A stretch of 64,000 bases of DNA from Bacteriovoracia bacterium. GTDB taxonomy: Bacteria > Bdellovibrionota > UBA1018 > CAIPTA01. Below the pieces are notes generated by a model, which worked only from the letters and a program-made list of their open reading frames with translations, was not told the origin of the DNA and made no database searches. The number at the start of each line of letters is the position of its first letter. Positions within the stretch are counted from its first letter, which is position 1. Below are positions 1 through 64,000 of this stretch, one piece after another. Where the stretch lies: contig JBFWVL010000001.1 in assembly GCA_050246755.1 (NCBI GenBank), positions 1,824,001 through 1,888,000 on the forward strand, written 5' to 3'. Both the position numbers and the translations under genes were made by a program.

Positions 1-699
1 GCCCTGATCGAAAAGATCGGCATCGGGGTAAACGGCCTTCACGCCGGCCTGATTAGGGTTCTTGGCGCGGTAGCGCGCGAGGTTGGCGTATTCGGCTAAT
101 TTCGCGTCGGGAATTTCCGCGGCGATTTTTTTTCGCAAATTGGTTCCCGCCGGTAGAGCCTGGATGATTTCCGCCACGAAGGGGCCGAGCAGGGGATCTT
201 TGGCCGCGGAAAATATTTTATAGAGCTCTTCGGCCTGTTCGCCGCGTTTGCTCCACTCTTTCCAGGGCGTTTTATTCAGGCAGCGCTGCAACAGCAGAAC
301 TTTTTTGCCTTTTGCCTTCTGCCCCTTTGCCATTGGCTCATCACAGTCGTTCTCGCGAATAAGATCGGGAACGCGATCGAGGTAAACCGAGCCGGGGAAC
401 TCCAGGTAGAGGCGCTGGGCTTGGGCGGTGCTTTTCGCGAATTCTTTGTGGTCGCGGTAGGCGAGGGCAAGCTCGAATGTGGCGTGCTCGGCGTATTCCC
501 CATGTTCGGCGAGGGGAACGAGGCCCGCTATTTTATTCTTCGCGTGGAGAGCATGGCGAAACGCCCGCGCCGGCTTCAGGTAGTTTTTCTCGAATCCCGC
601 GGGAGGAGGGCCAAGAAAATCTTGTAGATCCCGGGGCAGGTTCGAAGAAGGCGCGGCAAGAGCTACCGAAGTAGCGAGGAATATCCAGGCAATCAACAT
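1..699 (-). CDS. Secreted, probably TPR-like helical protein (C-terminus runs off the window)
   Basis: Not in the ORF track. Hand-translated from ATG at 699 with SD AGGAG: MLIAWIFLATSVALAAPSSNLPRD... The frame is open to base 1. It has a signal peptide and a TPR-like segment YAEHATFELALAY...RLYLEFPGS. Confidence 0.75.
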   Translation of the reverse strand, partial: MLIAWIFLATSVALAAPSSNLPRDLQDFLGPPPAGFEKNYLKPARAFRHALHAKNKIAGLVPLAEHGEYAEHATFELALAYRDHKEFAKSTAQAQRLYLEFPGSVYLDRVPDLIRENDCDEPMAKGQKAKGKKVLLLQRCLNKTPWKEWSKRGEQAEELYKIFSAAKDPLLGPFVAEIIQALPAGTNLRKKIAAEIPDAKLAEYANLARYRAKNPNQAGVKAVYPDADLFDQG

Positions 700-704
700 G
701 ACTC

Positions 705-1271
705 CTACTTTAGCGGAAGTTCGCGGCTAAGTTCTTGGAGTGCCGTGAGAACTTCGGTGGCGAGCGCTTGCTCTTCGCCCACCAGCGAGCGCTGCAGGCG
801 CTCTAGTTTAGGCACCACGGAATGGATACGTTCGAAATCGCGGCGGCGGCGGATGAAAATGGCGTCCGTCATGGCATTGAAACCATCGGCAAGCTCCTGA
901 AAATTATCGTTGGTGCGGAAGCTCACGTGGCGGTCAAGTACGCCTTGTTGCATGGCCACCATCGACATCCGCAATTTATAAATCGGGCCGGCGATACGGT
1001 GCGAATGGAAGAGCGCGAGCAGAAAGGCGGTCATGATAGTTACGATGGCCACCACGATGAAGAAGATCGTAACGTCGTAGCGCGCTTCGCGCAGCGCTTG
1101 CAGGGCGGCGCCATTTTTGGCGAAGAAGCTTTGGTTCTCCATCGAATCGAACATCGTGTACACGAAGATCGGAAAAATCGAGGAGAAGGCCACCACGGCG
1201 GCGGTGAATAAAAAGGCAAAACGCACTTGGAAGGCGGGATGGATGAGGAGGTGCTTCCGGAGGTTCGTCAT
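705..1271 (-). CDS. Two-TM HAMP-domain membrane protein
   Basis: Two hydrophobic helices, then a HAMP motif SHRIAGPIYKL...FRTNDNFQELADGFNAM. No output domain. Confidence 0.75.
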   Translation of the reverse strand: MTNLRKHLLIHPAFQVRFAFLFTAAVVAFSSIFPIFVYTMFDSMENQSFFAKNGAALQALREARYDVTIFFIVVAIVTIMTAFLLALFHSHRIAGPIYKLRMSMVAMQQGVLDRHVSFRTNDNFQELADGFNAMTDAIFIRRRRDFERIHSVVPKLERLQRSLVGEEQALATEVLTALQELSRELPLK

Positions 1272-1320
1272 TGGCCTTTATTTTCCAGGAGATGAAGCAA
1301 AAAGTCTATTTTAACAGGGC

Positions 1321-2409
1321 CTAAGGCACCAAGTTACGCACAAATTCTGAAGCGGAAAAGGCGCGGAGATCTTCCGCGGTTTCTCCCATGCCCACGAAGG
1401 CCACCGGGAGGCCGAGATCCGCGCTCACGGCAAATGCCGCGCCGCCCTTGGCCGATCCATCCAGTTTCGTGAGCACCACGCCCGTGGCGGGCACGGCCGC
1501 ATTGAATTCTTTTGCCTGCGCCAGCGCGTTTTGCCCGAGCGTGGCATCGAGCACGAGCAGCACTTGGTGAGGAGCATCCGGAATTTTCTTTTGGATCACA
1601 CGCACTACTTTGCGCAGCTCTTCCATCAAATTCTCCTTCGTGTGCAGGCGCCCGGCCGTGTCGATGATTAGCTCATCGGCATCACGGGCAATGGCGGCGG
1701 CTACCGCATCGAAAGCTACGGCCGCGGGGTTCGCTCCCTGTGCGGGCACGATGCATTCCACCCCGATCCGATCGGCCCAGGTTTGTAGCTGCTCCACGGC
1801 GGCTGCGCGGAAGGTGTCGGCTGCGGCGAGCATAACTTTTTTCCCCGAAGCCTTGGCCTGGGAGGCGAGCTTGCCGGCCGTGGTGGTTTTTCCCGCACCA
1901 TTCACGCCGATGAGCAGCGTAACGAAGGGCTTCGCTTGCGGCCGCACGCGTTCCGGAACTGCCGCGAATACCGCGCCCATTTTGTCGCGTAGTTTCGTGC
2001 GTAGGCTGTCGGAATCGGGCTTCTCCTGAAAATCTTTTTTTAACGCTTCGAGCAGCCGCTCGGTCATCGAAGGGCCGAGATCTGCGGCCAATAAGGTTTC
2101 TTCGATTTTCTCCCAAAGCGGGTGGGAGGAATTCCAGGGTTGGGCGGAGCTAAGCTCCACGAACGCCTCTTTGAGGCGCGAGAGCAGTGGCTCCCGGCTC
2201 TTTTTCAACGCGAGTTCCCAGGGGGCGGGAGTAGCAACGGGAGCTTTTAAGGGGAAATCTTCGGAATCGGTGCGATTTCCAACCTCGCGTACACTAGGGC
2301 GTAAGCTACCGAGATTCTTGCGTTTTTGCCTGCGGGCCCAAAGGAGCGCCGCGGCAATAACAAAAAGTCCAATAATTCCAATAACTAAGACCAGCATTTC
2401 CGGGCGCAT
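1321..2409 (-). CDS. ftsY: Signal recognition particle receptor FtsY
   Basis: [22 protein letters not shown] and [10 protein letters not shown] motifs, with an N-terminal TM anchor. Confidence 0.97.
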
Positions 2410-2462
2410 ATTTCCCTCACTCGGTTGACTTTACCTACCGGCGGCGATAGCTCAACACATCC

Positions 2463-3185
2463 ATGAAACTTTCTCGTCTCTTACCTATCGTGCTTCCCCT
2501 CGCGGCTCTCTTGAGTCTGGGCGCTTTAGGCTTTTCGGAAGGCGATAGCACTCAGGCCACACTGTATTATTCGAAGCCGGAGTATCGTCCAGTTCTAGAG
2601 GAATGGAAGAAGGTAGGTCAAGCTCCGGGAGCAATTGCCCTCCTTACTTTCGGGGATCCTCGCTCTATCTGGAAGCAGAGCCTTACCATCGGCCAGATGA
2701 TCGAATGGCGCGCCGACCCACAGGTTTGGTCTAAAGATCAGATCCGCGATCTTTCGCAATTCATCCTGCTGAAAAGCCAGCAATACAATATTTCTCCCGT
2801 GCTCGTGGTTTCCCTCATCGAAGTGGAAAGCCAATTTCAAGCTGGGGCCCTTTCTCCGCGCGGGGCGATGGGCCTGATGCAGGTGATGCCATCCACCGCC
2901 GCCTTCCTCGCGAGCGGCGATCCGGGCGATCTCAATGATCCAAAAGTGAATATAGAATACGGCCTGCGCTACGTGAAAAAACTCAGTTCGCGCTTTCAGA
3001 AACCCGAACACGTGATTACCGCTTATAATATCGGCCCTGCCGCCCTCGCGAGAAAACTAAAAAAAGGCGAGGTAGTTTCCCTCCGCTATTACCAAAAAGT
3101 AATGGAAGCCATGCAGAACTACAAAAAACTCCCCACGGCTAACCGTAAACCGCCAGCTGCCAACGGACTTCGCTCATGGCTGTAG
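2463..3185 (+). CDS. Soluble lytic transglycosylase (SLT domain)
   Basis: Catalytic IEVES, GAMGLMQVMP and AYNIG motifs, with a signal peptide. Confidence 0.92.
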   Translation: MKLSRLLPIVLPLAALLSLGALGFSEGDSTQATLYYSKPEYRPVLEEWKKVGQAPGAIALLTFGDPRSIWKQSLTIGQMIEWRADPQVWSKDQIRDLSQFILLKSQQYNISPVLVVSLIEVESQFQAGALSPRGAMGLMQVMPSTAAFLASGDPGDLNDPKVNIEYGLRYVKKLSSRFQKPEHVITAYNIGPAALARKLKKGEVVSLRYYQKVMEAMQNYKKLPTANRKPPAANGLRSWL

Positions 3186-3868
3186 TCCTTCTCTCCGGCG
3201 GCCTCGATTCCGCGCTTAACCTTGCTCTCGCCGCCAAAGCCGGCCGCGCCTCGCTCGCGCTCACCATGCGCTACGGCCAGCGCGCCGAACCCGCCGAAGT
3301 GCGTGCGGCCCATGCTCTGGCGCGCCATTACGGAGTGCGCTGGGAAAGCGTGGACCTCGGCTGGCTCGGCGACGTAAACCCCACGCGCCTCACGCGGCCC
3401 GATACCGAGCTTCCTCAGCCCACCACCGCCGATCTTGATTCGAAGGAAAAATCCACGGCGAGCATGCAAGCCGTGTGGGTGGCGAACCGCAACGGGTTGT
3501 TCCTGAACGTGGCGGCGGCTTACGCGGAAGCTCTGAAGGAAAACGAAATCCTCGTGGGCTTCAATGCCGAGGAAGCCGTTACCTTCCCCGATAATTCACC
3601 GGCCTTTATTTCGGCCATCGACAAAGCTTTCACCTTTTCCACGCTAAACAAGGTGACCGTGCATTCCTATACCCTCGATTGGGAAAAGCCGCGCATCATG
3701 CGCGAGGCGCTCGAGACACAGCTCCCCCTCGATCTCGTATGGAGCTGTTACGAAGCCGGCCCCGGCCGCTGCTGGAAATGCGAAAGCTGCAAGCGCTCGG
3801 AACGCGCGCTCCTCTCGGCCGGTAACGCCGGAAAATCTTGGCTCGAAAAGTTAGGCTGGAAAGCATGA
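3176..3868 (+). CDS. queC: 7-cyano-7-deazaguanine synthase
   Basis: SGGLDS PP-loop, YGQR, VWVANRN, FPD and the C-terminal Zn motif SCY..C..C..C. Confidence 0.95.
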   Translation: MAVVLLSGGLDSALNLALAAKAGRASLALTMRYGQRAEPAEVRAAHALARHYGVRWESVDLGWLGDVNPTRLTRPDTELPQPTTADLDSKEKSTASMQAVWVANRNGLFLNVAAAYAEALKENEILVGFNAEEAVTFPDNSPAFISAIDKAFTFSTLNKVTVHSYTLDWEKPRIMREALETQLPLDLVWSCYEAGPGRCWKCESCKRSERALLSAGNAGKSWLEKLGWKA

Positions 3869-4449
3869 GTCTTTTGCATACCGAATTTCTGCCCGAACAA
3901 ATTCCTTATACGGGAGCGGAGCTTGCGCCTCACTGGATCTCGGCTCGCACCGAAATTTTCTCGAGCGCCGTGGTGGCCTTTCGCGGCCCCTGCATGGTGG
4001 CCACGGCGGAGCTCGTGGACCTCGAAGACCAGCGCGAAGGCGAAACGATTCAAGCCAAAGAGATGCTGCATTTCCTCGGCGAGTGGTTCGAGAACGATTT
4101 GAATTTGGGCATCGCGCGCCAATTGCTCTTCATCGCGGGTTTTGCCGAATTGCTGAATCAGCGCATCACCGGCGGCCAGCGCGTGGTGCGCCGCGGGAAT
4201 GATCTCTACGTGGAAGATTCCTCCGCCGGGATTGTGGGTAAGCTCTCGGTTTCGATCGTTACCGCTAGCCCTGTTTCCACGCTCTTCCACTTCGGCGTGA
4301 ATATTGATCCCTCGGGCGCGCCGGTGAATGCCATCGGCCTCGCCGCCCTCGATATCGATCCCGATACATTGGCCCGCGATACCCTCGAGCTTTGGGGCCG
4401 CGAGTGGACGGGGATGGCGAAGGCGCGTTGTAAGGTGATGGCGCGCTAG
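3865..4449 (+). CDS. DUF366-family protein (biotin/lipoate ligase-like fold)
   Basis: ATG overlaps the queC stop (ATGA). Motifs YTGAEL.PHW, LVDLED, MLHF, R.GNDLYV, KLSVSI and HFGVNI. Confidence 0.8.
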   Translation: MSLLHTEFLPEQIPYTGAELAPHWISARTEIFSSAVVAFRGPCMVATAELVDLEDQREGETIQAKEMLHFLGEWFENDLNLGIARQLLFIAGFAELLNQRITGGQRVVRRGNDLYVEDSSAGIVGKLSVSIVTASPVSTLFHFGVNIDPSGAPVNAIGLAALDIDPDTLARDTLELWGREWTGMAKARCKVMAR

Positions 4450-4512
4450 TTTGACGCGCCTTTCTCGCACTCTTCACGTGAAGAGTTGCCCGGCATTTGC
4501 TAAAACCTAGCC

Positions 4513-5640
4513 ATGTCCATCGTCGCACTCAAGCCCAAACTCCCCGAAGTAGCCGATTTTATCCGCGCCTGCGCCACCTACCAGCCGGGGAAACCCATCG
4601 AAGAGCTCGAACGCGAGCTCGGCATCAAAGACATCATCAAGCTCGCCTCGAACGAAAACCCGCTCGGCCCTTCGCCGAAAGCGCTCAAAGCGATCGAAGC
4701 CGCCATGGGCTCGGTGCACCTCTATCCCGATGCCTCCCACTTCCGTCTTCGCGAAGCGCTCGCCGCCAAGCTCGGCACCGATATCGAAGAAATCTACGTG
4801 GGCAACGGCTCGGAAGAAATTTTTTCCACGCTGATTCGCGCCTATTGCCGGCAGGGCGACAATAACGTGGGTTGCGGCGCCGCCTTTCTAGCCTACCGCG
4901 TGTGCAGCCAGGTGCACGGAGTGGAGTGGAGAGAGCCTACTCTCGACGAAAATACCGAGCGGGAACTCACCGCGATTTTGAATCTCGTGAGCGAGCGCAC
5001 TCGCATCGTATTCTTGCCCAACCCGAATAATCCCACCGGCACCTACGTGAAGCGCGCGGTATTGAAAGCCGTGCTCGACGAATTGAAGAAGCGCGAAGTG
5101 ATCGTGCTCCTCGACTACGCCTACAAAGAATACGCCACCGCCCAAGATCTGCCCGGCGCGATGGAATTCTACAAAGATTATCCGAACCTCATTGTTACCG
5201 GAACCTTCTCAAAAATTTATGGTCTCGGCGGGATGCGCTTAGGCTACGCGGCCGCACATCCTGATTTGCTCCTCCCGATGCGCAAAGTGAAAATGCCCTT
5301 CAACGTATCGAGCCTCAGCTTGGCCGCCGGCCTCGCGGCGCTAGAGGACCACGATCACGTGCGGCGTTCCCTCGAAGTGAACGCGGCCGGCCTCGATTTC
5401 CTCGCCAAAGAATTCCGGCGCATGGGCCTCGATTTCTGGCCGAGCCAGGGAAATTTCTACCTCGTGAAAGTTCCCAAAGACGCCAAGCTCATCTACGAGG
5501 CGATGTTGCGCAAAGGCGTGATCATCCGCCCGGTTACTCCTTACGGATTAAAAGATTGCCTACGCGTGACGATCGGCACCGAGCCGGAGAACCGCCGCAT
5601 GATCCAGTCCTTCGAAAAAACGCTGAGCGAGCTGAAATGA
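4513..5640 (+). CDS. hisC: Histidinol-phosphate (aromatic) aminotransferase
   Basis: YQPGKPI, KLASNENPLG, GNGSEE, PNPNNPTG and TFSKIYGLGGMRLGY (PLP Lys). Confidence 0.93.
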   Translation: MSIVALKPKLPEVADFIRACATYQPGKPIEELERELGIKDIIKLASNENPLGPSPKALKAIEAAMGSVHLYPDASHFRLREALAAKLGTDIEEIYVGNGSEEIFSTLIRAYCRQGDNNVGCGAAFLAYRVCSQVHGVEWREPTLDENTERELTAILNLVSERTRIVFLPNPNNPTGTYVKRAVLKAVLDELKKREVIVLLDYAYKEYATAQDLPGAMEFYKDYPNLIVTGTFSKIYGLGGMRLGYAAAHPDLLLPMRKVKMPFNVSSLSLAAGLAALEDHDHVRRSLEVNAAGLDFLAKEFRRMGLDFWPSQGNFYLVKVPKDAKLIYEAMLRKGVIIRPVTPYGLKDCLRVTIGTEPENRRMIQSFEKTLSELK

Positions 5641-6317
5641 GAACCCGCGAGCCAGTGGTCGCGATCGACGGCCCCGCGGGCAGCGGGAAGAGTACCATCG
5701 CGAAGATGATCGCGGCCCGCTTGCATTTCACCCATATCAATACCGGCGCGCTTTACCGCGGCGTGGCCCTGCTCGCGCTCGAGAAGGGGGCCAACCTCGA
5801 TAGCGAATCGGAGGTGGTGATTGCCGCTAAGAGCGCCACCTTCGAGTTTCGCGCATCCACCGCCGGAAATGTTTTGCACATCGATGATCGCGACGTTGGC
5901 AGCGAAATTCGTAGCGAGGAGGTCGGGTTAGCGGCCTCGAAGGTTTCGGCTTATCCTGGCGTGCGTAAAATTCTGCTCGGACTGCAGCGTGATCTGGGGG
6001 CGCAGGGCGGGGTGGTGCTTGAGGGCCGCGATATCGGTACCGTGGTTTTTCCCGAGGCCGAGGTGAAAATTTTTCTGACCGCTTCGATCGAAGCTAGAGC
6101 CGAAAGGCGGACCAAAGAGCTTATGGCCAAAGGGGAACAGGTAGACCTCGAGAAAATCAAAGCCGAAATGGCCCTCCGCGATAAACAGGACTCCACCCGG
6201 GCGGTAGCCCCCCTAAAAAAAGCCGACGATGCCCACCTTGTGGATACGAGCAACATGTCTATCGAAACCGTATTGGATCGATTAGAATCGATAGTACGGA
6301 ATGGCAAAAAACCCTGA
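5637..6317 (+). CDS. cmk: Cytidylate kinase
   Basis: Start at ATG 5637 overlapping the hisC stop. Motifs AIDGPAGSGKST, TGALYR, EGRDIGTVVFP and RDKQDSTR. Confidence 0.96.
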   Translation: MRTREPVVAIDGPAGSGKSTIAKMIAARLHFTHINTGALYRGVALLALEKGANLDSESEVVIAAKSATFEFRASTAGNVLHIDDRDVGSEIRSEEVGLAASKVSAYPGVRKILLGLQRDLGAQGGVVLEGRDIGTVVFPEAEVKIFLTASIEARAERRTKELMAKGEQVDLEKIKAEMALRDKQDSTRAVAPLKKADDAHLVDTSNMSIETVLDRLESIVRNGKKP

Positions 6318-7485
6318 CTTTTCACGGATCCTTCTCGTTCGCACCGATAAAATCGGCGACGTGGTTTTAACCACGCCAGCGATCGCGGCCGTACGCAAAA
6401 AATTTCCCGAAGCCCATATCGTGGGCCTCGTTTCTCCGATCGCGGCCGAAATCTATCGCCTGAGCCCCCACCTTAGCGATCGCATTGTTTTGGATCCCGA
6501 ACAGTACTCTGGCTTTTTCGGATTCTGGCGTTTGGTGGGAAGGCTCCGCCGCGAAAAATTTGAAGTGGCCGTGGTTTTTCAAACCAAGATGAGCGTGGCG
6601 CTCGCCCTCCTGTTTTCCGGAATCCGTTTTCGCATCGGTCCCTACTCGAAGTGGTGGTCGTGGATTTCTTATAATAATGGCCGTCGCCAATCGCGTTCCG
6701 CCGTGGAGATGCACGAGGCCGATTATAATATTCAGCTGCTGCGTTTCTTCGGCATCAGCGTGGCCGACACCTGGGAAAAAACCTACCTGCGGGTGGATGA
6801 AGACGTGCGCCGCGAGGCCACGCGCTTCTTCGTGGAAAAAGGCGTGTCGCGGAGATTCAAAACGGTAGCGATCCATCCCGGGATGTCGGGCTCGGCGCTG
6901 AACTGGCCCGAGAGCCACTACGTGAACCTCGCGCGCCGGCTCGTGCGCCGCTATAACGTGATCATCACGGGTGGTCCGGGAGAAGGCCCGCTCGTAGAAA
7001 GAGTTTTTCAGGGAATCGCGCGCCAGCAAGTATATGCCCCCGATCAGCCTGTGTTCACCAAGTACGTGGGGGAAAAAGGCCTCGCCGAAACTATCGCGAT
7101 TCTCGACCAATGTGATGGAATCGTGGCACCCAGCACCGGCCCCATGCACCTCGCGGTGGCCCTCGGAAAAAAAGTGGTTTCGATTTTTCCTCCCATTAAA
7201 GTGCAGAGCGCGCTGCGCTGGGGGCCTTACGGCATCCCAATCGGGACCAACCTCGGCATTAATCCCGAAGACCAAGCCTCCGTGCTTGTGCCCGACGTGA
7301 ATTGCGGCGAAGACTTCCGCTGTGCGCTCTCGGCTTGTATCTATTATCCCTGTATGCCGCGGGTTTCCGTGGAAGACGTGGAGACCCAATTGCTTGCGCT
7401 AGTGGAAGGCGGCTCGCTCACGATGTATAAAAGCCAGGGCTTCACCGGCTACGACTGGGAAGATCCAGAAGAGGACGAAGTATGA
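6301..7485 (+). CDS. Glycosyltransferase family 9 (LPS heptosyltransferase-like)
   Basis: ILLVRTDKIGDVVLTTP, HPG, STGPMHLAVALG and a C-terminal Cys cluster. Adjacent to hldA. Confidence 0.9.
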   Translation: MAKNPDFSRILLVRTDKIGDVVLTTPAIAAVRKKFPEAHIVGLVSPIAAEIYRLSPHLSDRIVLDPEQYSGFFGFWRLVGRLRREKFEVAVVFQTKMSVALALLFSGIRFRIGPYSKWWSWISYNNGRRQSRSAVEMHEADYNIQLLRFFGISVADTWEKTYLRVDEDVRREATRFFVEKGVSRRFKTVAIHPGMSGSALNWPESHYVNLARRLVRRYNVIITGGPGEGPLVERVFQGIARQQVYAPDQPVFTKYVGEKGLAETIAILDQCDGIVAPSTGPMHLAVALGKKVVSIFPPIKVQSALRWGPYGIPIGTNLGINPEDQASVLVPDVNCGEDFRCALSACIYYPCMPRVSVEDVETQLLALVEGGSLTMYKSQGFTGYDWEDPEEDEV

Positions 7486-8495
7486 GTGCGTATTCCCTCC
7501 GCCGCGATCGTTTTTTAGAGATCACGGCCCAGATTTCCAAGAAGAAAATTTTGATTCTCGGCGACGTGGGCGTGGACCGCTATACCATCGGGGCGGCCTC
7601 CCGGCTTTCGCCCGAGGCGCCGGTGCCGGTGGTGGCCGTTACGGAACAGCTCGATAAGCTCGGCATGGCCGCCAACGTGGCCGATAATATCAAGGCCTTT
7701 GGCGCGCATCCCGAATTGGCCACGGTAGTGGGCGAAGACCGCGTTTGCGAAGAGCTCTTCACTCTCATGCGCGAGAAGAAAATTTCTTCGAAGCACGTGT
7801 ATAAGCACAAAAGCCGCCGCACTTCGCTGAAAGAGCGCGTGATCGCGCAGAATCAGCAAGTGGTGCGCATCGACCACGAAAAAACGGAACCCCTGAATTC
7901 GGAAACCGAGGATTTTTTTCTCAAGCAAGCATTGCCGCTGATTTCCCAGTTCGATGCGATCATTCTTGAAGATTACGCCAAAGGATTGCTCACCGAGAAG
8001 GTTTTGCAGGCCGTGATCGCCGAGGCCAAGAAGCATAATAAATTTATCACCGCCGATCCCACCACGATCGTGCGCTCGCCGGCGCATTATCGCGGGGTTT
8101 CGCTCTTCAAGCCCAACCGCGACGAGGCCGCTAAGCTGGCCGGCGTGGAAATCGCCGATGAGGTTTCGCTCCACCGGGCCGGTAAAATTTTGCTGGAGAA
8201 AGTGGAGGCCCCGATCGTAGTGATCACCCGCGGGCGCGACGGCGTTACGCTCTTCACCCGCACCGACGCTCCGGTGAATATTCCTACTTTCGCACGCGCG
8301 GTCTACGATGTTTCGGGGGCGGGAGACACGGTGATTTCCCTGCTCACCCTCGCCATGGTTTGCGGCGCTACGCTCGTGGAAAGCGCCTTGCTCGCAAATT
8401 TCGCGGCCGGCGTGGAAGTGGGTAAGCAAGGAACCGCCACCGTTACGCTCGAAGAGCTCGAGCAGTATATGCAGCTCTTCGGGGCGCTGGTTTAG
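7482..8495 (+). CDS. hldA: D-glycero-beta-D-manno-heptose-7-phosphate kinase (RfaE domain I)
   Basis: GDVGVDRY, RLSPEAPVPVV, DYAKG and VYDVSGAGDTV (PfkB fold). Confidence 0.93.
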   Translation: MSAYSLRRDRFLEITAQISKKKILILGDVGVDRYTIGAASRLSPEAPVPVVAVTEQLDKLGMAANVADNIKAFGAHPELATVVGEDRVCEELFTLMREKKISSKHVYKHKSRRTSLKERVIAQNQQVVRIDHEKTEPLNSETEDFFLKQALPLISQFDAIILEDYAKGLLTEKVLQAVIAEAKKHNKFITADPTTIVRSPAHYRGVSLFKPNRDEAAKLAGVEIADEVSLHRAGKILLEKVEAPIVVITRGRDGVTLFTRTDAPVNIPTFARAVYDVSGAGDTVISLLTLAMVCGATLVESALLANFAAGVEVGKQGTATVTLEELEQYMQLFGALV

Positions 8496-8704
8496 CATAT
8501 ATTATTTTTATTTATACTGCTCGCTTCGGAGTGGAGAAGCGGCGCAGCATCCGATCTAAATCGGAATGCACCTAACGCGCCTGGCCGCAAAGCGCGGCAG
8601 ATCGCACCCTTCTCCCGCATTTCTCAGGAACATTTCTCTATGTTTTTAATCCATAAATGATTAGATTAGGTATGGTTTTCAATCATGTTTTCGCTATCGG
8701 AGGA

Positions 8705-9211
8705 ATGAATAAAGTGAAAAATTTATTGCTGGTCGGTTTGATGGTTATGAGTGTTTCCCTTGCTGGTTGCAGCAAAAAGTCTGACGTAAAGCCAGATGAA
8801 GGCATTACCTCTGGTGACGTTGGCAGCGGCAATATGGATGGAATGGGCGCTACCGATAGCGATTCCGGCAATGCGATGGGCCTCGAGACGGTTCACTTCC
8901 CTTACGATTCTTTCGAGATCGTTGGCGAAAACCGCGAGATCCTCAAGAACAATATCCGTATCATGAAGGATAACCCCACGCTCAATATTCAAATCGAAGG
9001 CCATTGCGATGAACGCGGCGGCATTCAGTACAACCTGGCCCTTGGTGAAAAACGCGCTAACGCCGTTAAGCAACAAGTGCTCGCCGGTGGCGTAGCTGGT
9101 TCCCGTGTGAACACCATCAGCATGGGCAAAGAGAAACCGATCGCTCCTGGCAGTGGTGAAGAGGCTTGGGCGAAAAACCGTCGCGCAAATTTCGCGATCA
9201 CCTCGAAGTAG
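8705..9211 (+). CDS. pal: Peptidoglycan-associated lipoprotein
   Basis: Lipobox LAGC. OmpA-like domain IEGHCDERG..YNLALGEKRA...AWAKNRR. Confidence 0.93.
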   Translation: MNKVKNLLLVGLMVMSVSLAGCSKKSDVKPDEGITSGDVGSGNMDGMGATDSDSGNAMGLETVHFPYDSFEIVGENREILKNNIRIMKDNPTLNIQIEGHCDERGGIQYNLALGEKRANAVKQQVLAGGVAGSRVNTISMGKEKPIAPGSGEEAWAKNRRANFAITSK

Positions 9212-9212
9212 T

Positions 9213-9557
9213 TTGATCCCGTTTCTCAAAAAAAAGGCTGTCACGCTCATGGCGCTGACGGCCTTTTGCTTTTCCGGCTGCTCCACGTTCAAATCCCGTC
9301 CCTTCAAGCAAATGGCCTACGCGGAATCGGCGGTTCAGGCGGCGGTGCTGGCCGGTTCTGAAACCAGTCCCGAGGCTGCGCCTATTTTCCAGCTCGCCAA
9401 AGACCAATTGGCCCGCGCGCGCGCCTTTTACCGGCTGAAAAACTTCAAGAATGCCCGGTTATTCGCCGTGAAGGCGCGCCGGCTGGCCGAAGAAGCCGAG
9501 TGGCGTAGTATTCATGCAAATTCGGATTCCCAAGACGATCAACCTCTGGGAAAATAG
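9213..9557 (+). CDS. DUF4398-like helical lipoprotein
   Basis: TTG start just after the pal stop, lipobox FSGC, and an Ala-rich helix pattern MAYAESAVQAA...ARRLAEEAE. Confidence 0.65.
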   Translation: MIPFLKKKAVTLMALTAFCFSGCSTFKSRPFKQMAYAESAVQAAVLAGSETSPEAAPIFQLAKDQLARARAFYRLKNFKNARLFAVKARRLAEEAEWRSIHANSDSQDDQPLGK

Positions 9558-9561
9558 GCCT

Positions 9562-10344
9562 ATGCGATCCATCTATCTCTTTATACCCCTGCTTTTCGTT
9601 CTTACCCTCACCGGTTGCTTGCGCACCCGCGAGCAAATCGCGCGCGAGCGAGAGGAGAAGGAACTCCAAGCCTCTCTTCAGCAAAACGTGGTGCAAACCG
9701 GCCAGGGAGTAGAATCCTTGCAGGCCGAGATCGGCCGGCTGCAGGGACGGATCGAAGAGATGGAGCATCGCCGCCAGCGGGAAATGAACGGCCTAAATTC
9801 CAGCCGAGAGGGCTCGGAAAAAACGCTCGCCGATATCAAGAATCAGCTCGCTTCGCTGCAGCAGTCGCAGGCCGCACTTTTCGAAGAAATTAAGAAACTG
9901 AAGGAAGATAATCTCCAGCTCAGCAAAGCCGTAGCCGAAAGGCCCCGCGCGGCGTCGGCACCGAGTTCCGCTCAAAAAAAAAGCGCCGGTAGCGATTACG
10001 ACGCTGCGTTAAAATCTTATCTCGCCAAAGATTTTCCCCAAGCGATCGAAGGATTTCGGTCCTACCTCGAAGTGAATTCTAGCGGGAAGAAAAGCAATAG
10101 CGCCCATTTCTATCTGGGAGACAGCCTCTACCGCACGAAAGATTTCACGAACGCCATCGTGGAATTCGGTGTGGTTCACGAGAAAGCCGCCCGTTCCGCC
10201 CTGGGACGCAAAAGCACCCTCAAGATCGCGGAGAGTTTTAAGGCTCTCGGCAAAAATAAAGACGCCAAGGCCTTCGCGCAAATCTTGGTAGACTCGAGCC
10301 CCGACAGCATCGAGGCGAAGCAGGCTAAGAAACTTTTGAAGTAA
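9562..10344 (+). CDS. cpoB: Tol-Pal coordinator CpoB/YbgF (coiled coil + TPR)
   Basis: Lipobox LTGC, N-terminal coiled coil and C-terminal TPRs (AHFYLGDSLY, LKIAESF). Lies downstream of pal. Confidence 0.85.
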   Translation: MRSIYLFIPLLFVLTLTGCLRTREQIAREREEKELQASLQQNVVQTGQGVESLQAEIGRLQGRIEEMEHRRQREMNGLNSSREGSEKTLADIKNQLASLQQSQAALFEEIKKLKEDNLQLSKAVAERPRAASAPSSAQKKSAGSDYDAALKSYLAKDFPQAIEGFRSYLEVNSSGKKSNSAHFYLGDSLYRTKDFTNAIVEFGVVHEKAARSALGRKSTLKIAESFKALGKNKDAKAFAQILVDSSPDSIEAKQAKKLLK

Positions 10345-10354
10345 CGAGGTTCGC

Positions 10355-11908
10355 ATGAAGATCCAGGGATGGGGTCGGGTAGTGGCAACGGTTGCCTTTT
10401 CGCTCGTATTTTTTTCCGCTTGCACCGGCAAGCAGCCCGCTACCACCGCGGGCGGCAAGCTCCGCATTTTTTACAATAACGACAATAACGGCTACCTCGA
10501 GCCCTGCGGCTGCCGCGTTTCCCCGATCGGTGGGATCGACCGACGCTGGAACGGGATGAAAGCCTACCCGGATGAATCGCGCGTATTCGTGGACGCTGGG
10601 AATCTGCTCTTTAAGTCTACCCAGGCCACCGACTTTCTCGCGCCCCAGTGGTACGAGCAAGCGGCGGGTGTGATCGAGGGCTATAATCTTCTCGCCGCCG
10701 ACGCCGTGGCCGTGGGCGAAACCGACCTCGGGCTCGGCGTAAAAAAATTCGAAGCCCTCGCCAAACTCGCGCGCTTTCCTTTTCTCTCCGCGAATATCTA
10801 CTGGAAGGGCACCCGCAATCTTTTCGTGAAGGATTCGATCGTGGTCGAGCGCATGGGGAAGAAGATCGGGATCTTTGGCCTCTTCCATCCCGCCCTCAAG
10901 CTCCCGCCCGAGCTCGAAGCGGGTGATCCCATCGCGCATGCGCACGCGGTGGTGAAAAAATTGCGGGCTCAGGGCGTAGACATGGTGATCGCGCTCGCGC
11001 ACGAGGGCTACGACCGCGACATCGAGCTCGCTAAAGCCGAGCCCGGCATCGATTTGCTCGTGGGCGCGAATTCCCAAAGCTTGCTGCAGAGCCCGGATAT
11101 GGTGGGCAAGACTCTCGTGGTTCAGCTCAGCAACCAAGGTCAGATGCTCGGGATGGTGGAATACGAAGCGGCTTCGTTGCCGGGCAAGCGGACGGATTTC
11201 CAGGTGGTGGAGCTCGATGGGCAATACAATGAATCTCCGCGTGGCCTCGCGAACCCAATGAAGAATCTTCTCGCCGTCACGAACCTCCGTATGGGCGAGG
11301 CCAATCGCAAGCTCGACGAAAGAATCTGGGCGGCGCACGAGGGCAGTGCACCGGCCGGCTTCGATACCTTTCTCTCTTGCCGAGATTGTCACTCGAAGCA
11401 AGCCGAGTTCCAGGAAGGAAAGCTCCATGCGGCCGCTTTTCTTACGCTCGTAGCCCGAAAAAAAGAAATGAACCTCGACTGCGTGAAGTGCCACAGCGTG
11501 GGTATGGGGCAGCCGGGAGGATTTAATTCCCTGGGCGAAGCCTTCCGCGACGAAGTGGGCCAGCCGGTTCCCTTCGAGCATATCAAGAAAGCTATGGGCT
11601 CCATTCCGGCGCCGGACGCCGACTATCGCGCCAATCCCGCGAAGATCCGTCCCGACGTGGCCCGCTGGATTGCGAGTCTCAAGCAGGCGGGCGTGAAGAA
11701 ATCTTTCGTGGGCGTCCAGTGCGAGAATTGCCACGGCGCCAAACCCGGCCATCCTTTCGCCAACGACGGTTCCGCCACGAAGGTGGCCACGGGGCTTTGC
11801 CTCCAGTGCCATACCAAGGAGCAGATGCCTGCCTGGTACGACGGTACCGGTAAGGTGAAGCCGGCGGCCGTAAATACGGCCTTAAAATCCGTGGCCTGCC
11901 CGCGCTAG
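10355..11908 (+). CDS. UshA-like metallophosphoesterase-fold domain fused to a tetraheme c554-like cytochrome; lipoprotein
   Basis: Lipobox FSAC, GYLEPCGC, GGIDRR, VDAGN and FPFLSAN. Four CxxCH motifs (CRDCH, CVKCH, CENCH, CLQCH). Confidence 0.85.
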   Translation: MKIQGWGRVVATVAFSLVFFSACTGKQPATTAGGKLRIFYNNDNNGYLEPCGCRVSPIGGIDRRWNGMKAYPDESRVFVDAGNLLFKSTQATDFLAPQWYEQAAGVIEGYNLLAADAVAVGETDLGLGVKKFEALAKLARFPFLSANIYWKGTRNLFVKDSIVVERMGKKIGIFGLFHPALKLPPELEAGDPIAHAHAVVKKLRAQGVDMVIALAHEGYDRDIELAKAEPGIDLLVGANSQSLLQSPDMVGKTLVVQLSNQGQMLGMVEYEAASLPGKRTDFQVVELDGQYNESPRGLANPMKNLLAVTNLRMGEANRKLDERIWAAHEGSAPAGFDTFLSCRDCHSKQAEFQEGKLHAAAFLTLVARKKEMNLDCVKCHSVGMGQPGGFNSLGEAFRDEVGQPVPFEHIKKAMGSIPAPDADYRANPAKIRPDVARWIASLKQAGVKKSFVGVQCENCHGAKPGHPFANDGSATKVATGLCLQCHTKEQMPAWYDGTGKVKPAAVNTALKSVACPR

Positions 11909-12051
11909 AGTCCGACTCGTTTTTACACCTGTCTAAAACTTTTTCAGGGCTTTACCCCCCTGTCTCCTTCCATCACCCTGATTTTGTTCAGTAATTTATT
12001 GGGCGCGGCCTTGCTTATTACTTGGCAAGTATCTTAAGCGAGGGAGCCTTT

Positions 12052-12324
12052 ATGAAAAGCATCTACTTCTTACTAGCAGTTACTTTATTTATCGCCGGCA
12101 ATGCCCGCGCGGAAGACGCCGATTTTAAGCGCTGCGTGCGCGTGCTGATGAGCAATAATCCCGATTTTAGCCGCGCAAAGGCGGAATACGGCTGTACCAA
12201 TCCTTTTACCGATCAAGCCCCCGACAGTCCCCAAAAGGAAAAATGGCGTGAGGAATTTGCCCAGGACGCGGCTGATGCTCAGGCCGAAAATCAACGCGCC
12301 GACCACGCAGATCGCGGCGAATAA
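12052..12324 (+). CDS. Small secreted hypothetical protein
   Basis: SD GGGAG before ATG 12052, signal peptide ending ARA, and two Cys. Confidence 0.7.
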   Translation: MKSIYFLLAVTLFIAGNARAEDADFKRCVRVLMSNNPDFSRAKAEYGCTNPFTDQAPDSPQKEKWREEFAQDAADAQAENQRADHADRGE

Positions 12325-12439
12325 TTTTTTACTATCTAGGCCCTCTAGCGGAAGCGAGATCCCCCCTCGCTTCCGTTTTTATTTCTATTTTGGGCAGTCG
12401 ATTTTTTCGATGAGCCAGTTAGCTACTAGGCGCTCATCC

Positions 12440-13078
12440 TCAAGACCAATTCACCGTGAACTTCGCCTTGGAGCCATCGGCCTTATCGATTTCCACGTAG
12501 CCTTTGTTCAAGCCATGCAGGAAAACGTCGCGGGTCACTTCCACGTCCTTGATGCAATAGTCGATGATCTGCTGCACTTTGCCTTCTTTCCACCACTGCA
12601 CGGCCATCAAGCCGTCGGCGCTTTTGCCGGTGCCGAGGGTGGCGTGGGCGATCTTCTCGAGCTTCACGAAGCGCCAGCCGCTGATATTGTGCACGTCGAG
12701 CATGATGTCGAATACGTCGAGCTCGGAGGCGGGAGGCAGGCCGTATTTTTCGAGGATGGGTAAGTCGAAGCCGATGAGGTTATAGCCGATCAGCACCCGC
12801 TCTTTGCAGAGCTCCACGAGCTCGCCGAGCTTGTCTTCGGTATAGCTGTGCATGGTATTGGTCTTGGAATCGTAGGCGCAGGCCACCGAGCATTCGAGCT
12901 GCTTGAAGTTCTTCCAGCCGCCCACGCTGTCCACGAGATCTTTGGTCTCGATATCCACCACGAGAAAATGCTGGTTCTTTTGGAACAGCGAAGCGGGGGA
13001 GAGGTCACTTCCGAGCGGCACGGAGAGATCGTGACTCCAGAATGACGCACTTAATTTTACGCGGTTGGGGGTGGCCAT
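12440..13078 (-). CDS. Stand-alone DEDDy 3'-5' exonuclease (RNase_H_2, YprB/MrfB-like)
   Basis: ExoI VVDIET, ExoII GYNLIGFDLP and ExoIII YCIKDV. Confidence 0.85.
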   Translation of the reverse strand: MATPNRVKLSASFWSHDLSVPLGSDLSPASLFQKNQHFLVVDIETKDLVDSVGGWKNFKQLECSVACAYDSKTNTMHSYTEDKLGELVELCKERVLIGYNLIGFDLPILEKYGLPPASELDVFDIMLDVHNISGWRFVKLEKIAHATLGTGKSADGLMAVQWWKEGKVQQIIDYCIKDVEVTRDVFLHGLNKGYVEIDKADGSKAKFTVNWS

Positions 13079-13195
13079 GGGGATTTCATAGCATACCGCA
13101 GATTCCTGGTGGCTAAGCGGCGCGTCATCCTTGACCTAAGCCCTTAAGTGCCTTCAAATAGGCAGGTCTTAAACCGAATACTAGGAGCTTAGAAA

Positions 13196-13792
13196 ATGAG
13201 TGAAATGATTCGTCCGCTCGTGCAAAAGTCTGCCCCTGATTTCAAGGGCGTTGCCGTTATTAACAAAGAGTTCAAAGAAATCTCGCTGAAGGATTACAAA
13301 GGAAAATGGCTCTGCCTTTTCTTCTATCCCCTGGATTTTACTTTCGTATGCCCCACCGAAATCACCGCGTTCTCGGATCGCGTAGAAGACTTCAAAAAAT
13401 TGGGCTGCGAAGTGGTTGGTTCTTCGATCGATTCCCAATTCTCCCACTTGGCTTGGATCAATACCCCTCGTGCGAACGGCGGCTTGGGCGAGATCAAGTA
13501 CCCTCTCCTCGCCGATGTGAATAAAGATGCCGCCCGTGCTTTTCAAGTGCTGGCCGACGACGGCGTGGCTCTCCGCGGGCTCTTCTTGATCAACCCCCAA
13601 GGTAAGATTTCTTACCAAGTGGTGCACGATCTCGGGGTAGGCCGCTCGGTAGACGAAACCCTTCGCGTGCTCGAAGCGTTCCAGTACGTAGAGAAGCACG
13701 GCGAAGTTTGCCCCGCCAACTGGAAAAAAGGCGCCGACACGATGAAGCCGGACCCTAAGGGCTCGCAAGACTACTTCAAGAAGCAGAAGTAA
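13196..13792 (+). CDS. ahpC: 2-Cys peroxiredoxin (AhpC/Prx1)
   Basis: [15 protein letters not shown] and [15 protein letters not shown]. Confidence 0.95.
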
Positions 13793-13802
13793 GTTTTTGC
13801 CG

Positions 13803-13842
13803 AAGGGGCGCTTTCTCTCGCAAGAGGGAAGGCGCCTTTTTT
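13803..13842 (+). terminator. Rho-independent terminator after ahpC
   Basis: aaggggcgctttctctc-GCAA-gagggaaggcgcc followed by a T run. Confidence 0.8.
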
Positions 13843-14899
13843 ATTTTTGGATAGCGTCGTAGTCGGGGCCTACCACGTCGGATACCGCGAGGCCTTTTGC
13901 CTCCGAGCAAACCGCGGAGATGAGGTATTTGCGGTAGTCGGCGTGGAGCTTGAGCTGTGATTTCTTTTCGCCGGCGGGTAGAGAGAATTGCTGCGCCAGC
14001 ACGAGCGGCGCCGTGTTCGTGGCTTGGGTATAAAGGCTGCAGTTGGCCGCTCGGGGCTCTTTGCGGTCGATCTTCAGCAGCACGAAAGACGGGGGCTTCG
14101 GGGTGGGATCGCGCGTGAGGAAAATGGTATTGGCCTGGCCGTAGTCCAAGGGGGTGAATTGGAAGGTTTTCGCCATTTCGAATGGATCGATTGCCGGCAG
14201 CGACTCGCGGGGCACGTTGAGGTCTGCCGGGTGAATCAGCTCTCTTGCCAGCAGATAGCGCCTTCCGGGAAAGGTGGTGGCGCTCAAGCCGAGCCGGCAA
14301 TTTACCGTGCCGACGTATTTTTTTGCCGAACCGGCGCTGCCCTCGAGAGAAAGTTCAGCTTCGGCTAAGCCATTATTGCAGACGATGAGGGCGCCCTGTT
14401 CCGTTTGGCGCAGGCTGAAATGGGTGCCGTTTTCATTCGCGCCGATGCTCAGCCCGTAGCCGACGAAGCCGATGGAAAATTTCTTCGCCTGGCTAAGCAA
14501 TTCGGCGGCGCCTTGCTGGAGCAGCAAGCCGATCACGCCGTCCTTCGCCTCGATACGCCCCGCGCTGCCTTGCCGAAAGGAAGCGCGGAAGGCTTCTTTG
14601 CATTCGAGATCGGCGCCCTGGGCTTGAACCTGAAAAGAATCGCCGGGGAGGAGCGCCTTTTTTACGCCGCCGTCGCGGAGCTGACAAACGGCCGTTACGG
14701 GAAAAATCGCGGGAAGATTTGCGTAGAGAAAAAGATGCGTTTCTCGCGAGGTATGATTCAAGATCCAGCCTTGAACCGCTCGATACTTCTCCTGCAGCGA
14801 ATCCCGGGTGGGTACGAAATCGCGCCAGCCGGCCTGCGCGGAGGAATGGAGCGTTAAAAATAGGAGCAAAAGCAGCTTCATTTTTTTCCAGTCTAGCAT
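13841..14899 (-). CDS. Secreted protein with a FecR-like beta-rich domain
   Basis: Signal peptide ending AQA. The pattern LLPGD...LLLQQG...GTHFSL...VCNNGLA resembles FecR. Confidence 0.6.
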   Translation of the reverse strand: MLDWKKMKLLLLLFLTLHSSAQAGWRDFVPTRDSLQEKYRAVQGWILNHTSRETHLFLYANLPAIFPVTAVCQLRDGGVKKALLPGDSFQVQAQGADLECKEAFRASFRQGSAGRIEAKDGVIGLLLQQGAAELLSQAKKFSIGFVGYGLSIGANENGTHFSLRQTEQGALIVCNNGLAEAELSLEGSAGSAKKYVGTVNCRLGLSATTFPGRRYLLARELIHPADLNVPRESLPAIDPFEMAKTFQFTPLDYGQANTIFLTRDPTPKPPSFVLLKIDRKEPRAANCSLYTQATNTAPLVLAQQFSLPAGEKKSQLKLHADYRKYLISAVCSEAKGLAVSDVVGPDYDAIQK

Positions 14900-14972
14900 G
14901 GGGCCTGTTTCCGGGCGGCCTGTATCTCACTGGATTCGCTGATGTATTCACTACTTCCGCAAATTTGAATAA

Positions 14973-15001
14973 TTGACTCAATTTATCGGAAATGAGATGA
15001 T
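14973..15001 (+). promoter_or_regulatory. Putative sigma70 promoter facing an intergenic region
   Basis: TTGACT-N17-GATGAT with TG at the extended -10 position. The -10 is imperfect. Confidence 0.45.
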
Positions 15002-15007
15002 GAAAGA

Positions 15008-15397
15008 AGGTAGGGTTTCAGAAGATTTGAAGCCGTTAAACCCGGCGCATAGGGCGCTAAGGCGGCGAAAGCTAGCTTCAGCGAAGGGGGATTTTCGGTA
15101 CCCACGCTCTCGAGGGGCGGTGGAATCACTGGGTTGGGGTTTTCGTGGCGAACGAGGCCTCAGGGTTACCGGAATTCAGAGGAGTAATTATGGGGGCATG
15201 GCTTCGGGCAATACCGGGGCCGGGCACCAAGATAAAAATTGTTTATAAAAATCCAGCTGCAGGCGCCTAGCGCGCATTCCGGAAGCTTCCCTTCGTGGGT
15301 TCAACTTCCGGGACGATTGATCTGATAATCATTACGCAGATTCCGATATTGATCGGAAGCAGAAAAAGGGACCCAATCCGCGGGTTCCTTTTTTTTT
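15008..15397 (+). ncRNA. Candidate structured non-coding RNA (family not recognised)
   Basis: At least five hairpins whose G-U pairs favour the + strand, lying between a putative promoter and a U9 terminator. Confidence 0.45.
15363..15397 (+). terminator. Rho-independent terminator (could also act on the - strand for suhB)
   Basis: AAAAAGGGACCC-aatccgc-GGGTTCC followed by T9. Confidence 0.85.
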
Positions 15398-15472
15398 GGA
15401 AAAGAATGCCGTTTGCGGTAGGGAGCGGAAATCAGGATCAGATCTGCGTCCGCTTTGAATGCCAACTGATTC

Positions 15473-16264
15473 TTACCGCAATATCTGCATCATCGAAGTA
15501 TGGACGTGGGAATTCGTGGCGAGCACTTCTTTGCCGTTGATCGAGAATTCCTCGCCGTTATAGCCCGTAACTCTTCCGCCGGCCTCATTCACCAAGAGGG
15601 CGCCGGCGCACACATCCCAGCTCGCGAGATTTCTCTCCCAGAATGCGTCGAATACCCCGGCGGCCACGTAGGCCAGATCGATGGCGGCGGCTCCCGGGCG
15701 GCGCACGGCCCGGGCTTCAAGGTGGGCGCGCTCGAAGCGCTCGATCTCGGGGCAGAGCTTGTCTTCGTCGCGGATATAAGCGAAGCCCGTGGTGAGGAGG
15801 CACTGAGAAAGATGATTGCGCTTGCTCACCTGCATGGGTTTCCGGTTCAGGAAGGCCCCGCCGCCTTTGGCGGCGTGGAAGGTTTCTTCCACGGTGGGAA
15901 TATAAATCACCCCTAGGATCGGCTGATTGCCGATGGCGAGCCCGATCGAAACGCAGAACATGGGAAATCCGTGCACGAAATTCGTGGTGCCGTCGAGGGG
16001 ATCTACGTGCCAAGTAGGCACGGTGGGATCGGTCTTGCCGTTGTCGCCGCTTTCCTCGCCGTGAAACTGGAATCCCGGGTAGGATTTTTTCAGCATCTTT
16101 TGGATAAGGGCTTCGCTCTTCAAATCGGCCTCGGTTACCAGGCTCGAGCGGGCCTTCTCGTGCACCGCAATTTTTTTGCGGTAGTAACGCATGAGCACTG
16201 CGCCGCCTTTGTGGGCGGCCTCGATGGCGTGCTTCTTGATCTTGGCGAGTTCGGCGGGTTTCAT
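15473..16264 (-). CDS. suhB: Inositol monophosphatase family protein
   Basis: GEES, DPLDGTTNFVHG, GAAAIDLAYVA and WDVCAG. Confidence 0.92.
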   Translation of the reverse strand: MKPAELAKIKKHAIEAAHKGGAVLMRYYRKKIAVHEKARSSLVTEADLKSEALIQKMLKKSYPGFQFHGEESGDNGKTDPTVPTWHVDPLDGTTNFVHGFPMFCVSIGLAIGNQPILGVIYIPTVEETFHAAKGGGAFLNRKPMQVSKRNHLSQCLLTTGFAYIRDEDKLCPEIERFERAHLEARAVRRPGAAAIDLAYVAAGVFDAFWERNLASWDVCAGALLVNEAGGRVTGYNGEEFSINGKEVLATNSHVHTSMMQILR

Positions 16265-16268
16265 ATTC

Positions 16269-17192
16269 TTAGAACCAGGCCATGGAGCGGCGGGCGTTCA
16301 CGTAGTCTTTCACGTACTGGCCATAGGCATCCCGCACTTTGGCCGTCACGGGGCCAAAACCTTTGGTGAAGTCCTTGCGTTTTCCGCCGGGCAGGAGGAT
16401 GGCGGTTACCGGCATTACTTCGCGGGTGGCGCTCGAAACGAAGCATTCCGTGGCGGCTTCCACGTCTTTAGGGAACATCGCGCGATCCTGGTAGGGCAAT
16501 TTTAATTTTACGGCCAATTCCGAAATCAAGGTACGGGTTAATCCGCGCAAGTTGCCGGTATTGGAGCGCGGCTCGTGCAGCGGGGTGTGAAGGCCGCCGT
16601 CGATCACGAAGGTAACGTTCGAGTTCGACGCTTCGGTGAGCTTACCGTCGAGGCTGAGCATGAGGGCGTCGTGGCCTCCGAGCTCCTTGGCTTCTGCCAC
16701 GGCGAGAATATTATTCAGGTAGTTTCCGCTTTTGATATTGGGATCCAGCGCCAGCGGAGAATTGCGGAGCGTGGCGGGCACGGCCAGCACCATCCCGGTC
16801 GAATAAAATTCCGGTTTCCAGGGCGGAAGCTCTTTGGCCAAAATAATAAAGGAGGTCTTCGTCGCGGTGGCGGGATCGAGGTCAAGGGGGCCGTCGCCGC
16901 GGCTGATGGTATAACGGATGAAAACGTCCTCTCCCTTTTTCACGCCGCTTTCTTTTACGGTGCGCATGATTTCCTGGGTAAGGAACGCGCGGTCTTGGGA
17001 AATTTTCATGCGGGCCAAGCGGGCGGAATTTTCGAGGCGGTCGAAATGCTCTTCGAGGAAGAAGGGAACGCCTTCGTAGGTGCGAGTTACCTCGTAAATC
17101 GAATCGCCGTACTGGAAACCGCGGTCGAAGATGGAGATCTTGGCCTCGGCGGCCGGGGTAATCAATCCGTTAACATTCGCCATTGCGCGCAT
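16269..17192 (-). CDS. Aminotransferase class IV (D-amino-acid/branched-chain type)
   Basis: DRGFQYGDSIYE, HFDRL, IKSGNYL (PLP Lys), EASNSN and LRGLTR. Confidence 0.9.
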   Translation of the reverse strand: MRAMANVNGLITPAAEAKISIFDRGFQYGDSIYEVTRTYEGVPFFLEEHFDRLENSARLARMKISQDRAFLTQEIMRTVKESGVKKGEDVFIRYTISRGDGPLDLDPATATKTSFIILAKELPPWKPEFYSTGMVLAVPATLRNSPLALDPNIKSGNYLNNILAVAEAKELGGHDALMLSLDGKLTEASNSNVTFVIDGGLHTPLHEPRSNTGNLRGLTRTLISELAVKLKLPYQDRAMFPKDVEAATECFVSSATREVMPVTAILLPGGKRKDFTKGFGPVTAKVRDAYGQYVKDYVNARRSMAWF

Positions 17193-17204
17193 GCGATGAG
17201 GTTA

Positions 17205-18392
17205 CTAAAGCGTGCGGATCTTCGCTAGGGGATAATAATAGGACAAAATTTCCTTGAAACGCTTGCCCTCTTCCGCCATCGCACGGGCGCCGATCTGGCA
17301 CATGCCCACGCCGTGCCCATATCCGTCCCCCGCCAGCTGCACGCCGTGCGCGTCCTCGGCCACCTGGAAGGCCGTGCTCTTGATGCGGGTATTGCCCACG
17401 GCATTGCGGAATGCGTTGGCGGAAATCAGCGCGCTATTGCCGGAAATATCGGAGAGCATCACGTCGCTGAGACGGCCGCTGCTATTGGGAGCGCCCGCTT
17501 CCAGGTGAGCGAGGCGCACAAAGCCTTTGGGAAGCAGGCCCGCCACTTTTCGCAACGCGTGTTCCAGCTGGGGCTTGGAGAGATGGAGCGCCCAACGCTT
17601 CTGGTCCCGTTTGTTCTTATGGTAGGGGCAAACCACGGGCCGGAATCCGCCGATATTTCCGCCCCACACAAATTCGGGAACTTCGGTGATGCCGCCGCAG
17701 TTCGCGTGGAAGTACGCCTTCACGATAGATTGCGAAAAAGTAAGAACCATTCCGCGCGTCTCGTCCACGGCGGAGTTGGAGCGAGGGGTTTCGCTTTCCG
17801 CGCCGTCGTATACCTGATCCTGCGTGGTGCTTTCGAGATCGAATTCGCGGCCGGCGCTCTGCTGAATTTGGTAGATTGCGTAGGAGCGGGAAGCCACCGC
17901 TTGCGCTTTCAGGGCCTCCATCGGCCAGCTTGGAGACATTTCGCGATTGATGAGCCCGGCGATATACTTTTCAATTCCGAGCGTGTTCACCACGGCGCAG
18001 CCACCCTGGCGCGGATAAATGGTAAGCCGGTTGCGATAGAGCTTTCCATTCACGCGCAGAAAACCGGCGGAAGTGGCGATTTCTAATTTCTCCGTGGTTT
18101 GGCGCCCGGGGCCGAACTCCACGAAACCCCGGCCCGATTTATTTTTCCCGCAGTGCACGCCCACGAAGCTTTCCCCAGCGAAGGTTTGCTTTCCGTCGAT
18201 GACGAGATCAGCTCCCGATAAGCGGAAGCGCGGGTAGGTACCGAGAAGAATACGCACTTCGCGTTCGGCATTCGCGGAACTTAGAAGGCCGGAAGGGGAA
18301 ATGGGAAGGGCGAATGCCTTCCCCGAAAAAAGAGAAAACCATCCTAGTGCGAGCGTGAGCCCGCTGAGCTTGAAGCAATCCATTGCCACCAC
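17205..18392 (-). CDS. SpoIID/LytB-domain peptidoglycan lytic protein
   Basis: EMSPSWPMEALKAQAVASRSY, QVYDG, YFHANCGG and GHGVGMCQIGA. Confidence 0.92.
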   Translation of the reverse strand: MVAMDCFKLSGLTLALGWFSLFSGKAFALPISPSGLLSSANAEREVRILLGTYPRFRLSGADLVIDGKQTFAGESFVGVHCGKNKSGRGFVEFGPGRQTTEKLEIATSAGFLRVNGKLYRNRLTIYPRQGGCAVVNTLGIEKYIAGLINREMSPSWPMEALKAQAVASRSYAIYQIQQSAGREFDLESTTQDQVYDGAESETPRSNSAVDETRGMVLTFSQSIVKAYFHANCGGITEVPEFVWGGNIGGFRPVVCPYHKNKRDQKRWALHLSKPQLEHALRKVAGLLPKGFVRLAHLEAGAPNSSGRLSDVMLSDISGNSALISANAFRNAVGNTRIKSTAFQVAEDAHGVQLAGDGYGHGVGMCQIGARAMAEEGKRFKEILSYYYPLAKIRTL

Positions 18393-18437
18393 GCAAAAAT
18401 TCTAACAGTAGCGGTGGCAATGGCGCGAAGAACTTCT

Positions 18438-19220
18438 CTACCTTGTACCGGCTGGCTTCACCACTTCGCCGAGGAAGCGCATGATATCCGTGGGGAAAGG
18501 GAAAATAATCGTATGCGTGCCGGGCTGGCCGCTTACCTCTTTGAGTGTTTGCAGGTAACGGAGCGCCAGCGTGGAAGAGTTCCGGCTCATTTCCACCGCG
18601 GCTTCGGCGAGCTGCTTGGCAGCCTGGAATTCCCCTTCGGCGGCGATCACCTTCGCACGGCGCTCGCGCTCGGCTTCCGCCTGGCGGGCCATCGCTCGCT
18701 GCATTTCGGGCGGAAGATCGATCTGCTTCACTTCCACGTGGCTCACCTTGATTCCCCATGGCTCGGTCTGCTGATCGAGGATCGCCTGGAGTTTCACGTT
18801 CAGGGTTTCGCGGGCGGAGAGCAATTCGTCGAGCTCCACTTGGCCAAGCACCGAGCGCAGCGTGGTTTGGGAAAGCTGCGAAGTGGCGAACAGATAATTC
18901 TCGATCGCGATCACGCTTTTCAGCGGGTCCACCACGCGGAAGTAAATCACCGCGTTCACCTTGAGAGTCACGTTATCGCGGGTGATCACGTCTTGGGGAG
19001 GAACGTCGAAGGTAACCGTACGCAGGTCCACGCGGCTCATGCGGTCCATGATCGGAATCAAGATCATTAGCCCCGGGCCTTTAGGTTCCGGCAGGGCGCG
19101 TCCGAGACGAAAGATCACTGCTCGCTCGTACTCGTTCAATACTTTTACGGAGCTGAATAAAAAACCCAGCACGATGATTACGAATATTCCGCCGCCGGGC
19201 AGAAGATTGATGATTTCCAT
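18438..19220 (-). CDS. SPFH/stomatin (slipin) protein
   Basis: [26 protein letters not shown] and [15 protein letters not shown]. Confidence 0.93.
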
Positions 19221-19222
19221 TT

Positions 19223-20497
19223 TTACGTTCTCCTTTGTAGTGTCACTTTTAAGCCTTGTACCGCGATAACTTTTGCTTGGTCTCCGGGGGATAGCGGATC
19301 GTCCGACTCGAACTGCCAGAGCTCGCCGTTCACATAGGCCGTGCCGTTTTTGCCCTCGACCGTGACCACCGAAGCTTCCGCGTCCCGCATGCGATCGATG
19401 GGAAGGCCTTGGAGGCGGCGGTCCCGCAAAATAAGGTAGGTAATCGCGCCCGCCACCACCGCCACCGCGGCCACGAGCGCGAGGAGCATAGGCAGAGGAA
19501 TTCTCTGGGCGCTGCTTGCGGGATCCACGAGGAAGAGCCCGCCGAGGAAGAGAGCGGCTACCGCCGCCACCGAAAGCAAGCCGTAACTGGTAACGAAAAT
19601 TTCCGCGATCAGGAGCACGAAGCCAAACGAGAAGAGCATGGCCCCGCCGGTATTAATCGGCAGCATCTGCATGCTCACGAACGCCAGGATGAAGCAGAAA
19701 ATTCCGATCACGGCCGGAGCGATGAGCGTGAAGCCCGCCGAAACTTCCGCATAGAAAGCGACTCCGCCCACCGTCATTAGGATGGCGCTGATGCTAGGGT
19801 CGGCGATGAAGTGCAGGAAGGACTGCTTCGTGTTCATCTCCCGGCGCACGAGGCCGGTGGCGCCGAGGCCGGAGGTACGTAAGGTAATCTCCCGGTCGGG
19901 ATTTTGCAGTTTTACTTTATGTCCCTCGAGTTTGCGCAGGAGATCTTCGGTATCGGCTGCGATGAGATCCACCACGCCCGCCTTCAGCGCTTCGTCGGCA
20001 GAAAAAGAGACGCTCTTGGTCACGAAGGTTTCCGCGGCTTCGGGTTTCCGTCCGCGAAGTTCGGCCTGGGCCCGGGCGAGGGCGGCCGTATCGTTCAGTA
20101 CTTTGCGGCCCAGCTCGCCCTTCACGTCTTCGCCTTGGCCGCCCACCGGATGGGCCGCGCCGATATTCGTGCCGGGAGCCATGGCCGCCACGTGCGCGGA
20201 GATCGTGATTAGGGCCCCGGCGCTGGCGGCGCCCGCTCCTCCCGGAGCCACGAACACGATCACGGGAATCTTCGAGGAAGAAAAGCTCTGGATGATATCG
20301 CGGGTGCTCGAGAGCAATCCGCCCGGAGTATCGAGCCGGAGCAGGAGAGCCTGGGCATTTTCTTTTTGGGCCGCCGCGAGCGATTCTAAGATGTACGCGG
20401 CGCTGCCGGGGTTGATCGAGCCGTGCAGCTCGAGAAAATGAACAGGCCCCGCGGCTTGGCCGAAGGTGGAAAAAAATAGGGAGAGAAAAAGAATCAT
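19223..20497 (-). CDS. nfeD: NfeD (long form, ClpP-class serine protease)
   Basis: LDTPGG, AASAG and [12 protein letters not shown], a TM block, and a C-terminal OB-fold VNGELW. Lies upstream of SPFH. Start at 20497 overlaps the upstream stop. Confidence 0.9.
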
Positions 20498-21165
20498 GCG
20501 CGGTTCTCCAGCATCTTCATCACGGACTGGAGGTCTTCCCAAGCCTCTTTCTTTTTGGCCGGGGAGTGCAGTAAATCGCGGGGGTGGTGAGTGCAGATCA
20601 CCCGTTTACCGTTCCATTCAAATTCTTGTTTGCGCAGAACTCGAAGCGGAGATTCGGAGCGAGCAATGGCCTGAGCCGCGCGTTCGCCCATGGCCACCAG
20701 GATGGGAGCATTCACCCATTGCAGCTGCATCTTCAGGTGGCGCTCACACGCGTCGAACAGAGAATTATCCACGCTTTGTCCTACCGGCGGGTGGCACTTG
20801 AAGGCGTTGGTGAGGTAAGCCTCTTCCGGCTTTACCTTCATCGCCAGGATCATCTTGTTCAGCAACGCGCCGGCTTCATCGGAAAAAGGCTCGCCGGTTT
20901 CGTTATCGCTGTCGGATGGGAAGTCTCCCACGAATGCCACCCGTGCCTCCGGGCTTCCTCGTCCAAATACAGATTGTTTACGGCCGATATGGAGCACGCA
21001 GGCTTGGCAAAAGCGAACCTCCTCGGCGTAACCCTGTAAGCTGAGCGCGCCGTTTGGCTGAGCCTGGGCATTTCCCTCGAGGGAAAAGAAGGGGAAATCG
21101 AGTAAATCTCCGTAGAGATTCTCGAGGGTATGCGCGGCGGATTGCGCCCAATCTTGCTGATTCAT
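20494..21165 (-). CDS. Uracil-DNA glycosylase family 4-like protein with altered active-site motifs
   Basis: Fe-S Cys pattern CQAC..KC..AC, VFGRG and YLTN. Motif A reads GDFPS and motif B reads HHPRDLL. Confidence 0.8.
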   Translation of the reverse strand: MNQQDWAQSAAHTLENLYGDLLDFPFFSLEGNAQAQPNGALSLQGYAEEVRFCQACVLHIGRKQSVFGRGSPEARVAFVGDFPSDSDNETGEPFSDEAGALLNKMILAMKVKPEEAYLTNAFKCHPPVGQSVDNSLFDACERHLKMQLQWVNAPILVAMGERAAQAIARSESPLRVLRKQEFEWNGKRVICTHHPRDLLHSPAKKKEAWEDLQSVMKMLENRA

Positions 21166-21293
21166 GGGGCTGACTCTAGGGCTGGATCGATAGCGAAGCA
21201 AGCCTAACCGGCAGCCCGGTAAGAGCGCCGCATTAAAGGCGATTTCTAACTCGCGCCGTGTAAAACCGACTTATTACCTCCAGTGAAAAAGCT

Positions 21294-21320
21294 TCAACTG
21301 TTTCACGAAGTTTCCGAAGA
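21294..21320 (+). promoter_or_regulatory. Putative sigma28 (FliA) promoter
   Basis: TCAA-N15-TCCGAAGA. Confidence 0.4.
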
Positions 21321-21359
21321 GATACATGTAGCCACTAGGCATCACGGAGGATGACGGCA

Positions 21360-21608
21360 ATGGATAAGAAACAAGAAGAAAATTTTGAAGAAGACGTAGA
21401 GGCTGCGGAACCTGAAAATTTCGTGCCCTACCAGAACCCTACCGCCAATGCCGACGAAGCGTTGCGCCTCTTAGAGGGTTGCCCGATTTGCGGCTGCAAG
21501 CTGCATTTCACCAACTTTACCGATTTTGCCCGCATGGTTTCCCACGAAGTTGTCCGCTGCGACGACTGCGGATACCGCGCCAAAAAAGATATGATGCAAT
21601 TGCAATAG
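21360..21608 (+). CDS. Small acidic Zn-ribbon protein
   Basis: SD GGAGG, with CPICG and CDDCG pairs. Confidence 0.75.
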   Translation: MDKKQEENFEEDVEAAEPENFVPYQNPTANADEALRLLEGCPICGCKLHFTNFTDFARMVSHEVVRCDDCGYRAKKDMMQLQ

Positions 21609-21688
21609 ACGAAGACCTGTTTCCTGCGGTGAGAGGCCTGGCGAAAGCTGGGTCTTTTGCATTTCTGCTTTACGGTACCGAACCGGCT

Positions 21689-21696
21689 GTCGATAA
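21689..21696 (+). promoter_or_regulatory. Sigma28-like -10 element 6 nt before the ATG (leaderless)
   Basis: GTCGATAA matches GCCGATAA at 7/8 positions. The -35 is weak. Confidence 0.5.
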
Positions 21697-21702
21697 GCCT
21701 CT

Positions 21703-22104
21703 ATGGGAATTTCCCTTTTCGTTCTGCTACTGAATGCTTGCTTCGCGAAGGCCGACTCTTCGGCCGAAATCGTACGTTATCTCGGCACCGCCGGCGCTTT
21801 CGGGCAGCAGTCCATTTCCCTTCTCTGCGCCGACGGCGCGAAAAAGTGCCGGATCAAGGAAATGAAGAACGCGGAAGTTCTCGGCCAGGCGGAACTAGAA
21901 AGCGCCGAGGCGGAAAAAATCCTCGGCGAATTTAAAAGCGGGGTGGGTAAATCTTTCGCCGCCGTTTCTAATCCGGCGTTGAGCTGGAGCCTGCATTACC
22001 GGGGCGAAAATTTATTCGGGAGCGTTTCGCGAAAATTCGGTAACTCCGCCGCCACTCCTTCCTTGATGAAGCTGGAGCTCGAGCTCCGGAGCAGGCTGAA
22101 ATGA
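21703..22104 (+). CDS. Secreted hypothetical protein
   Basis: Signal peptide ending AKA. Its stop overlaps the next ATG. Confidence 0.7.
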   Translation: MGISLFVLLLNACFAKADSSAEIVRYLGTAGAFGQQSISLLCADGAKKCRIKEMKNAEVLGQAELESAEAEKILGEFKSGVGKSFAAVSNPALSWSLHYRGENLFGSVSRKFGNSAATPSLMKLELELRSRLK

Positions 22105-23456
22105 TCGCGTTGCTGCTATTTCTTTCCGCCTTCGCACAGGCCCAGAGCAGCTATGATCCCAATGAGCTGCTCCAGGCGGCCAGGCTCGAAGCAACTCTCT
22201 CCTGCGATCTCGATACCGCACCTCCCGCCGCGGAGGAGCCTATGTGCCAGGGCACCTTCGAATCGCTGTGCGGCCAGGAGCCCTCGCGCACCGCGCTCAC
22301 GGCGGGCGATTTCCGGAAAAAGTATTTCGGCGAGGCTCATTGGCAGAGCTTGCAGGATTTATCGCGGCGGATTTTGGCCGCCGGCCAAGACCGCAAAGAG
22401 AAAAAAGCAGCTTTGGCCACCTACACTCAAATCGTGCGCGCGGTGCAGGCCCAGGTTGGCGCAGCGGCCGCCGAAAATGGCATTCCGCCCGGCGCGATCA
22501 AGCGGCAGCTAGAGGAGGTGAAGGCCGACTTCGTGAAACGGCTGCGCGCTTATCCTCAATTCAAAAACCTTCGGTATACGCAGAAGAAAATCGCGGCCAT
22601 CCAGCTTTTCGATGCCGATTCTTTAGCGGGCGCGGAGGCGGAGGATATCGAAGATTTTTATCGCTCCTGCGGCGTGGATGGGCTGATGACCCAGGCCTAC
22701 TATAATCCCGACCTCAACCGGGTGGTGCTTTGCCCGGGATACGTGCTGGAAAACCTGAGGCCCGAAGGAGTGCGGGGGATGACCTTTCTCTTCGGCCACG
22801 AGATCGGGCACGCGGCGGATCCCCTGGAGATGGACACGTTAAGCACGGACGCCCAGCCCTATAGCTACCTTGCTCGCTACCAGAATTTTCTTTCCTGCCT
22901 CACCGAAAATTACAAGGATGAATTTCGTTCGATTGAAGACGCCAAGGCGAAAGTTCTCGGCGTGACGAAGCCGGGACTGGAAGCTTGTGAGCTGAAATTA
23001 AAAAAAGAGGGCGCTTCCGCGGAGGATATTTTTAGCGTGAGATCCCAGCTCGACCGCTTGCCCGCGGCGGTAGAGGAATTCGACGCTCAGCTGAAGGAAT
23101 ACCATGCGAACGGGAAAGGCGGCGATCCAGTTTTCAGCCATTCGGGGGAGCTAGCCGCCGATTTCATGGGCTCGGAGGCCAGCGGAAACCTGCTATGGAA
23201 AGTCAGCCCCGCCGAGCGCCCCGCGATCGCACGTTCCCAGGTTGCCTTCTTTTGCCAGATCGACGAGACGAAGAAAAAAGTTTCCGATCTTTGCGGGCAA
23301 GATGCTTCCCCGGTTGCCGAAGTGGGCGACGATGGCTCGCATCCCCGCTTCCGTTTCCGGATCGAGTTTTTCCTGCGCAATCCCAGAATTCGCGCCGCGC
23401 TCGGGTGCACGTCGGTTTCCGCCAAACCCTGGTGCTCGCTCTATGGGAAAAAGTGA
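22101..23456 (+). CDS. Secreted divergent M13 (neprilysin-like) zinc metallopeptidase
   Basis: QAYYNP..NRVVLCPG, GHEIGH, ELAAD (ExxxD) and SHP..FR. Cys-rich with a signal peptide. Confidence 0.75.
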   Translation: MIALLLFLSAFAQAQSSYDPNELLQAARLEATLSCDLDTAPPAAEEPMCQGTFESLCGQEPSRTALTAGDFRKKYFGEAHWQSLQDLSRRILAAGQDRKEKKAALATYTQIVRAVQAQVGAAAAENGIPPGAIKRQLEEVKADFVKRLRAYPQFKNLRYTQKKIAAIQLFDADSLAGAEAEDIEDFYRSCGVDGLMTQAYYNPDLNRVVLCPGYVLENLRPEGVRGMTFLFGHEIGHAADPLEMDTLSTDAQPYSYLARYQNFLSCLTENYKDEFRSIEDAKAKVLGVTKPGLEACELKLKKEGASAEDIFSVRSQLDRLPAAVEEFDAQLKEYHANGKGGDPVFSHSGELAADFMGSEASGNLLWKVSPAERPAIARSQVAFFCQIDETKKKVSDLCGQDASPVAEVGDDGSHPRFRFRIEFFLRNPRIRAALGCTSVSAKPWCSLYGKK

Positions 23457-23481
23457 TGCGGTGGTTAGCCGCGGCGAACTT

Positions 23482-25449
23482 TTAAAAATTCTTTCTCTGC
23501 TGCCGCTGGAAATTTACCGCGAACCGGTGCGCCTCATCGCGTACCCTCTGCAATAAATGCGTAACTGGAGAATCCGGCGCGAGCACGATCGGGTTCATGC
23601 GGCCCGGCTTGAAAATCCTCTCGAAACCGCGGATCAGCTCGCGGTTATCCAGTTTTAGCGAAGCCCTCTGCTCCAAAATTTCTTCCGCGGCTGGATCGGC
23701 CACTTCCGGCATCTCGGCCCCCGTGCCCGGCATATTCTGCACGGCTTCGATCCCTTCGGCCGTTGGATTATCGCCCGCCGCCCGCGCCGCGGCCTCCGCC
23801 GCCTTTTGCGCCCGCCGCTCGGCGAGCATTTCGTCCATGTCCACGGCCTTGGCTTTGGCGAGTGCTACGAGGTCGATGCCGGTCACGTTCAGTTCTTTGA
23901 TCACTTCCACCGCCATCGAGAGCTGGCCCTTGCCTCCGTCTACGATCAGGAGATCGGGCGGTTCCTCGAAGTTCTTCGCGTCGTCGAGGGTTTTCACGAG
24001 GCGGCGCTCGATCACTTCGCGCATGGCCGCAAAATCATTCTGGGTATTGGTGGAGCGGATCTTGTAGTGGCGGTAGAGGGATTTATCGGGTTTTCCCTCG
24101 ATGAAGGTTACCCGCGAAGCCACGATGCCCGTATCGCCTAAGTTGGAAATATCGTAGCACTCGATGCGGCGGGGATAGTTTTCCAAACGCAGTTTCGCCT
24201 TCAGGTCGGCGAGCACGCGGTAGATCGAGCCCTTCTCGCGCTGGCGTTCGTCGAAGGCGTTTTCGGCATTTTTTTCGCCGAGGAGAAGCATCTCGTGCTT
24301 GGCGCCTTTTTGGGGAAGGGTAACGGTGATCTTGTGGTTCAATTCCTGAAAGGATTGTACCAGCACGTCGAGATCGGGAAAATCGAAGGGGAGCAGCAGC
24401 TCTTCCGGCCAGCTTTTTCCTTCGGCGCCCGGAAAGGCGAAGGCGCCGGTGGGAGCTTTGCTTTCTTCTTCCTCAGGATCCAGGCGATCGGCAGTGAGGT
24501 AGAACTGCGCGAGGAATTGCGAAAGAATTTCTTCGTCGGAACGGCCTTCGAGGTCGTCGAAGTGGAAGGTGGCCGAATCCACGAGGTTCCCCCCGCGCAC
24601 GAATAATAGCGCAATCGAGGCGGCGTCCGGCTTGCGGTACCAGCCCACCACGTCGCGGTTCACGCCCTCGCGGTGGCCGCGCTCCACCGTGGACCCGTCT
24701 TTACGGCGGCTGATCGTGTCCTGGAGGGAAGTAATTTGGTCCCGCACCCGGGCGGCCTGCTCGAACTCTTCGAGCGCGGAGTATTTTTCCATTTCGTCGG
24801 AAAGCTGCTGGATGGCTTCTTTGCTGTAACCCTTCAGCACTTGAAGCGCGCGTTCCACATCTTTGCGATAGTTCTCCGGGGTGATTTGGGCGGTGCAGGG
24901 CGCGGAGCAAATTCCGATTTGGTAGTTGATGCAGGGACGGGAGCGATTGGCGAATTCGGAGTCGCTGCAGTCGCGCAGGCGAAAAATCCGGTTCAAAGTG
25001 CGCACGGCCGAGCGGAGAGAGTAGGAGGACGCGAAGGGCCCGTAGAGCGAAACGTTTTTCTTTTTCTTGGGTCGCCTTACGTAAAGCACTTTGGGGAAGG
25101 TATGGCCTTCGTCCACCATCACGTAAGGATAGGATTTGTCGTCCTTGAGCATGATATTGTAGCGGGGCTTATGCTTCTTGATTAGAATGCTCTCGAGGAT
25201 CAGGGCCTCGGCTTCGGTCTGGGTAAGGATCACGTCGAAGGAATGCACCTTCTGCACGAGGGCGCGGGTCTTAGGCTCGTCGATATTGGGCCGGAAGTAG
25301 GAGCTCACGCGGTGCTGGAGGCTCTTGGCTTTGCCGATATAGAGAATCTTCGAATCCTTATCGAGCATGCGGTATACGCCGGGGCCTTCGGTGGTATTCC
25401 GGGCTTTGTCCTGAAGGACGATTAGGCGTTGCTCGTAGGCGCTGCTCAT
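23482..25449 (-). CDS. uvrC: Excinuclease ABC subunit C (no C-terminal HhH domain)
   Basis: GIY-YIG (PGVYRM..LYIGKA), Cys-rich region, UVR, and RNase H-like CYDISN, VDGGKGQ and RDEAHRFA. Confidence 0.95.
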   Translation of the reverse strand: MSSAYEQRLIVLQDKARNTTEGPGVYRMLDKDSKILYIGKAKSLQHRVSSYFRPNIDEPKTRALVQKVHSFDVILTQTEAEALILESILIKKHKPRYNIMLKDDKSYPYVMVDEGHTFPKVLYVRRPKKKKNVSLYGPFASSYSLRSAVRTLNRIFRLRDCSDSEFANRSRPCINYQIGICSAPCTAQITPENYRKDVERALQVLKGYSKEAIQQLSDEMEKYSALEEFEQAARVRDQITSLQDTISRRKDGSTVERGHREGVNRDVVGWYRKPDAASIALLFVRGGNLVDSATFHFDDLEGRSDEEILSQFLAQFYLTADRLDPEEEESKAPTGAFAFPGAEGKSWPEELLLPFDFPDLDVLVQSFQELNHKITVTLPQKGAKHEMLLLGEKNAENAFDERQREKGSIYRVLADLKAKLRLENYPRRIECYDISNLGDTGIVASRVTFIEGKPDKSLYRHYKIRSTNTQNDFAAMREVIERRLVKTLDDAKNFEEPPDLLIVDGGKGQLSMAVEVIKELNVTGIDLVALAKAKAVDMDEMLAERRAQKAAEAAARAAGDNPTAEGIEAVQNMPGTGAEMPEVADPAAEEILEQRASLKLDNRELIRGFERIFKPGRMNPIVLAPDSPVTHLLQRVRDEAHRFAVNFQRQQRKNF

Positions 25450-25594
25450 GAAATCAAACACTCCTAAGTCTGACGGATTCTCTCTTGGAGATTCTACAGC
25501 CTAACTGCCCCAAATTCTCGGCAAGCTTTAACGCGCCGCGCACTAGCCCGCAAAGCGCTCTCGCTGTATAGTGCTTTTCACACACAGGAGCTCT

Positions 25595-26029
25595 ATGCCA
25601 GTCGGTGAAGAAATTATTTGTTTTTGCTCGTCCTGCAAACTCGATTTGCGCCACGTGATCGTTGCGCACAAATCGGGAAATTCCGGGCCGATCTCGAAAG
25701 TACGCTGCAATACCTGCAAGAAAATCCACGCGTACCGCAATAATCCGGCGCATACGGCCTCCGCTTCCACCCGCACCCGCAAAGAATCCTCCCCTAGGGA
25801 AAAAGTTCAGGTAATTCCCATTGAAGTAGAATGGCGCGAGCAATTGCGCTCCAACGAAAATAAGCCTTCGGTAAAGTACGCGCCCACGGGAGAGTTCAAG
25901 GTGGGGGACGTGATCGATCATCCCACCTTCGGCTGCGGGATCGTGCGCTCCATGAAAGACGCGAATAAATTTGAAGTGCTTTTCCAGCGTGACGTAAAAA
26001 CGCTGGTGCACAAACTGAAAGAGGACTGA
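25595..26029 (+). CDS. Zn-ribbon + Tudor/SH3-like (UvrD/PcrA C-terminal-like) protein
   Basis: SD AGGAG. CSSC and CNTC pairs. C-terminus FKVGDVIDHPTFGCGIV...FEVLF..DVKTL. Confidence 0.8.
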   Translation: MPVGEEIICFCSSCKLDLRHVIVAHKSGNSGPISKVRCNTCKKIHAYRNNPAHTASASTRTRKESSPREKVQVIPIEVEWREQLRSNENKPSVKYAPTGEFKVGDVIDHPTFGCGIVRSMKDANKFEVLFQRDVKTLVHKLKED

Positions 26030-26030
26030 T

Positions 26031-27221
26031 ATGTCGGAAATTATCACCGAGACTCAGAAGCCAGGAACCGTAACGTATCCCACCTATACGGTGCCGGATC
26101 ATATCTTGAACCGCTTTCCGAAAGCTCCCCGCTCGATCTGGGCCGGGGCCGCCGAGAAGGACTGGAATAACTGGATCTGGCAGCAGCAACAACGCGTACG
26201 CAACCTCGAGGGCCTCGAGAAGGTGATCAAAGTTACCGACGATGAGCGTAAGGCCTACGAAGGATCCGTGGAGATGTTCAATATGAGCATCACTCCTTAC
26301 TATGCTTCGCTGATGGATCCTGATAATCCGAATTGCCCAATCCGTTTGCAAGCCGTGCCGAAATTAGGCGAGCTGCATATTTCTCCCGAAGATTTGGAAG
26401 ATCCCCTGGCCGAGGAGCGCGATATGCCGGTGCCCGGGCTCACGCACCGCTATCCCGACCGTGTACTGTTCTACACCACCCACAACTGCGCGATGTACTG
26501 CCGCTTTTGCACGAGGAAGCGCAAGGTTTCCGATCCGGGCTCGGCCGCGCAGACCAAGCAGCTCGACGGCGCGCTCGAGTATATCCGTAATCACAAAGAG
26601 ATCCGCGACGTGGTGATCTCCGGGGGCGACCCGCTCTCGAACTCCGACGAGCGCCTCGATTATATCTTGAGCTCGCTCCGCGCGATGCCTCATATCGAGA
26701 TGTTCCGCATGGGAACGCGTAACCTCGTTACGCTCCCCCAGCGCATCACCGACGATTTCATCTATATGCTACGCAAGCACCACCCGGTGTACGTGAATAC
26801 CCACTTCAACCACCCCAAGGAGTGCACCCGCGAAGCCTACGATGCTTGCCGCCGTCTGGCGGACGCCGGGGTTCCGATTTCCAATCAGGCCGTATTGCTC
26901 AAGGGCGTGAACGACGATCCGAAGATCTTCAAAGAGCTGAACCACAAGCTCCTGATGATGCGTGTTCGTCCTTACTATATTTATCAGTGCGATCTTTCGC
27001 AGGGGATTTCCCACTTCCGCACTCCGATCGAGAAGGGCCTTGAGATCATTGAGAACCTCCGTGGCTGGACTTCTGGTCTCGCGGTTCCTCACCTCGTGAT
27101 CGATGCTCCGGGCGGCGGCGGAAAAATCCCGATCATGCCCCAGTACTTGCTGAAAAAAGAAGGCAAGAAGGTAACGCTGAGAAACTTCCGTAAGGAAGAA
27201 TTCACCTATATCGAGCCGTAG
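26031..27221 (+). CDS. kamA: KamA-family radical SAM enzyme (lysine 2,3-aminomutase-like)
   Basis: THRYPDRVL, CAMYCRFCTR, SGGDPL, HFNHP, YYIYQCD and DAPGGGGKIP (PLP Lys). Confidence 0.9.
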   Translation: MSEIITETQKPGTVTYPTYTVPDHILNRFPKAPRSIWAGAAEKDWNNWIWQQQQRVRNLEGLEKVIKVTDDERKAYEGSVEMFNMSITPYYASLMDPDNPNCPIRLQAVPKLGELHISPEDLEDPLAEERDMPVPGLTHRYPDRVLFYTTHNCAMYCRFCTRKRKVSDPGSAAQTKQLDGALEYIRNHKEIRDVVISGGDPLSNSDERLDYILSSLRAMPHIEMFRMGTRNLVTLPQRITDDFIYMLRKHHPVYVNTHFNHPKECTREAYDACRRLADAGVPISNQAVLLKGVNDDPKIFKELNHKLLMMRVRPYYIYQCDLSQGISHFRTPIEKGLEIIENLRGWTSGLAVPHLVIDAPGGGGKIPIMPQYLLKKEGKKVTLRNFRKEEFTYIEP

Positions 27222-27254
27222 GCTTGTTACTTCCGCTGCGGAAGGAATGGCGCG

Positions 27255-28523
27255 TTATTCCGCAGAGCGATGGCTTTTTTCTAATGGCTCGTGGCCCGGT
27301 TTCGCTTTTCTCTTCTTCGCGGGCGCGGGACTTTTCTTTTTTTCCACGATGGGAATGATGCCCTTGGCGGGCGGGCCGATCAGTTCCGGGACAGGCGGAA
27401 AATAATTCGGCGCTTCCGGCGTGCGCAGCTTCAGCAGCATCTTGCTCGCGCAGCTGCTACAGCTATTGAATTCCCCCACGTAGTGAAAGATCTTCCGGAA
27501 GGGCTCGATGTCTTTTGCGAACTCATCGAAGCGTTCGGTGCCGCGGTAGGCGGTTTCGCACTCGTATTTATTCGTGGCCGCATTCGCCTTTTCCACCCGA
27601 ACCTCGTGAAGGTCGGTGCCGCCGAAGATATAAAGCTCTCCGCCTTTTTCGTGTTTCTTTTTCGTGGCCTCTTCCTCTTCCTCGTTTTTCTCTTCTTTTT
27701 CCTTCTTCGCCTCTTGGGCCATGAGCAAGGTATAGTCGAGGTTGAAGGTGCGGGTCTTGAACTTCCCTTTCTCGTCGCGCTCGGGAACCCAGAACTCGAT
27801 GGAGCGGTCGAAGCCCGTGGCATCACTTCCGCAGTCGATGGCCTTGATGCCGAGCGTATTTTCTCTCAATATCTGCTGCATCTCTTCCACCTGGGAATCG
27901 CAGTGCGCCAGCACGTTGCCCACGATATTTACGCTCGCCACCACGAGGCCGCTCACGAACAGCTTTCCCACGTAGCCGAAGTTTGATTCGAGGAGGGCGG
28001 TGGGAGAGCGGAACATGAACTCGAATTTGCTCTCGATGCAGGTGAGCTGCAGGGCTTCGGCCTGGGCCAAAGGAGGCGCGAGCCAGGACGGGAACAGGCG
28101 AAGTGCGGTTTTCTTTTTCAGTCGGCCATCGATTCGCTGCAGGGTTTCCAGGAGCGTGGCGCGTTCGCCGAAAAATATTTTTTCGCCGTTTAGGATCACT
28201 TCGCCTTTTCCGGCATTGGCGAAGTCGGCGGTGATTCCGTCCACGGTGATCACGAGCTCCGCATCATTGAAGCGCCGCTTAATCTCCGGCATTTTTTCGG
28301 AGAGTTTGGGTAGGCGGAGGAGGGAGGCTTTATCGATCCGGGAAAATAGGCGCGTCGATTCAATCCATTCCCGCACGGTCTGGTTTTTCCGTGCTTCGGC
28401 CACGAATCCAGTTATTTTCTCGCGCACCTCGGCGCGAATCGGTGCTTTCGTGGGCACGGCCGCCAGGCCCGCGAGGGGGCTCGCGAAAAGAAGGATCAGG
28501 CTAAGTTGGACGAACGGCTTCAT
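27255..28523 (-). CDS. Secreted hypothetical protein
   Basis: Signal peptide, an internal hydrophobic segment, a charged K/E tract and several Cys. Confidence 0.75.
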   Translation of the reverse strand: MKPFVQLSLILLFASPLAGLAAVPTKAPIRAEVREKITGFVAEARKNQTVREWIESTRLFSRIDKASLLRLPKLSEKMPEIKRRFNDAELVITVDGITADFANAGKGEVILNGEKIFFGERATLLETLQRIDGRLKKKTALRLFPSWLAPPLAQAEALQLTCIESKFEFMFRSPTALLESNFGYVGKLFVSGLVVASVNIVGNVLAHCDSQVEEMQQILRENTLGIKAIDCGSDATGFDRSIEFWVPERDEKGKFKTRTFNLDYTLLMAQEAKKEKEEKNEEEEEATKKKHEKGGELYIFGGTDLHEVRVEKANAATNKYECETAYRGTERFDEFAKDIEPFRKIFHYVGEFNSCSSCASKMLLKLRTPEAPNYFPPVPELIGPPAKGIIPIVEKKKSPAPAKKRKAKPGHEPLEKSHRSAE

Positions 28524-28534
28524 GGCTATTAAAC

Positions 28535-28562
28535 GTTTCGGTCTCGCCGTGAGAATTCTTCA
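28535..28562 (-). promoter_or_regulatory. Putative sigma28 promoter
   Basis: TGAA-N16-ACCGAAAC, 11 nt upstream of ATG 28523. Confidence 0.35.
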
Positions 28563-28597
28563 GTGAAATTAGGGAAAAACCTCGGGAAAACAGAAGC

Positions 28598-28626
28598 TTG
28601 ACCAATATTCCGGGGCGTTCTACACC
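28598..28626 (+). promoter_or_regulatory. Putative sigma70 promoter, leaderless
   Basis: TTGACC-N17-TACACC-N6-ATG. Confidence 0.5.
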
Positions 28627-28632
28627 AACCCT

Positions 28633-29715
28633 ATGGCGCAGCAATGGCAAAACGATATCCGGGAAGCGGTAACCACGCTGGCCGATCCCCGCCTAACTGG
28701 CTATGCCTTCCTTTCCCGGCTGGGAAGTTTCATTCCAGCAATAGAAGCCCAGTTCCGCACTCTGGTTTCTCCCTATTACCTTTCGCTCATCCACCGCGCC
28801 GATCCCCACGATCCGATCGCGCGCATGGCCTTTCCCAGCTCCGCGGAAGCCTCCACGATCGGCTTGCGCGATCCGATCGGCGATCTCGATCAGAAAGCCG
28901 CCCCCCGTCTCACGCACCGCTACCGCGATCGCGCGCTCCTGCACGTGACCAATCTTTGCCCGATGTATTGCCGGTTTTGCTTCCGTAAAAATCTCATGAA
29001 CGAAAGGGAGGAAGAGCTCTACGCCGGAGATTTCGACCAGGCCTTCGCTTACCTTGCCGTGCATCCGGAAGTGGAAGAGCTGATCTTGACGGGCGGCGAC
29101 CCTTGGATGCTCTCGAACGAAAAGCTTTCGGCGCTCGTGGAGCGCGTGGCGGAAGAACTGCCGTCGATCCAGCGCCTGCGCTTCCATACCCGGATGCCCG
29201 TTACCTTGCCTTCGCGCGTGAACGAAGGCCTGCTTGGCGCCATCGTGCGGCCGAATAATTTCCGCACTTTTGTGGTTACGCATTTTAACCATCCCCGCGA
29301 ACTCACGCCGGAAGCCAAGAGGGCCACCGATGACTTGGCCGACCGGGGGATCATTCTCCTGAATCAGGCCGTGCTCCTGCGCGGAGTGAACGACAGCGCG
29401 GAAACCCTGCGCACGCTCTTCGTGGGCCTCGGCAATAGGGGGATTCTGCCATACTACCTGCACCACTGCGATTTGGTGGCGGGCGCCGAGCATTTCCGTT
29501 TGCCGCTAAAAGAAGGCCGCGCTCTCGTGGCGGAATTGCGCGGGAAGCTGCCGGGGTATTTATTACCGGAATACGTGCTCGATCTGCCAGGTGGGCTGGG
29601 GAAAATTCCCGTGGGGCAAAGCTTCGTGGAAAGCGAAAATAACGGGGAATACCTATTGCGCGGGCGGGAAGGCGAGCGGATCCCCTATCGCGACGTGGAA
29701 ACTATTTTGCACTAG
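28633..29715 (+). CDS. Second KamA-family radical SAM enzyme (EpmB-like length)
   Basis: THRYRDR, CPMYCRFCFR, TGGDP, HFNHP, YYLHHCD and GGLGKIP. Confidence 0.88.
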   Translation: MAQQWQNDIREAVTTLADPRLTGYAFLSRLGSFIPAIEAQFRTLVSPYYLSLIHRADPHDPIARMAFPSSAEASTIGLRDPIGDLDQKAAPRLTHRYRDRALLHVTNLCPMYCRFCFRKNLMNEREEELYAGDFDQAFAYLAVHPEVEELILTGGDPWMLSNEKLSALVERVAEELPSIQRLRFHTRMPVTLPSRVNEGLLGAIVRPNNFRTFVVTHFNHPRELTPEAKRATDDLADRGIILLNQAVLLRGVNDSAETLRTLFVGLGNRGILPYYLHHCDLVAGAEHFRLPLKEGRALVAELRGKLPGYLLPEYVLDLPGGLGKIPVGQSFVESENNGEYLLRGREGERIPYRDVETILH

Positions 29716-29959
29716 CGCTTTTCATTCGTCCGTTTCGAGTCTTTCAAGATCTTCACCACTTCAAATTGTTTTCCCGAAAAGTAGTTCCGGTATGCACGAT
29801 TCCGCCCACGGCGATTTTCGTAATGCCGGTTTCTCGGCCAAAGCCAGCAGGCGAGGGAAAACATGCCCTATCCCTAGCTGAATTTCGCTAGCCTTTTACC
29901 GGGTGGAGAAAAGGCCGGATCCTGCCGATACGAAAGTAGGTTTAGCAGAGGATTAGTTC

Positions 29960-30661
29960 ATGAAATCTCTTTCACTACTGAGCGCGGTATTCTTCGGCCT
30001 GCCTTTACTGGCACACGCCGCTAACCTGCAAGAGCGCGGCACCTGGAAGGGCCCGAGCAAAACGGTGGAAGTGAAGGCGAATTCCATTCGCTTCAACGGG
30101 CAGGAATATACATTCGGAAAAGAAGAGCTGAAGAAAGCCTATTCCGCGGTGGCCTGGGACGTGATCCTCTGCAAGGCCGATATCAGGCAGGCGTTCAGAA
30201 CGAAAACCGGTGAAGTGGTGCTCCTGAACGTTACGCGTTCCAAGACTTCGCTGTCCGACGGGGTATTTTGCCGGCTCAGCGAGGACGCGAGCCAGTTCAA
30301 GCAAGTGCACGAGTTCCAGCAAATCGTGTTGAAGGAAGAGGCTGGTAATTTAGCGATCAAGGTAACGGACGTGAAAGACGGGAAGCAAAGGCCCGACATT
30401 ACGCTCGCCGATCTGCAAGACCCTCAGCTCCTGGAAAAAAATGCCAAGCTCCGTAAGTTCATCCAAAAGGGTGATCAGGTGGACGGCCGGATAGTTTCTA
30501 CCGGCAGCGTAAAAGAATTCGAGCTCTCCAGCTTCCAAGCGAAAAGGCAGGTTTCTCCCACAGTGGGGGACGAAGAAAAGCGCGAGGAAGCTTCGGAAAA
30601 ATTCGTGCCGGCCATGGCCGAAAGCCAGGGCGAGGAAGAAATTCAGGTGGAGCTGAAATAA
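29960..30661 (+). CDS. Secreted hypothetical protein
   Basis: SD GAGGA and signal peptide ending AHA. A sigma28-like GCCGATAC lies at 29924-29931. Confidence 0.75.
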   Translation: MKSLSLLSAVFFGLPLLAHAANLQERGTWKGPSKTVEVKANSIRFNGQEYTFGKEELKKAYSAVAWDVILCKADIRQAFRTKTGEVVLLNVTRSKTSLSDGVFCRLSEDASQFKQVHEFQQIVLKEEAGNLAIKVTDVKDGKQRPDITLADLQDPQLLEKNAKLRKFIQKGDQVDGRIVSTGSVKEFELSSFQAKRQVSPTVGDEEKREEASEKFVPAMAESQGEEEIQVELK

Positions 30662-30662
30662 C

Positions 30663-32735
30663 TCAGCCCGTGGCCTTCGATTCCAAAATCTGCAATTCCA
30701 GCTGTTTAAGCGCACGCACGCGATCGCGCAGCGCGGCCGCTTCCTCGAACTCGTGCTCTTTCGCGGCCAGCTGCATCGCCTTGTGGAACTTTTCGATGGC
30801 GGCCCGAACATCCTTGATGGACTTGAGCCCCTTCATATCGTAGGCCTCCACGTCGCCCATGGCTTTTTCGGCGGGAGAAAGGCTCGTGCCTTCGGCCGCG
30901 AGCTGGCCTTCCCACTGGCGGATTCCGCGGATAACGGTTTTGGGCACGATGCCGTGCTCGAGGTTATAGGCGCGCTGCTTCTCACGGCGGCGATCGGTTT
31001 CGCCCACGGCCTGCTCGATGCTTTTTGTCATCTTATCGGCGTAAAGAATCACGCGGCCTTCGGCGTTCCGGGCGGCGCGGCCGATGGTTTGAATCAAGGA
31101 TCTGGCGGATCTCAGGAAGCCTTCTTTATCCGCGTCGAGGATGGCCACCAGCGAAACCTCGGGCAAATCCAAGCCTTCGCGGAGCAAGTTGATTCCGATC
31201 AAAACGTCGAAGATCCCCATGCGCAAATCACGCAGGATCTCGATCCTTTCGAGGGTATCGATATCGGAGTGGAGGTACTTCACGCGGATTCCCTTGGAGA
31301 GCAGGAAGGTGGTGAGATCCTCGGAGGATTTTTTCGTGAGCGTGGTCACGAGCACGCGGGTTTTCAGCTCCGGCGCCACGTTTACTTTCTTTTTGATTTC
31401 CTCGAGAAGATCGTCCACTTGGGTGCGTGCCGGTTTGATCGTGATTTCGGGATCGAGCAATCCAGTGGGGCGGATGATCTGTTCCACGATCTCGCCGCCG
31501 GTCTGGTTGAGTTCATAGTCGGCGGGCGTGGCGCTCACGTAGAGCAGCGAAGAGGCTTTCGCGTCGATGATACTGGTTACTTCCTCGAATTTCAACGGCC
31601 GGTTATCGAGGGCGGAGGGCAAACGGAAGCCGTATTCCACGAGGCTAGATTTACGCGCGCGGTCCCCTTTGTACATGGCACCTAGCTGGGGGGTGGTCAC
31701 GTGGCTTTCGTCGAGCACCATGATGAAGTCTTTCGGGAAATAATCGAGGAGGGTCGTAGGCGCTTCGCCCTCGGCACGGCCGTCGAGGTGGCGAGAATAG
31801 TTCTCGATTCCTTTGCACACGCCGATCTCTTCCATCATTTCCACGTCGTAAAGCGTGCGCTGCTCGAGGCGTTTCGCCTCCAGAGTTTTTCCGATCGAGG
31901 TGAGCTGTTCGAGGCGATCGCGCAGCTCGGTAAGAATATTGTGAATCGCCCGTTTGCGCGTGGTGGCTTCGGTAACGTAGTGCGTGGCGGGATAAATCGC
32001 CGTGAATTTCACTTTACGCAGCGGCAGGCCGCGAAGGGGATCTACCTCGGTGATAGACTCGATGAAATCGCCGAAGAACTCCACGCGCAGCGCTTTCTCT
32101 TCTTCGTAGGCCGGGAAAATCTCCACCACATCGCCCCGCACGCGGAAGGTTCCGCGGTGGAAATCCACGTCGTTGCGCTGGTATTGGATCTCGATCAGGC
32201 GCTTGAGTAAATCATTGCGCTTGATCTCGGTGCCTTCCACGATCTGCACGATGAGGTTTTTATAGAGCTCGGGGGAGCCGAGGCCGTAGAGGAAAGAAAC
32301 CGAAGCCACCACGATCACGTCGTTGCGGGTAAGCAGGGCGTGGGTGGCGGCGTGGCGCATGCGATCGATCTCTTCGTTGATCTGCGCGTCTTTCTCGATA
32401 TAGGTGTCGGTATGGGCCACATAGGCTTCTGGCTGATAAAAATCGTAGTAGGAAACGAAATACTCCACCGCGTTTTCCGGGAAGAATTCTTTGAACTCTT
32501 CGTAGAGCTGGGCGGCGAGGGTTTTATTGGGCGCCACGATGAGGGTGGGCTTGCCGATGCGCTGGATCACGTTGGCCAGCGTAAAAGTTTTCCCCGAGCC
32601 CGTTACGCCGAGCAGGACGTTATGCTTCTTGCCGTGTAAAATATTATTCGTGAGCTCGTCGATCGCGCGCGGCTGATCGCCCTTGGGCTCGAAGAGCGAA
32701 GCTAATTTGAAGGGCGATTTTGGGAGCAGCTTCAT
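30663..32735 (-). CDS. uvrB: Excinuclease ABC subunit B
   Basis: [35 protein letters not shown] and a C-terminal UVR motif FEEAAALRD. Confidence 0.98.
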
Positions 32736-32832
32736 CGAAAATTTTCTTTCTTAGTTACGGATCGAGGCGGAAATGAAACGGGCTCCTGGTCTCCTGTTTT
32801 CAACGGCCAACCGAAAACCGCCAACAGCCAAC

Positions 32833-32862
32833 TGGATTTCCCCCTCCAACCCCCTTTATACT
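32833..32862 (+). promoter_or_regulatory. Putative sigma70 promoter, leaderless
   Basis: TGGATT-N18-TATACT-N7-ATG. Confidence 0.55.
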
Positions 32863-32869
32863 ACAACCA

Positions 32870-33748
32870 ATGAGTATACTCGAAGCGGTGAGCGCTCTTT
32901 ATGAAGCACAGCCCTATCCTCCGGTAGGCCGCTTTCGTTCCCTATTTCAGGGCGTGCGTAAAAAGGATCTTCCTTTACTCAACTATAAGGAAGGCTATGC
33001 GGCATCTTATGGCGGCCTCGAGGGGGCCGTGGACCGCCCTCGCATCCTCGTGGCCGGCTGCGGTACCTTCGAGCCCGTGGTGGTGGCGCTGGCCAATCCT
33101 GATGCCGATATCCTCGCCGTGGACCTTTCCGCGCGTTCTCTGCGCGATTTGCAGTGGCAGCTGCGCTGGCGCGGGCTCGCGAAGCGGGTGCAGGTGCTTC
33201 AGGGCGACCTCGAGAAAATTTCCGGCACCTTCGACTACGTGATCGCCACCGGCGTGATCCACCACCTCGAAGATCCGCTGCGGGGCCTGCAGAGTTTGGT
33301 GGCCAAATCTTCGGAGCGCGCCGTGTTTCGCTTCATGATCTATAGCCGCTGGGGAAGGGCGCTACTATACCAAACCAAGGCACTCGCCGAGGCGCTGGGG
33401 ATCAAGGATCCGAAAAAACTCCGCAAAATGATCGCGGCGCTTCCGGCCAACCATCCGTATAAAATCTATTTTCACTTGTATTCCGACGCCCGCACGGATG
33501 CCGGACTAAGCGACGGATACCTGCATCCCTGCGACCGTGCCTTCACCGCGCTGGAGCTGGAAAAGCTTTTGGGCGATGCCGGCCTGCGCGCCACTAAATT
33601 TTTGCAAAGGCCCGAAGGGATGCCGGAAGCGGCCACGCAGCTGAGCGCCAGGGCGGCCGGGCTTACCGACTGGAAAAAGATGGCATTGCTCGAAGCCTAC
33701 GGCGCGCTCGAAGAAAATTTTCTGTTTTTTGCGGGGAGGGGAGCGTGA
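32870..33748 (+). CDS. Class I SAM-dependent methyltransferase
   Basis: LYEAQPYP, ILVAGCGT, AVDLS and FDYVIATGVIHHL. Confidence 0.88.
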   Translation: MSILEAVSALYEAQPYPPVGRFRSLFQGVRKKDLPLLNYKEGYAASYGGLEGAVDRPRILVAGCGTFEPVVVALANPDADILAVDLSARSLRDLQWQLRWRGLAKRVQVLQGDLEKISGTFDYVIATGVIHHLEDPLRGLQSLVAKSSERAVFRFMIYSRWGRALLYQTKALAEALGIKDPKKLRKMIAALPANHPYKIYFHLYSDARTDAGLSDGYLHPCDRAFTALELEKLLGDAGLRATKFLQRPEGMPEAATQLSARAAGLTDWKKMALLEAYGALEENFLFFAGRGA

Positions 33749-34230
33749 GCCAAATCGAAACCTGGTTGCCCACCGTGGTGAGCAAAGAGCTGCGCTCGAT
33801 TCCTTCCTGGGCCGCCAATCAAGGCGCCAAAAGGCTTGAAGCCGCCGCCGCTTTGCTGGGAGTCGAAGAATCGAAAAAGGTAGCGCGCAAGGCTGGAGCT
33901 TACGAGCTCACCGATTCTTTGGCCCACGAGCTTAGATTACAAGGGGTAGAAATTTCGGCGCGAGGCGAGATTCCCGCGCTTTCTCCCGCGAACTGGTTAT
34001 GTTCCTCGGCCTTGCACCCGCTTCCGCTTACGGAGTGGCGCCATCGCTGGGAGAGCGAAGGCGTACGCCTCGAGGGAATCGTATTGAGCTCTGCGCGGCG
34101 CAAAGCTTTTTTAAATTTTCTGTCCGCCGTATCCTGCACGGAAGTAAAGGACGTGTGGGCTCTGCTCGAGATCGCCGATCACTTTTTTCAGGCCGATAAC
34201 TTCGAGCTGGTGGTCAGCCGCAGTTTCTAG
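33745..34230 (+). CDS. Hypothetical protein coupled to the methyltransferase
   Basis: GTGA overlap and SD GGAG. Confidence 0.6.
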   Translation: MSQIETWLPTVVSKELRSIPSWAANQGAKRLEAAAALLGVEESKKVARKAGAYELTDSLAHELRLQGVEISARGEIPALSPANWLCSSALHPLPLTEWRHRWESEGVRLEGIVLSSARRKAFLNFLSAVSCTEVKDVWALLEIADHFFQADNFELVVSRSF

Positions 34231-34234
34231 TTTT

Positions 34235-36406
34235 TTAACGGCCGCAATCCTTCAGTTTTCGTTCCACTAATCTTTTAATGTGGGCCTCAGGGTCCTGGGA
34301 GAGCCGTTCGAGCGCCGGGCGCGCCGCGGGTTCCACGGAGCAAAATTTACTAACAACGCTCATGGCAGAGAATCGTATGTCGCCTACGGGGCTAGCGAGG
34401 CTCTTTAGGATTTCCGGCCGGGTTTGAGGCCGTGGTGCCTCATCCTTCATTGCGAAAAGCTCGAGCACGCTAGCCTTTACCTCGGGGCTTCCTTTGCGCA
34501 GAATTCCCAATAGAACGCTCTCCACCTCTTCCGAGAGCGGGCGTGGATTCTCCTGAGTGAAATAGAGTACCGCTGCTCCCCGCACGTCCTCGCTAGGATG
34601 GTTGAGCTGCTCGGCGAACATTTTTTGCAGGTCGGAGCCGATGGTCCAGCCGGCTTCCCAGAGAGTCCACATGGCGCGCGTCACCACTTCGGGGTCGCGG
34701 TCTTTGAACAGCGCGAAAAGAGCATTTCGCCCAGCCGGCGAGGAGATCTGCCGAGGGCCTACGACGGAGTAGATGTCGCCGGGAACGTTAGGATTGCGCA
34801 CGAGCGCCAAAAGCGCGTTTTCCGCCTTCGGCGTAAACGAGCTGCTGTTTTTTATCCCGTCGAGGGCAAAGCCGAAGGCGATATCGTCCTCTTTCAGGAT
34901 GCTGGCGATGAGTGCCAAGTGTACCGCTTCGAGCGTGGAGCCGCCTTCCGAGAAGGCGTAGAGCGCGGCGATGCGGAGGTCGTTGTCTTTGCTTTGGGTA
35001 TAATCCAGCATTTTTCTCTGGGTGTCTTCAGAAAGAGGAGCCAGTTTCCCGAGGGTGACGATCGCGGCCGCGCGCAGCTTGACCGGCACGTCCGGCTTTT
35101 GCAGGTCGTTGATGAGGGTTTCTTCCACGCCCGGGCCGCGTGCCTGCAAGCACCCGATGCCTTCCAGGGTGTTTTCCGTCCAGCGCTCCCGCGGCAGCTC
35201 GTCTTTGCTGAGCTCGAGGTGCACTTCGGCGGAGCAGATGGAATCTTTTTGCTCGAGGGTGAGGTTGTTGCGGAAGAAACCGCCTACCAGCGCTTTCGAG
35301 CGCTCACGGTAGGCGCGATCGCTGAGCCAGCCCACTTCGCGGCTGAAGTTCAGGATCTCCGCCTGCTGGCTCAGGATACCGGGCGTCGGTTTATCCACCA
35401 GGCGGAGAAGCCTCTCTTTGGCACCCTTGTTCTGCTGGATGTCTTCTAGGTAAGAGGCCTCCGCTTCCGGCCAGCGGTTATTGAAGCTTTTATCCGCTTG
35501 GCGAAAGTATTCCATAATGTTCGGAACGTAGGCGAGAGCGTAACGATCGTCGCTAAGCACTTGGTTGATCCAAGTCAGCTTTTCCACGATGCGGCGGTTG
35601 CTTCCTAGCACGCAGGCAGGATTATTGATTTTTTGCGCACTTGGCAGGGCTTGGGCAAAGCTCGTTACCTTGAGTGCATCGGCCAAGCGAGTATTGAGAG
35701 ATTTCGAATCCCATTGCCCGAGGTAAGAATCGTAGTTCGGCACGGCCGAGAGATATTTTTCGAGGAAAGGACGCACCGTAGTGCCGGCGGGACCGATGGA
35801 ATCGAAGCCGTAAAGCTTGGTATTGGCGCCGGGGAAGGCCATCCGCATCCGCTGGAGATTGCTTGAGCCGATCGAGGAATAGCGGGCCGCGGCCACCTGC
35901 TCGGCTTGCTGCCGCGAGAATCCGTCCGCCATGAGCACGCGCACGTATTCTTCCGGCCCGCGTGAATCCAGCTTTTTCCCGGCCAGCGTATTGCAACCCA
36001 TCAGAAACACTTCTTTTGGTTTCTCGAAGATGCCGGGGCAGGTATTGGAGCAGGAAGTATTCTCGAGGGTGGCGAGAGGAAGGCGGAGGCCGGATTTTCC
36101 GAAGAAGGTTCCAGCGAAGTGGCCGGATATGAGCAGAACGTCGCACTGTACTTTGCTCTCGCAGGCTTTCTTCAGCCAGTCGCCGTTATCTTTGCTGGTG
36201 AGCTCTATGAAATTGAAGCCCTTGAGCCTGCTTTCGAATACGTCCTTTTCGTCGTCGGAATTCAGCGTAACGGTACATACCGTTTTCCGGTTCTTATCGA
36301 GCTCCTTCACGTCTTCCTGAAAGGAAGCGAGCCGGCGTTCCGGCAGGGCGTGGGAGCAGGCGGCCAGGAACAAAAGCAACGGCAGCAGAAAGAGAAAGTT
36401 TTTCAT
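34235..36406 (-). CDS. Lipoprotein with an N-terminal caspase/CHAT-like (clan CD) domain and C-terminal HEAT repeats
   Basis: Lipobox LAAC. LLISGHF and VFLMGCN dyad. HEAT-like repeats (LRAAAIVTLG, DLRIAAL, DVRGAAV, EVKASVL, DIRFSAM). Confidence 0.7.
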   Translation of the reverse strand: MKNFLFLLPLLLFLAACSHALPERRLASFQEDVKELDKNRKTVCTVTLNSDDEKDVFESRLKGFNFIELTSKDNGDWLKKACESKVQCDVLLISGHFAGTFFGKSGLRLPLATLENTSCSNTCPGIFEKPKEVFLMGCNTLAGKKLDSRGPEEYVRVLMADGFSRQQAEQVAAARYSSIGSSNLQRMRMAFPGANTKLYGFDSIGPAGTTVRPFLEKYLSAVPNYDSYLGQWDSKSLNTRLADALKVTSFAQALPSAQKINNPACVLGSNRRIVEKLTWINQVLSDDRYALAYVPNIMEYFRQADKSFNNRWPEAEASYLEDIQQNKGAKERLLRLVDKPTPGILSQQAEILNFSREVGWLSDRAYRERSKALVGGFFRNNLTLEQKDSICSAEVHLELSKDELPRERWTENTLEGIGCLQARGPGVEETLINDLQKPDVPVKLRAAAIVTLGKLAPLSEDTQRKMLDYTQSKDNDLRIAALYAFSEGGSTLEAVHLALIASILKEDDIAFGFALDGIKNSSSFTPKAENALLALVRNPNVPGDIYSVVGPRQISSPAGRNALFALFKDRDPEVVTRAMWTLWEAGWTIGSDLQKMFAEQLNHPSEDVRGAAVLYFTQENPRPLSEEVESVLLGILRKGSPEVKASVLELFAMKDEAPRPQTRPEILKSLASPVGDIRFSAMSVVSKFCSVEPAARPALERLSQDPEAHIKRLVERKLKDCGR

Positions 36407-36412
36407 GAAACT

Positions 36413-36440
36413 TTTTCGGAATAGTGAAGGGGGAACTTTA
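36413..36440 (-). promoter_or_regulatory. Putative sigma28 promoter, leaderless
   Basis: TAAA(GTT)-N16-TCCGAAAA-N6-ATG. Confidence 0.55.
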
Positions 36441-36483
36441 CCTGGTTACACGCCCCCGCGTTTTCCTCTCTCGAGCATCGCGC

Positions 36484-36513
36484 TAGACTGCCCGCGCGCT
36501 CGGCTGTTACCAT
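36484..36513 (+). promoter_or_regulatory. Putative sigma70 promoter, leaderless
   Basis: TAGACT-N18 (ending TGt)-TACCAT-N7-ATG. Confidence 0.55.
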
Positions 36514-36520
36514 TTTACTA

Positions 36521-36730
36521 ATGATCACTCTCCATCGCTTGAACGGCAAAGAGTTCACGCTCAACGCCGACGTGGTTAAATTGGTGGAAGCCACGCCTGA
36601 CACCTTGATTACGCTCGTAACCAACGACGAAAAATTCATGGTGAAAGAGAGCGTTTCCGAAGTGGTCGAGAAAGTTATCGAATACAAGCGGAAGTGGCTC
36701 TGGACTCCCCTCGAGAATAGGAAAACGTAA
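36521..36730 (+). CDS. flbD: Flagellar FlbD/SwrD-family protein
   Basis: MITLHRLNG..F.LNAD....EATPDTLITL...K..VKES. Lies upstream of motA. Confidence 0.9.
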   Translation: MITLHRLNGKEFTLNADVVKLVEATPDTLITLVTNDEKFMVKESVSEVVEKVIEYKRKWLWTPLENRKT

Positions 36731-37503
36731 TGGATATATTAAGCATAGCGGGATTTATCCTCGGCATCGTGGCCGTAGTGGGCGGGGCGATGCTCGAGCA
36801 TTTGCCTCCTTCCGCCATTTACGCTCCCACCGCCTTCATCATCGTGATGGGGGGCGCCACCGGCGCCATCCTCGTGAGCTACCCGATGGCCGACATCAAG
36901 CGCGCCATGACCGAAGGGATGAAGCTCGTATTCAAGAACGTCGATACCGACTACCGCCCGCTGATCGAAGAGATCACGAAGGTGGCCACGGTAGCCCGTA
37001 AAGAAGGCGTGCTCGCGATCGAAGGCATGCGCAACAATATCCAGGACGAAAAATTCAAGAAGGCGCTGAAATACGTGATCGACGGCTTCGAGCCCAAGAC
37101 CGTAACCGAGATTCTGGAGGCCGAGTCTTTCTTCGAATTCGAGGAGACCGAGGTGGCCGGTAAGCTCCTCGAGGGCTTCGGTGGGTATACCCCCACGGTA
37201 GGTATCATCGGGGCCGTACTTGGTCTCATTCACGTAATGAGAAATCTTTCCAATCCGGACGCGATCGGTCCCGGTATCGCCGTAGCCTTCGTGGCCACGG
37301 TATACGGGGTAGGTTTCGCCAACCTGTGGTTCATGCCCATGGGAACGAAGGTGAAACGCAAGGCCTCGATCATGCAAATGCGGAACGAGTTGATCAAAGT
37401 GGGCGTGCAGGGAATCCAAGAAGGATTGAACCCCCACTTCCTCAAGGAAAAGCTCGAAGTATTCCTCGACCATAAATACCGCTCGCACGGGGACGCTCAC
37501 TAG
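36730..37503 (+). CDS. motA: Flagellar stator MotA
   Basis: ARKEGVLAIE, PTVGIIGAVLGLI and AVAFVATVYG. Confidence 0.95.
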   Translation: MDILSIAGFILGIVAVVGGAMLEHLPPSAIYAPTAFIIVMGGATGAILVSYPMADIKRAMTEGMKLVFKNVDTDYRPLIEEITKVATVARKEGVLAIEGMRNNIQDEKFKKALKYVIDGFEPKTVTEILEAESFFEFEETEVAGKLLEGFGGYTPTVGIIGAVLGLIHVMRNLSNPDAIGPGIAVAFVATVYGVGFANLWFMPMGTKVKRKASIMQMRNELIKVGVQGIQEGLNPHFLKEKLEVFLDHKYRSHGDAH

Positions 37504-38273
37504 TGAAGAAGAAACACCCGGAGCACGTGAACCTAGAGCGCTGGCTGGTAAGCTACGCGGATTTCATCACGCTCTTGTTCGCCTTCTTCGTGGTGATGTA
37601 TTCGATCGCCAACCAAGATAAGGCCAAGATCAAGCAGATCACCGAAGCCATCGAGCGCACCTTCCGGGGCCCATCCACGATGCTCGACGCCGGCCAGGGA
37701 AATCAGGTGAACGTGTTTAGTAACCCAGCCAGCGACTACGGCCAGGTGCTGGATACCACGATCGGCCGCTCCAACGTGACTCCGGAATTCACTCCCGAGC
37801 TCCAGAAGATCGCGGAGCGGGTGGAGGAAAGCCTTTCCTACCAGCTCACCACTACCGATTTAAAAGATACCGTGCGGATTATCCACGACGATCGAGGGCT
37901 AGTGATCCGTTTCTCGGCCTCGAAACTTTTCCGCCCGCTCAGCGACGTGGTGGAAAAACCTTATTTGCCCGTCATCGATAAGATCGCCAATATCGTGCAG
38001 ACGAGCGATCGCGTGATCCGCGTGGAAGGGCATACCGACAACGTGCCTCTGCCAAAAAACGACCGTTTCGAGACGAACTGGGAGCTTTCCACGGCGCGCG
38101 CAATCTGGATCGTGCGTTACCTGCGCGCGAAATTTAATATCCCGATCGGCCGTCTCTCGGCCGCGGGTTTTGCCGATGGGCAGCCGGTGGTGAAGAACGA
38201 TACCGAAGACGGGCGCGCCACCAACCGCCGGATCGAGATCGTGGTCACGAACCAGCAATACAAGGGAAAGTGA
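37503..38273 (+). CDS. motB: Flagellar stator MotB
   Basis: WLVSYADFITLLFAFF, VEGHTD, NWELS.ARA and NRRIEI. Confidence 0.95.
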   Translation: MKKKHPEHVNLERWLVSYADFITLLFAFFVVMYSIANQDKAKIKQITEAIERTFRGPSTMLDAGQGNQVNVFSNPASDYGQVLDTTIGRSNVTPEFTPELQKIAERVEESLSYQLTTTDLKDTVRIIHDDRGLVIRFSASKLFRPLSDVVEKPYLPVIDKIANIVQTSDRVIRVEGHTDNVPLPKNDRFETNWELSTARAIWIVRYLRAKFNIPIGRLSAAGFADGQPVVKNDTEDGRATNRRIEIVVTNQQYKGK

Positions 38274-40298
38274 TTATTCCGAGCGCAGGGCTTCTACCAC
38301 CTGCAGCCGCTCGGCTTTGATGGCGGGAAATAGCCCGCTGGCGATCCCCACGCAGAGAATCGCGATACCGGAAATTCCCAAAGCGCCCCAGTTAATGATC
38401 CATTCGAATTGCACTTTGGGCACGAGCTTTGTGGCCGCCCAGAGGCCCGTTTCGTAGATCGCGAAGCCCGCGACCAAGCCCACGATTCCCGCGAGCGCGC
38501 ATACCACCAAGGACTCGAGCAGGAATTGGGTGCGGATCGTGCGCGGCGTGGCCCCGAGGGCTTTGCGCAGGCCGATCTCGCGGAATCGCTCCGAAACCGA
38601 CACGAGCATCATATTGGCGATTCCGATTCCGCCCACCGCGAGGCAAACCAGCGCGATCGCGGTGAGCAGGATCGAGAAGAGGCTCAGGAAGCGATTCATT
38701 TGGTTCACGAGAAGGCTATCGGAATCCACGCGGAATCTTCCTGACTTTCCATACTTTGCCTCGAAGAAAGCCCGGATTGCGCGCGAAGTCTGCTCGATAT
38801 CGCCGTCTCTTTTTATTTCTATCAGGGCTTGGTGCAGAAGGGAGCTCCAATAGTCACTGGCAATTTGGAAGTAGGTAAAGGGAAGAAAGATTTGGGTATT
38901 AGGCTTCATCCACTCTTTGTTCGATTGCATGGGCTTAAGGACTCCGATTACCTTGCAGGTATTGGCGCCTTTACGAAAAGTAAAATTCAGCATTGAGCCC
39001 ACGGGCTTGGTATCGGTGAAAAGCTTCTGCGCGATATCGAAGCCAATGATGCAAACGGGGCTACGATTCTCGATATGGTGGGGGTTGAAATCTTTCCCCG
39101 CCGCGAAGGTGCGGTTCAGGAGGGCGATGCCGTGCTCGTTCACACCCATAATGCGGACGTCGGCCTCCACCTTCCGGCCGCCGAAACTGGCCGCTCCGTC
39201 CCAGGAGGAAAGCATGGGAGACATTCTGGCGATTTGCGGGAAGATACGGGGCATGGGCTTTAGATCCACACGCCAATCGAAATAGCGGAACACATTTGGA
39301 ACCAAATCGGCCGCGCGCGATTCCCAGTTCGGGGAGCCGTAAAAGGAAAGGGTGTTCACCCCGAGATCGGCGTAGGAATCGAGAATCTTCCTCTTCGTGA
39401 ACTGGCCGAGGGTGATCATCGAGAATACGGCCCCGATCCCGATCGTGATTCCGAGCATGGTGAGGAAGGTACGGATGCGATTCCGGCGCAAATTCTCGAT
39501 CGCCGAGGGGAAAAGCTTGCTCGCGATAGCGAGGGTGGCCGCGAAGGGGGTGCGTGAGCTGGCGCGGGTGACGATTTTTCGCGAAGGTGCCCCCGCCGTC
39601 ACGGGTTCCGCCCTGCGGATTTGGCCCGTGATTTTGCCGTCGCGAATTTTGTAAACGGTAGAGCATTTCTCCGCCACGCCCGGGTCGTGCGTGATCAGCA
39701 CGATGGTTTTTCCTTCCCGATTTAGGCCAGCCAGCAGATCCATGATTTGTTCCGAAGACCGGGAATCCAGGTTTCCGGTAGGCTCATCGGCAAAAATGAT
39801 ATCGGGGTCGTTCATCAGGGCCCGCGCGATCGCCACGCGCTGCTGCTGGCCCCCGGAAAGCTGGTTGGGCAGATGATCGAGCCTATCCTCGAGGCCCACC
39901 TTCGCGGCGAGCGCCCGCGCCCGCGTTTCCGGATCGCGATAGAGGGGCGGTTCCTCGCAAGGGTAGAGGGTGGGCAGCAAGATATTGTCGAGCACGTTGG
40001 CCCGGGGAAGGAGGTGGAACTGCTGAAACACGAAACCGATTTTCCGGCTGCGCAGGAAGGCAAGCTCGGTTTCGGAGAAATGGGAGACGTCGAGCCCGTC
40101 GATTTCCATTTTTCCTTGCTGCACGTGCAGCAGGCAGCCCATTAGGTAGAGCAGAGTGGACTTTCCTGAGCCGGAAGGCCCCTGAATGGCCACGAAATCG
40201 CCCCGCGCCACCGCGAGCTCCACCCCGTCGAGCACTTTCACGCTCTGGGTGCCCAGCATATAGGCGAAAGAGATATTTTTTAGCGAAAGGAGCGCCAT
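38274..40298 (-). CDS. macB: MacB-type fused ABC ATPase/permease
   Basis: [32 protein letters not shown] and [24 protein letters not shown]. Confidence 0.9.
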
Positions 40299-40299
40299 C

Positions 40300-41178
40300 C
40301 TAGTCCTTGAGGAGCGAAGCGAAATCCACCTGCTTCACGCGGTCGCCCTCTTTCAGGCCGCTCTTGATCTCGAAAGCTTCTTCGTTTTGTAGACCGATCT
40401 CGATCACCCTCTTTTCGCCGTTGGCCATCGTCACGAAATATTTCGCGTCTTCCCGGCTCACGTATTCTTGAGGAAGGGTAAGTACGTTTTCCGCGCGGTG
40501 GGCGATGATGTCCACCACCACCGTCATGCCGGGGCTGAGCTGCTTATCGGCGTCCAGGATCTCCAGGCGCACCGGAAATTCCACCTTCGATCCTCCGCCC
40601 CAGCCGCTGCTATTGTCTTCCTGCTTGGCCGCGAGGGAAAGTTCCCGAATCACGCCCTTATACGTCCGCGTAATCACCGCGGCCGCCCGTATCACCACTT
40701 CCTGGCCCGGAGATATTTTTACCCAGTCGATTTCGGGGGCGGAAGCCGTCACGAAGAGCTTCGAAAGGTCATCCACCCGCAAAATAAATTCCGCTACCAC
40801 TCCGTCGTGCGCCAGCTGGCCCTCGCTGCGCCCGACCTGCACGACGATGCCGGGAAAGGGCGCGCGCAGAGGAAAAGAATTTTCGGAAGACTGCAGCGAT
40901 TGGGTCATCGTTACGAGGGGGTCGCCGGCCGAGACGGTATCGCCTACTTTTACGAAAAGCTTCTTCACGTAGCCCGTGAACGGCGCGGTAACCACCGTGG
41001 AGCGGTTAGGCACGATATTGCCGGCGATCGTGATTTTTTGCTCGAGCGTCTCTTTTTTTACGGTACCCAGGCTCGTATCTTCTTGCCCGGGGGACAGGGC
41101 TTTCCAGGCAAAAAATCCGCCCGCGAGGATCGCGATCACCGCGGCGGCCACGAGACTACTTTTTCCTGAGAGCTTCAT
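40300..41178 (-). CDS. MacA-like periplasmic adaptor lacking the alpha-hairpin
   Basis: N-terminal TM, split lipoyl halves, beta-barrel LSPGMT and membrane-proximal GLKEGD. Confidence 0.85.
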   Translation of the reverse strand: MKLSGKSSLVAAAVIAILAGGFFAWKALSPGQEDTSLGTVKKETLEQKITIAGNIVPNRSTVVTAPFTGYVKKLFVKVGDTVSAGDPLVTMTQSLQSSENSFPLRAPFPGIVVQVGRSEGQLAHDGVVAEFILRVDDLSKLFVTASAPEIDWVKISPGQEVVIRAAAVITRTYKGVIRELSLAAKQEDNSSGWGGGSKVEFPVRLEILDADKQLSPGMTVVVDIIAHRAENVLTLPQEYVSREDAKYFVTMANGEKRVIEIGLQNEEAFEIKSGLKEGDRVKQVDFASLLKD

Positions 41179-42439
41179 AGAGCGTTCCTTGGTGGTAAAG
41201 ATAAGAATAGATTCCCTGTTGCAGATCGTAGAGCGAGCCGTAGTAACTGAGCCTGGCGCTGGATACCGATTCGAGCCCGGCGATATAGTCGAGGTAAGCC
41301 ACTTTCCCCTGACGGTAGTCTTCCGTGAGGTTGGCCAAATTGCGGTTTTCCAGCTGGAGTAATTCTTGGCTGAGCTCGTTGTTCTTCTTTTTCTCTCTCA
41401 GGTCGAGCATGAGATTCGCGAGCTCCTCGCGTAGCTCCAGCAAACGGACGCTGGTCTCGTTTTCCTGGATCAGGGATCTTTCGGTGGCAATGGCGGCGTC
41501 GCGGGAGCGGGTGCCCCAGTCGAGCAAGTTGAACTTTAGGTTCAGCAGCGCATTCCACTCCACGCGATCGTTATCGGAAAAGCTGCGCGTATTCCGGCCC
41601 AGGTAGCTAGAGCTGCGGTAAAAGGCTCCTGAGGTTAAGTTCAGCTCTGGCCAAATTTTCCGGTGCACGAGATCGGCTTCGAGCTCGCTGATCTGATTTT
41701 GCAGAACGGAGATCCGGTACTCCCGGTGGTCCGTGATGGCGGGCGCCTGATCGGGAATATTGACCGCAGGCACCTTCTCGCCCACCGGCAAAAAATCCAC
41801 CTGGGTTCCGAGGTCCACGCCGAGTATGGTACGTAATTTTTCTTTGGCTTTCGCCACCGCGTTCTGGGCGCTCACGATTTGGATTTCGGTGCGGCTTAGC
41901 TGCGCCTTGAAGCGGAGGTAGTCGCGCTGGGTTTTCCAGCCTTGGCGGTAGCCGGAAGAAATCAAATTGAACTGCTTGCGCAGGATGGCAGCCTGCGCTT
42001 CCTGCACTTCCAGATTTTTAGCGGTTTGGGAAAAGCGCAGGAATTCCTGGGCCACATCACGGCAGAGCCGGTCTCTTTCCAGCAAAAATTTTTCGCTCGC
42101 CTGGTTTTCTCGGAGTCGGGAAATTTTATACTGCGTGAAATTACGCCCGTTGTCGTAAAGGTTTTCGGTGAGATCCAGGGAAAATTCACTCGCCCAGGGA
42201 TTTGGGTTGGTGAGCGGGATATCGCGGCGAATCCCGTGGGTGGTATTGAGATCGAGGGAAGGAAAGAACGCGGACAGCACGTTTTGGCGGGTATACCGGG
42301 AAATATTATTTTCGCGGGCAAAGGTATCGAGGCGCGGGGAATGTTCCACCGCGTAGAGGGCCGCCTGCTCGAGGGTAAGCCTCGTGGGGGCGGCTTGGGC
42401 CACTAATCCGGAAAAGAGAATCAGCGTCCAGGGGCTCAT
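41156..42439 (-). CDS. TolC-family outer membrane efflux channel
   Basis: Signal peptide, LTLEQA...HSP, and two OEP repeats (FPSLDL..NLYDNG; WPELNL..NLLDWG). Confidence 0.88.
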   Translation of the reverse strand: MSPWTLILFSGLVAQAAPTRLTLEQAALYAVEHSPRLDTFARENNISRYTRQNVLSAFFPSLDLNTTHGIRRDIPLTNPNPWASEFSLDLTENLYDNGRNFTQYKISRLRENQASEKFLLERDRLCRDVAQEFLRFSQTAKNLEVQEAQAAILRKQFNLISSGYRQGWKTQRDYLRFKAQLSRTEIQIVSAQNAVAKAKEKLRTILGVDLGTQVDFLPVGEKVPAVNIPDQAPAITDHREYRISVLQNQISELEADLVHRKIWPELNLTSGAFYRSSSYLGRNTRSFSDNDRVEWNALLNLKFNLLDWGTRSRDAAIATERSLIQENETSVRLLELREELANLMLDLREKKKNNELSQELLQLENRNLANLTEDYRQGKVAYLDYIAGLESVSSARLSYYGSLYDLQQGIYSYLYHQGTLYEALRKK

Positions 42440-42449
42440 GGCAACCCTA

Positions 42450-43742
42450 TCAACCCGCAAAGGGGTTTCTTACTTCCAGGGTTTGCCGGCGATCGGGCCC
42501 TACGGAGAGGAGTACCGTTTTTACTTCCATCTCTTGCTCGATGAATTTCAGGTAGTCTTGCAGCGCGGCCGGAACTTTATTCAGGTCCGTAAGCTCGGTG
42601 ATGGTTTCGTTCCAGGCTTTCAGGGTTTTATAGACCGGCTTTCCGTGCTCGAGCGTGGCGAGATCGCCGGGTACGGTCTTGAACATTTTTCCTTTGTATT
42701 CGTAGCCTACGCAAACCTGCAATTCTTTGAGCCCCGACAAAACATCGAGCTTCGTGATCGCGAGGCCCGTGAAGCCGTTGATATTGCGCGAATGGCGGAG
42801 GGCTACGAGATCGAGCCAGCCACAGCGGCGCTTGCGCCCGGTGGTGGCGCCAAATTCCGCGCCCACGCGCTGGAGGGTTTCGCCCACTTCGTTCAGCTGT
42901 TCGGTGGGGAAGGGGCCGGCCCCTACGCGGGTGGAATAAGCCTTCACGATCGCGATCACTTCCTGCACCGCACTGGGGGGAACTCCCGCACCGGTGCATA
43001 CTCCGCCGCTCGTAGTATTGGAGCTCGTCACGAAGGGATAGGTACCTTGGTCGATATCGAGGAGCGCGCCTTGCGCTCCCTCGAAGAGGATTTTTTTCTT
43101 CGTGGCGATCGCTTCGTGCACGAGCAAATTCGCGTCGGCCACGTGAGCCTGGATTTTTTCACCTAGGGCCAGGTACTTTTCGGTGAGCTCGCTCGCGTCG
43201 AATTTGGCATGGCCGTAGTGTTTTTCGAACAATACGTTTTTTTCCACCAGGGACTCTTCGATGCGCGCCTTGAGGTAGGAAGCGTTCGAAAGATCACCCA
43301 CGCGAATTCCGAGGCGGGAAGTTTTGTCGGAGTAGGCGGGGCCGATGCCGCGGCCGGTGGTTCCGATACTGGTTCCGTCACGGCTCTTCTCGCGCAATTG
43401 GTCCAGAATTTTATGGTAGGGCATGATCACGTGCGCGCGATCGCTCACCAGCACTTTGGAGGTTTTTAGGTAGCCCTTATTCTTAAGGCCTTCGAGCTCG
43501 GTAAGGAAGATTTCGGGATCCACCACCACGCCGTTGGCGATCACGCAGGTTTTTCCTTCGTGAAGCGCGGCCGCGGGAATCAGATGAAGAACGACTTTTT
43601 TTCCATCCACCACGAGCGTGTGGCCGGCGTTGTTTCCGCCCTGGTAACGGACCACCACTTCGGCGTGCTTGCCATAAATATCAACTACCTTGCCTTTACC
43701 TTCGTCGCCCCACTGGCCGCCGACTACCGCAACGTTGGCCAT
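42450..43742 (-). CDS. purA: Adenylosuccinate synthetase
   Basis: QWGDEGKGK, GGNNAGHT, GTYPFVTSS and GATTGR.RRCGWLD. Confidence 0.98.
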   Translation of the reverse strand: MANVAVVGGQWGDEGKGKVVDIYGKHAEVVVRYQGGNNAGHTLVVDGKKVVLHLIPAAALHEGKTCVIANGVVVDPEIFLTELEGLKNKGYLKTSKVLVSDRAHVIMPYHKILDQLREKSRDGTSIGTTGRGIGPAYSDKTSRLGIRVGDLSNASYLKARIEESLVEKNVLFEKHYGHAKFDASELTEKYLALGEKIQAHVADANLLVHEAIATKKKILFEGAQGALLDIDQGTYPFVTSSNTTSGGVCTGAGVPPSAVQEVIAIVKAYSTRVGAGPFPTEQLNEVGETLQRVGAEFGATTGRKRRCGWLDLVALRHSRNINGFTGLAITKLDVLSGLKELQVCVGYEYKGKMFKTVPGDLATLEHGKPVYKTLKAWNETITELTDLNKVPAALQDYLKFIEQEMEVKTVLLSVGPDRRQTLEVRNPFAG

Positions 43743-43743
43743 G

Positions 43744-44709
43744 CTATTTATTCACCGCCGTGGGGGCTTTGCCATCACGATAATATTCAATGAGGTATTT
43801 AGCGGCCGCGAGGCCCACCTTATGCTGGGCTTCCTTCGTGGCGGCGCCGATATGGGGAGCGCAGATCACTTTCGGGTGCTTCACGAGAGGGTTATCGGCT
43901 TCCACCGGTTCCTTCTCGAACACGTCGAGGGCGGCGCCTGCGATGGTGCCGTTGTTCAGGGCTTCGAGGAGCGCGGCTTCCGAAGCGATTCCGCCGCGGG
44001 AAGCATTGATGAAGTAGGATCCCTTCTTCATTTTGCTGAACTGCGCGGCCCCGATCGAATTCTTGGTGGAATCCATGAGCGGCATGTGGAGCGAGACTAC
44101 GTCGGCCTGGGCGAAAATTTCGTCCATCGAAGAGGGCCAGCTTTTTACGAACTTATATTCGGGATTCGCCGAAAGTTCTTGGCCGCGCGGATCGAATACG
44201 ATCACGTTCATGCCGAGGGCATGGCAGGCTTTGCCCACGAGATTGCCGATGGCGCCGAAGCCGAGCAAGCCGATGGTGCGGCCCGAAGCCTCGTTGCCCA
44301 CGAGATCCTTTTTCTCCCAGAGATTCTGTTTCATGCCGGAAGTGGCACGGGGAATCTCACGCATAAGACCAAAGAGAAAGCCGAGGGTAAGTTCCGCGAC
44401 GGCGTTATTGTTCACGCCGGGACAGTTGAGCACGAGCATGTCCTTCTTCGTGGCGGCCGGAACGTCCACGTTATCCACGCCCGCACCCGCACGCATGATT
44501 ACTTTCATTTTCGTGGCGGCCTCGATGAGATCCTTGCTCATCTTGGTGGCCGAGCGGATCACGATCGCATCGTAGTCCCCGATCATCCCGAGCAAGGCCG
44601 TTTTTTCTACCGCCTTATTGAAATTCACTTCGAAGAGCCCGCTCTCTTCGAGCATCTTCACGCCTTCGGGCGAGAGTCCATCGGTGATCAAAAGCTTGGT
44701 TTTTGGCAT
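43744..44709 (-). CDS. D-3-phosphoglycerate dehydrogenase-like 2-hydroxyacid dehydrogenase (no ACT domain)
   Basis: IRSATK, RAGAGVDNVD, GFGAIG, INASRG, ALDVF.EP and PHIGA. Confidence 0.88.
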   Translation of the reverse strand: MPKTKLLITDGLSPEGVKMLEESGLFEVNFNKAVEKTALLGMIGDYDAIVIRSATKMSKDLIEAATKMKVIMRAGAGVDNVDVPAATKKDMLVLNCPGVNNNAVAELTLGFLFGLMREIPRATSGMKQNLWEKKDLVGNEASGRTIGLLGFGAIGNLVGKACHALGMNVIVFDPRGQELSANPEYKFVKSWPSSMDEIFAQADVVSLHMPLMDSTKNSIGAAQFSKMKKGSYFINASRGGIASEAALLEALNNGTIAGAALDVFEKEPVEADNPLVKHPKVICAPHIGAATKEAQHKVGLAAAKYLIEYYRDGKAPTAVNK

Positions 44710-44796
44710 TCTTTGCATTTCCTAAAGTTGGGGATGTCGAGCGAATGACGATCCGGCCCATCATAGCTTCAATCCTGAAAATCTGGCAAAAAAGAC

Positions 44797-44828
44797 AAAA
44801 AAAAGAGCGGCTGTCTTCAGCCGCTCTC
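44797..44828 (-). terminator. Rho-independent terminator
   Basis: On the - strand: gagagcggctg-aaga-cagccgctc followed by T8. Confidence 0.8.
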
Positions 44829-44849
44829 CTGCGTCTCAAATCGGGAGAT

Positions 44850-45056
44850 TTAGTGCTTCTTTTTCGCCAGTTTCATCAGGGCTTTTTGTTCACGCACCTT
44901 GTCTAAAATCACGAGAGCTTCGTCGCGAAGGTCGTTTTCGTGCACAAAACGATAGAAGGCTTCCATGTCCGCTTGTTGGCGGAAATTTTTAGGAATTCCT
45001 CCGGCAGCTAGGGCGGCTTTTCCGGCTTCAGAGTTCATGTCGAGATCTTGTTCCAT
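44850..45056 (-). CDS. Small hypothetical protein (68 aa)
   Basis: SD AAGGAG and its own terminator. Core motif KNFR...FYRFVHENDLR.EAL. Confidence 0.75.
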   Translation of the reverse strand: MEQDLDMNSEAGKAALAAGGIPKNFRQQADMEAFYRFVHENDLRDEALVILDKVREQKALMKLAKKKH

Positions 45057-45103
45057 TGCTATTCTCCTTCGTTCGGTGACTAAAAATGCGTTTCAGGGCC
45101 AGC

Positions 45104-46762
45104 CTAGTTGTGACTTTGTTCTACCATAGCGGGGCTAGTTTCCAATAAGCCGTAGCGATGGAGTTTGTTGTAGAGCGTTTTAATAGTGATTCCGAGCACT
45201 TTGGCCGTCTTCGTTTTATTGCCGTGCTGGTAGGCGAGCATCTGCAGAATATGATTCTTTTCGAGGTCTTCGAGCGTCATCGCGATCGTATGCTGGCTGG
45301 CATTATTTTGCGTACTCGCATTGGTGTTGGAGCTCTGCGACATGCGGATATTGAAAGGCAGGTCTTCGATGCGGATTTCGCTGCCTTCCACCAAGATTTT
45401 TAGCTGCTCGATCGTGTTCTGCAGCTCGCGGATATTTCCGGGCCAGGCATAGTGTTTCATCGCTTCCATGGCTTTATTTTCCACGGAGAGAATCCGGGTG
45501 CTGCCGTAGCGCGAGTTATCGAGGAAGTAACGCACGAGCAGCGCGATGTCTTCGGGGCGTTTTCTCAAGGGAGGAACGCGGAGGGTGATCGTATTGAGGC
45601 GGTAGAATAGATCTTCGCGGAAGCGAGAATTCTTCACTTCCTGCTCCAGATCGCGGTTCGTGGCCGAGAGCACGCGCACATCCACGCGGATAGGTTGCTT
45701 GCCGCCGATACGGTACATTTCGCCTTCCTGCAGGAAGCGCAGGAGCTTGGTTTGGATGCTGAGGCTCATCTCGCCGATCTCGTCCAAGAAGATGGTTCCG
45801 CCGTCGGCGGTTTCGGCCAAGCCGATTTTTTGCGCTACGGCGCCGGTGAAGGATCCTTTTTCGTGCCCGAAGAGCTCGCTTTCGAGCAAGCTTTCCTGGA
45901 GTGCTCCACAGTTGATCGTTACGAAAGGTTTATCCGAGCGATCGCTCTGGCGGTGAATTCTCTGGGCCACGAGCTCTTTCCCCGTGCCGCTTTCCCCTTG
46001 GATCAGCACGCTCACGCGCGTGGGGGCGATTTTGTCCACCATGCTGAGGAGCGAGTGGATGGCGGAAGACTGGCCGATCATATCGCGGTTACCGGAATTG
46101 CGGTTCACGATGGTTTTCAGGGCGCGGTTCTCTTTCTGGAGCAGCTTCTGCTGGTCCATGATGCGATCGTTGGCCACGCGCAGTTCCTGCGTTTTTTCTT
46201 CCACGATTTTTTTCAATTCTTTATTGAAGCCGCTCACCTTGTTGTAGAGCTGGGCGTTCGAGAGGGCGAGCGACACTTGGGCGCCGATGCTCTCCATCAC
46301 GTGCTGATCCTCTTCTTCGAACGCATTGCTCTCGGCGGCTTCCACGTTGAGCACGCCGATCAATCCTTCTTCCGAGTTCACGATGGGAACGGCGAGGGCG
46401 GATTTCGTTTCGATGGGTAGTTTCAGCGAGGTGAAATTTTTATCCTGGGAAACATCATTAGAGAGGTGCGCGCGCTTCGTGGCCACCACGTGACCAATGA
46501 TGCCTTCGCCCTTGAGCTGGAATCCGGGAGAAAGAAAATTGGCGTAGGCGCCTTCGTGGGCCTGCAGCGTAGCGGTGCCGTCAGCGGCTACGGTCCAGAG
46601 GCTCATGTAATAATAATTGAAGCGGCTTTGGATTACGCGCAGGGTTTCTTTATAAACGTTGTCGGCGCTGAGCACGCTTTGTAGGCGGTGGCTCAGTTCG
46701 TTGAGCATATGCAGCTGAGCGCGGGATTTGCTTTTAATGGCGCTCTGTTGATTTTCCGTCAT
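45104..46762 (-). CDS. GAF-domain sigma54-dependent enhancer-binding protein (Fis-type HTH)
   Basis: GAF (GIIG.V, SALAVPI, GVLNVE), GESGTGKE, LFGHEKGSFTGA, FREDLFYRL, WPGNIREL and an HTH. Confidence 0.93.
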   Translation of the reverse strand: MTENQQSAIKSKSRAQLHMLNELSHRLQSVLSADNVYKETLRVIQSRFNYYYMSLWTVAADGTATLQAHEGAYANFLSPGFQLKGEGIIGHVVATKRAHLSNDVSQDKNFTSLKLPIETKSALAVPIVNSEEGLIGVLNVEAAESNAFEEEDQHVMESIGAQVSLALSNAQLYNKVSGFNKELKKIVEEKTQELRVANDRIMDQQKLLQKENRALKTIVNRNSGNRDMIGQSSAIHSLLSMVDKIAPTRVSVLIQGESGTGKELVAQRIHRQSDRSDKPFVTINCGALQESLLESELFGHEKGSFTGAVAQKIGLAETADGGTIFLDEIGEMSLSIQTKLLRFLQEGEMYRIGGKQPIRVDVRVLSATNRDLEQEVKNSRFREDLFYRLNTITLRVPPLRKRPEDIALLVRYFLDNSRYGSTRILSVENKAMEAMKHYAWPGNIRELQNTIEQLKILVEGSEIRIEDLPFNIRMSQSSNTNASTQNNASQHTIAMTLEDLEKNHILQMLAYQHGNKTKTAKVLGITIKTLYNKLHRYGLLETSPAMVEQSHN

Positions 46763-46821
46763 AGGGTCTTGCTCCTGAGTCCGTACCTGCTAAAAACTTC
46801 TACAGGGTTACGGCGCGGTGC

Positions 46822-46850
46822 ATAATATAAAAAATACAGGTAAGGCGCAA
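46822..46850 (-). promoter_or_regulatory. Sigma70 promoter for the activator gene
   Basis: TTGCGC-N17-TATTAT. Confidence 0.6.
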
Positions 46851-47207
46851 GCACAAAGTAGACGGAGCTACTCCGCTGATTTTATTCAAAAGGCGAAGAG
46901 ACACCGGTCGCTACTCCAATTAGGTTTGAGTAGGCGAATTGGAATCAAAAAAATCGGCCTCGATTTTGGGCAATACCCTTACTTATTTTCCGGGTGGTTA
47001 GCCTTTTCTATAGATAGAGGGAAAAGCCATTCCTGGGACCGGAAGAAAATATTACGTGGTGGTTTCTGGGCAAAACCTTGGGGGGCTTATTATTAACTTG
47101 CTGAAATTAAAGGAAAATATCGCTAAAATACAGTAATTGATTGATTTGGTCTTGTATTATGTTCCGAATCGGCGTACAACTGTTTCCTGCCTTTACCAGG
47201 AGCACCC

Positions 47208-47552
47208 ATGAAACACCTTCTCCTTCTCTCCGCCCTCTCCCTCTTATTCGCCAGCGCCGCTATGGCCGGAAGCGACGGACCCTGCGCCAGTTTCGCTAAA
47301 TACGGAGCCATGCGCGCGTTCAAAGCCGAAGGCCACGATCTTTCGGGTGATGCCAAGTACGAGCTTAGTCATATGAGAACGAAGAACGATAAATCGCTCT
47401 ACTACGTGACCATTACCGAACCCGTGGACGCGACCGTTCCCGTAGGAAGCAGCAGCAACCAGGAAAGCACCAGCTACTTCGTGACCGCGCAAGCCCGTGA
47501 ATCGAGCTGCCGGATCCTCGACGTTTCGAAGACCAGCCTCGCTGATTTTTAA
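47208..47552 (+). CDS. Small secreted hypothetical protein
   Basis: SD AGGAG, signal peptide ending AMA, two Cys, and a downstream terminator. Confidence 0.8.
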   Translation: MKHLLLLSALSLLFASAAMAGSDGPCASFAKYGAMRAFKAEGHDLSGDAKYELSHMRTKNDKSLYYVTITEPVDATVPVGSSSNQESTSYFVTAQARESSCRILDVSKTSLADF

Positions 47553-47566
47553 GTAAACTGTTTCTA

Positions 47567-47610
47567 AAATAAAAAACGCGGCCGCCAAAAGCGCGCCGCG
47601 TTTTTTATTT
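47567..47610. terminator. Bidirectional terminator
   Basis: AAATAAAAAACGCGGC...GCCGCGTTTTTTATTT. Confidence 0.85.
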
Positions 47611-47688
47611 GTGCTATTCCCGTCCAATATTCCGCAGTGCCTTGCCTTGCAGCAACCTTGGACCGTATTGTGAGGGCACGGAGGATTC

Positions 47689-48135
47689 ATGAGATTTCTC
47701 ATCCTAGCTTTAGCCTTGTTCACGAGCGTGGCTCGCGCGGAGATCGATATCGGCCAGGAAGTGCGCCAGCAATTCGATCGTATGCGGGCGGTGGTTTCTA
47801 AAATGAAGCCCGAGTTCGCAGTGGGCGGCTATCTCAACGGCAAAAGCTTCGGCGATCACGAAGTGCTCTGGCATCTCGAACCTACCGGCGATGCCGAGGT
47901 GATTCGCATCTACCGCGAAAAGAAAAACGGGCAAGCCTTCGATATCACCTTTCACCGCAATGATGCGATCGTGAGAGGGCGCACTGTGGTCCGCCGTTTC
48001 GTGGGCCCTTCTCCTACCGGCTGGCGCAACGATACGGTGGATGCCGATACAGGCGAGTACCTCGGCAGCCAAGGCCAGGAAGAGCCGTTGATGGATAAGC
48101 GAGATCGGGAAATTTTTAAGCGCTGGCTGGAGTGA
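47689..48135 (+). CDS. Small secreted hypothetical protein
   Basis: SD GGAGG and signal peptide ending ARA. Confidence 0.8.
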   Translation: MRFLILALALFTSVARAEIDIGQEVRQQFDRMRAVVSKMKPEFAVGGYLNGKSFGDHEVLWHLEPTGDAEVIRIYREKKNGQAFDITFHRNDAIVRGRTVVRRFVGPSPTGWRNDTVDADTGEYLGSQGQEEPLMDKRDREIFKRWLE

Positions 48136-48147
48136 ATTTTCCCAAAT

Positions 48148-48177
48148 AAAAAAGCCGGCATCCCTGCCGGCTTTTTT
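48148..48177. terminator. Bidirectional terminator between convergent genes
   Basis: AAAAAAGCCGGCA-tccc-TGCCGGCTTTTTT. Confidence 0.88.
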
Positions 48178-48309
48178 GTGCGCTGCTTCTCCGCTGTAGA
48201 GTTTTTAGTTCGCCGGCCCCCACTTCGCCGCTTGAGCTCGGGCTCCTGCCCTCGCCTCTTGCGAGCGCTCGCTTCGCTGCGCGTCCCAATCGGCATTCCT
48301 GCCGATTGG
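48157..48309. repeat. REP-like palindrome cluster
   Basis: Three hairpins share a GGC(A)T(Y)CCTGCC core (48157, 48240, 48292). Confidence 0.5.
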
Positions 48310-48326
48310 TCGCAGTTTCCGAGAAA

Positions 48327-49640
48327 TTAATTAGCCGGTCCCCATTTCGCCGCTTCGCAGTTGCCGAAGTCGGACGTGATCTGGCGGTGCACGGTATTGT
48401 CGATATTCGTGATGTAGAGGTTCTTCTTTCCCTTGCGGTTCGAGGAATACACGATGAAATAACCGTCCGGAGCAAAATCCGGATCCTCGTTATTGCCCAT
48501 ATTCTTGGTGAGGCGCTCGAGGCCGGTGCCGTCGGTATTCATGATGAAGATATCGAATTTGCCCGCGTCCCAGCCCGCGAAAGCGAGCTTATTCCCCTGG
48601 GGGCTCCAGCTCGGCGTGGCGTTGTAGAAGCCCGCGTAGGTGAGGCGTTGCACGTTGGCGCCGTTGGACTCCATCTTGTACACCATGGGGCGGCCGGAGC
48701 GGTCGGATACGAATGCGAGCCATTTGCCATCGGGGCTCCAGGAAGGATCCACGTCGAGGCCAAAGCTATTCGTGACCCGCTGGATTACCTTCGAGGCGGG
48801 ATCCATCAAGAAGATCTCTGGGTTGCCGGGGAAGCTCATAGTGAGCGCGATCTGTTTTCCATTGGGAGAATAGGCCGCGCCGGAGTTGATGCCCGGCTTA
48901 TTGGAGAGCATCTCGATCTTGCCGGTAGGCAGGCTATACATGAAGAGGTTGTGGTTGCGCACGTTTTTTCTGTTTTTGGTGATCGCGGTAAATACGATCT
49001 CTTTACCATCGGGGCGCCAGCCGGGGGCCATGGCGTGGGAGAAACGCGACGTTACCTTGATTGGGTTCTGGCCGTCGTAGTCCATCAGGTAGATTTCTTT
49101 TTTTCCGGTGCGGTCCGACACGAAGGCGATCTTCGAGGTGAAGGGGCCTTTTTTGCCGGTGAGGGCGAAGAGGATATCGTTGGAAACGGTATGCGCCATC
49201 TTCCGGATCGAATCGTTGCCGGCTTTGTAGCGCTTGCCGAGCAACTGCTTGCCGGTGGAAATTCCGTAGAGGTAGAGCTCGAGGCTCACGCCAGAGCTGT
49301 CTACGTTGCCGCGTGCCTTGATGAGGAACTCGGAGCCGATGGCGGACCAGTCGGTCATCTTGAAGGAGCCGAGGGTTACGCCGGCTTTGGTTGGGTCTTC
49401 CACGAAAGCGGAGGGGTTAAGGAAATCGAAGAGGCCGGAGAAGGCGAGGTCTTCCATCGTGATCTCGCGCACGGAGCGGAGCCGGCCTTCGCCGTCGTTC
49501 GGGGCCACGATCGTGGGAAAGGCCACGATGGATTTACGCGTGCGGGCATCGCCCACGGCGATCTTGAGCACGGGCTCGTCGGCGTAGGCCGTGAGGGTGG
49601 TTGCCAGGAAGGGTAAAAGCAGTAGGAATAAGATTTTCAT
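48327..49640 (-). CDS. tolB: Tol-Pal beta-propeller protein TolB
   Basis: TolB_N domain, SKIAFVS, MDYDG and PD40 repeats (PSWSPDG). Confidence 0.93.
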   Translation of the reverse strand: MKILFLLLLPFLATTLTAYADEPVLKIAVGDARTRKSIVAFPTIVAPNDGEGRLRSVREITMEDLAFSGLFDFLNPSAFVEDPTKAGVTLGSFKMTDWSAIGSEFLIKARGNVDSSGVSLELYLYGISTGKQLLGKRYKAGNDSIRKMAHTVSNDILFALTGKKGPFTSKIAFVSDRTGKKEIYLMDYDGQNPIKVTSRFSHAMAPGWRPDGKEIVFTAITKNRKNVRNHNLFMYSLPTGKIEMLSNKPGINSGAAYSPNGKQIALTMSFPGNPEIFLMDPASKVIQRVTNSFGLDVDPSWSPDGKWLAFVSDRSGRPMVYKMESNGANVQRLTYAGFYNATPSWSPQGNKLAFAGWDAGKFDIFIMNTDGTGLERLTKNMGNNEDPDFAPDGYFIVYSSNRKGKKNLYITNIDNTVHRQITSDFGNCEAAKWGPAN

Positions 49641-50437
49641 AGGGGAAACAATACCTCCACACCAGTATTACGCAATCCTTTCGCTAAGTCCTCCGGGGGA
49701 GGCGCGAAGGGACTGCTTTTTTGTACCGAAGTTTTTACGTACTCGTCGAAAACGTCGTTGCCCGAGCGCTGCAGGAAGGTGACCTGGGTCACCGTGCCGC
49801 GGCCGTCAATATAAATGCGCACCACCGCCCGCAGGCCTTTGCCCTGGAGCCATACCGGGAGTCCCCAGTTGGAACGCAGGCGCTCGGTGATATGGCCGCC
49901 GTAGGCGTTGAGGGTCTCGGCCATGTCGCCGGTGGAATTCGTGCCCTTATGCACTTGGTTGCCCGAGATCGCGTTGCGGTAGGTCTCTTCGAAGCGCTTG
50001 AGGTCTTCCTTGCGCTTGTTGAGCTGTTCCTGCTGCTGCTTTTTATTCTCCGCCTGCTTTTTGCTCTCGTTCTTTTTCACTTGCTCGCGCAGGCGCTCGA
50101 GGGCGTTCTTGGCTTCCTTGGCGGAGTCTTTCGGGGGAGTGGGAGCCTTGATCGGCGCGGGTTCCGGCTCATCGGGCTGGGCTTTTTCTTCGGGGGGAGG
50201 CGGGGGATTTTCTTTAACCTTGAGGGTGGTATCGATCGGATCGGGATTTTCCTGCTTCACTTGACTGGGCAGGGCCACCATATCGATTTGCACGGCAGGA
50301 TTGAATACCAGCGCCTTCGAGGGAAATACGAGTTGCCCGAAAAGGAGAAAGAGGAAAAGACCCGCGTGCAGGGAAAAGGAAATCGTCAGGTAGCGCTTCG
50401 CGGTTTTTTTCTGCTCGGACGCTTGCGGTTGCATCAC
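49637..50437 (-). CDS. tolA: TolA/TonB-family protein
   Basis: TM with an S..LH motif, Pro-rich and coiled-coil linker, and C-terminal RSG...FD...PFAPPP. Confidence 0.8.
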   Translation of the reverse strand: MMQPQASEQKKTAKRYLTISFSLHAGLFLFLLFGQLVFPSKALVFNPAVQIDMVALPSQVKQENPDPIDTTLKVKENPPPPPEEKAQPDEPEPAPIKAPTPPKDSAKEAKNALERLREQVKKNESKKQAENKKQQQEQLNKRKEDLKRFEETYRNAISGNQVHKGTNSTGDMAETLNAYGGHITERLRSNWGLPVWLQGKGLRAVVRIYIDGRGTVTQVTFLQRSGNDVFDEYVKTSVQKSSPFAPPPEDLAKGLRNTGVEVLFPL

Positions 50438-50883
50438 CGTTTCGTATTCGCCGGCTCGGTTACCAGGCCAATGCGCAGGATGCCGGCGGCCTGGGCTTGC
50501 GCCATTGCGGCGGCCACGAGTCCGTAGGAAATTCCTTTGTCGGCCTGGATGAAGATTTCTTTTTTCTCGCGCTTCTCGAAGATCGCTTTTAGCTTCTCGG
50601 AGAGTTGAGCGGCGGGGATCGCGTTGCCGTTGATTTCGGCGTTTCCGCTCTTGTTGATCACGAGCACGATCGGCTTTTCTTGCTCGGAAAGCGAGGGAGA
50701 CTTGGTTTTCGGCAGGTCCACCTGGATGCCTTGCTGCATGAGCGGGGCGCTCACCATGAAGATGATGAGCAGCACGAGCATCACGTCCACCATGGGCGTA
50801 ACGTTGATCTCCGCGAGCATCCCTTCGGCGCCGTGGATATTATCCGTCTGCGCGGTTTTTCTGCCGCCGCCCATCCCCGCCAC
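50434..50883 (-). CDS. tolR: TolR
   Basis: EINVTPMVDVMLVLLIIFMV and IQADK. Confidence 0.92.
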   Translation of the reverse strand: MAGMGGGRKTAQTDNIHGAEGMLAEINVTPMVDVMLVLLIIFMVSAPLMQQGIQVDLPKTKSPSLSEQEKPIVLVINKSGNAEINGNAIPAAQLSEKLKAIFEKREKKEIFIQADKGISYGLVAAAMAQAQAAGILRIGLVTEPANTKR

Positions 50884-51557
50884 TAGATGGCCCTTTCACG
50901 CTGGAGCAAATTGAGCAGGTCCTGGTTGAAAGAATCGAGGGCTTGCGCTTGTCCGCGAATACGCCCATTGAGCACGTTATAGAAAATAGCGGCGGGAATG
51001 GCGGCGGCGAGGCCGATCGCGGTGGCGATGAGGGCCTCGGAAATACCGGGAGCCACGTTCGCAAGATTGGCGGAGCCGGTGATGCCGATCGAGCGGAAGG
51101 AATTCATGATCCCCCAAACAGTTCCGAAGAGGCCCACGAAGGGCGCGGAGCTGGCGGTGGTGGCGAGCCAGGAGACGGAGTGCTCGAGGGCCGCGATCTC
51201 GGTGGTATTGGCTTTGCGGAGAGCGCGGACCACTACGTCGGCCTTCAGGCCGTCGGTGGGTTTATCGTCGCCGAGCTTTCTCAGCTCGCGAATGGCGGCT
51301 TGGAAACTTTTGGCCACGGGGCTGAGCGGATAATCCGCGGCGCGGCTAAAGGATTCGGAAAGATTCCAGCCGCCCCAGAAGCCATGAAGAAATTGGTCGT
51401 TTTGCTTTTCCGCCTGGCGGAGCAGCTGGCGTTTAAAAAGAATGATGGCCCAGGAAGAAACGCTCGCGGTGAGCAGCCCGAGCAGGACGAGTTTTACAAC
51501 CCAGCCGGCATTCCAAATGAGATCGATCGCGCTAAGGGAAACTTCATGATTTTGCAT
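50883..51557 (-). CDS. tolQ: TolQ
   Basis: PFVGLFGTVWGIM and VAPGISEALIATAIGL. Confidence 0.93.
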   Translation of the reverse strand: MQNHEVSLSAIDLIWNAGWVVKLVLLGLLTASVSSWAIILFKRQLLRQAEKQNDQFLHGFWGGWNLSESFSRAADYPLSPVAKSFQAAIRELRKLGDDKPTDGLKADVVVRALRKANTTEIAALEHSVSWLATTASSAPFVGLFGTVWGIMNSFRSIGITGSANLANVAPGISEALIATAIGLAAAIPAAIFYNVLNGRIRGQAQALDSFNQDLLNLLQRERAI

Positions 51558-51564
51558 GCTTTAG

Positions 51565-51593
51565 AGAATAGAAGGGGCATCCGCAAAGGTCAA
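51565..51593 (-). promoter_or_regulatory. Sigma70 promoter, leaderless tolQ
   Basis: TTGACC-N17-TATTCT-N7-ATG. Confidence 0.7.
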
Positions 51594-51656
51594 TTGGAGA
51601 GGGTTTTGACGCAATGGTTTGGCCGACTTAGACTTTTTTCTATCACACGGTAGCGG

Positions 51657-52601
51657 TTAATTTTGCCTTGCGTACGAGGCCGCCACGTCTTGTTTCCAAG
51701 TAAGGTAGGCGCCGCCCACGATCATTACGAGAATACTCGTGAGCCCGAGTCCGGAAAAAGGAGCGCCGTGCAACCCCGCCAGAAGCTCGGAGCCCTTGCC
51801 GATCGGCTTGAACAGGAAGAACGAAGGGCCTTCGGTTTCCCAGAGCGGAAGGCCGGCAATCGGATGCAGCATGCAAAGTAAGGAAAGCAGAAAGCCGAGC
51901 CCGCGGTGAGAGCGGCCGGATTTTAGGTAGAAAAATCCAAGGGCCAAGTTCACTAAAACTAAGTTCAGGCAGTCGAGTCCGGTCAGCTGAAATTGCAAAT
52001 TTTTTACGAAGAGGTAGGCCGCGGTGGTGGCGCAGATCGCGAGGCCCGCGGGCAAGCGGCCGAGCAGGAATTTTTGAATTTTGTGCCGAAAGATAAATTC
52101 CTCGCAGATCACCAGCACCACGAGCGCCGCGAAATCCACGAAGAAAAGAGGGAATACCGGCGTGCCCAGGGTTGAGGTGATGTAAACCCCGAGAAAGGAA
52201 AGCTGGCCGGAGAGCGTGAAGAGGAAAAGGTAGACGAGCACGGCGATCGCGCCGCTCGAGAGACCGCGCAGGAGCTCACGCTTGGTGATGCGATCGAGCT
52301 GCCAAGCTGGCTTCAGCGGGGAATTCCAGAAGGGATCCTGGCGGTAAAGAGCGCGGTCGGCCAGCCAGGTGGTAACCGAAAGCAGCAGGGCCGCCAAGGC
52401 GAACGCGAGCAGCAAGTATTGGGAAGAAATTTCGTTCACCGTATTGCCGAAATCGCTGCCGGTTTTATCCGTGGCGGAAACTAGATAAGCCACCACGGTA
52501 TAGAGCAGAGTTTGCGCAACCTGCGTGGCGATTAAATAAAATAATAGAATGAAGAAAATGGGCTTGAAGGCGAGCAGGCGGGCGAAGAACGAATCGTTCA
52601 T
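51657..52601 (-). CDS. CPBP/Abi-family polytopic membrane protein with degenerate metal ligands
   Basis: About eight TMs. EEFIFR (motif 1) is present, but the FxxxH motif is not evident. Confidence 0.65.
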   Translation of the reverse strand: MNDSFFARLLAFKPIFFILLFYLIATQVAQTLLYTVVAYLVSATDKTGSDFGNTVNEISSQYLLLAFALAALLLSVTTWLADRALYRQDPFWNSPLKPAWQLDRITKRELLRGLSSGAIAVLVYLFLFTLSGQLSFLGVYITSTLGTPVFPLFFVDFAALVVLVICEEFIFRHKIQKFLLGRLPAGLAICATTAAYLFVKNLQFQLTGLDCLNLVLVNLALGFFYLKSGRSHRGLGFLLSLLCMLHPIAGLPLWETEGPSFFLFKPIGKGSELLAGLHGAPFSGLGLTSILVMIVGGAYLTWKQDVAASYARQN

Positions 52602-54043
52602 GGCATGATATTCCAGCGCGTGGTGGCGAGGCTGAAGCGCTTGGGATTCGTGACGCTTCCAGGCGGAAATTTTTGTTTGGCGAGGGCGTCGTCGAGCCGG
52701 GTGGTGATTTGCTCGAGGCGGTATTCCAGGCCGATCGAATGATCATTAAACCATTTCGACCAGGGTTTTTCCCGGGCGGCCGCGATTTTTCGCAGGTAGT
52801 TTACTCCGGCGAGCGGGCGGTAGCCGGCGCGCGCGATGCATTCGAGGGCGAGCATGTCCACGGCGATATCGTCGGCCACGTCGAGATTCTCGGCGTCGCG
52901 GGTGCTCTGGGCGCGGAGGGTGCGGTCCCACACCAATTCCGACTGGGCCTGCAAGCTTTCCGGCCATCCTTTCGCGGTGAGGCTAATTGCCGGGCGCTTC
53001 AGGCGCGCCTCGAGCACCATCGGGCGCACTAGCAGAAAAGCGAGCTCGGCTTCGTTGGCGGCGAGATCAATGGCGCGGGCGCTGAAGGTGAAATAGCCGC
53101 CGGGCAGGGAAATATCCTGCCAGGGATGGCGCACTTCAGGCCGGGATTTCAGGCGGAAGACGCGGAACGCGTTCCAGCGCCGGTTCTTCCAGAAATTTTG
53201 GATGGGCTTAGGGCAGCCTTCGAGGGCGCGGAGGCCGGTGGCGCGCATATAAATGAAACCGTCTACCTCTTCGTGGGTGAGGGCCGGGAGCTCGAAGTAT
53301 TTATTCAGCATAAAGCGGCCGAGAATTCCCACGCGCGCGGCGAGATCGATCGCGGGAGCCTTCGGGGGGCGGAGCTGCAGGGCAAGGCGGTCCCGCTCCG
53401 CTTTGCTCTTGGCCTGCTTCACCAAGCTGAATTCTTGGTCGAGGAAAGAAAGGTCGGTTCCGGACAATCCCATGGGCGCTTCTTCGGCCGCTTCGGCGGA
53501 AGGCAAAAATAAATAAGGCGCGAGCCTGGCCGGGAAGGAAGGCAGGAAGCTGGAGGAAGATTCGTCGTGCTGGATAAAAGCATTTTCGGTTCCGCGCGAG
53601 AGAATGAGGCTTTCGAGAAAATCCAGGGAAGCCATGCTTGGATCGTGGTCGAGCTTCAATTTTTTCCAGGCTTCCCGCGAATGATAGAGCAGCGCCTGGG
53701 ATTTTCTGATCACCACGGGGGCGAGGGAATCTTTATCGCCGGGAACCAGCATCATCCGGCTGAAAATCCAGCCCGGCTTGGCATAGTCGGCGGCCTTCAT
53801 ATTTTTGGGCGGAACGGGAGTTCCGTAGAGCCAGCGTCCGTAGATTTTCTGCACTTCGAAGGAAGTCCCGATGGGGAGTGTGGGCCCCCAGGTTTTCGCG
53901 AGGGGTAGCCTTTCGGCGTCGAAGGTAGGGGCTTTCCGCAGCTCCGTCCAAGGGCCTCCCACTAACGGAGCTTTCCCCTCGGCCAATGCAAAGCTAATGG
54001 CGCAGAAATAAAGGGGCGGTAGTAGGCGGAAAAGCACTTTCAT
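52598..54043 (-). CDS. Secreted SH3b + M48-like protein lacking HEXXH
   Basis: Signal peptide. SH3b-like ELRKAP..GTSFEV...GRW...GWI. M48 scaffold LPGGY...NEAELAFLL and AGYRP. Confidence 0.7.
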   Translation of the reverse strand: MKVLFRLLPPLYFCAISFALAEGKAPLVGGPWTELRKAPTFDAERLPLAKTWGPTLPIGTSFEVQKIYGRWLYGTPVPPKNMKAADYAKPGWIFSRMMLVPGDKDSLAPVVIRKSQALLYHSREAWKKLKLDHDPSMASLDFLESLILSRGTENAFIQHDESSSSFLPSFPARLAPYLFLPSAEAAEEAPMGLSGTDLSFLDQEFSLVKQAKSKAERDRLALQLRPPKAPAIDLAARVGILGRFMLNKYFELPALTHEEVDGFIYMRATGLRALEGCPKPIQNFWKNRRWNAFRVFRLKSRPEVRHPWQDISLPGGYFTFSARAIDLAANEAELAFLLVRPMVLEARLKRPAISLTAKGWPESLQAQSELVWDRTLRAQSTRDAENLDVADDIAVDMLALECIARAGYRPLAGVNYLRKIAAAREKPWSKWFNDHSIGLEYRLEQITTRLDDALAKQKFPPGSVTNPKRFSLATTRWNIMP

Positions 54044-54050
54044 TTCGTTA

Positions 54051-54079
54051 AGTTTAGGTGCCTTCCCCTGGGATCGCAA
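54051..54079 (-). promoter_or_regulatory. Sigma70 promoter, leaderless
   Basis: TTGCGA-N17-TAAACT-N7-ATG. Confidence 0.65.
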
Positions 54080-54159
54080 GACTACCAATGGACACTGAAG
54101 GGTGTTACGCTTTCTGTAGGTCCTGCGTTTACGCGGGATTGGTGGAGGAATTTAGACCG

Positions 54160-54870
54160 ATGATGGTCTCCCTAAAACAGGTATCAAAAGCCTATCATCC
54201 GAACTCCCTGGTGCTGCGCAACGTGAGTTTCGAGCTCAAAAAGGGCGAATTCTTATTTGTGGTGGGCGACAGCGGAGCCGGGAAGACTTCGCTTTTGAAA
54301 TTGATCATGGGCGAAGAGTTCGCTTCTTCGGGCATCGTGGCCTGCGGTGGCGTTAAATATGAAGCCGGCTCCAGCAAAATGCTCAAATTGCGCCGCCGCA
54401 TCGGCGTGGTTCACCAAGACTATCGATTACTCAAAGACCGTACCGTTTTTGAAAATGTGGCGATCCCGCTGTTTTTCGGGCGCGCCGGCACCGGCCAGGA
54501 AGCGATGAGCTTCCTCGGGCGCGGGGCCCAGCATCTCGTAGAAAATGCGATCGCGGCCGTGGGGCTCTCCACCAAAGTTCTCGACGCCACCGTGCGGGAG
54601 CTTTCTGGTGGCGAGCAACAGCGCGTGGCGATCGCGCGCGCCATCATCAATTCCCCGGATTTGCTGATTGCCGACGAGCCCACCGGCAGCCTCGATCATG
54701 ATCATACCTGGACGGTGATGGATCTTTTCCAGAAGCTGAACATCAAGGGCATGAGCATGCTCGTGGCCACCCACGATCGCGATATCATCCGCAAAGTGCG
54801 CAAGCGTACCCTCCACCTTTCGGGCGGCGGCGTGCGCGTGGACGACCGGGAGGGCGCATGTATTTTTTAA
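54160..54870 (+). CDS. ftsE: Cell division ATP-binding protein FtsE
   Basis: [38 protein letters not shown] and ATHD. Context with ftsX and envC. Confidence 0.9.
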
Positions 54871-55739
54871 ATTCCGCGCTCTCCGGCATGCGCCGGCGCA
54901 TGGTGGCCTCGGTGCTCACGATCTTCGGCGGCGCCGCTTTGCTCACGGCATCGGCCGCGATCGGCCTTTGGAGTTATTGGCTGATCGGGCAAGAGAGCCA
55001 TATCAAGGCCGTGCGCGCGGCCTCCGTTTTCATCGATAGCTCGGACAGCTCCGTGGTGGAGGAAGTGCTCACGAAGGTGATGCAAGTGAAGGGCGTGGAA
55101 ACGGCCCGCATCGTTTCCACCCAGGAGTTCAGTTCCTTCCTGAAGGAGCACTTTCCCGATCTGCAATCGGCCCTTGCCGATTTGGGCGACGACGTGATCC
55201 CCCGCATGCTGGAAGTGGTGTTTCCGGCGGACGGAAATACCTTCGCGCGCCGGGAAAGCGTGGACGCTATCGGCCGCATTCTCAATGTGGCGCGCGTAGA
55301 CGACGGCGCGCTCCGGCTCGGCAAGGCCCTCGCGTCGCTGCAGTGGCTCGGCTACGGTGGAACCGTGCTGGCGCTCGGCCTCTGGCTAGTGCTCTTCATC
55401 GTGTGCCTCGGCCACTACCAAAATATTCTCTATACCGACGCGCAGGAAATTCAGCTCATCCGCTCCTTTGGGGCCACCAAGGCGGCGATCTTTATGCCCT
55501 GGATGATCGAAGCGATCGTGCAGAGCCTGGCCACCGGCGTATTTTGCATACTCGTTCTTTTCGCGGGCAAAACGTATTTGGCCGAGCTCTATAACCAATT
55601 TTTCGGCGCCGTCGGCTACGAGCCCTTTCACATCGATCTGGGCAATTTCATGCTCGCCGCCGGAGCCATGGCCGGGATGGCCCTCGCCGCCCATCTGCTC
55701 GCGGGCCTCGTGGCTTTAGCGCGCGGAAGGATCGTGTGA
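54858..55739 (+). CDS. ftsX: FtsX permease
   Basis: 1+3 TM topology and EIQLIRSFGAT...PWMIE. Confidence 0.85.
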   Translation: MYFLNSALSGMRRRMVASVLTIFGGAALLTASAAIGLWSYWLIGQESHIKAVRAASVFIDSSDSSVVEEVLTKVMQVKGVETARIVSTQEFSSFLKEHFPDLQSALADLGDDVIPRMLEVVFPADGNTFARRESVDAIGRILNVARVDDGALRLGKALASLQWLGYGGTVLALGLWLVLFIVCLGHYQNILYTDAQEIQLIRSFGATKAAIFMPWMIEAIVQSLATGVFCILVLFAGKTYLAELYNQFFGAVGYEPFHIDLGNFMLAAGAMAGMALAAHLLAGLVALARGRIV

Positions 55740-56933
55740 ATGTGGATCCTCGCTCTTTTCGCGCTTAGCTCCGCTCACGCGGCGCCGGCTCAGCCCAAAG
55801 TGGTGCAAAAGCAGGATCTTCAGCATATTCAGGAAGAAGTGCGCCGGCTGGAGAACAGCATCAAATCGGCGCAGGAAACGGCCGCTTCGCTTTCTTCGGA
55901 GCTCGGCAAGCTCGAAAAACTTTTGAAGCTCCAGGCCCTCGAGATCCAGCTGTCTTCGCTTGAGCTCGAAAAACTCGGCGATCACGTGCAGGAAATGACG
56001 ATGCGCCGGGATAGCCTCCAGCAAAGCATCAATACGCGTAAAGCCCGACTGCGCCATTTGCTCTCGCTGTTGCCCACGCTGGAAACGCGTTCGCCGATCG
56101 CGCGCCTCACCGAATCCGATGGGCCCTACCTCGTGCAGTACAAGGAATTGCTCGGAAAAATTTTGAAGACCGACCGTGAAGAAATCGTTTCCCTGCGAAA
56201 GGTACTGGATGAAGTGCAGTCGCTGAACGAGAAGCTGGCCGACGACCGGGAGCGCCTGGTAGCGCATAATGAAGACCTGCGCGAGAAGCAGGAAGTGCTC
56301 GAGCTGAACCAGAAGTTAAAAAAAGATCTCCTGCGCAAGACTCGGGCCGAGCAAACGGACCGGTTGCGGGCGTACCAGTCGGCGAAGGCCGCCGAGAGCG
56401 AGCTCGAAACCGTGCTGAGCCGCTTCAATATTGCGGCCGAGCTTAAGAAGCAGCAGGATGAAGCATTGGCGATTACGCCCGTTCCGCGGCGGCCGGGCGT
56501 GGGATTTGCCGCCCGCAAAGGCGGCCTCGTTCTTCCCGCCGAAGGGGACATCGTTACCAGCTTCGGGCGGCGCTACGATCCAAAAACGAGTTTGTATACT
56601 TTTCACAAAGGCGTAGACATTCAGTCCGGATCGGCGGCGCCGGTGAAGGCCGTTTTTGCCGGAAAAGTGGTGTTCTCGGGTAAGATCGGCGGCTACGGGC
56701 AGCTGCTAATTCTCGACCACGGTGATCAGTACTATAGTCTCGTGGGCCAGCTCGGTGAGAGCCTCAAACAAGAGGGGGATGAGGCGAAGGAGGGCGAAAT
56801 GATCGGCCGTTCCTCGCTCGACGGTACCCCCGTCTATTTTGAGATCCGCCAGCGCCATATTGCCGTGAATCCGGTACCGTGGTTTGTGGCGAAAGAGAAA
56901 AGCCGCCACTTGAGCGCGAAACTTCCCGAGTGA
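55740..56933 (+). CDS. envC: Murein hydrolase activator EnvC
   Basis: Signal peptide, long coiled coil and an M23 domain lacking HxH. Confidence 0.85.
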   Translation: MWILALFALSSAHAAPAQPKVVQKQDLQHIQEEVRRLENSIKSAQETAASLSSELGKLEKLLKLQALEIQLSSLELEKLGDHVQEMTMRRDSLQQSINTRKARLRHLLSLLPTLETRSPIARLTESDGPYLVQYKELLGKILKTDREEIVSLRKVLDEVQSLNEKLADDRERLVAHNEDLREKQEVLELNQKLKKDLLRKTRAEQTDRLRAYQSAKAAESELETVLSRFNIAAELKKQQDEALAITPVPRRPGVGFAARKGGLVLPAEGDIVTSFGRRYDPKTSLYTFHKGVDIQSGSAAPVKAVFAGKVVFSGKIGGYGQLLILDHGDQYYSLVGQLGESLKQEGDEAKEGEMIGRSSLDGTPVYFEIRQRHIAVNPVPWFVAKEKSRHLSAKLPE

Positions 56934-56988
56934 TCCAAACTCTGCGAAAATAGTAGGGACCAATTCCCGTGTTCGCGAAAGGATTCCC

Positions 56989-58332
56989 ATGCGTTCCGCC
57001 CATTTGCTATTGTTGTTCTCCTTCGTGTCTTCTTCCGTGCTGGCCGCTGAGGCCGAGAAGAAAGACGCCGTTGTTTCGAACGCGAAGTACGACGATATCG
57101 CGCTCTTCGGGCGCGTGATCAATTTCATCGAAAAACAATACGTGGATAAGGTGAATACCAAAGAGCTCGTGTACGGCGCGATCAAAGGAATGCTCGAGAC
57201 GCTCGATCCCCACTCGAATTTCATGCCGCCCGATATCTATACCCAGCTGAAAACCGACACGGCCGGAAAATTCGGCGGCCTCGGGATCGAAGTATGGGTG
57301 AACAAGGATGGAGTGCTCACCGTGGTCACGCCGATGGAAGGCACGCCCGCTTGGAAAGCCGGGATCAAGCCGGGAGACCGCATCCTGCGCATCAATAACG
57401 ACTCGACCAAGGGCATGAGCATCGTGGAGGCCACCTCGAAAATTCGCGGCGATATCGGTACCTCGATCAAGTTCACCGTGCAGCGCGACGGCGTAAGCAA
57501 GCCGCTCGAATTCACGATGAAGCGCGTTTCCATCGACGTGAAAAGCGTGAAGTACGAATTGCTCGCGGGGAACTATGGCTACGTGAAGCTCAATCATTTC
57601 CAGGAAAAATCGGCGCAGGAGATGAAGGCCGCGATCAAAAAAATGGAAGCCAAGCAGAAGCTCGCGGGTCTGATCCTGGATTTGCGCAATAATCCCGGCG
57701 GATTGCTCGACGAAGCGGTGGAAAGCGCCAATCTTTTCATCGACGGGGGCGTGATCGTTTCCACTATCGGCCGCAATAAAGACGAGAAGGACATGAAATA
57801 CGCTAAGTCGGGGATTGCGCGCCTCGATTTCCCCATCGTGGCCCTGGTGAACGGCAGCTCGGCTTCCGCCGCGGAGATTATGGCCGGTGCCCTGAAAGAT
57901 CATAAGCGCGCCCTTATCGCGGGCCAGCGCACCTTCGGCAAAGGATCGGTGCAGACCGTGATTCCACTTGCCGAAGACGTGGGCCTCAAGCTCACGATCG
58001 CTCGTTACTATACGCCGAATGGGATTTCCATTCAGGCCAAGGGCATCGAACCCGATATCTACCTCGACGATATTGATCCCGACACGGTGAAGCGCATCCG
58101 TAAGCGCAACAAGACGATGAGTGAGGCTGACCTCAAAAATCATATCGTGGAAGGGAACGGAGATCGCAATGCTAAGGGCGAGGGTGATAGCGACGAAGAA
58201 AAAGCGCAAGAGGCCAAAGATTCCGTACCCCGCCTGCTTGATCCCAAAGAGGATTATCAAGTACAACAGGCTCTGAACTACCTAAAGACCATGAATTTCA
58301 AGGCTCCCAATACCGGCCCCGTAACGTTATGA
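56989..58332 (+). CDS. ctpA: S41 carboxy-terminal processing protease
   Basis: LDPHS, PDZ GLGI, DLRNNPGGLL, SASAAEI and FGKGSVQ. Confidence 0.93.
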   Translation: MRSAHLLLLFSFVSSSVLAAEAEKKDAVVSNAKYDDIALFGRVINFIEKQYVDKVNTKELVYGAIKGMLETLDPHSNFMPPDIYTQLKTDTAGKFGGLGIEVWVNKDGVLTVVTPMEGTPAWKAGIKPGDRILRINNDSTKGMSIVEATSKIRGDIGTSIKFTVQRDGVSKPLEFTMKRVSIDVKSVKYELLAGNYGYVKLNHFQEKSAQEMKAAIKKMEAKQKLAGLILDLRNNPGGLLDEAVESANLFIDGGVIVSTIGRNKDEKDMKYAKSGIARLDFPIVALVNGSSASAAEIMAGALKDHKRALIAGQRTFGKGSVQTVIPLAEDVGLKLTIARYYTPNGISIQAKGIEPDIYLDDIDPDTVKRIRKRNKTMSEADLKNHIVEGNGDRNAKGEGDSDEEKAQEAKDSVPRLLDPKEDYQVQQALNYLKTMNFKAPNTGPVTL

Positions 58333-59561
58333 ACTTATTCGAAACGCAAGACGATCTTTTCGGCCGCCCCCAGGAAGGCGAAGAGAAGATCGTGAGCGTT
58401 TCGGAGCTGACGGCCGCCGTAAAGGAATTGCTGGAAGAAGGTATCGGTTCGATCTCGGTGCGCGGGGAAATTTCCAACTGGCGCCCGGCCGCAAGCGGGC
58501 ATATTTATTTTTCGCTTAAAGATACCGACGCCACGATCGCCTCCGCTTTTTTCCGCGCCGCCGCCGCCAAGGCCAAGCACCTTAATTTGAAAGACGGCGT
58601 GGAAGTGGTGTGCCGGGGAAGAATTTCCGTTTACGCCCCTCGCGGCACCTACCAGATCATCGTGGAGAGCATCGAACTCGTGGGTGCCGGTAGCCTCCAG
58701 GAAAAATTCGAAGCTCTGAAAAGAAAACTTTTTGCCGAAGGCCTCTTCGATGCGGAACGAAAGCGCGCCTTGCCGCTCCTTCCCTCGCGCATCGTGGTGA
58801 TCACCAGCCCTACTGGCGCCGCGATCCGCGACGTGCTCTCCGTGCTGAAGCGCCGCTCGGCCGGCGTGAGCGTGATGATCATCCCGGCTTTGGTACAGGG
58901 CGAATGCGCCCCCGCTGAGCTTATTAAGGCATTGCGCACGGCCAACGAATATAAGCTCGGCGACGTGATTTTGCTCACTCGCGGCGGGGGATCGCTCGAA
59001 GACTTGTGGTGCTTCAACGACGAAAATCTCGCGCGCGAAATTTTTAACTCCGCCATTCCGGTGGTGAGCGCCGTGGGCCACGAAATTGATTTTACGATCG
59101 CTGATTTCGTGGCGGACCTTCGCGCCGCCACGCCTTCGGCCGCCGCCGAGCTGCTCGTGCAGGAGCAAGGCGCGCTCCTCGAGAATCTTCGCGAGGCGGA
59201 GCTTCGTCTCGTGCGTGCCGTCCAAAACGAGCTCGAGCAGGCCGGCCTTCGCGTGGCGAACCTTGCGGCTCGCCTGAAGAATCCCCTCGATCGTATCAAT
59301 GATTTGCGGCTTCGCTTCGACGATTGGCAGGAACGCCTCGCCTCTGGCATGCAACAGACGATCACGCGACAACGCGAGCGTTTGCTTCGCTTTGAGGGGT
59401 CGCTCCAGGCGCTTTCCCCTCTCCAAGTATTAGAGCGCGGCTATAGCATCGCGTTTGCCGCCGACGGACAGGCGCTGAAGAGCGCCGCGGAGCTGCCCAA
59501 GGGCACGAAATTTCAGTTGCGCCTGCACGACGGCACGATCGCCGCGGAAGCGAAGGGCTAA
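58329..59561 (+). CDS. xseA: Exodeoxyribonuclease VII large subunit
   Basis: GEISN, SGHIYFSLKD, TSPTGAA.RD, RGGGS.EDL, SAVGHE.D and ATPSAAAE. Confidence 0.96.
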   Translation: MNLFETQDDLFGRPQEGEEKIVSVSELTAAVKELLEEGIGSISVRGEISNWRPAASGHIYFSLKDTDATIASAFFRAAAAKAKHLNLKDGVEVVCRGRISVYAPRGTYQIIVESIELVGAGSLQEKFEALKRKLFAEGLFDAERKRALPLLPSRIVVITSPTGAAIRDVLSVLKRRSAGVSVMIIPALVQGECAPAELIKALRTANEYKLGDVILLTRGGGSLEDLWCFNDENLAREIFNSAIPVVSAVGHEIDFTIADFVADLRAATPSAAAELLVQEQGALLENLREAELRLVRAVQNELEQAGLRVANLAARLKNPLDRINDLRLRFDDWQERLASGMQQTITRQRERLLRFEGSLQALSPLQVLERGYSIAFAADGQALKSAAELPKGTKFQLRLHDGTIAAEAKG

Positions 59562-59573
59562 GGGGACAAGGCC

Positions 59574-61244
59574 ATGGAGAGGGTTTGGATCGTAAGCGAG
59601 GATTTATACGCCAAGCGCGATGAGTTCCCGCGTTATCCGCAGGCCGAGATCGTGATTCTTCCTTCGCTGAAGGATTTCCGCGAGCAGCTCGCCGCCGGTG
59701 AACGCGCGTTATTGCTTTCCGGCCTCGATAACTTGCGGCGCGCCCACGAGGAATTTCCCGACCGCCTGACCTCCGCCCTGCTCCCACCCGACGCCAACCC
59801 CGATCGCCTCGTGTATTCGATCCGCGCGCTCATCCGCGATGCCAAGCTGGAGCACGATCTCGGCGCGGCCGATAATGTGTCCTGGAGTGGAGGAGCCGGG
59901 GCCTTCGATGATCCCTCAATCGAGCTGCTCGGCGCGAGCATCCTGGAGCTTTCCGCTGCCCGCGACATGGAATCGGTGGATCAGGCGGTGAAGAAAGTCT
60001 GCGCCGGCATGGCCCCGGTGCTAGAAGCGCGCGTGCTGGCCTATCCCGAAACGGCGAGCGTGCGGGAAATGAGCCAATACCAGCTGGCAATGCCCGTGCA
60101 TTTTCAGGGCAGCCTGAAGGCGCATATTTATATCCGTTTCGACGGCGACCCGGAGCAAAGCGCGCTCGACCGGGTAGGAGAGATTTTACTCAATCTCAGC
60201 GACGCCGTGGCTCTTTCGGTGGAGCGGAACCGCATGCTTTCCCGCGCCGAAGAAACGAAAGCAGTTTGGGAAGCGAGCTTCGACGCGGTGGAAGATCCCG
60301 TGGCCATCCTCGACGAAAGCTACCGCGTGCTGCGCGGTAACCGCGCCTACAGCCGCTTCACCGATACGCCGCTCAAGATGCTGCAGGGTAAGAATCCCGG
60401 GTTCGTCAGCGTGGCCGAGCTCGCGCAATTTCCCAGTGAAAAATCCAGCGAGTTCGAGGTTTCTCACGGAGGCCGACAGTACCGCGCGTTCTTCGATCCC
60501 ATTCCGCAACCCCTCGGCGCCGGCTGCTACGTGCTGCGCTTTCACGATATTACCGAAGAGCGCACCCTTACCGAGAAGATCTTGGCCAAGGAGCAGGTTT
60601 CGGAACTCGGGATCCTGGTGGGATCCGTGGCGCACGAGATCAACAATCCCATCGGCGGCATTCTTGCCATCGGCCAGATTTTGATGAAGGACATTGGCGC
60701 GCAAGAACCGCTCTACGGAGATATCGAGAATATCGTGCAGAGCGCGGAACGCTGCCGCAAGATCATCCAGACCATGCTTTCTCTCGTGCGCAAGGCCGAC
60801 GAGGAGAAGAAAGCGCTCGGCATCGCGGACTGCATCCAGAGCGCCCTCGATTTACTCGGCTCGGAGGCCAAGCGCCTTCAGGTAAGGCTGCGGTTCGCAC
60901 CCAATTCGGGCACGATGAACCTGCAGGCGGTGGGAAACCGGAATCGCCTGTTGCAGATGTTTTTTCATCTCCTGCAGCAGTCCCTGCTCGCCATCGCCGA
61001 ACGCAGAAAGCGCGATCAGTTCGATCCTTACCTCGCCATCGAGCTGATCCCGGGCTACCAGAACCTCGAAGTGCGCATCGAGGATAACGGTGATCCCATC
61101 AAGCACGAATACGAGATCCAAAGCTCGGTGGCTTTCACGGTTTCGAAGATGATTCTAGAGGAGCATGAGCTTGGTTATTTTTTCTCGAAGCTCGAGGGCA
61201 AGAACCAGCAGCGACTGATTTTTAATCTGCCCGAGCGAAACTAA
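59574..61244 (+). CDS. PAS + HisKA sensor with a degenerate ATP-binding domain (pseudo-histidine kinase)
   Basis: PAS (WEASFDAVEDPV) and H-box AHEINNP are present. The N-box Asn residues and the F/G2 boxes are absent. Confidence 0.8.
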   Translation: MERVWIVSEDLYAKRDEFPRYPQAEIVILPSLKDFREQLAAGERALLLSGLDNLRRAHEEFPDRLTSALLPPDANPDRLVYSIRALIRDAKLEHDLGAADNVSWSGGAGAFDDPSIELLGASILELSAARDMESVDQAVKKVCAGMAPVLEARVLAYPETASVREMSQYQLAMPVHFQGSLKAHIYIRFDGDPEQSALDRVGEILLNLSDAVALSVERNRMLSRAEETKAVWEASFDAVEDPVAILDESYRVLRGNRAYSRFTDTPLKMLQGKNPGFVSVAELAQFPSEKSSEFEVSHGGRQYRAFFDPIPQPLGAGCYVLRFHDITEERTLTEKILAKEQVSELGILVGSVAHEINNPIGGILAIGQILMKDIGAQEPLYGDIENIVQSAERCRKIIQTMLSLVRKADEEKKALGIADCIQSALDLLGSEAKRLQVRLRFAPNSGTMNLQAVGNRNRLLQMFFHLLQQSLLAIAERRKRDQFDPYLAIELIPGYQNLEVRIEDNGDPIKHEYEIQSSVAFTVSKMILEEHELGYFFSKLEGKNQQRLIFNLPERN

Positions 61245-62524
61245 ACTTCCGCCAGATATTTCTTCGTGAGCACTTTCGCGGCCTCCACGCCGGGCTGATC
61301 GAAGGGATTGAGCTCCATGAGGGCGCCCGCTATCGCGGTGGTGCTTTCGCAGAAGAAAAACAAAGCGCCCACGGCGAATTCGTCGAGGTGGTCCACTTCG
61401 ATCGTGCAATTGGGTACGCCCTGATTGGTGAGCGCATCGCGGGTGGCGCGGAATTCCGCATCGAATAGATGGAGCATGGATTTTCCGCGCAGTTCTTCGA
61501 ACGACGGTAATCCCGCCACCTTTTCCGGCAGGGTAAGCGGCAAAGTCTCCCGGCTCTCTTTCACGTGCACGAGGATCACTACCTTATCGCGCGGGCCTTC
61601 CATATAAAGCTGCATCTGCGAGTGCTGGTCGGTGGTGCCGATGGCGGGGTAAGGGGTAAAGCCGTGCCCGCCTTTGCCTAGGCTCTCGGCCCAAAGCTGG
61701 CAAAACCAGCGGGAGAAAGCCTGGAGCCGCGAGCTGTAGGGCATGAATATGGTGATGGGGAACTTGCGGGCGTTTTCTACCAGCGAGCGGGCGAGGCGGG
61801 CGCAGGGGTTTTCGTCCCAGGCGTTCTTCTCCCAGACGGCTACGGAGCGCGCACCTTCGAGAAAGGCGGGAAGCGAAAGGCCCACGAACGCCGCGGGAAA
61901 AAGGCCCACGGGCGTGAGCACGGAAAATCTCCCACCCACGGGCGAGGGCACGTCGAGGCAGGCGAGATTCCAGCGCGAAGCCAGCTCGCGGAGATCGCCT
62001 TTGCTGGGATCCGTGCAAAGCACGAAATGCTTTTTCCAGTCATTATCAGGAAGTTTCTTCTGGGCCCAGGCAAGCGAGACCAGGAACTGGGAGATCGTTT
62101 CCGGCGTTTTTCCCGACTTAGAAACCACGTAGAAGAGGGTGGTTTCGGGATCCAGGTTTTGGAGCATCCACTGGAACCAAACGGGGTCGTTATTGTCCAT
62201 GAAATGGAAGTGGGGCGCTTCTCCCATCGGCTTAAGCGCGCGCAGCATCGTCTCGGGGCCGAGGCTCGAGCCGCCGGTGCCGAGGAGAACGAAGTCTTTG
62301 ATTTTTTTCCCGGTGCTGCCGTGTTGGCGCTCTCGGGCGAGCTTTTCGATTTCGGAAAAATTCGGGAAGCAGTCGCTGCCCGGATCGAGGAGCCGGCGGT
62401 ATCCCGCGAAGTCCGACGAATGCCATTCCTTGAGTTTGCTCTCGATGAGCTTGGCTTTTTCGGTCCCGATGGGCGCATCGAAGCCGGGAATTTTTGCGTC
62501 GATAAGCTGGAGCGATTCTCTCAC
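61241..62524 (-). CDS. pgi: Glucose-6-phosphate isomerase
   Basis: GTGGSSLG, SKSG.T.ET, GGRFSVL, QLWAESLGK, DQHS and PFDQPGVE. Confidence 0.95.
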   Translation of the reverse strand: MRESLQLIDAKIPGFDAPIGTEKAKLIESKLKEWHSSDFAGYRRLLDPGSDCFPNFSEIEKLARERQHGSTGKKIKDFVLLGTGGSSLGPETMLRALKPMGEAPHFHFMDNNDPVWFQWMLQNLDPETTLFYVVSKSGKTPETISQFLVSLAWAQKKLPDNDWKKHFVLCTDPSKGDLRELASRWNLACLDVPSPVGGRFSVLTPVGLFPAAFVGLSLPAFLEGARSVAVWEKNAWDENPCARLARSLVENARKFPITIFMPYSSRLQAFSRWFCQLWAESLGKGGHGFTPYPAIGTTDQHSQMQLYMEGPRDKVVILVHVKESRETLPLTLPEKVAGLPSFEELRGKSMLHLFDAEFRATRDALTNQGVPNCTIEVDHLDEFAVGALFFFCESTTAIAGALMELNPFDQPGVEAAKVLTKKYLAEV

Positions 62525-63651
62525 TATAGGTTCCTCGAAATTAAGATGCGCTGCACCTGGCTCGTGCCTTCCACAATTTGCAGCATTTTGGCTTCGCGCA
62601 TGTAGCGCTCCACCGTGAATTCTTCCATATACCCATAGCCGCCCAAAACCTGCACGGCATTCACGGTGATCTGCATGCAGGCCTCCGTGGCTTTCAGCTT
62701 GGCCATAGAGGCCTCCAGCACGAACGGTTCGCCGCGGTCTTTCACCATCGCGGCCTTTAGCACGAGCAGCCGCGAGGCCTCGAGCTCCGTGGCCATGTCG
62801 GCGAGCATAAAGGAGATGCCCTGAAAATCCATGAGCGGTTTGCCGAACTGCTCTCGTTCTTTGGCGTAGGCCACGGCTTTATTGAGGGCGGCCCGGGATA
62901 TCCCGTTCGCGATGGCCCCCATGGAGATGCGGCCGGAATCGAGCGCCCGCTTGGCCACCACGAAGCCTTCTCCCTCGGCGCCCACGATATTTTCGGCCGG
63001 AATTTCTACGTTATCGAAAATCAATTCTTGGGTAGGCGAAACGCGCATGCCCATTTTCTTTTCGATCTTGCCGCCCTTCACGCCGGGAAAATTCTTTTCC
63101 ACGATGAAGGCGCTGATCCCCTTGGATCCCGCGCCGCCCGTGCGGGCCATCACGAGGAAAGTATCGGCGGCTATTCCGTGCGTGATGAATTGCTTCACGC
63201 CGTTGAGAATATATTTATTTCCTTTTTTCACGGCGGTGCTCCGCAGGCTGGCGGCATCGGAGCCGGAATTCGCCTCGGTTAGGCAAAATGCCCCGATCGC
63301 CGTACCCGCGATCAGGGGAGGAATATACTTTTTCTTCTGAGTGTCCGTGCCAAATTTGTCGATGATCGCAAGCGGCAAACCTGTTACGGAAAAGGAAACG
63401 GCGTAGCCCGAGGAAACCTGAGAGATCGTCTCGAGCATCAGCGTATATTCCGTGGCACCTAGGCCAGCGCCGCCGAAATCGGGAGAAAACATAATTCCCA
63501 ATAGGCCTGCTTGTCCGGCTTTGGGAAAAAGTTCCGGGCGGAAACGCGCCTGTGCTTCGTCTTCTTCGATGATGGGGGAAATTTCTTTGGCCGCGAACTT
63601 AGCGGCGATATCCACAATTTCTCTTTGGGTTTCGCTGAGGGTGAAATCCAT
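62524..63651 (-). CDS. Acyl-CoA dehydrogenase
   Basis: SD GGAG before ATG 63651. FCLTE..SGSD, R.QFGK, QVLGGYGY and IVEGT. Confidence 0.93.
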   Translation of the reverse strand: MDFTLSETQREIVDIAAKFAAKEISPIIEEDEAQARFRPELFPKAGQAGLLGIMFSPDFGGAGLGATEYTLMLETISQVSSGYAVSFSVTGLPLAIIDKFGTDTQKKKYIPPLIAGTAIGAFCLTEANSGSDAASLRSTAVKKGNKYILNGVKQFITHGIAADTFLVMARTGGAGSKGISAFIVEKNFPGVKGGKIEKKMGMRVSPTQELIFDNVEIPAENIVGAEGEGFVVAKRALDSGRISMGAIANGISRAALNKAVAYAKEREQFGKPLMDFQGISFMLADMATELEASRLLVLKAAMVKDRGEPFVLEASMAKLKATEACMQITVNAVQVLGGYGYMEEFTVERYMREAKMLQIVEGTSQVQRILISRNL

Positions 63652-63805
63652 TTTGATCTCCGTTGCCACGGTGGGCCAAGACTGACACGAGATCCGTCTC
63701 GCACACGTTTCCGTTATAACTTTAACTATTCGAAAAACAAGGTTTATTCGGATTAACCCTTCGTGTTAAGATTTTTTCGAGTCACTGCAAAAACAGGTAA
63801 GTACC

Positions 63806-64000
63806 ATGAAGTTAGAGCTCATCCCCGTTGTCCGGTACTGGGATTACAATTCGAAAGAAATTTTTTCGCTCCTGGAGAAGTTCCGGGAAAGCGGCGCGGA
63901 TACTGTTGCCGCTTTCGTGCCCTGGTCTCACCTCGAGACGGATCGTCATCACCTTCTGCAAAAATTCGTGAAGCAAGCAAGCGCGAGCGGATTCTCGCTG
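63806..64000 (+). CDS. Partial ORF with a GH35/GH42 beta-galactosidase-like N-terminus
   Basis: Hand translation gives MKLELIPVVRYW...LEKFRESGADTVAAFVPWSHLE...LQKFVKQA, open to the window end. Confidence 0.5.
   Translation, partial: MKLELIPVVRYWDYNSKEIFSLLEKFRESGADTVAAFVPWSHLETDRHHLLQKFVKQASASGFSL

Follow-up and report, generated by a model that had tools for sequence, protein, structure and literature searches.

Within the stretch of DNA analysed here (the window; 64,000 nt, from a landfill metagenome bin whose genome is 95.7% complete), positions 14973–15397 of the + strand probably encode an RNA of around 390 nt that is of the merRNA (massively expressed riboswitch RNA) type, has a disabled sensor and is still functional. 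It is likely to be this lineage's single-copy version of a c-di-GMP-riboswitch-led RNA of which nearly every genome of the class has one copy. The evidence supports an independent RNA gene, complete with promoter and terminator, that encodes no conserved protein.

The RNA lies in a gap of 573 bp (14900–15472) between two genes on the − strand: a SuhB/inositol-monophosphatase gene (15473–16264, −; PF00459, E 6.5e-72) and, on the upstream side, a 352-codon frame (13841–14899, −). The original prediction had placed this second neighbour on the − strand, correctly, and had called it FecR-like, a label for which no Pfam match was found at E up to 0.1; among the suhB loci, a relative was found only in G002, a genome of the same family, where a frame in the equivalent place is 22% identical. 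The + strand features listed in the original prediction are all present in the gap, at the positions it gave or within 1–2 bases of them. Together with those added here, they are:

14973..15001, + strand, sigma-70-type promoter: −35 box TTGACT (14973–78), 17-nt spacer, −10 box GATGAT (14996–15001) and extended −10 TG at 14993–94
15014..15034, + strand, leader hairpin: 7 bp (15014–20/15028–34), pair probability 0.64
15034..15097, + strand, remnant of a c-di-GMP-I aptamer: 5′ flank AAACCC (15038–43), GAAA-capped hairpin (15060–78) and 3′ flank
15060–66/15071–78, + strand, stem of the GAAA-capped hairpin: 7 bp with one bulge, probability in the full-length ensemble only 0.04–0.14
15092..15175, + strand, three-way-junction domain: closing helix 15093–15103/15163–15174 and intermediate hairpin 15105–15119
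15131–35 and 15135–15162, + strand, core of the junction domain: invariant unpaired GGGUU, and a long hairpin with pentaloop GGCGA (15147–51)
15179–84 and 15190–92, + strand, Shine–Dalgarno (SD)-like GAGGAG and AUG, 5 nt apart, directly after the closing helix
15190..15270, + strand, 26-codon frame: unconserved, probably not a functional product
15200..15221, + strand, hairpin inside this open frame: 8 bp (15200–07/15214–21), pair probability 1.0
15229..15252, + strand, A/U-rich stretch: predicted to be single-stranded, with a comparable stretch aligned in relatives
15277..15313, + strand, hairpin: 9-bp outer stem (15277–85/15305–13), pair probability 1.0
15341..15358, + strand, hairpin: 7 bp (15341–47/15352–58), loop AUUG, pair probability 1.0
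15363..15397, + strand, intrinsic terminator: stem 15368–74/15382–88 with one G–U pair, extendable by A5/U5, and U9 tail (15389–97)

The promoter, which scores 9 of 12 matches plus the TG, is the sole promoter-like site in 14600–15800 (shuffles gave a mean of 0.6), and would place the transcription start near 15008. The RNA, which is convergent with suhB, ends at the terminator, 76 nt short of the suhB stop codon. With both neighbours on the − strand and no same-strand gene downstream, the transcription unit stands alone. The original claim of a + strand promoter and terminator thus stands, and promoter type and architecture are both found again in relatives.

The segment between these signals folds better on the + strand than on the − strand. 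For 15005–15395 the minimum free energy is −148.3 kcal/mol on the + strand (z −3.19; 1 of 100 shuffles as good) versus −114.8 kcal/mol on the − strand (z −1.29; 9 of 100 as good), and all five hairpins that had been proposed for the + strand were found. In the full-length ensemble, the junction-domain helices, the three 3′ hairpins and the terminator reach pair probabilities of at least 0.96, and G008, another family genome, has a near-identical hairpin (CCGAU-loop-AUCGG) at the position aligned with 15341..15358. The alternative fold suggested earlier, in which 15334–41 pairs with 15442–49, did not survive: the 8-mer is perfect, but its second half is situated past the terminator, where the DNA has been replaced in two other strains, and we regard it as chance. 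A possible long-range pairing of 15045–57 with 15263–75 (11 of 13 pairs, at low probabilities of 0.09–0.21) would tie the aptamer remnant to the bases surrounding the small frame's stop codon, and the C15271U change in contig X13, described below, would add a pair to it. A CsrA-type sponge was considered and dropped, as GGA triplets, counted by eye, are about as frequent as expected by chance.

The original prediction had left the RNA unclassified. Its position and sequence instead identify it as the counterpart of a c-di-GMP-I-riboswitch-led RNA found in the same family, here comprising nine genomes of our collection, in which even the nearest relatives have SuhB proteins only 62–69% identical to that of the window. 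This relationship is not apparent to BLAST, by which the gap matched itself and nothing else among the 40 relatives (1 of 41 genomes) or the other family genomes (1 of 9); it emerged only when nhmmer and short-word blastn were applied to syntenic DNA. In nhmmer searches of the DNA downstream of suhB, the gap is similar to that of G002 (E 1.1e-5) and shows weaker, collinear similarity to those of G007 and G008. Four of seven relatives' suhB loci scanned carry a match to RF01051 (GEMM-I) at 49.2–51.9 bits (cut-off 35), in each case downstream of suhB and on the strand opposite to it, that is, in the + orientation of the window. A metagenome scan with SuhB, from which 80 loci were kept (best 68% identity), yielded nothing closely related to the lineage of the window but added two full RNAs among the ten best loci scanned (L057 and L058; full-length profile matches at E ~1e-41); in 1.5 kb of downstream DNA from each of L054, L056 and L060, the full RNA was not found. 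Across the family and the metagenome, RF01051 scores span 47–53 bits. In the class survey, RF01051 matches 33 of 41 genomes, once in each, and is not matched in the others; one match per genome is the pattern expected for merRNA.

The genomic setting is shared in part. In the window, G002, G007, G008 and the two metagenome contigs, the RNA converges on suhB with its terminator beside the stop codon. In G005, two ORFs lie between suhB and the RNA, in G006 the RNA is 11.5 kb away and in G004 it is on another contig; G003, G004 and G006 have other genes directly downstream of suhB. The insert in G005 (locus L004) consists of two overlapping ORFs of 103 and 135 codons, in a toxin–antitoxin-like layout. 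Searches of G001 and G003, two genomes of the same genus that are 90% and 76% complete, respectively, revealed neither aptamer nor junction domain; the suhB gene of G001 is located at a contig end.

The family set of RNAs, drawn from six family genomes and the metagenome contigs L057 and L058, has a common architecture in seven of eight members: promoter, leader, aptamer, three-way junction, RGGAG followed after 5–8 nt by AUG, A/U-rich stretch, hairpins and terminator. The promoter layout TTGAC-N-(15 nt)-T-G/T-(7 nt) is present in six of the seven family RNAs tested by pattern, the RNAs of L057 and L058 also start with TTGAC, and a hairpin followed by a T run ends all seven aligned relatives. 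The exception in both architecture and promoter is G004, of the same genus, in which the aptamer is present and the rest is absent: its contig 58 (L053) has a canonical aptamer (47.1 bits) but lacks both the junction domain and the promoter pattern of the family. The sensor and the 3′ domain therefore occur apart within one genus. RNAs in other families (loci L022–L051; for example in G025, G013, G016, G019 and G018) are organized differently, with a single c-di-GMP-I unit followed by a same-strand ORF that has a radical-SAM-like cysteine motif and, by motif only, looks like queE; in these units a 5′ GUGAAGAGG segment appears complementary to a 3′ CCUCUUCA segment.

The topology of the three-way-junction domain is the same in the single-sequence minimum-free-energy folds of all eight RNAs folded (window included), with closing helices of 9–15 bp whose sequences are unrelated, and in each the GGGUU and a hairpin with a GGNRA-type cap are followed by the SD–AUG element. 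The original prediction had pointed to relatives' suhB loci as the place to look for homologues and for covariation; homologues were found there, and the pentaloop hairpin covaries. This hairpin is strongly supported: it shows compensatory changes in 8 of 10 pairs, 92.4% of its cells are paired versus 22–54% in slid controls, and its covariation score was reached by none of 500 shuffles. In the window, the pair probabilities of the domain are 0.96–1.0. A model of the domain matches 6 of 127 class genomes, all six of them training sequences, with one copy in this genome (itself a training member); a lone outside match (E 0.002, 118 genomes) was weak and was taken as noise. RGGAG, 5–8 nt and ATG stand at the equivalent place in all eight family RNAs, and the ATG is invariant in the alignment. 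This 3′ domain of junction and SD–AUG was not seen in the riboswitch RNAs of other families that we inspected.

By contrast with its relatives, the RNA in the window has a truncated aptamer. A profile built from five relatives, with this genome excluded, matches the locus in two collinear blocks: profile positions 1–103 correspond to 14973–15072 (E 1.5e-5), from the promoter to the first aptamer hairpin, and positions 222–505 to 15124–15395 (E 3.3e-9), from the junction domain to the terminator. The 118 profile positions skipped between them, which take in two-thirds of the aptamer, on its 3′ side, and some of the next hairpin, are represented by 51 nt here. (A MAFFT alignment of the full RNAs misplaced the aptamer region of the window, and the profile alignment was used instead.) A family covariance model of eight aptamers scores 15034–15097 at 6.5 bits (E 0.07 in a 573-nt search): its two flanks match, the 3′ flank reading CAGCGAAGGGGG in the window and UGCCGAAAGGG in relatives, and its 27 and 33 interior positions shrink to 14 and 0 nt. 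The second aptamer helix with its tetraloop receptor was not found, the 33 model positions having no nucleotide to occupy. The CGCAAA and UUGCCG columns, invariant in all eight family aptamers, have no counterpart either; at the only alignable place, the window reads CAGCGAAGG. The CGCAAA junction and the 3′ UUGCCG contain the A and C that contact the ligand in the Vc2 structures.

These alignments are consistent with the loss of one aptamer helix together with the CGCAAAG core junction, through a deletion of roughly 50–70 nt; which of the two helices was lost is ambiguous, as the hairpin that survives is aligned one way by the profile HMM and another way by the covariance model. With a helix and the core junction gone, the RNA would hardly be able to bind c-di-GMP; its other parts are intact. 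Rfam gave no match at E up to 10 for the gap or for 15020–15180, and for 14000–16500 it gave, up to the same E, only two chance sRNA matches, both outside the gap. In the whole genome, no RF01051 match exceeds the cut-off of 35 (best 14.2 bits, elsewhere), and there is no match either to the family aptamer model or to RF01786 (c-di-GMP-II). The original prediction had set merRNA aside on the grounds that the c-di-GMP consensus did not fit. The misfit is real, but the dismissal was wrong, because the consensus fails here as a result of the truncation. The genome retains 3 GGDEF and 13 PilZ matches (relatives, 2–4 and 11–15); c-di-GMP thus remains in use in the cell, and the suhB-adjacent RNA alone would have stopped sensing it.

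Sequences from other strains confirm the truncation and provide a first view of how the RNA varies. A 75-kb contig from a study of wastewater represents strain X3 and spans 14700–15401 with 25 substitutions and one inserted base, and X13, a 282-nt metatranscriptome contig from a different study, covers 15045–15325 with 96% identity and 11 differences. Because both cross the truncated aptamer without a gap, the truncation is not an assembly error, and it is common to strains around 4% apart. The RNA of X3 has 14 differences in around 390 nt and the neighbouring coding sequence has 8 in 200 nt; divergence in the RNA thus resembles that in coding sequence and gives no overall sign of constraint. 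The promoter hexamers of X3 are unchanged, with differences at spacer bases 14982 and 14984 only. Six of its differences fall in predicted stems and five of these keep the pair: U15016C (U–G to C–G) and A15031G (U–A to U–G) in the leader hairpin, G15157A and A15174G in the junction domain, and U15073C in the GAAA-capped hairpin, in which G15062C breaks its pair in the drawn register. X13 has a compensatory double change, C15202U with G15219A, that turns a C–G pair of the hairpin 15200–21 into U–A, and one change, G15114U, that opens a terminal wobble pair. Around half of stem transitions keep pairing by chance, so the pattern in the stems is only suggestive. Past the terminator, 15402–15474 is swapped for 72 other letters in X3, and 15378–15482 for 36 letters in strain X2; similarity therefore ends at the end of the RNA. 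X13 is the sole contig on a 1-kb stretch in its metatranscriptome assembly and covers neither flanking gene, a hint of expression from a strandless contig of low depth (4.2) in a type of library that may also contain DNA. A further run, X8, possibly of RNA, covers suhB only (15467 onward) at lower identity and is uninformative on the RNA.

We weighed four other readings of the locus against the one given above. One would deny a + strand RNA altogether, taking the gap as the 3′ region of suhB with its terminator and the + strand signals as chance. We give it almost no credence: a consensus scanner did call the terminator site only in its − strand reading, and suhB ends 76 nt away, but that reading is the weaker one, with an A–C mismatch and only U5 (our guess is that the A5/U5 stem extension perhaps uses up the T run on the + strand and so hid the site from the scanner), the + strand folds better, and relatives with a bona fide riboswitch in the + orientation conserve the promoter and the whole architecture on that strand. 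It is also very unlikely that the transcript is the mRNA of a small protein, whether of a 26-residue peptide driven by the SD–AUG element (15190–15270) or of a 91-codon frame at 14973–15248. What speaks for a peptide is the strong SD-like motif, which precedes the AUG by 5 nt and is conserved in all eight family RNAs, and this much of the original proposal of an SD and a 26-codon ORF was borne out. The peptide itself was not: the frames behind the conserved AUG have 26, 20 (or 10), 7, 5, 2, 5, 7 (or 24) and 3 codons (the alternative lengths of 10 and 24 read by eye), with neither a sequence nor a length in common. The strain changes within the 26-codon frame, with codons assigned by hand, are three non-synonymous and two synonymous, and C15202U with G15219A behaves as compensation of an RNA pair. 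The 91-codon frame begins at the −35 box, and its coding conservation, which the original prediction had left as a possibility, fails in a 96%-identical strain, X3, in which the G inserted behind 15012 shifts the frame. Neither frame has a Pfam match. The proposal of a dual-function RNA is weak for the same lack of a shared peptide; if ribosomes do bind the SD–AUG element, it would be the binding that matters rather than the peptide.

Two further readings accept the RNA and turn on its missing aptamer. The deletion may have inactivated the gene, leaving a relic that drifts and whose intact parts only reflect the recency of the loss. No part other than the broken aptamer has a known biochemical activity, divergence between strains is no lower in the RNA than in the flanking gene, and two same-genus genomes, 90% and 76% complete, yielded neither aptamer nor junction. 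We nevertheless consider a relic unlikely, as the truncated form is common to strains around 4% apart, the stem substitutions mostly preserve pairs and include one compensatory double change, the RNA-library contig X13 covers the RNA alone, the promoter hexamers are identical between strains and the junction-domain helices are all intact. Alternatively, the shortened 5′ domain could be a new aptamer fold, re-tuned to another ligand. The retention of the 5′ flank, GAAA hairpin and 3′ flank would fit such a fold, as would the possible pairing of 15045–57 with 15263–75, with 11 of 13 pairs and one more in X13. Known specificity changes in the c-di-GMP-I riboswitch class keep both helices, a second example of the shortened form is lacking, pair probabilities in the 5′ part are low (0.04–0.21) and no Rfam family matches; we regard a re-tuned sensor as highly improbable. 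The reading that we prefer thus remains a merRNA-type RNA that has a disabled sensor and is kept for its other parts.

The closest known system is the merRNA of Bdellovibrio bacteriovorus HD100, described as a stand-alone RNA of 445 nt that has its own strong promoter and is among the most abundant transcripts of attack-phase Bdellovibrio, and for which the only role proposed there, as a store or sponge of c-di-GMP, is speculation (PMC3627812). No functional follow-up of merRNA was found in the literature searched. The RNA in the window shares with merRNA its stand-alone organization, a promoter of its own, a length of a few hundred nucleotides (around 390 versus 445) and the absence of a downstream gene; it is likewise a single copy in a Bdellovibrionota genome, and its relatives' RNAs begin with a c-di-GMP-I aptamer. 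It differs in that its own aptamer, the defining element of merRNA, is truncated and fails the Rfam model, and in that its 3′ domain of three-way junction and SD–AUG has been seen only in this family. The locus resembles merRNA in gene organization and ancestry, minus the aptamer. As for RF01051, the 5′ flank and a portion of the 3′ flank are recognizably derived from it, and the hairpin that can be drawn with a GNRA cap, at low probability in the full RNA, may be so too; the second helix, the tetraloop receptor and the CGCAAAG junction are missing and the score is below what is reportable (cut-off 35 bits). Having failed every sequence-based test, the locus does not belong to RF01051, and annotation as a riboswitch is unwarranted.

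A further parallel is offered by EutX of Enterococcus and Rli55 of Listeria, riboswitch-controlled non-coding RNAs that sequester a protein. The intact RNAs of the present family are analogous in that a sensor precedes an effector RNA domain rather than a gene. The riboswitch class and the effector domain are different, and in the window the sensor is gone.

These comparisons suggest how the RNA might have worked and what may be left of it. In relatives with an intact aptamer, its 3′ flank passes directly into the 5′ strand of the closing helix of the junction, and ligand binding in those relatives could therefore be coupled to junction folding or to access to the SD–AUG element. Deletion within the aptamer would have removed this coupling to c-di-GMP here, with the junction domain predicted to remain stably folded. 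The RNA would still be transcribed from its conserved promoter and ended at its terminator, and the junction domain with its exposed SD–AUG would be the working part. Most likely, although this is speculative, the 3′ domain is a binding platform for a protein or for the ribosome.

The family thus shows a riboswitch fused to a conserved, covarying domain that resembles an effector and exposes a site like those bound by ribosomes, and one lineage that dropped the sensor and kept the rest, together with the c-di-GMP enzymes and receptors. Annotation based on Rfam misses such sensor-less derivatives entirely. Tentatively, as we would put it at somewhat less than an even chance, the locus is a natural separation-of-function allele, in which the RNA has lost its sensor but is retained, transcribed and under structural constraint. 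An abundant and required truncated RNA would mean that the 3′ domain functions alone, and a silent one that the sensor is essential. Were the separation of function true, the 3′ domain would have a job independent of c-di-GMP, such as holding ribosomes or a protein, and soaking up c-di-GMP would not be the whole function of merRNA-type RNAs.
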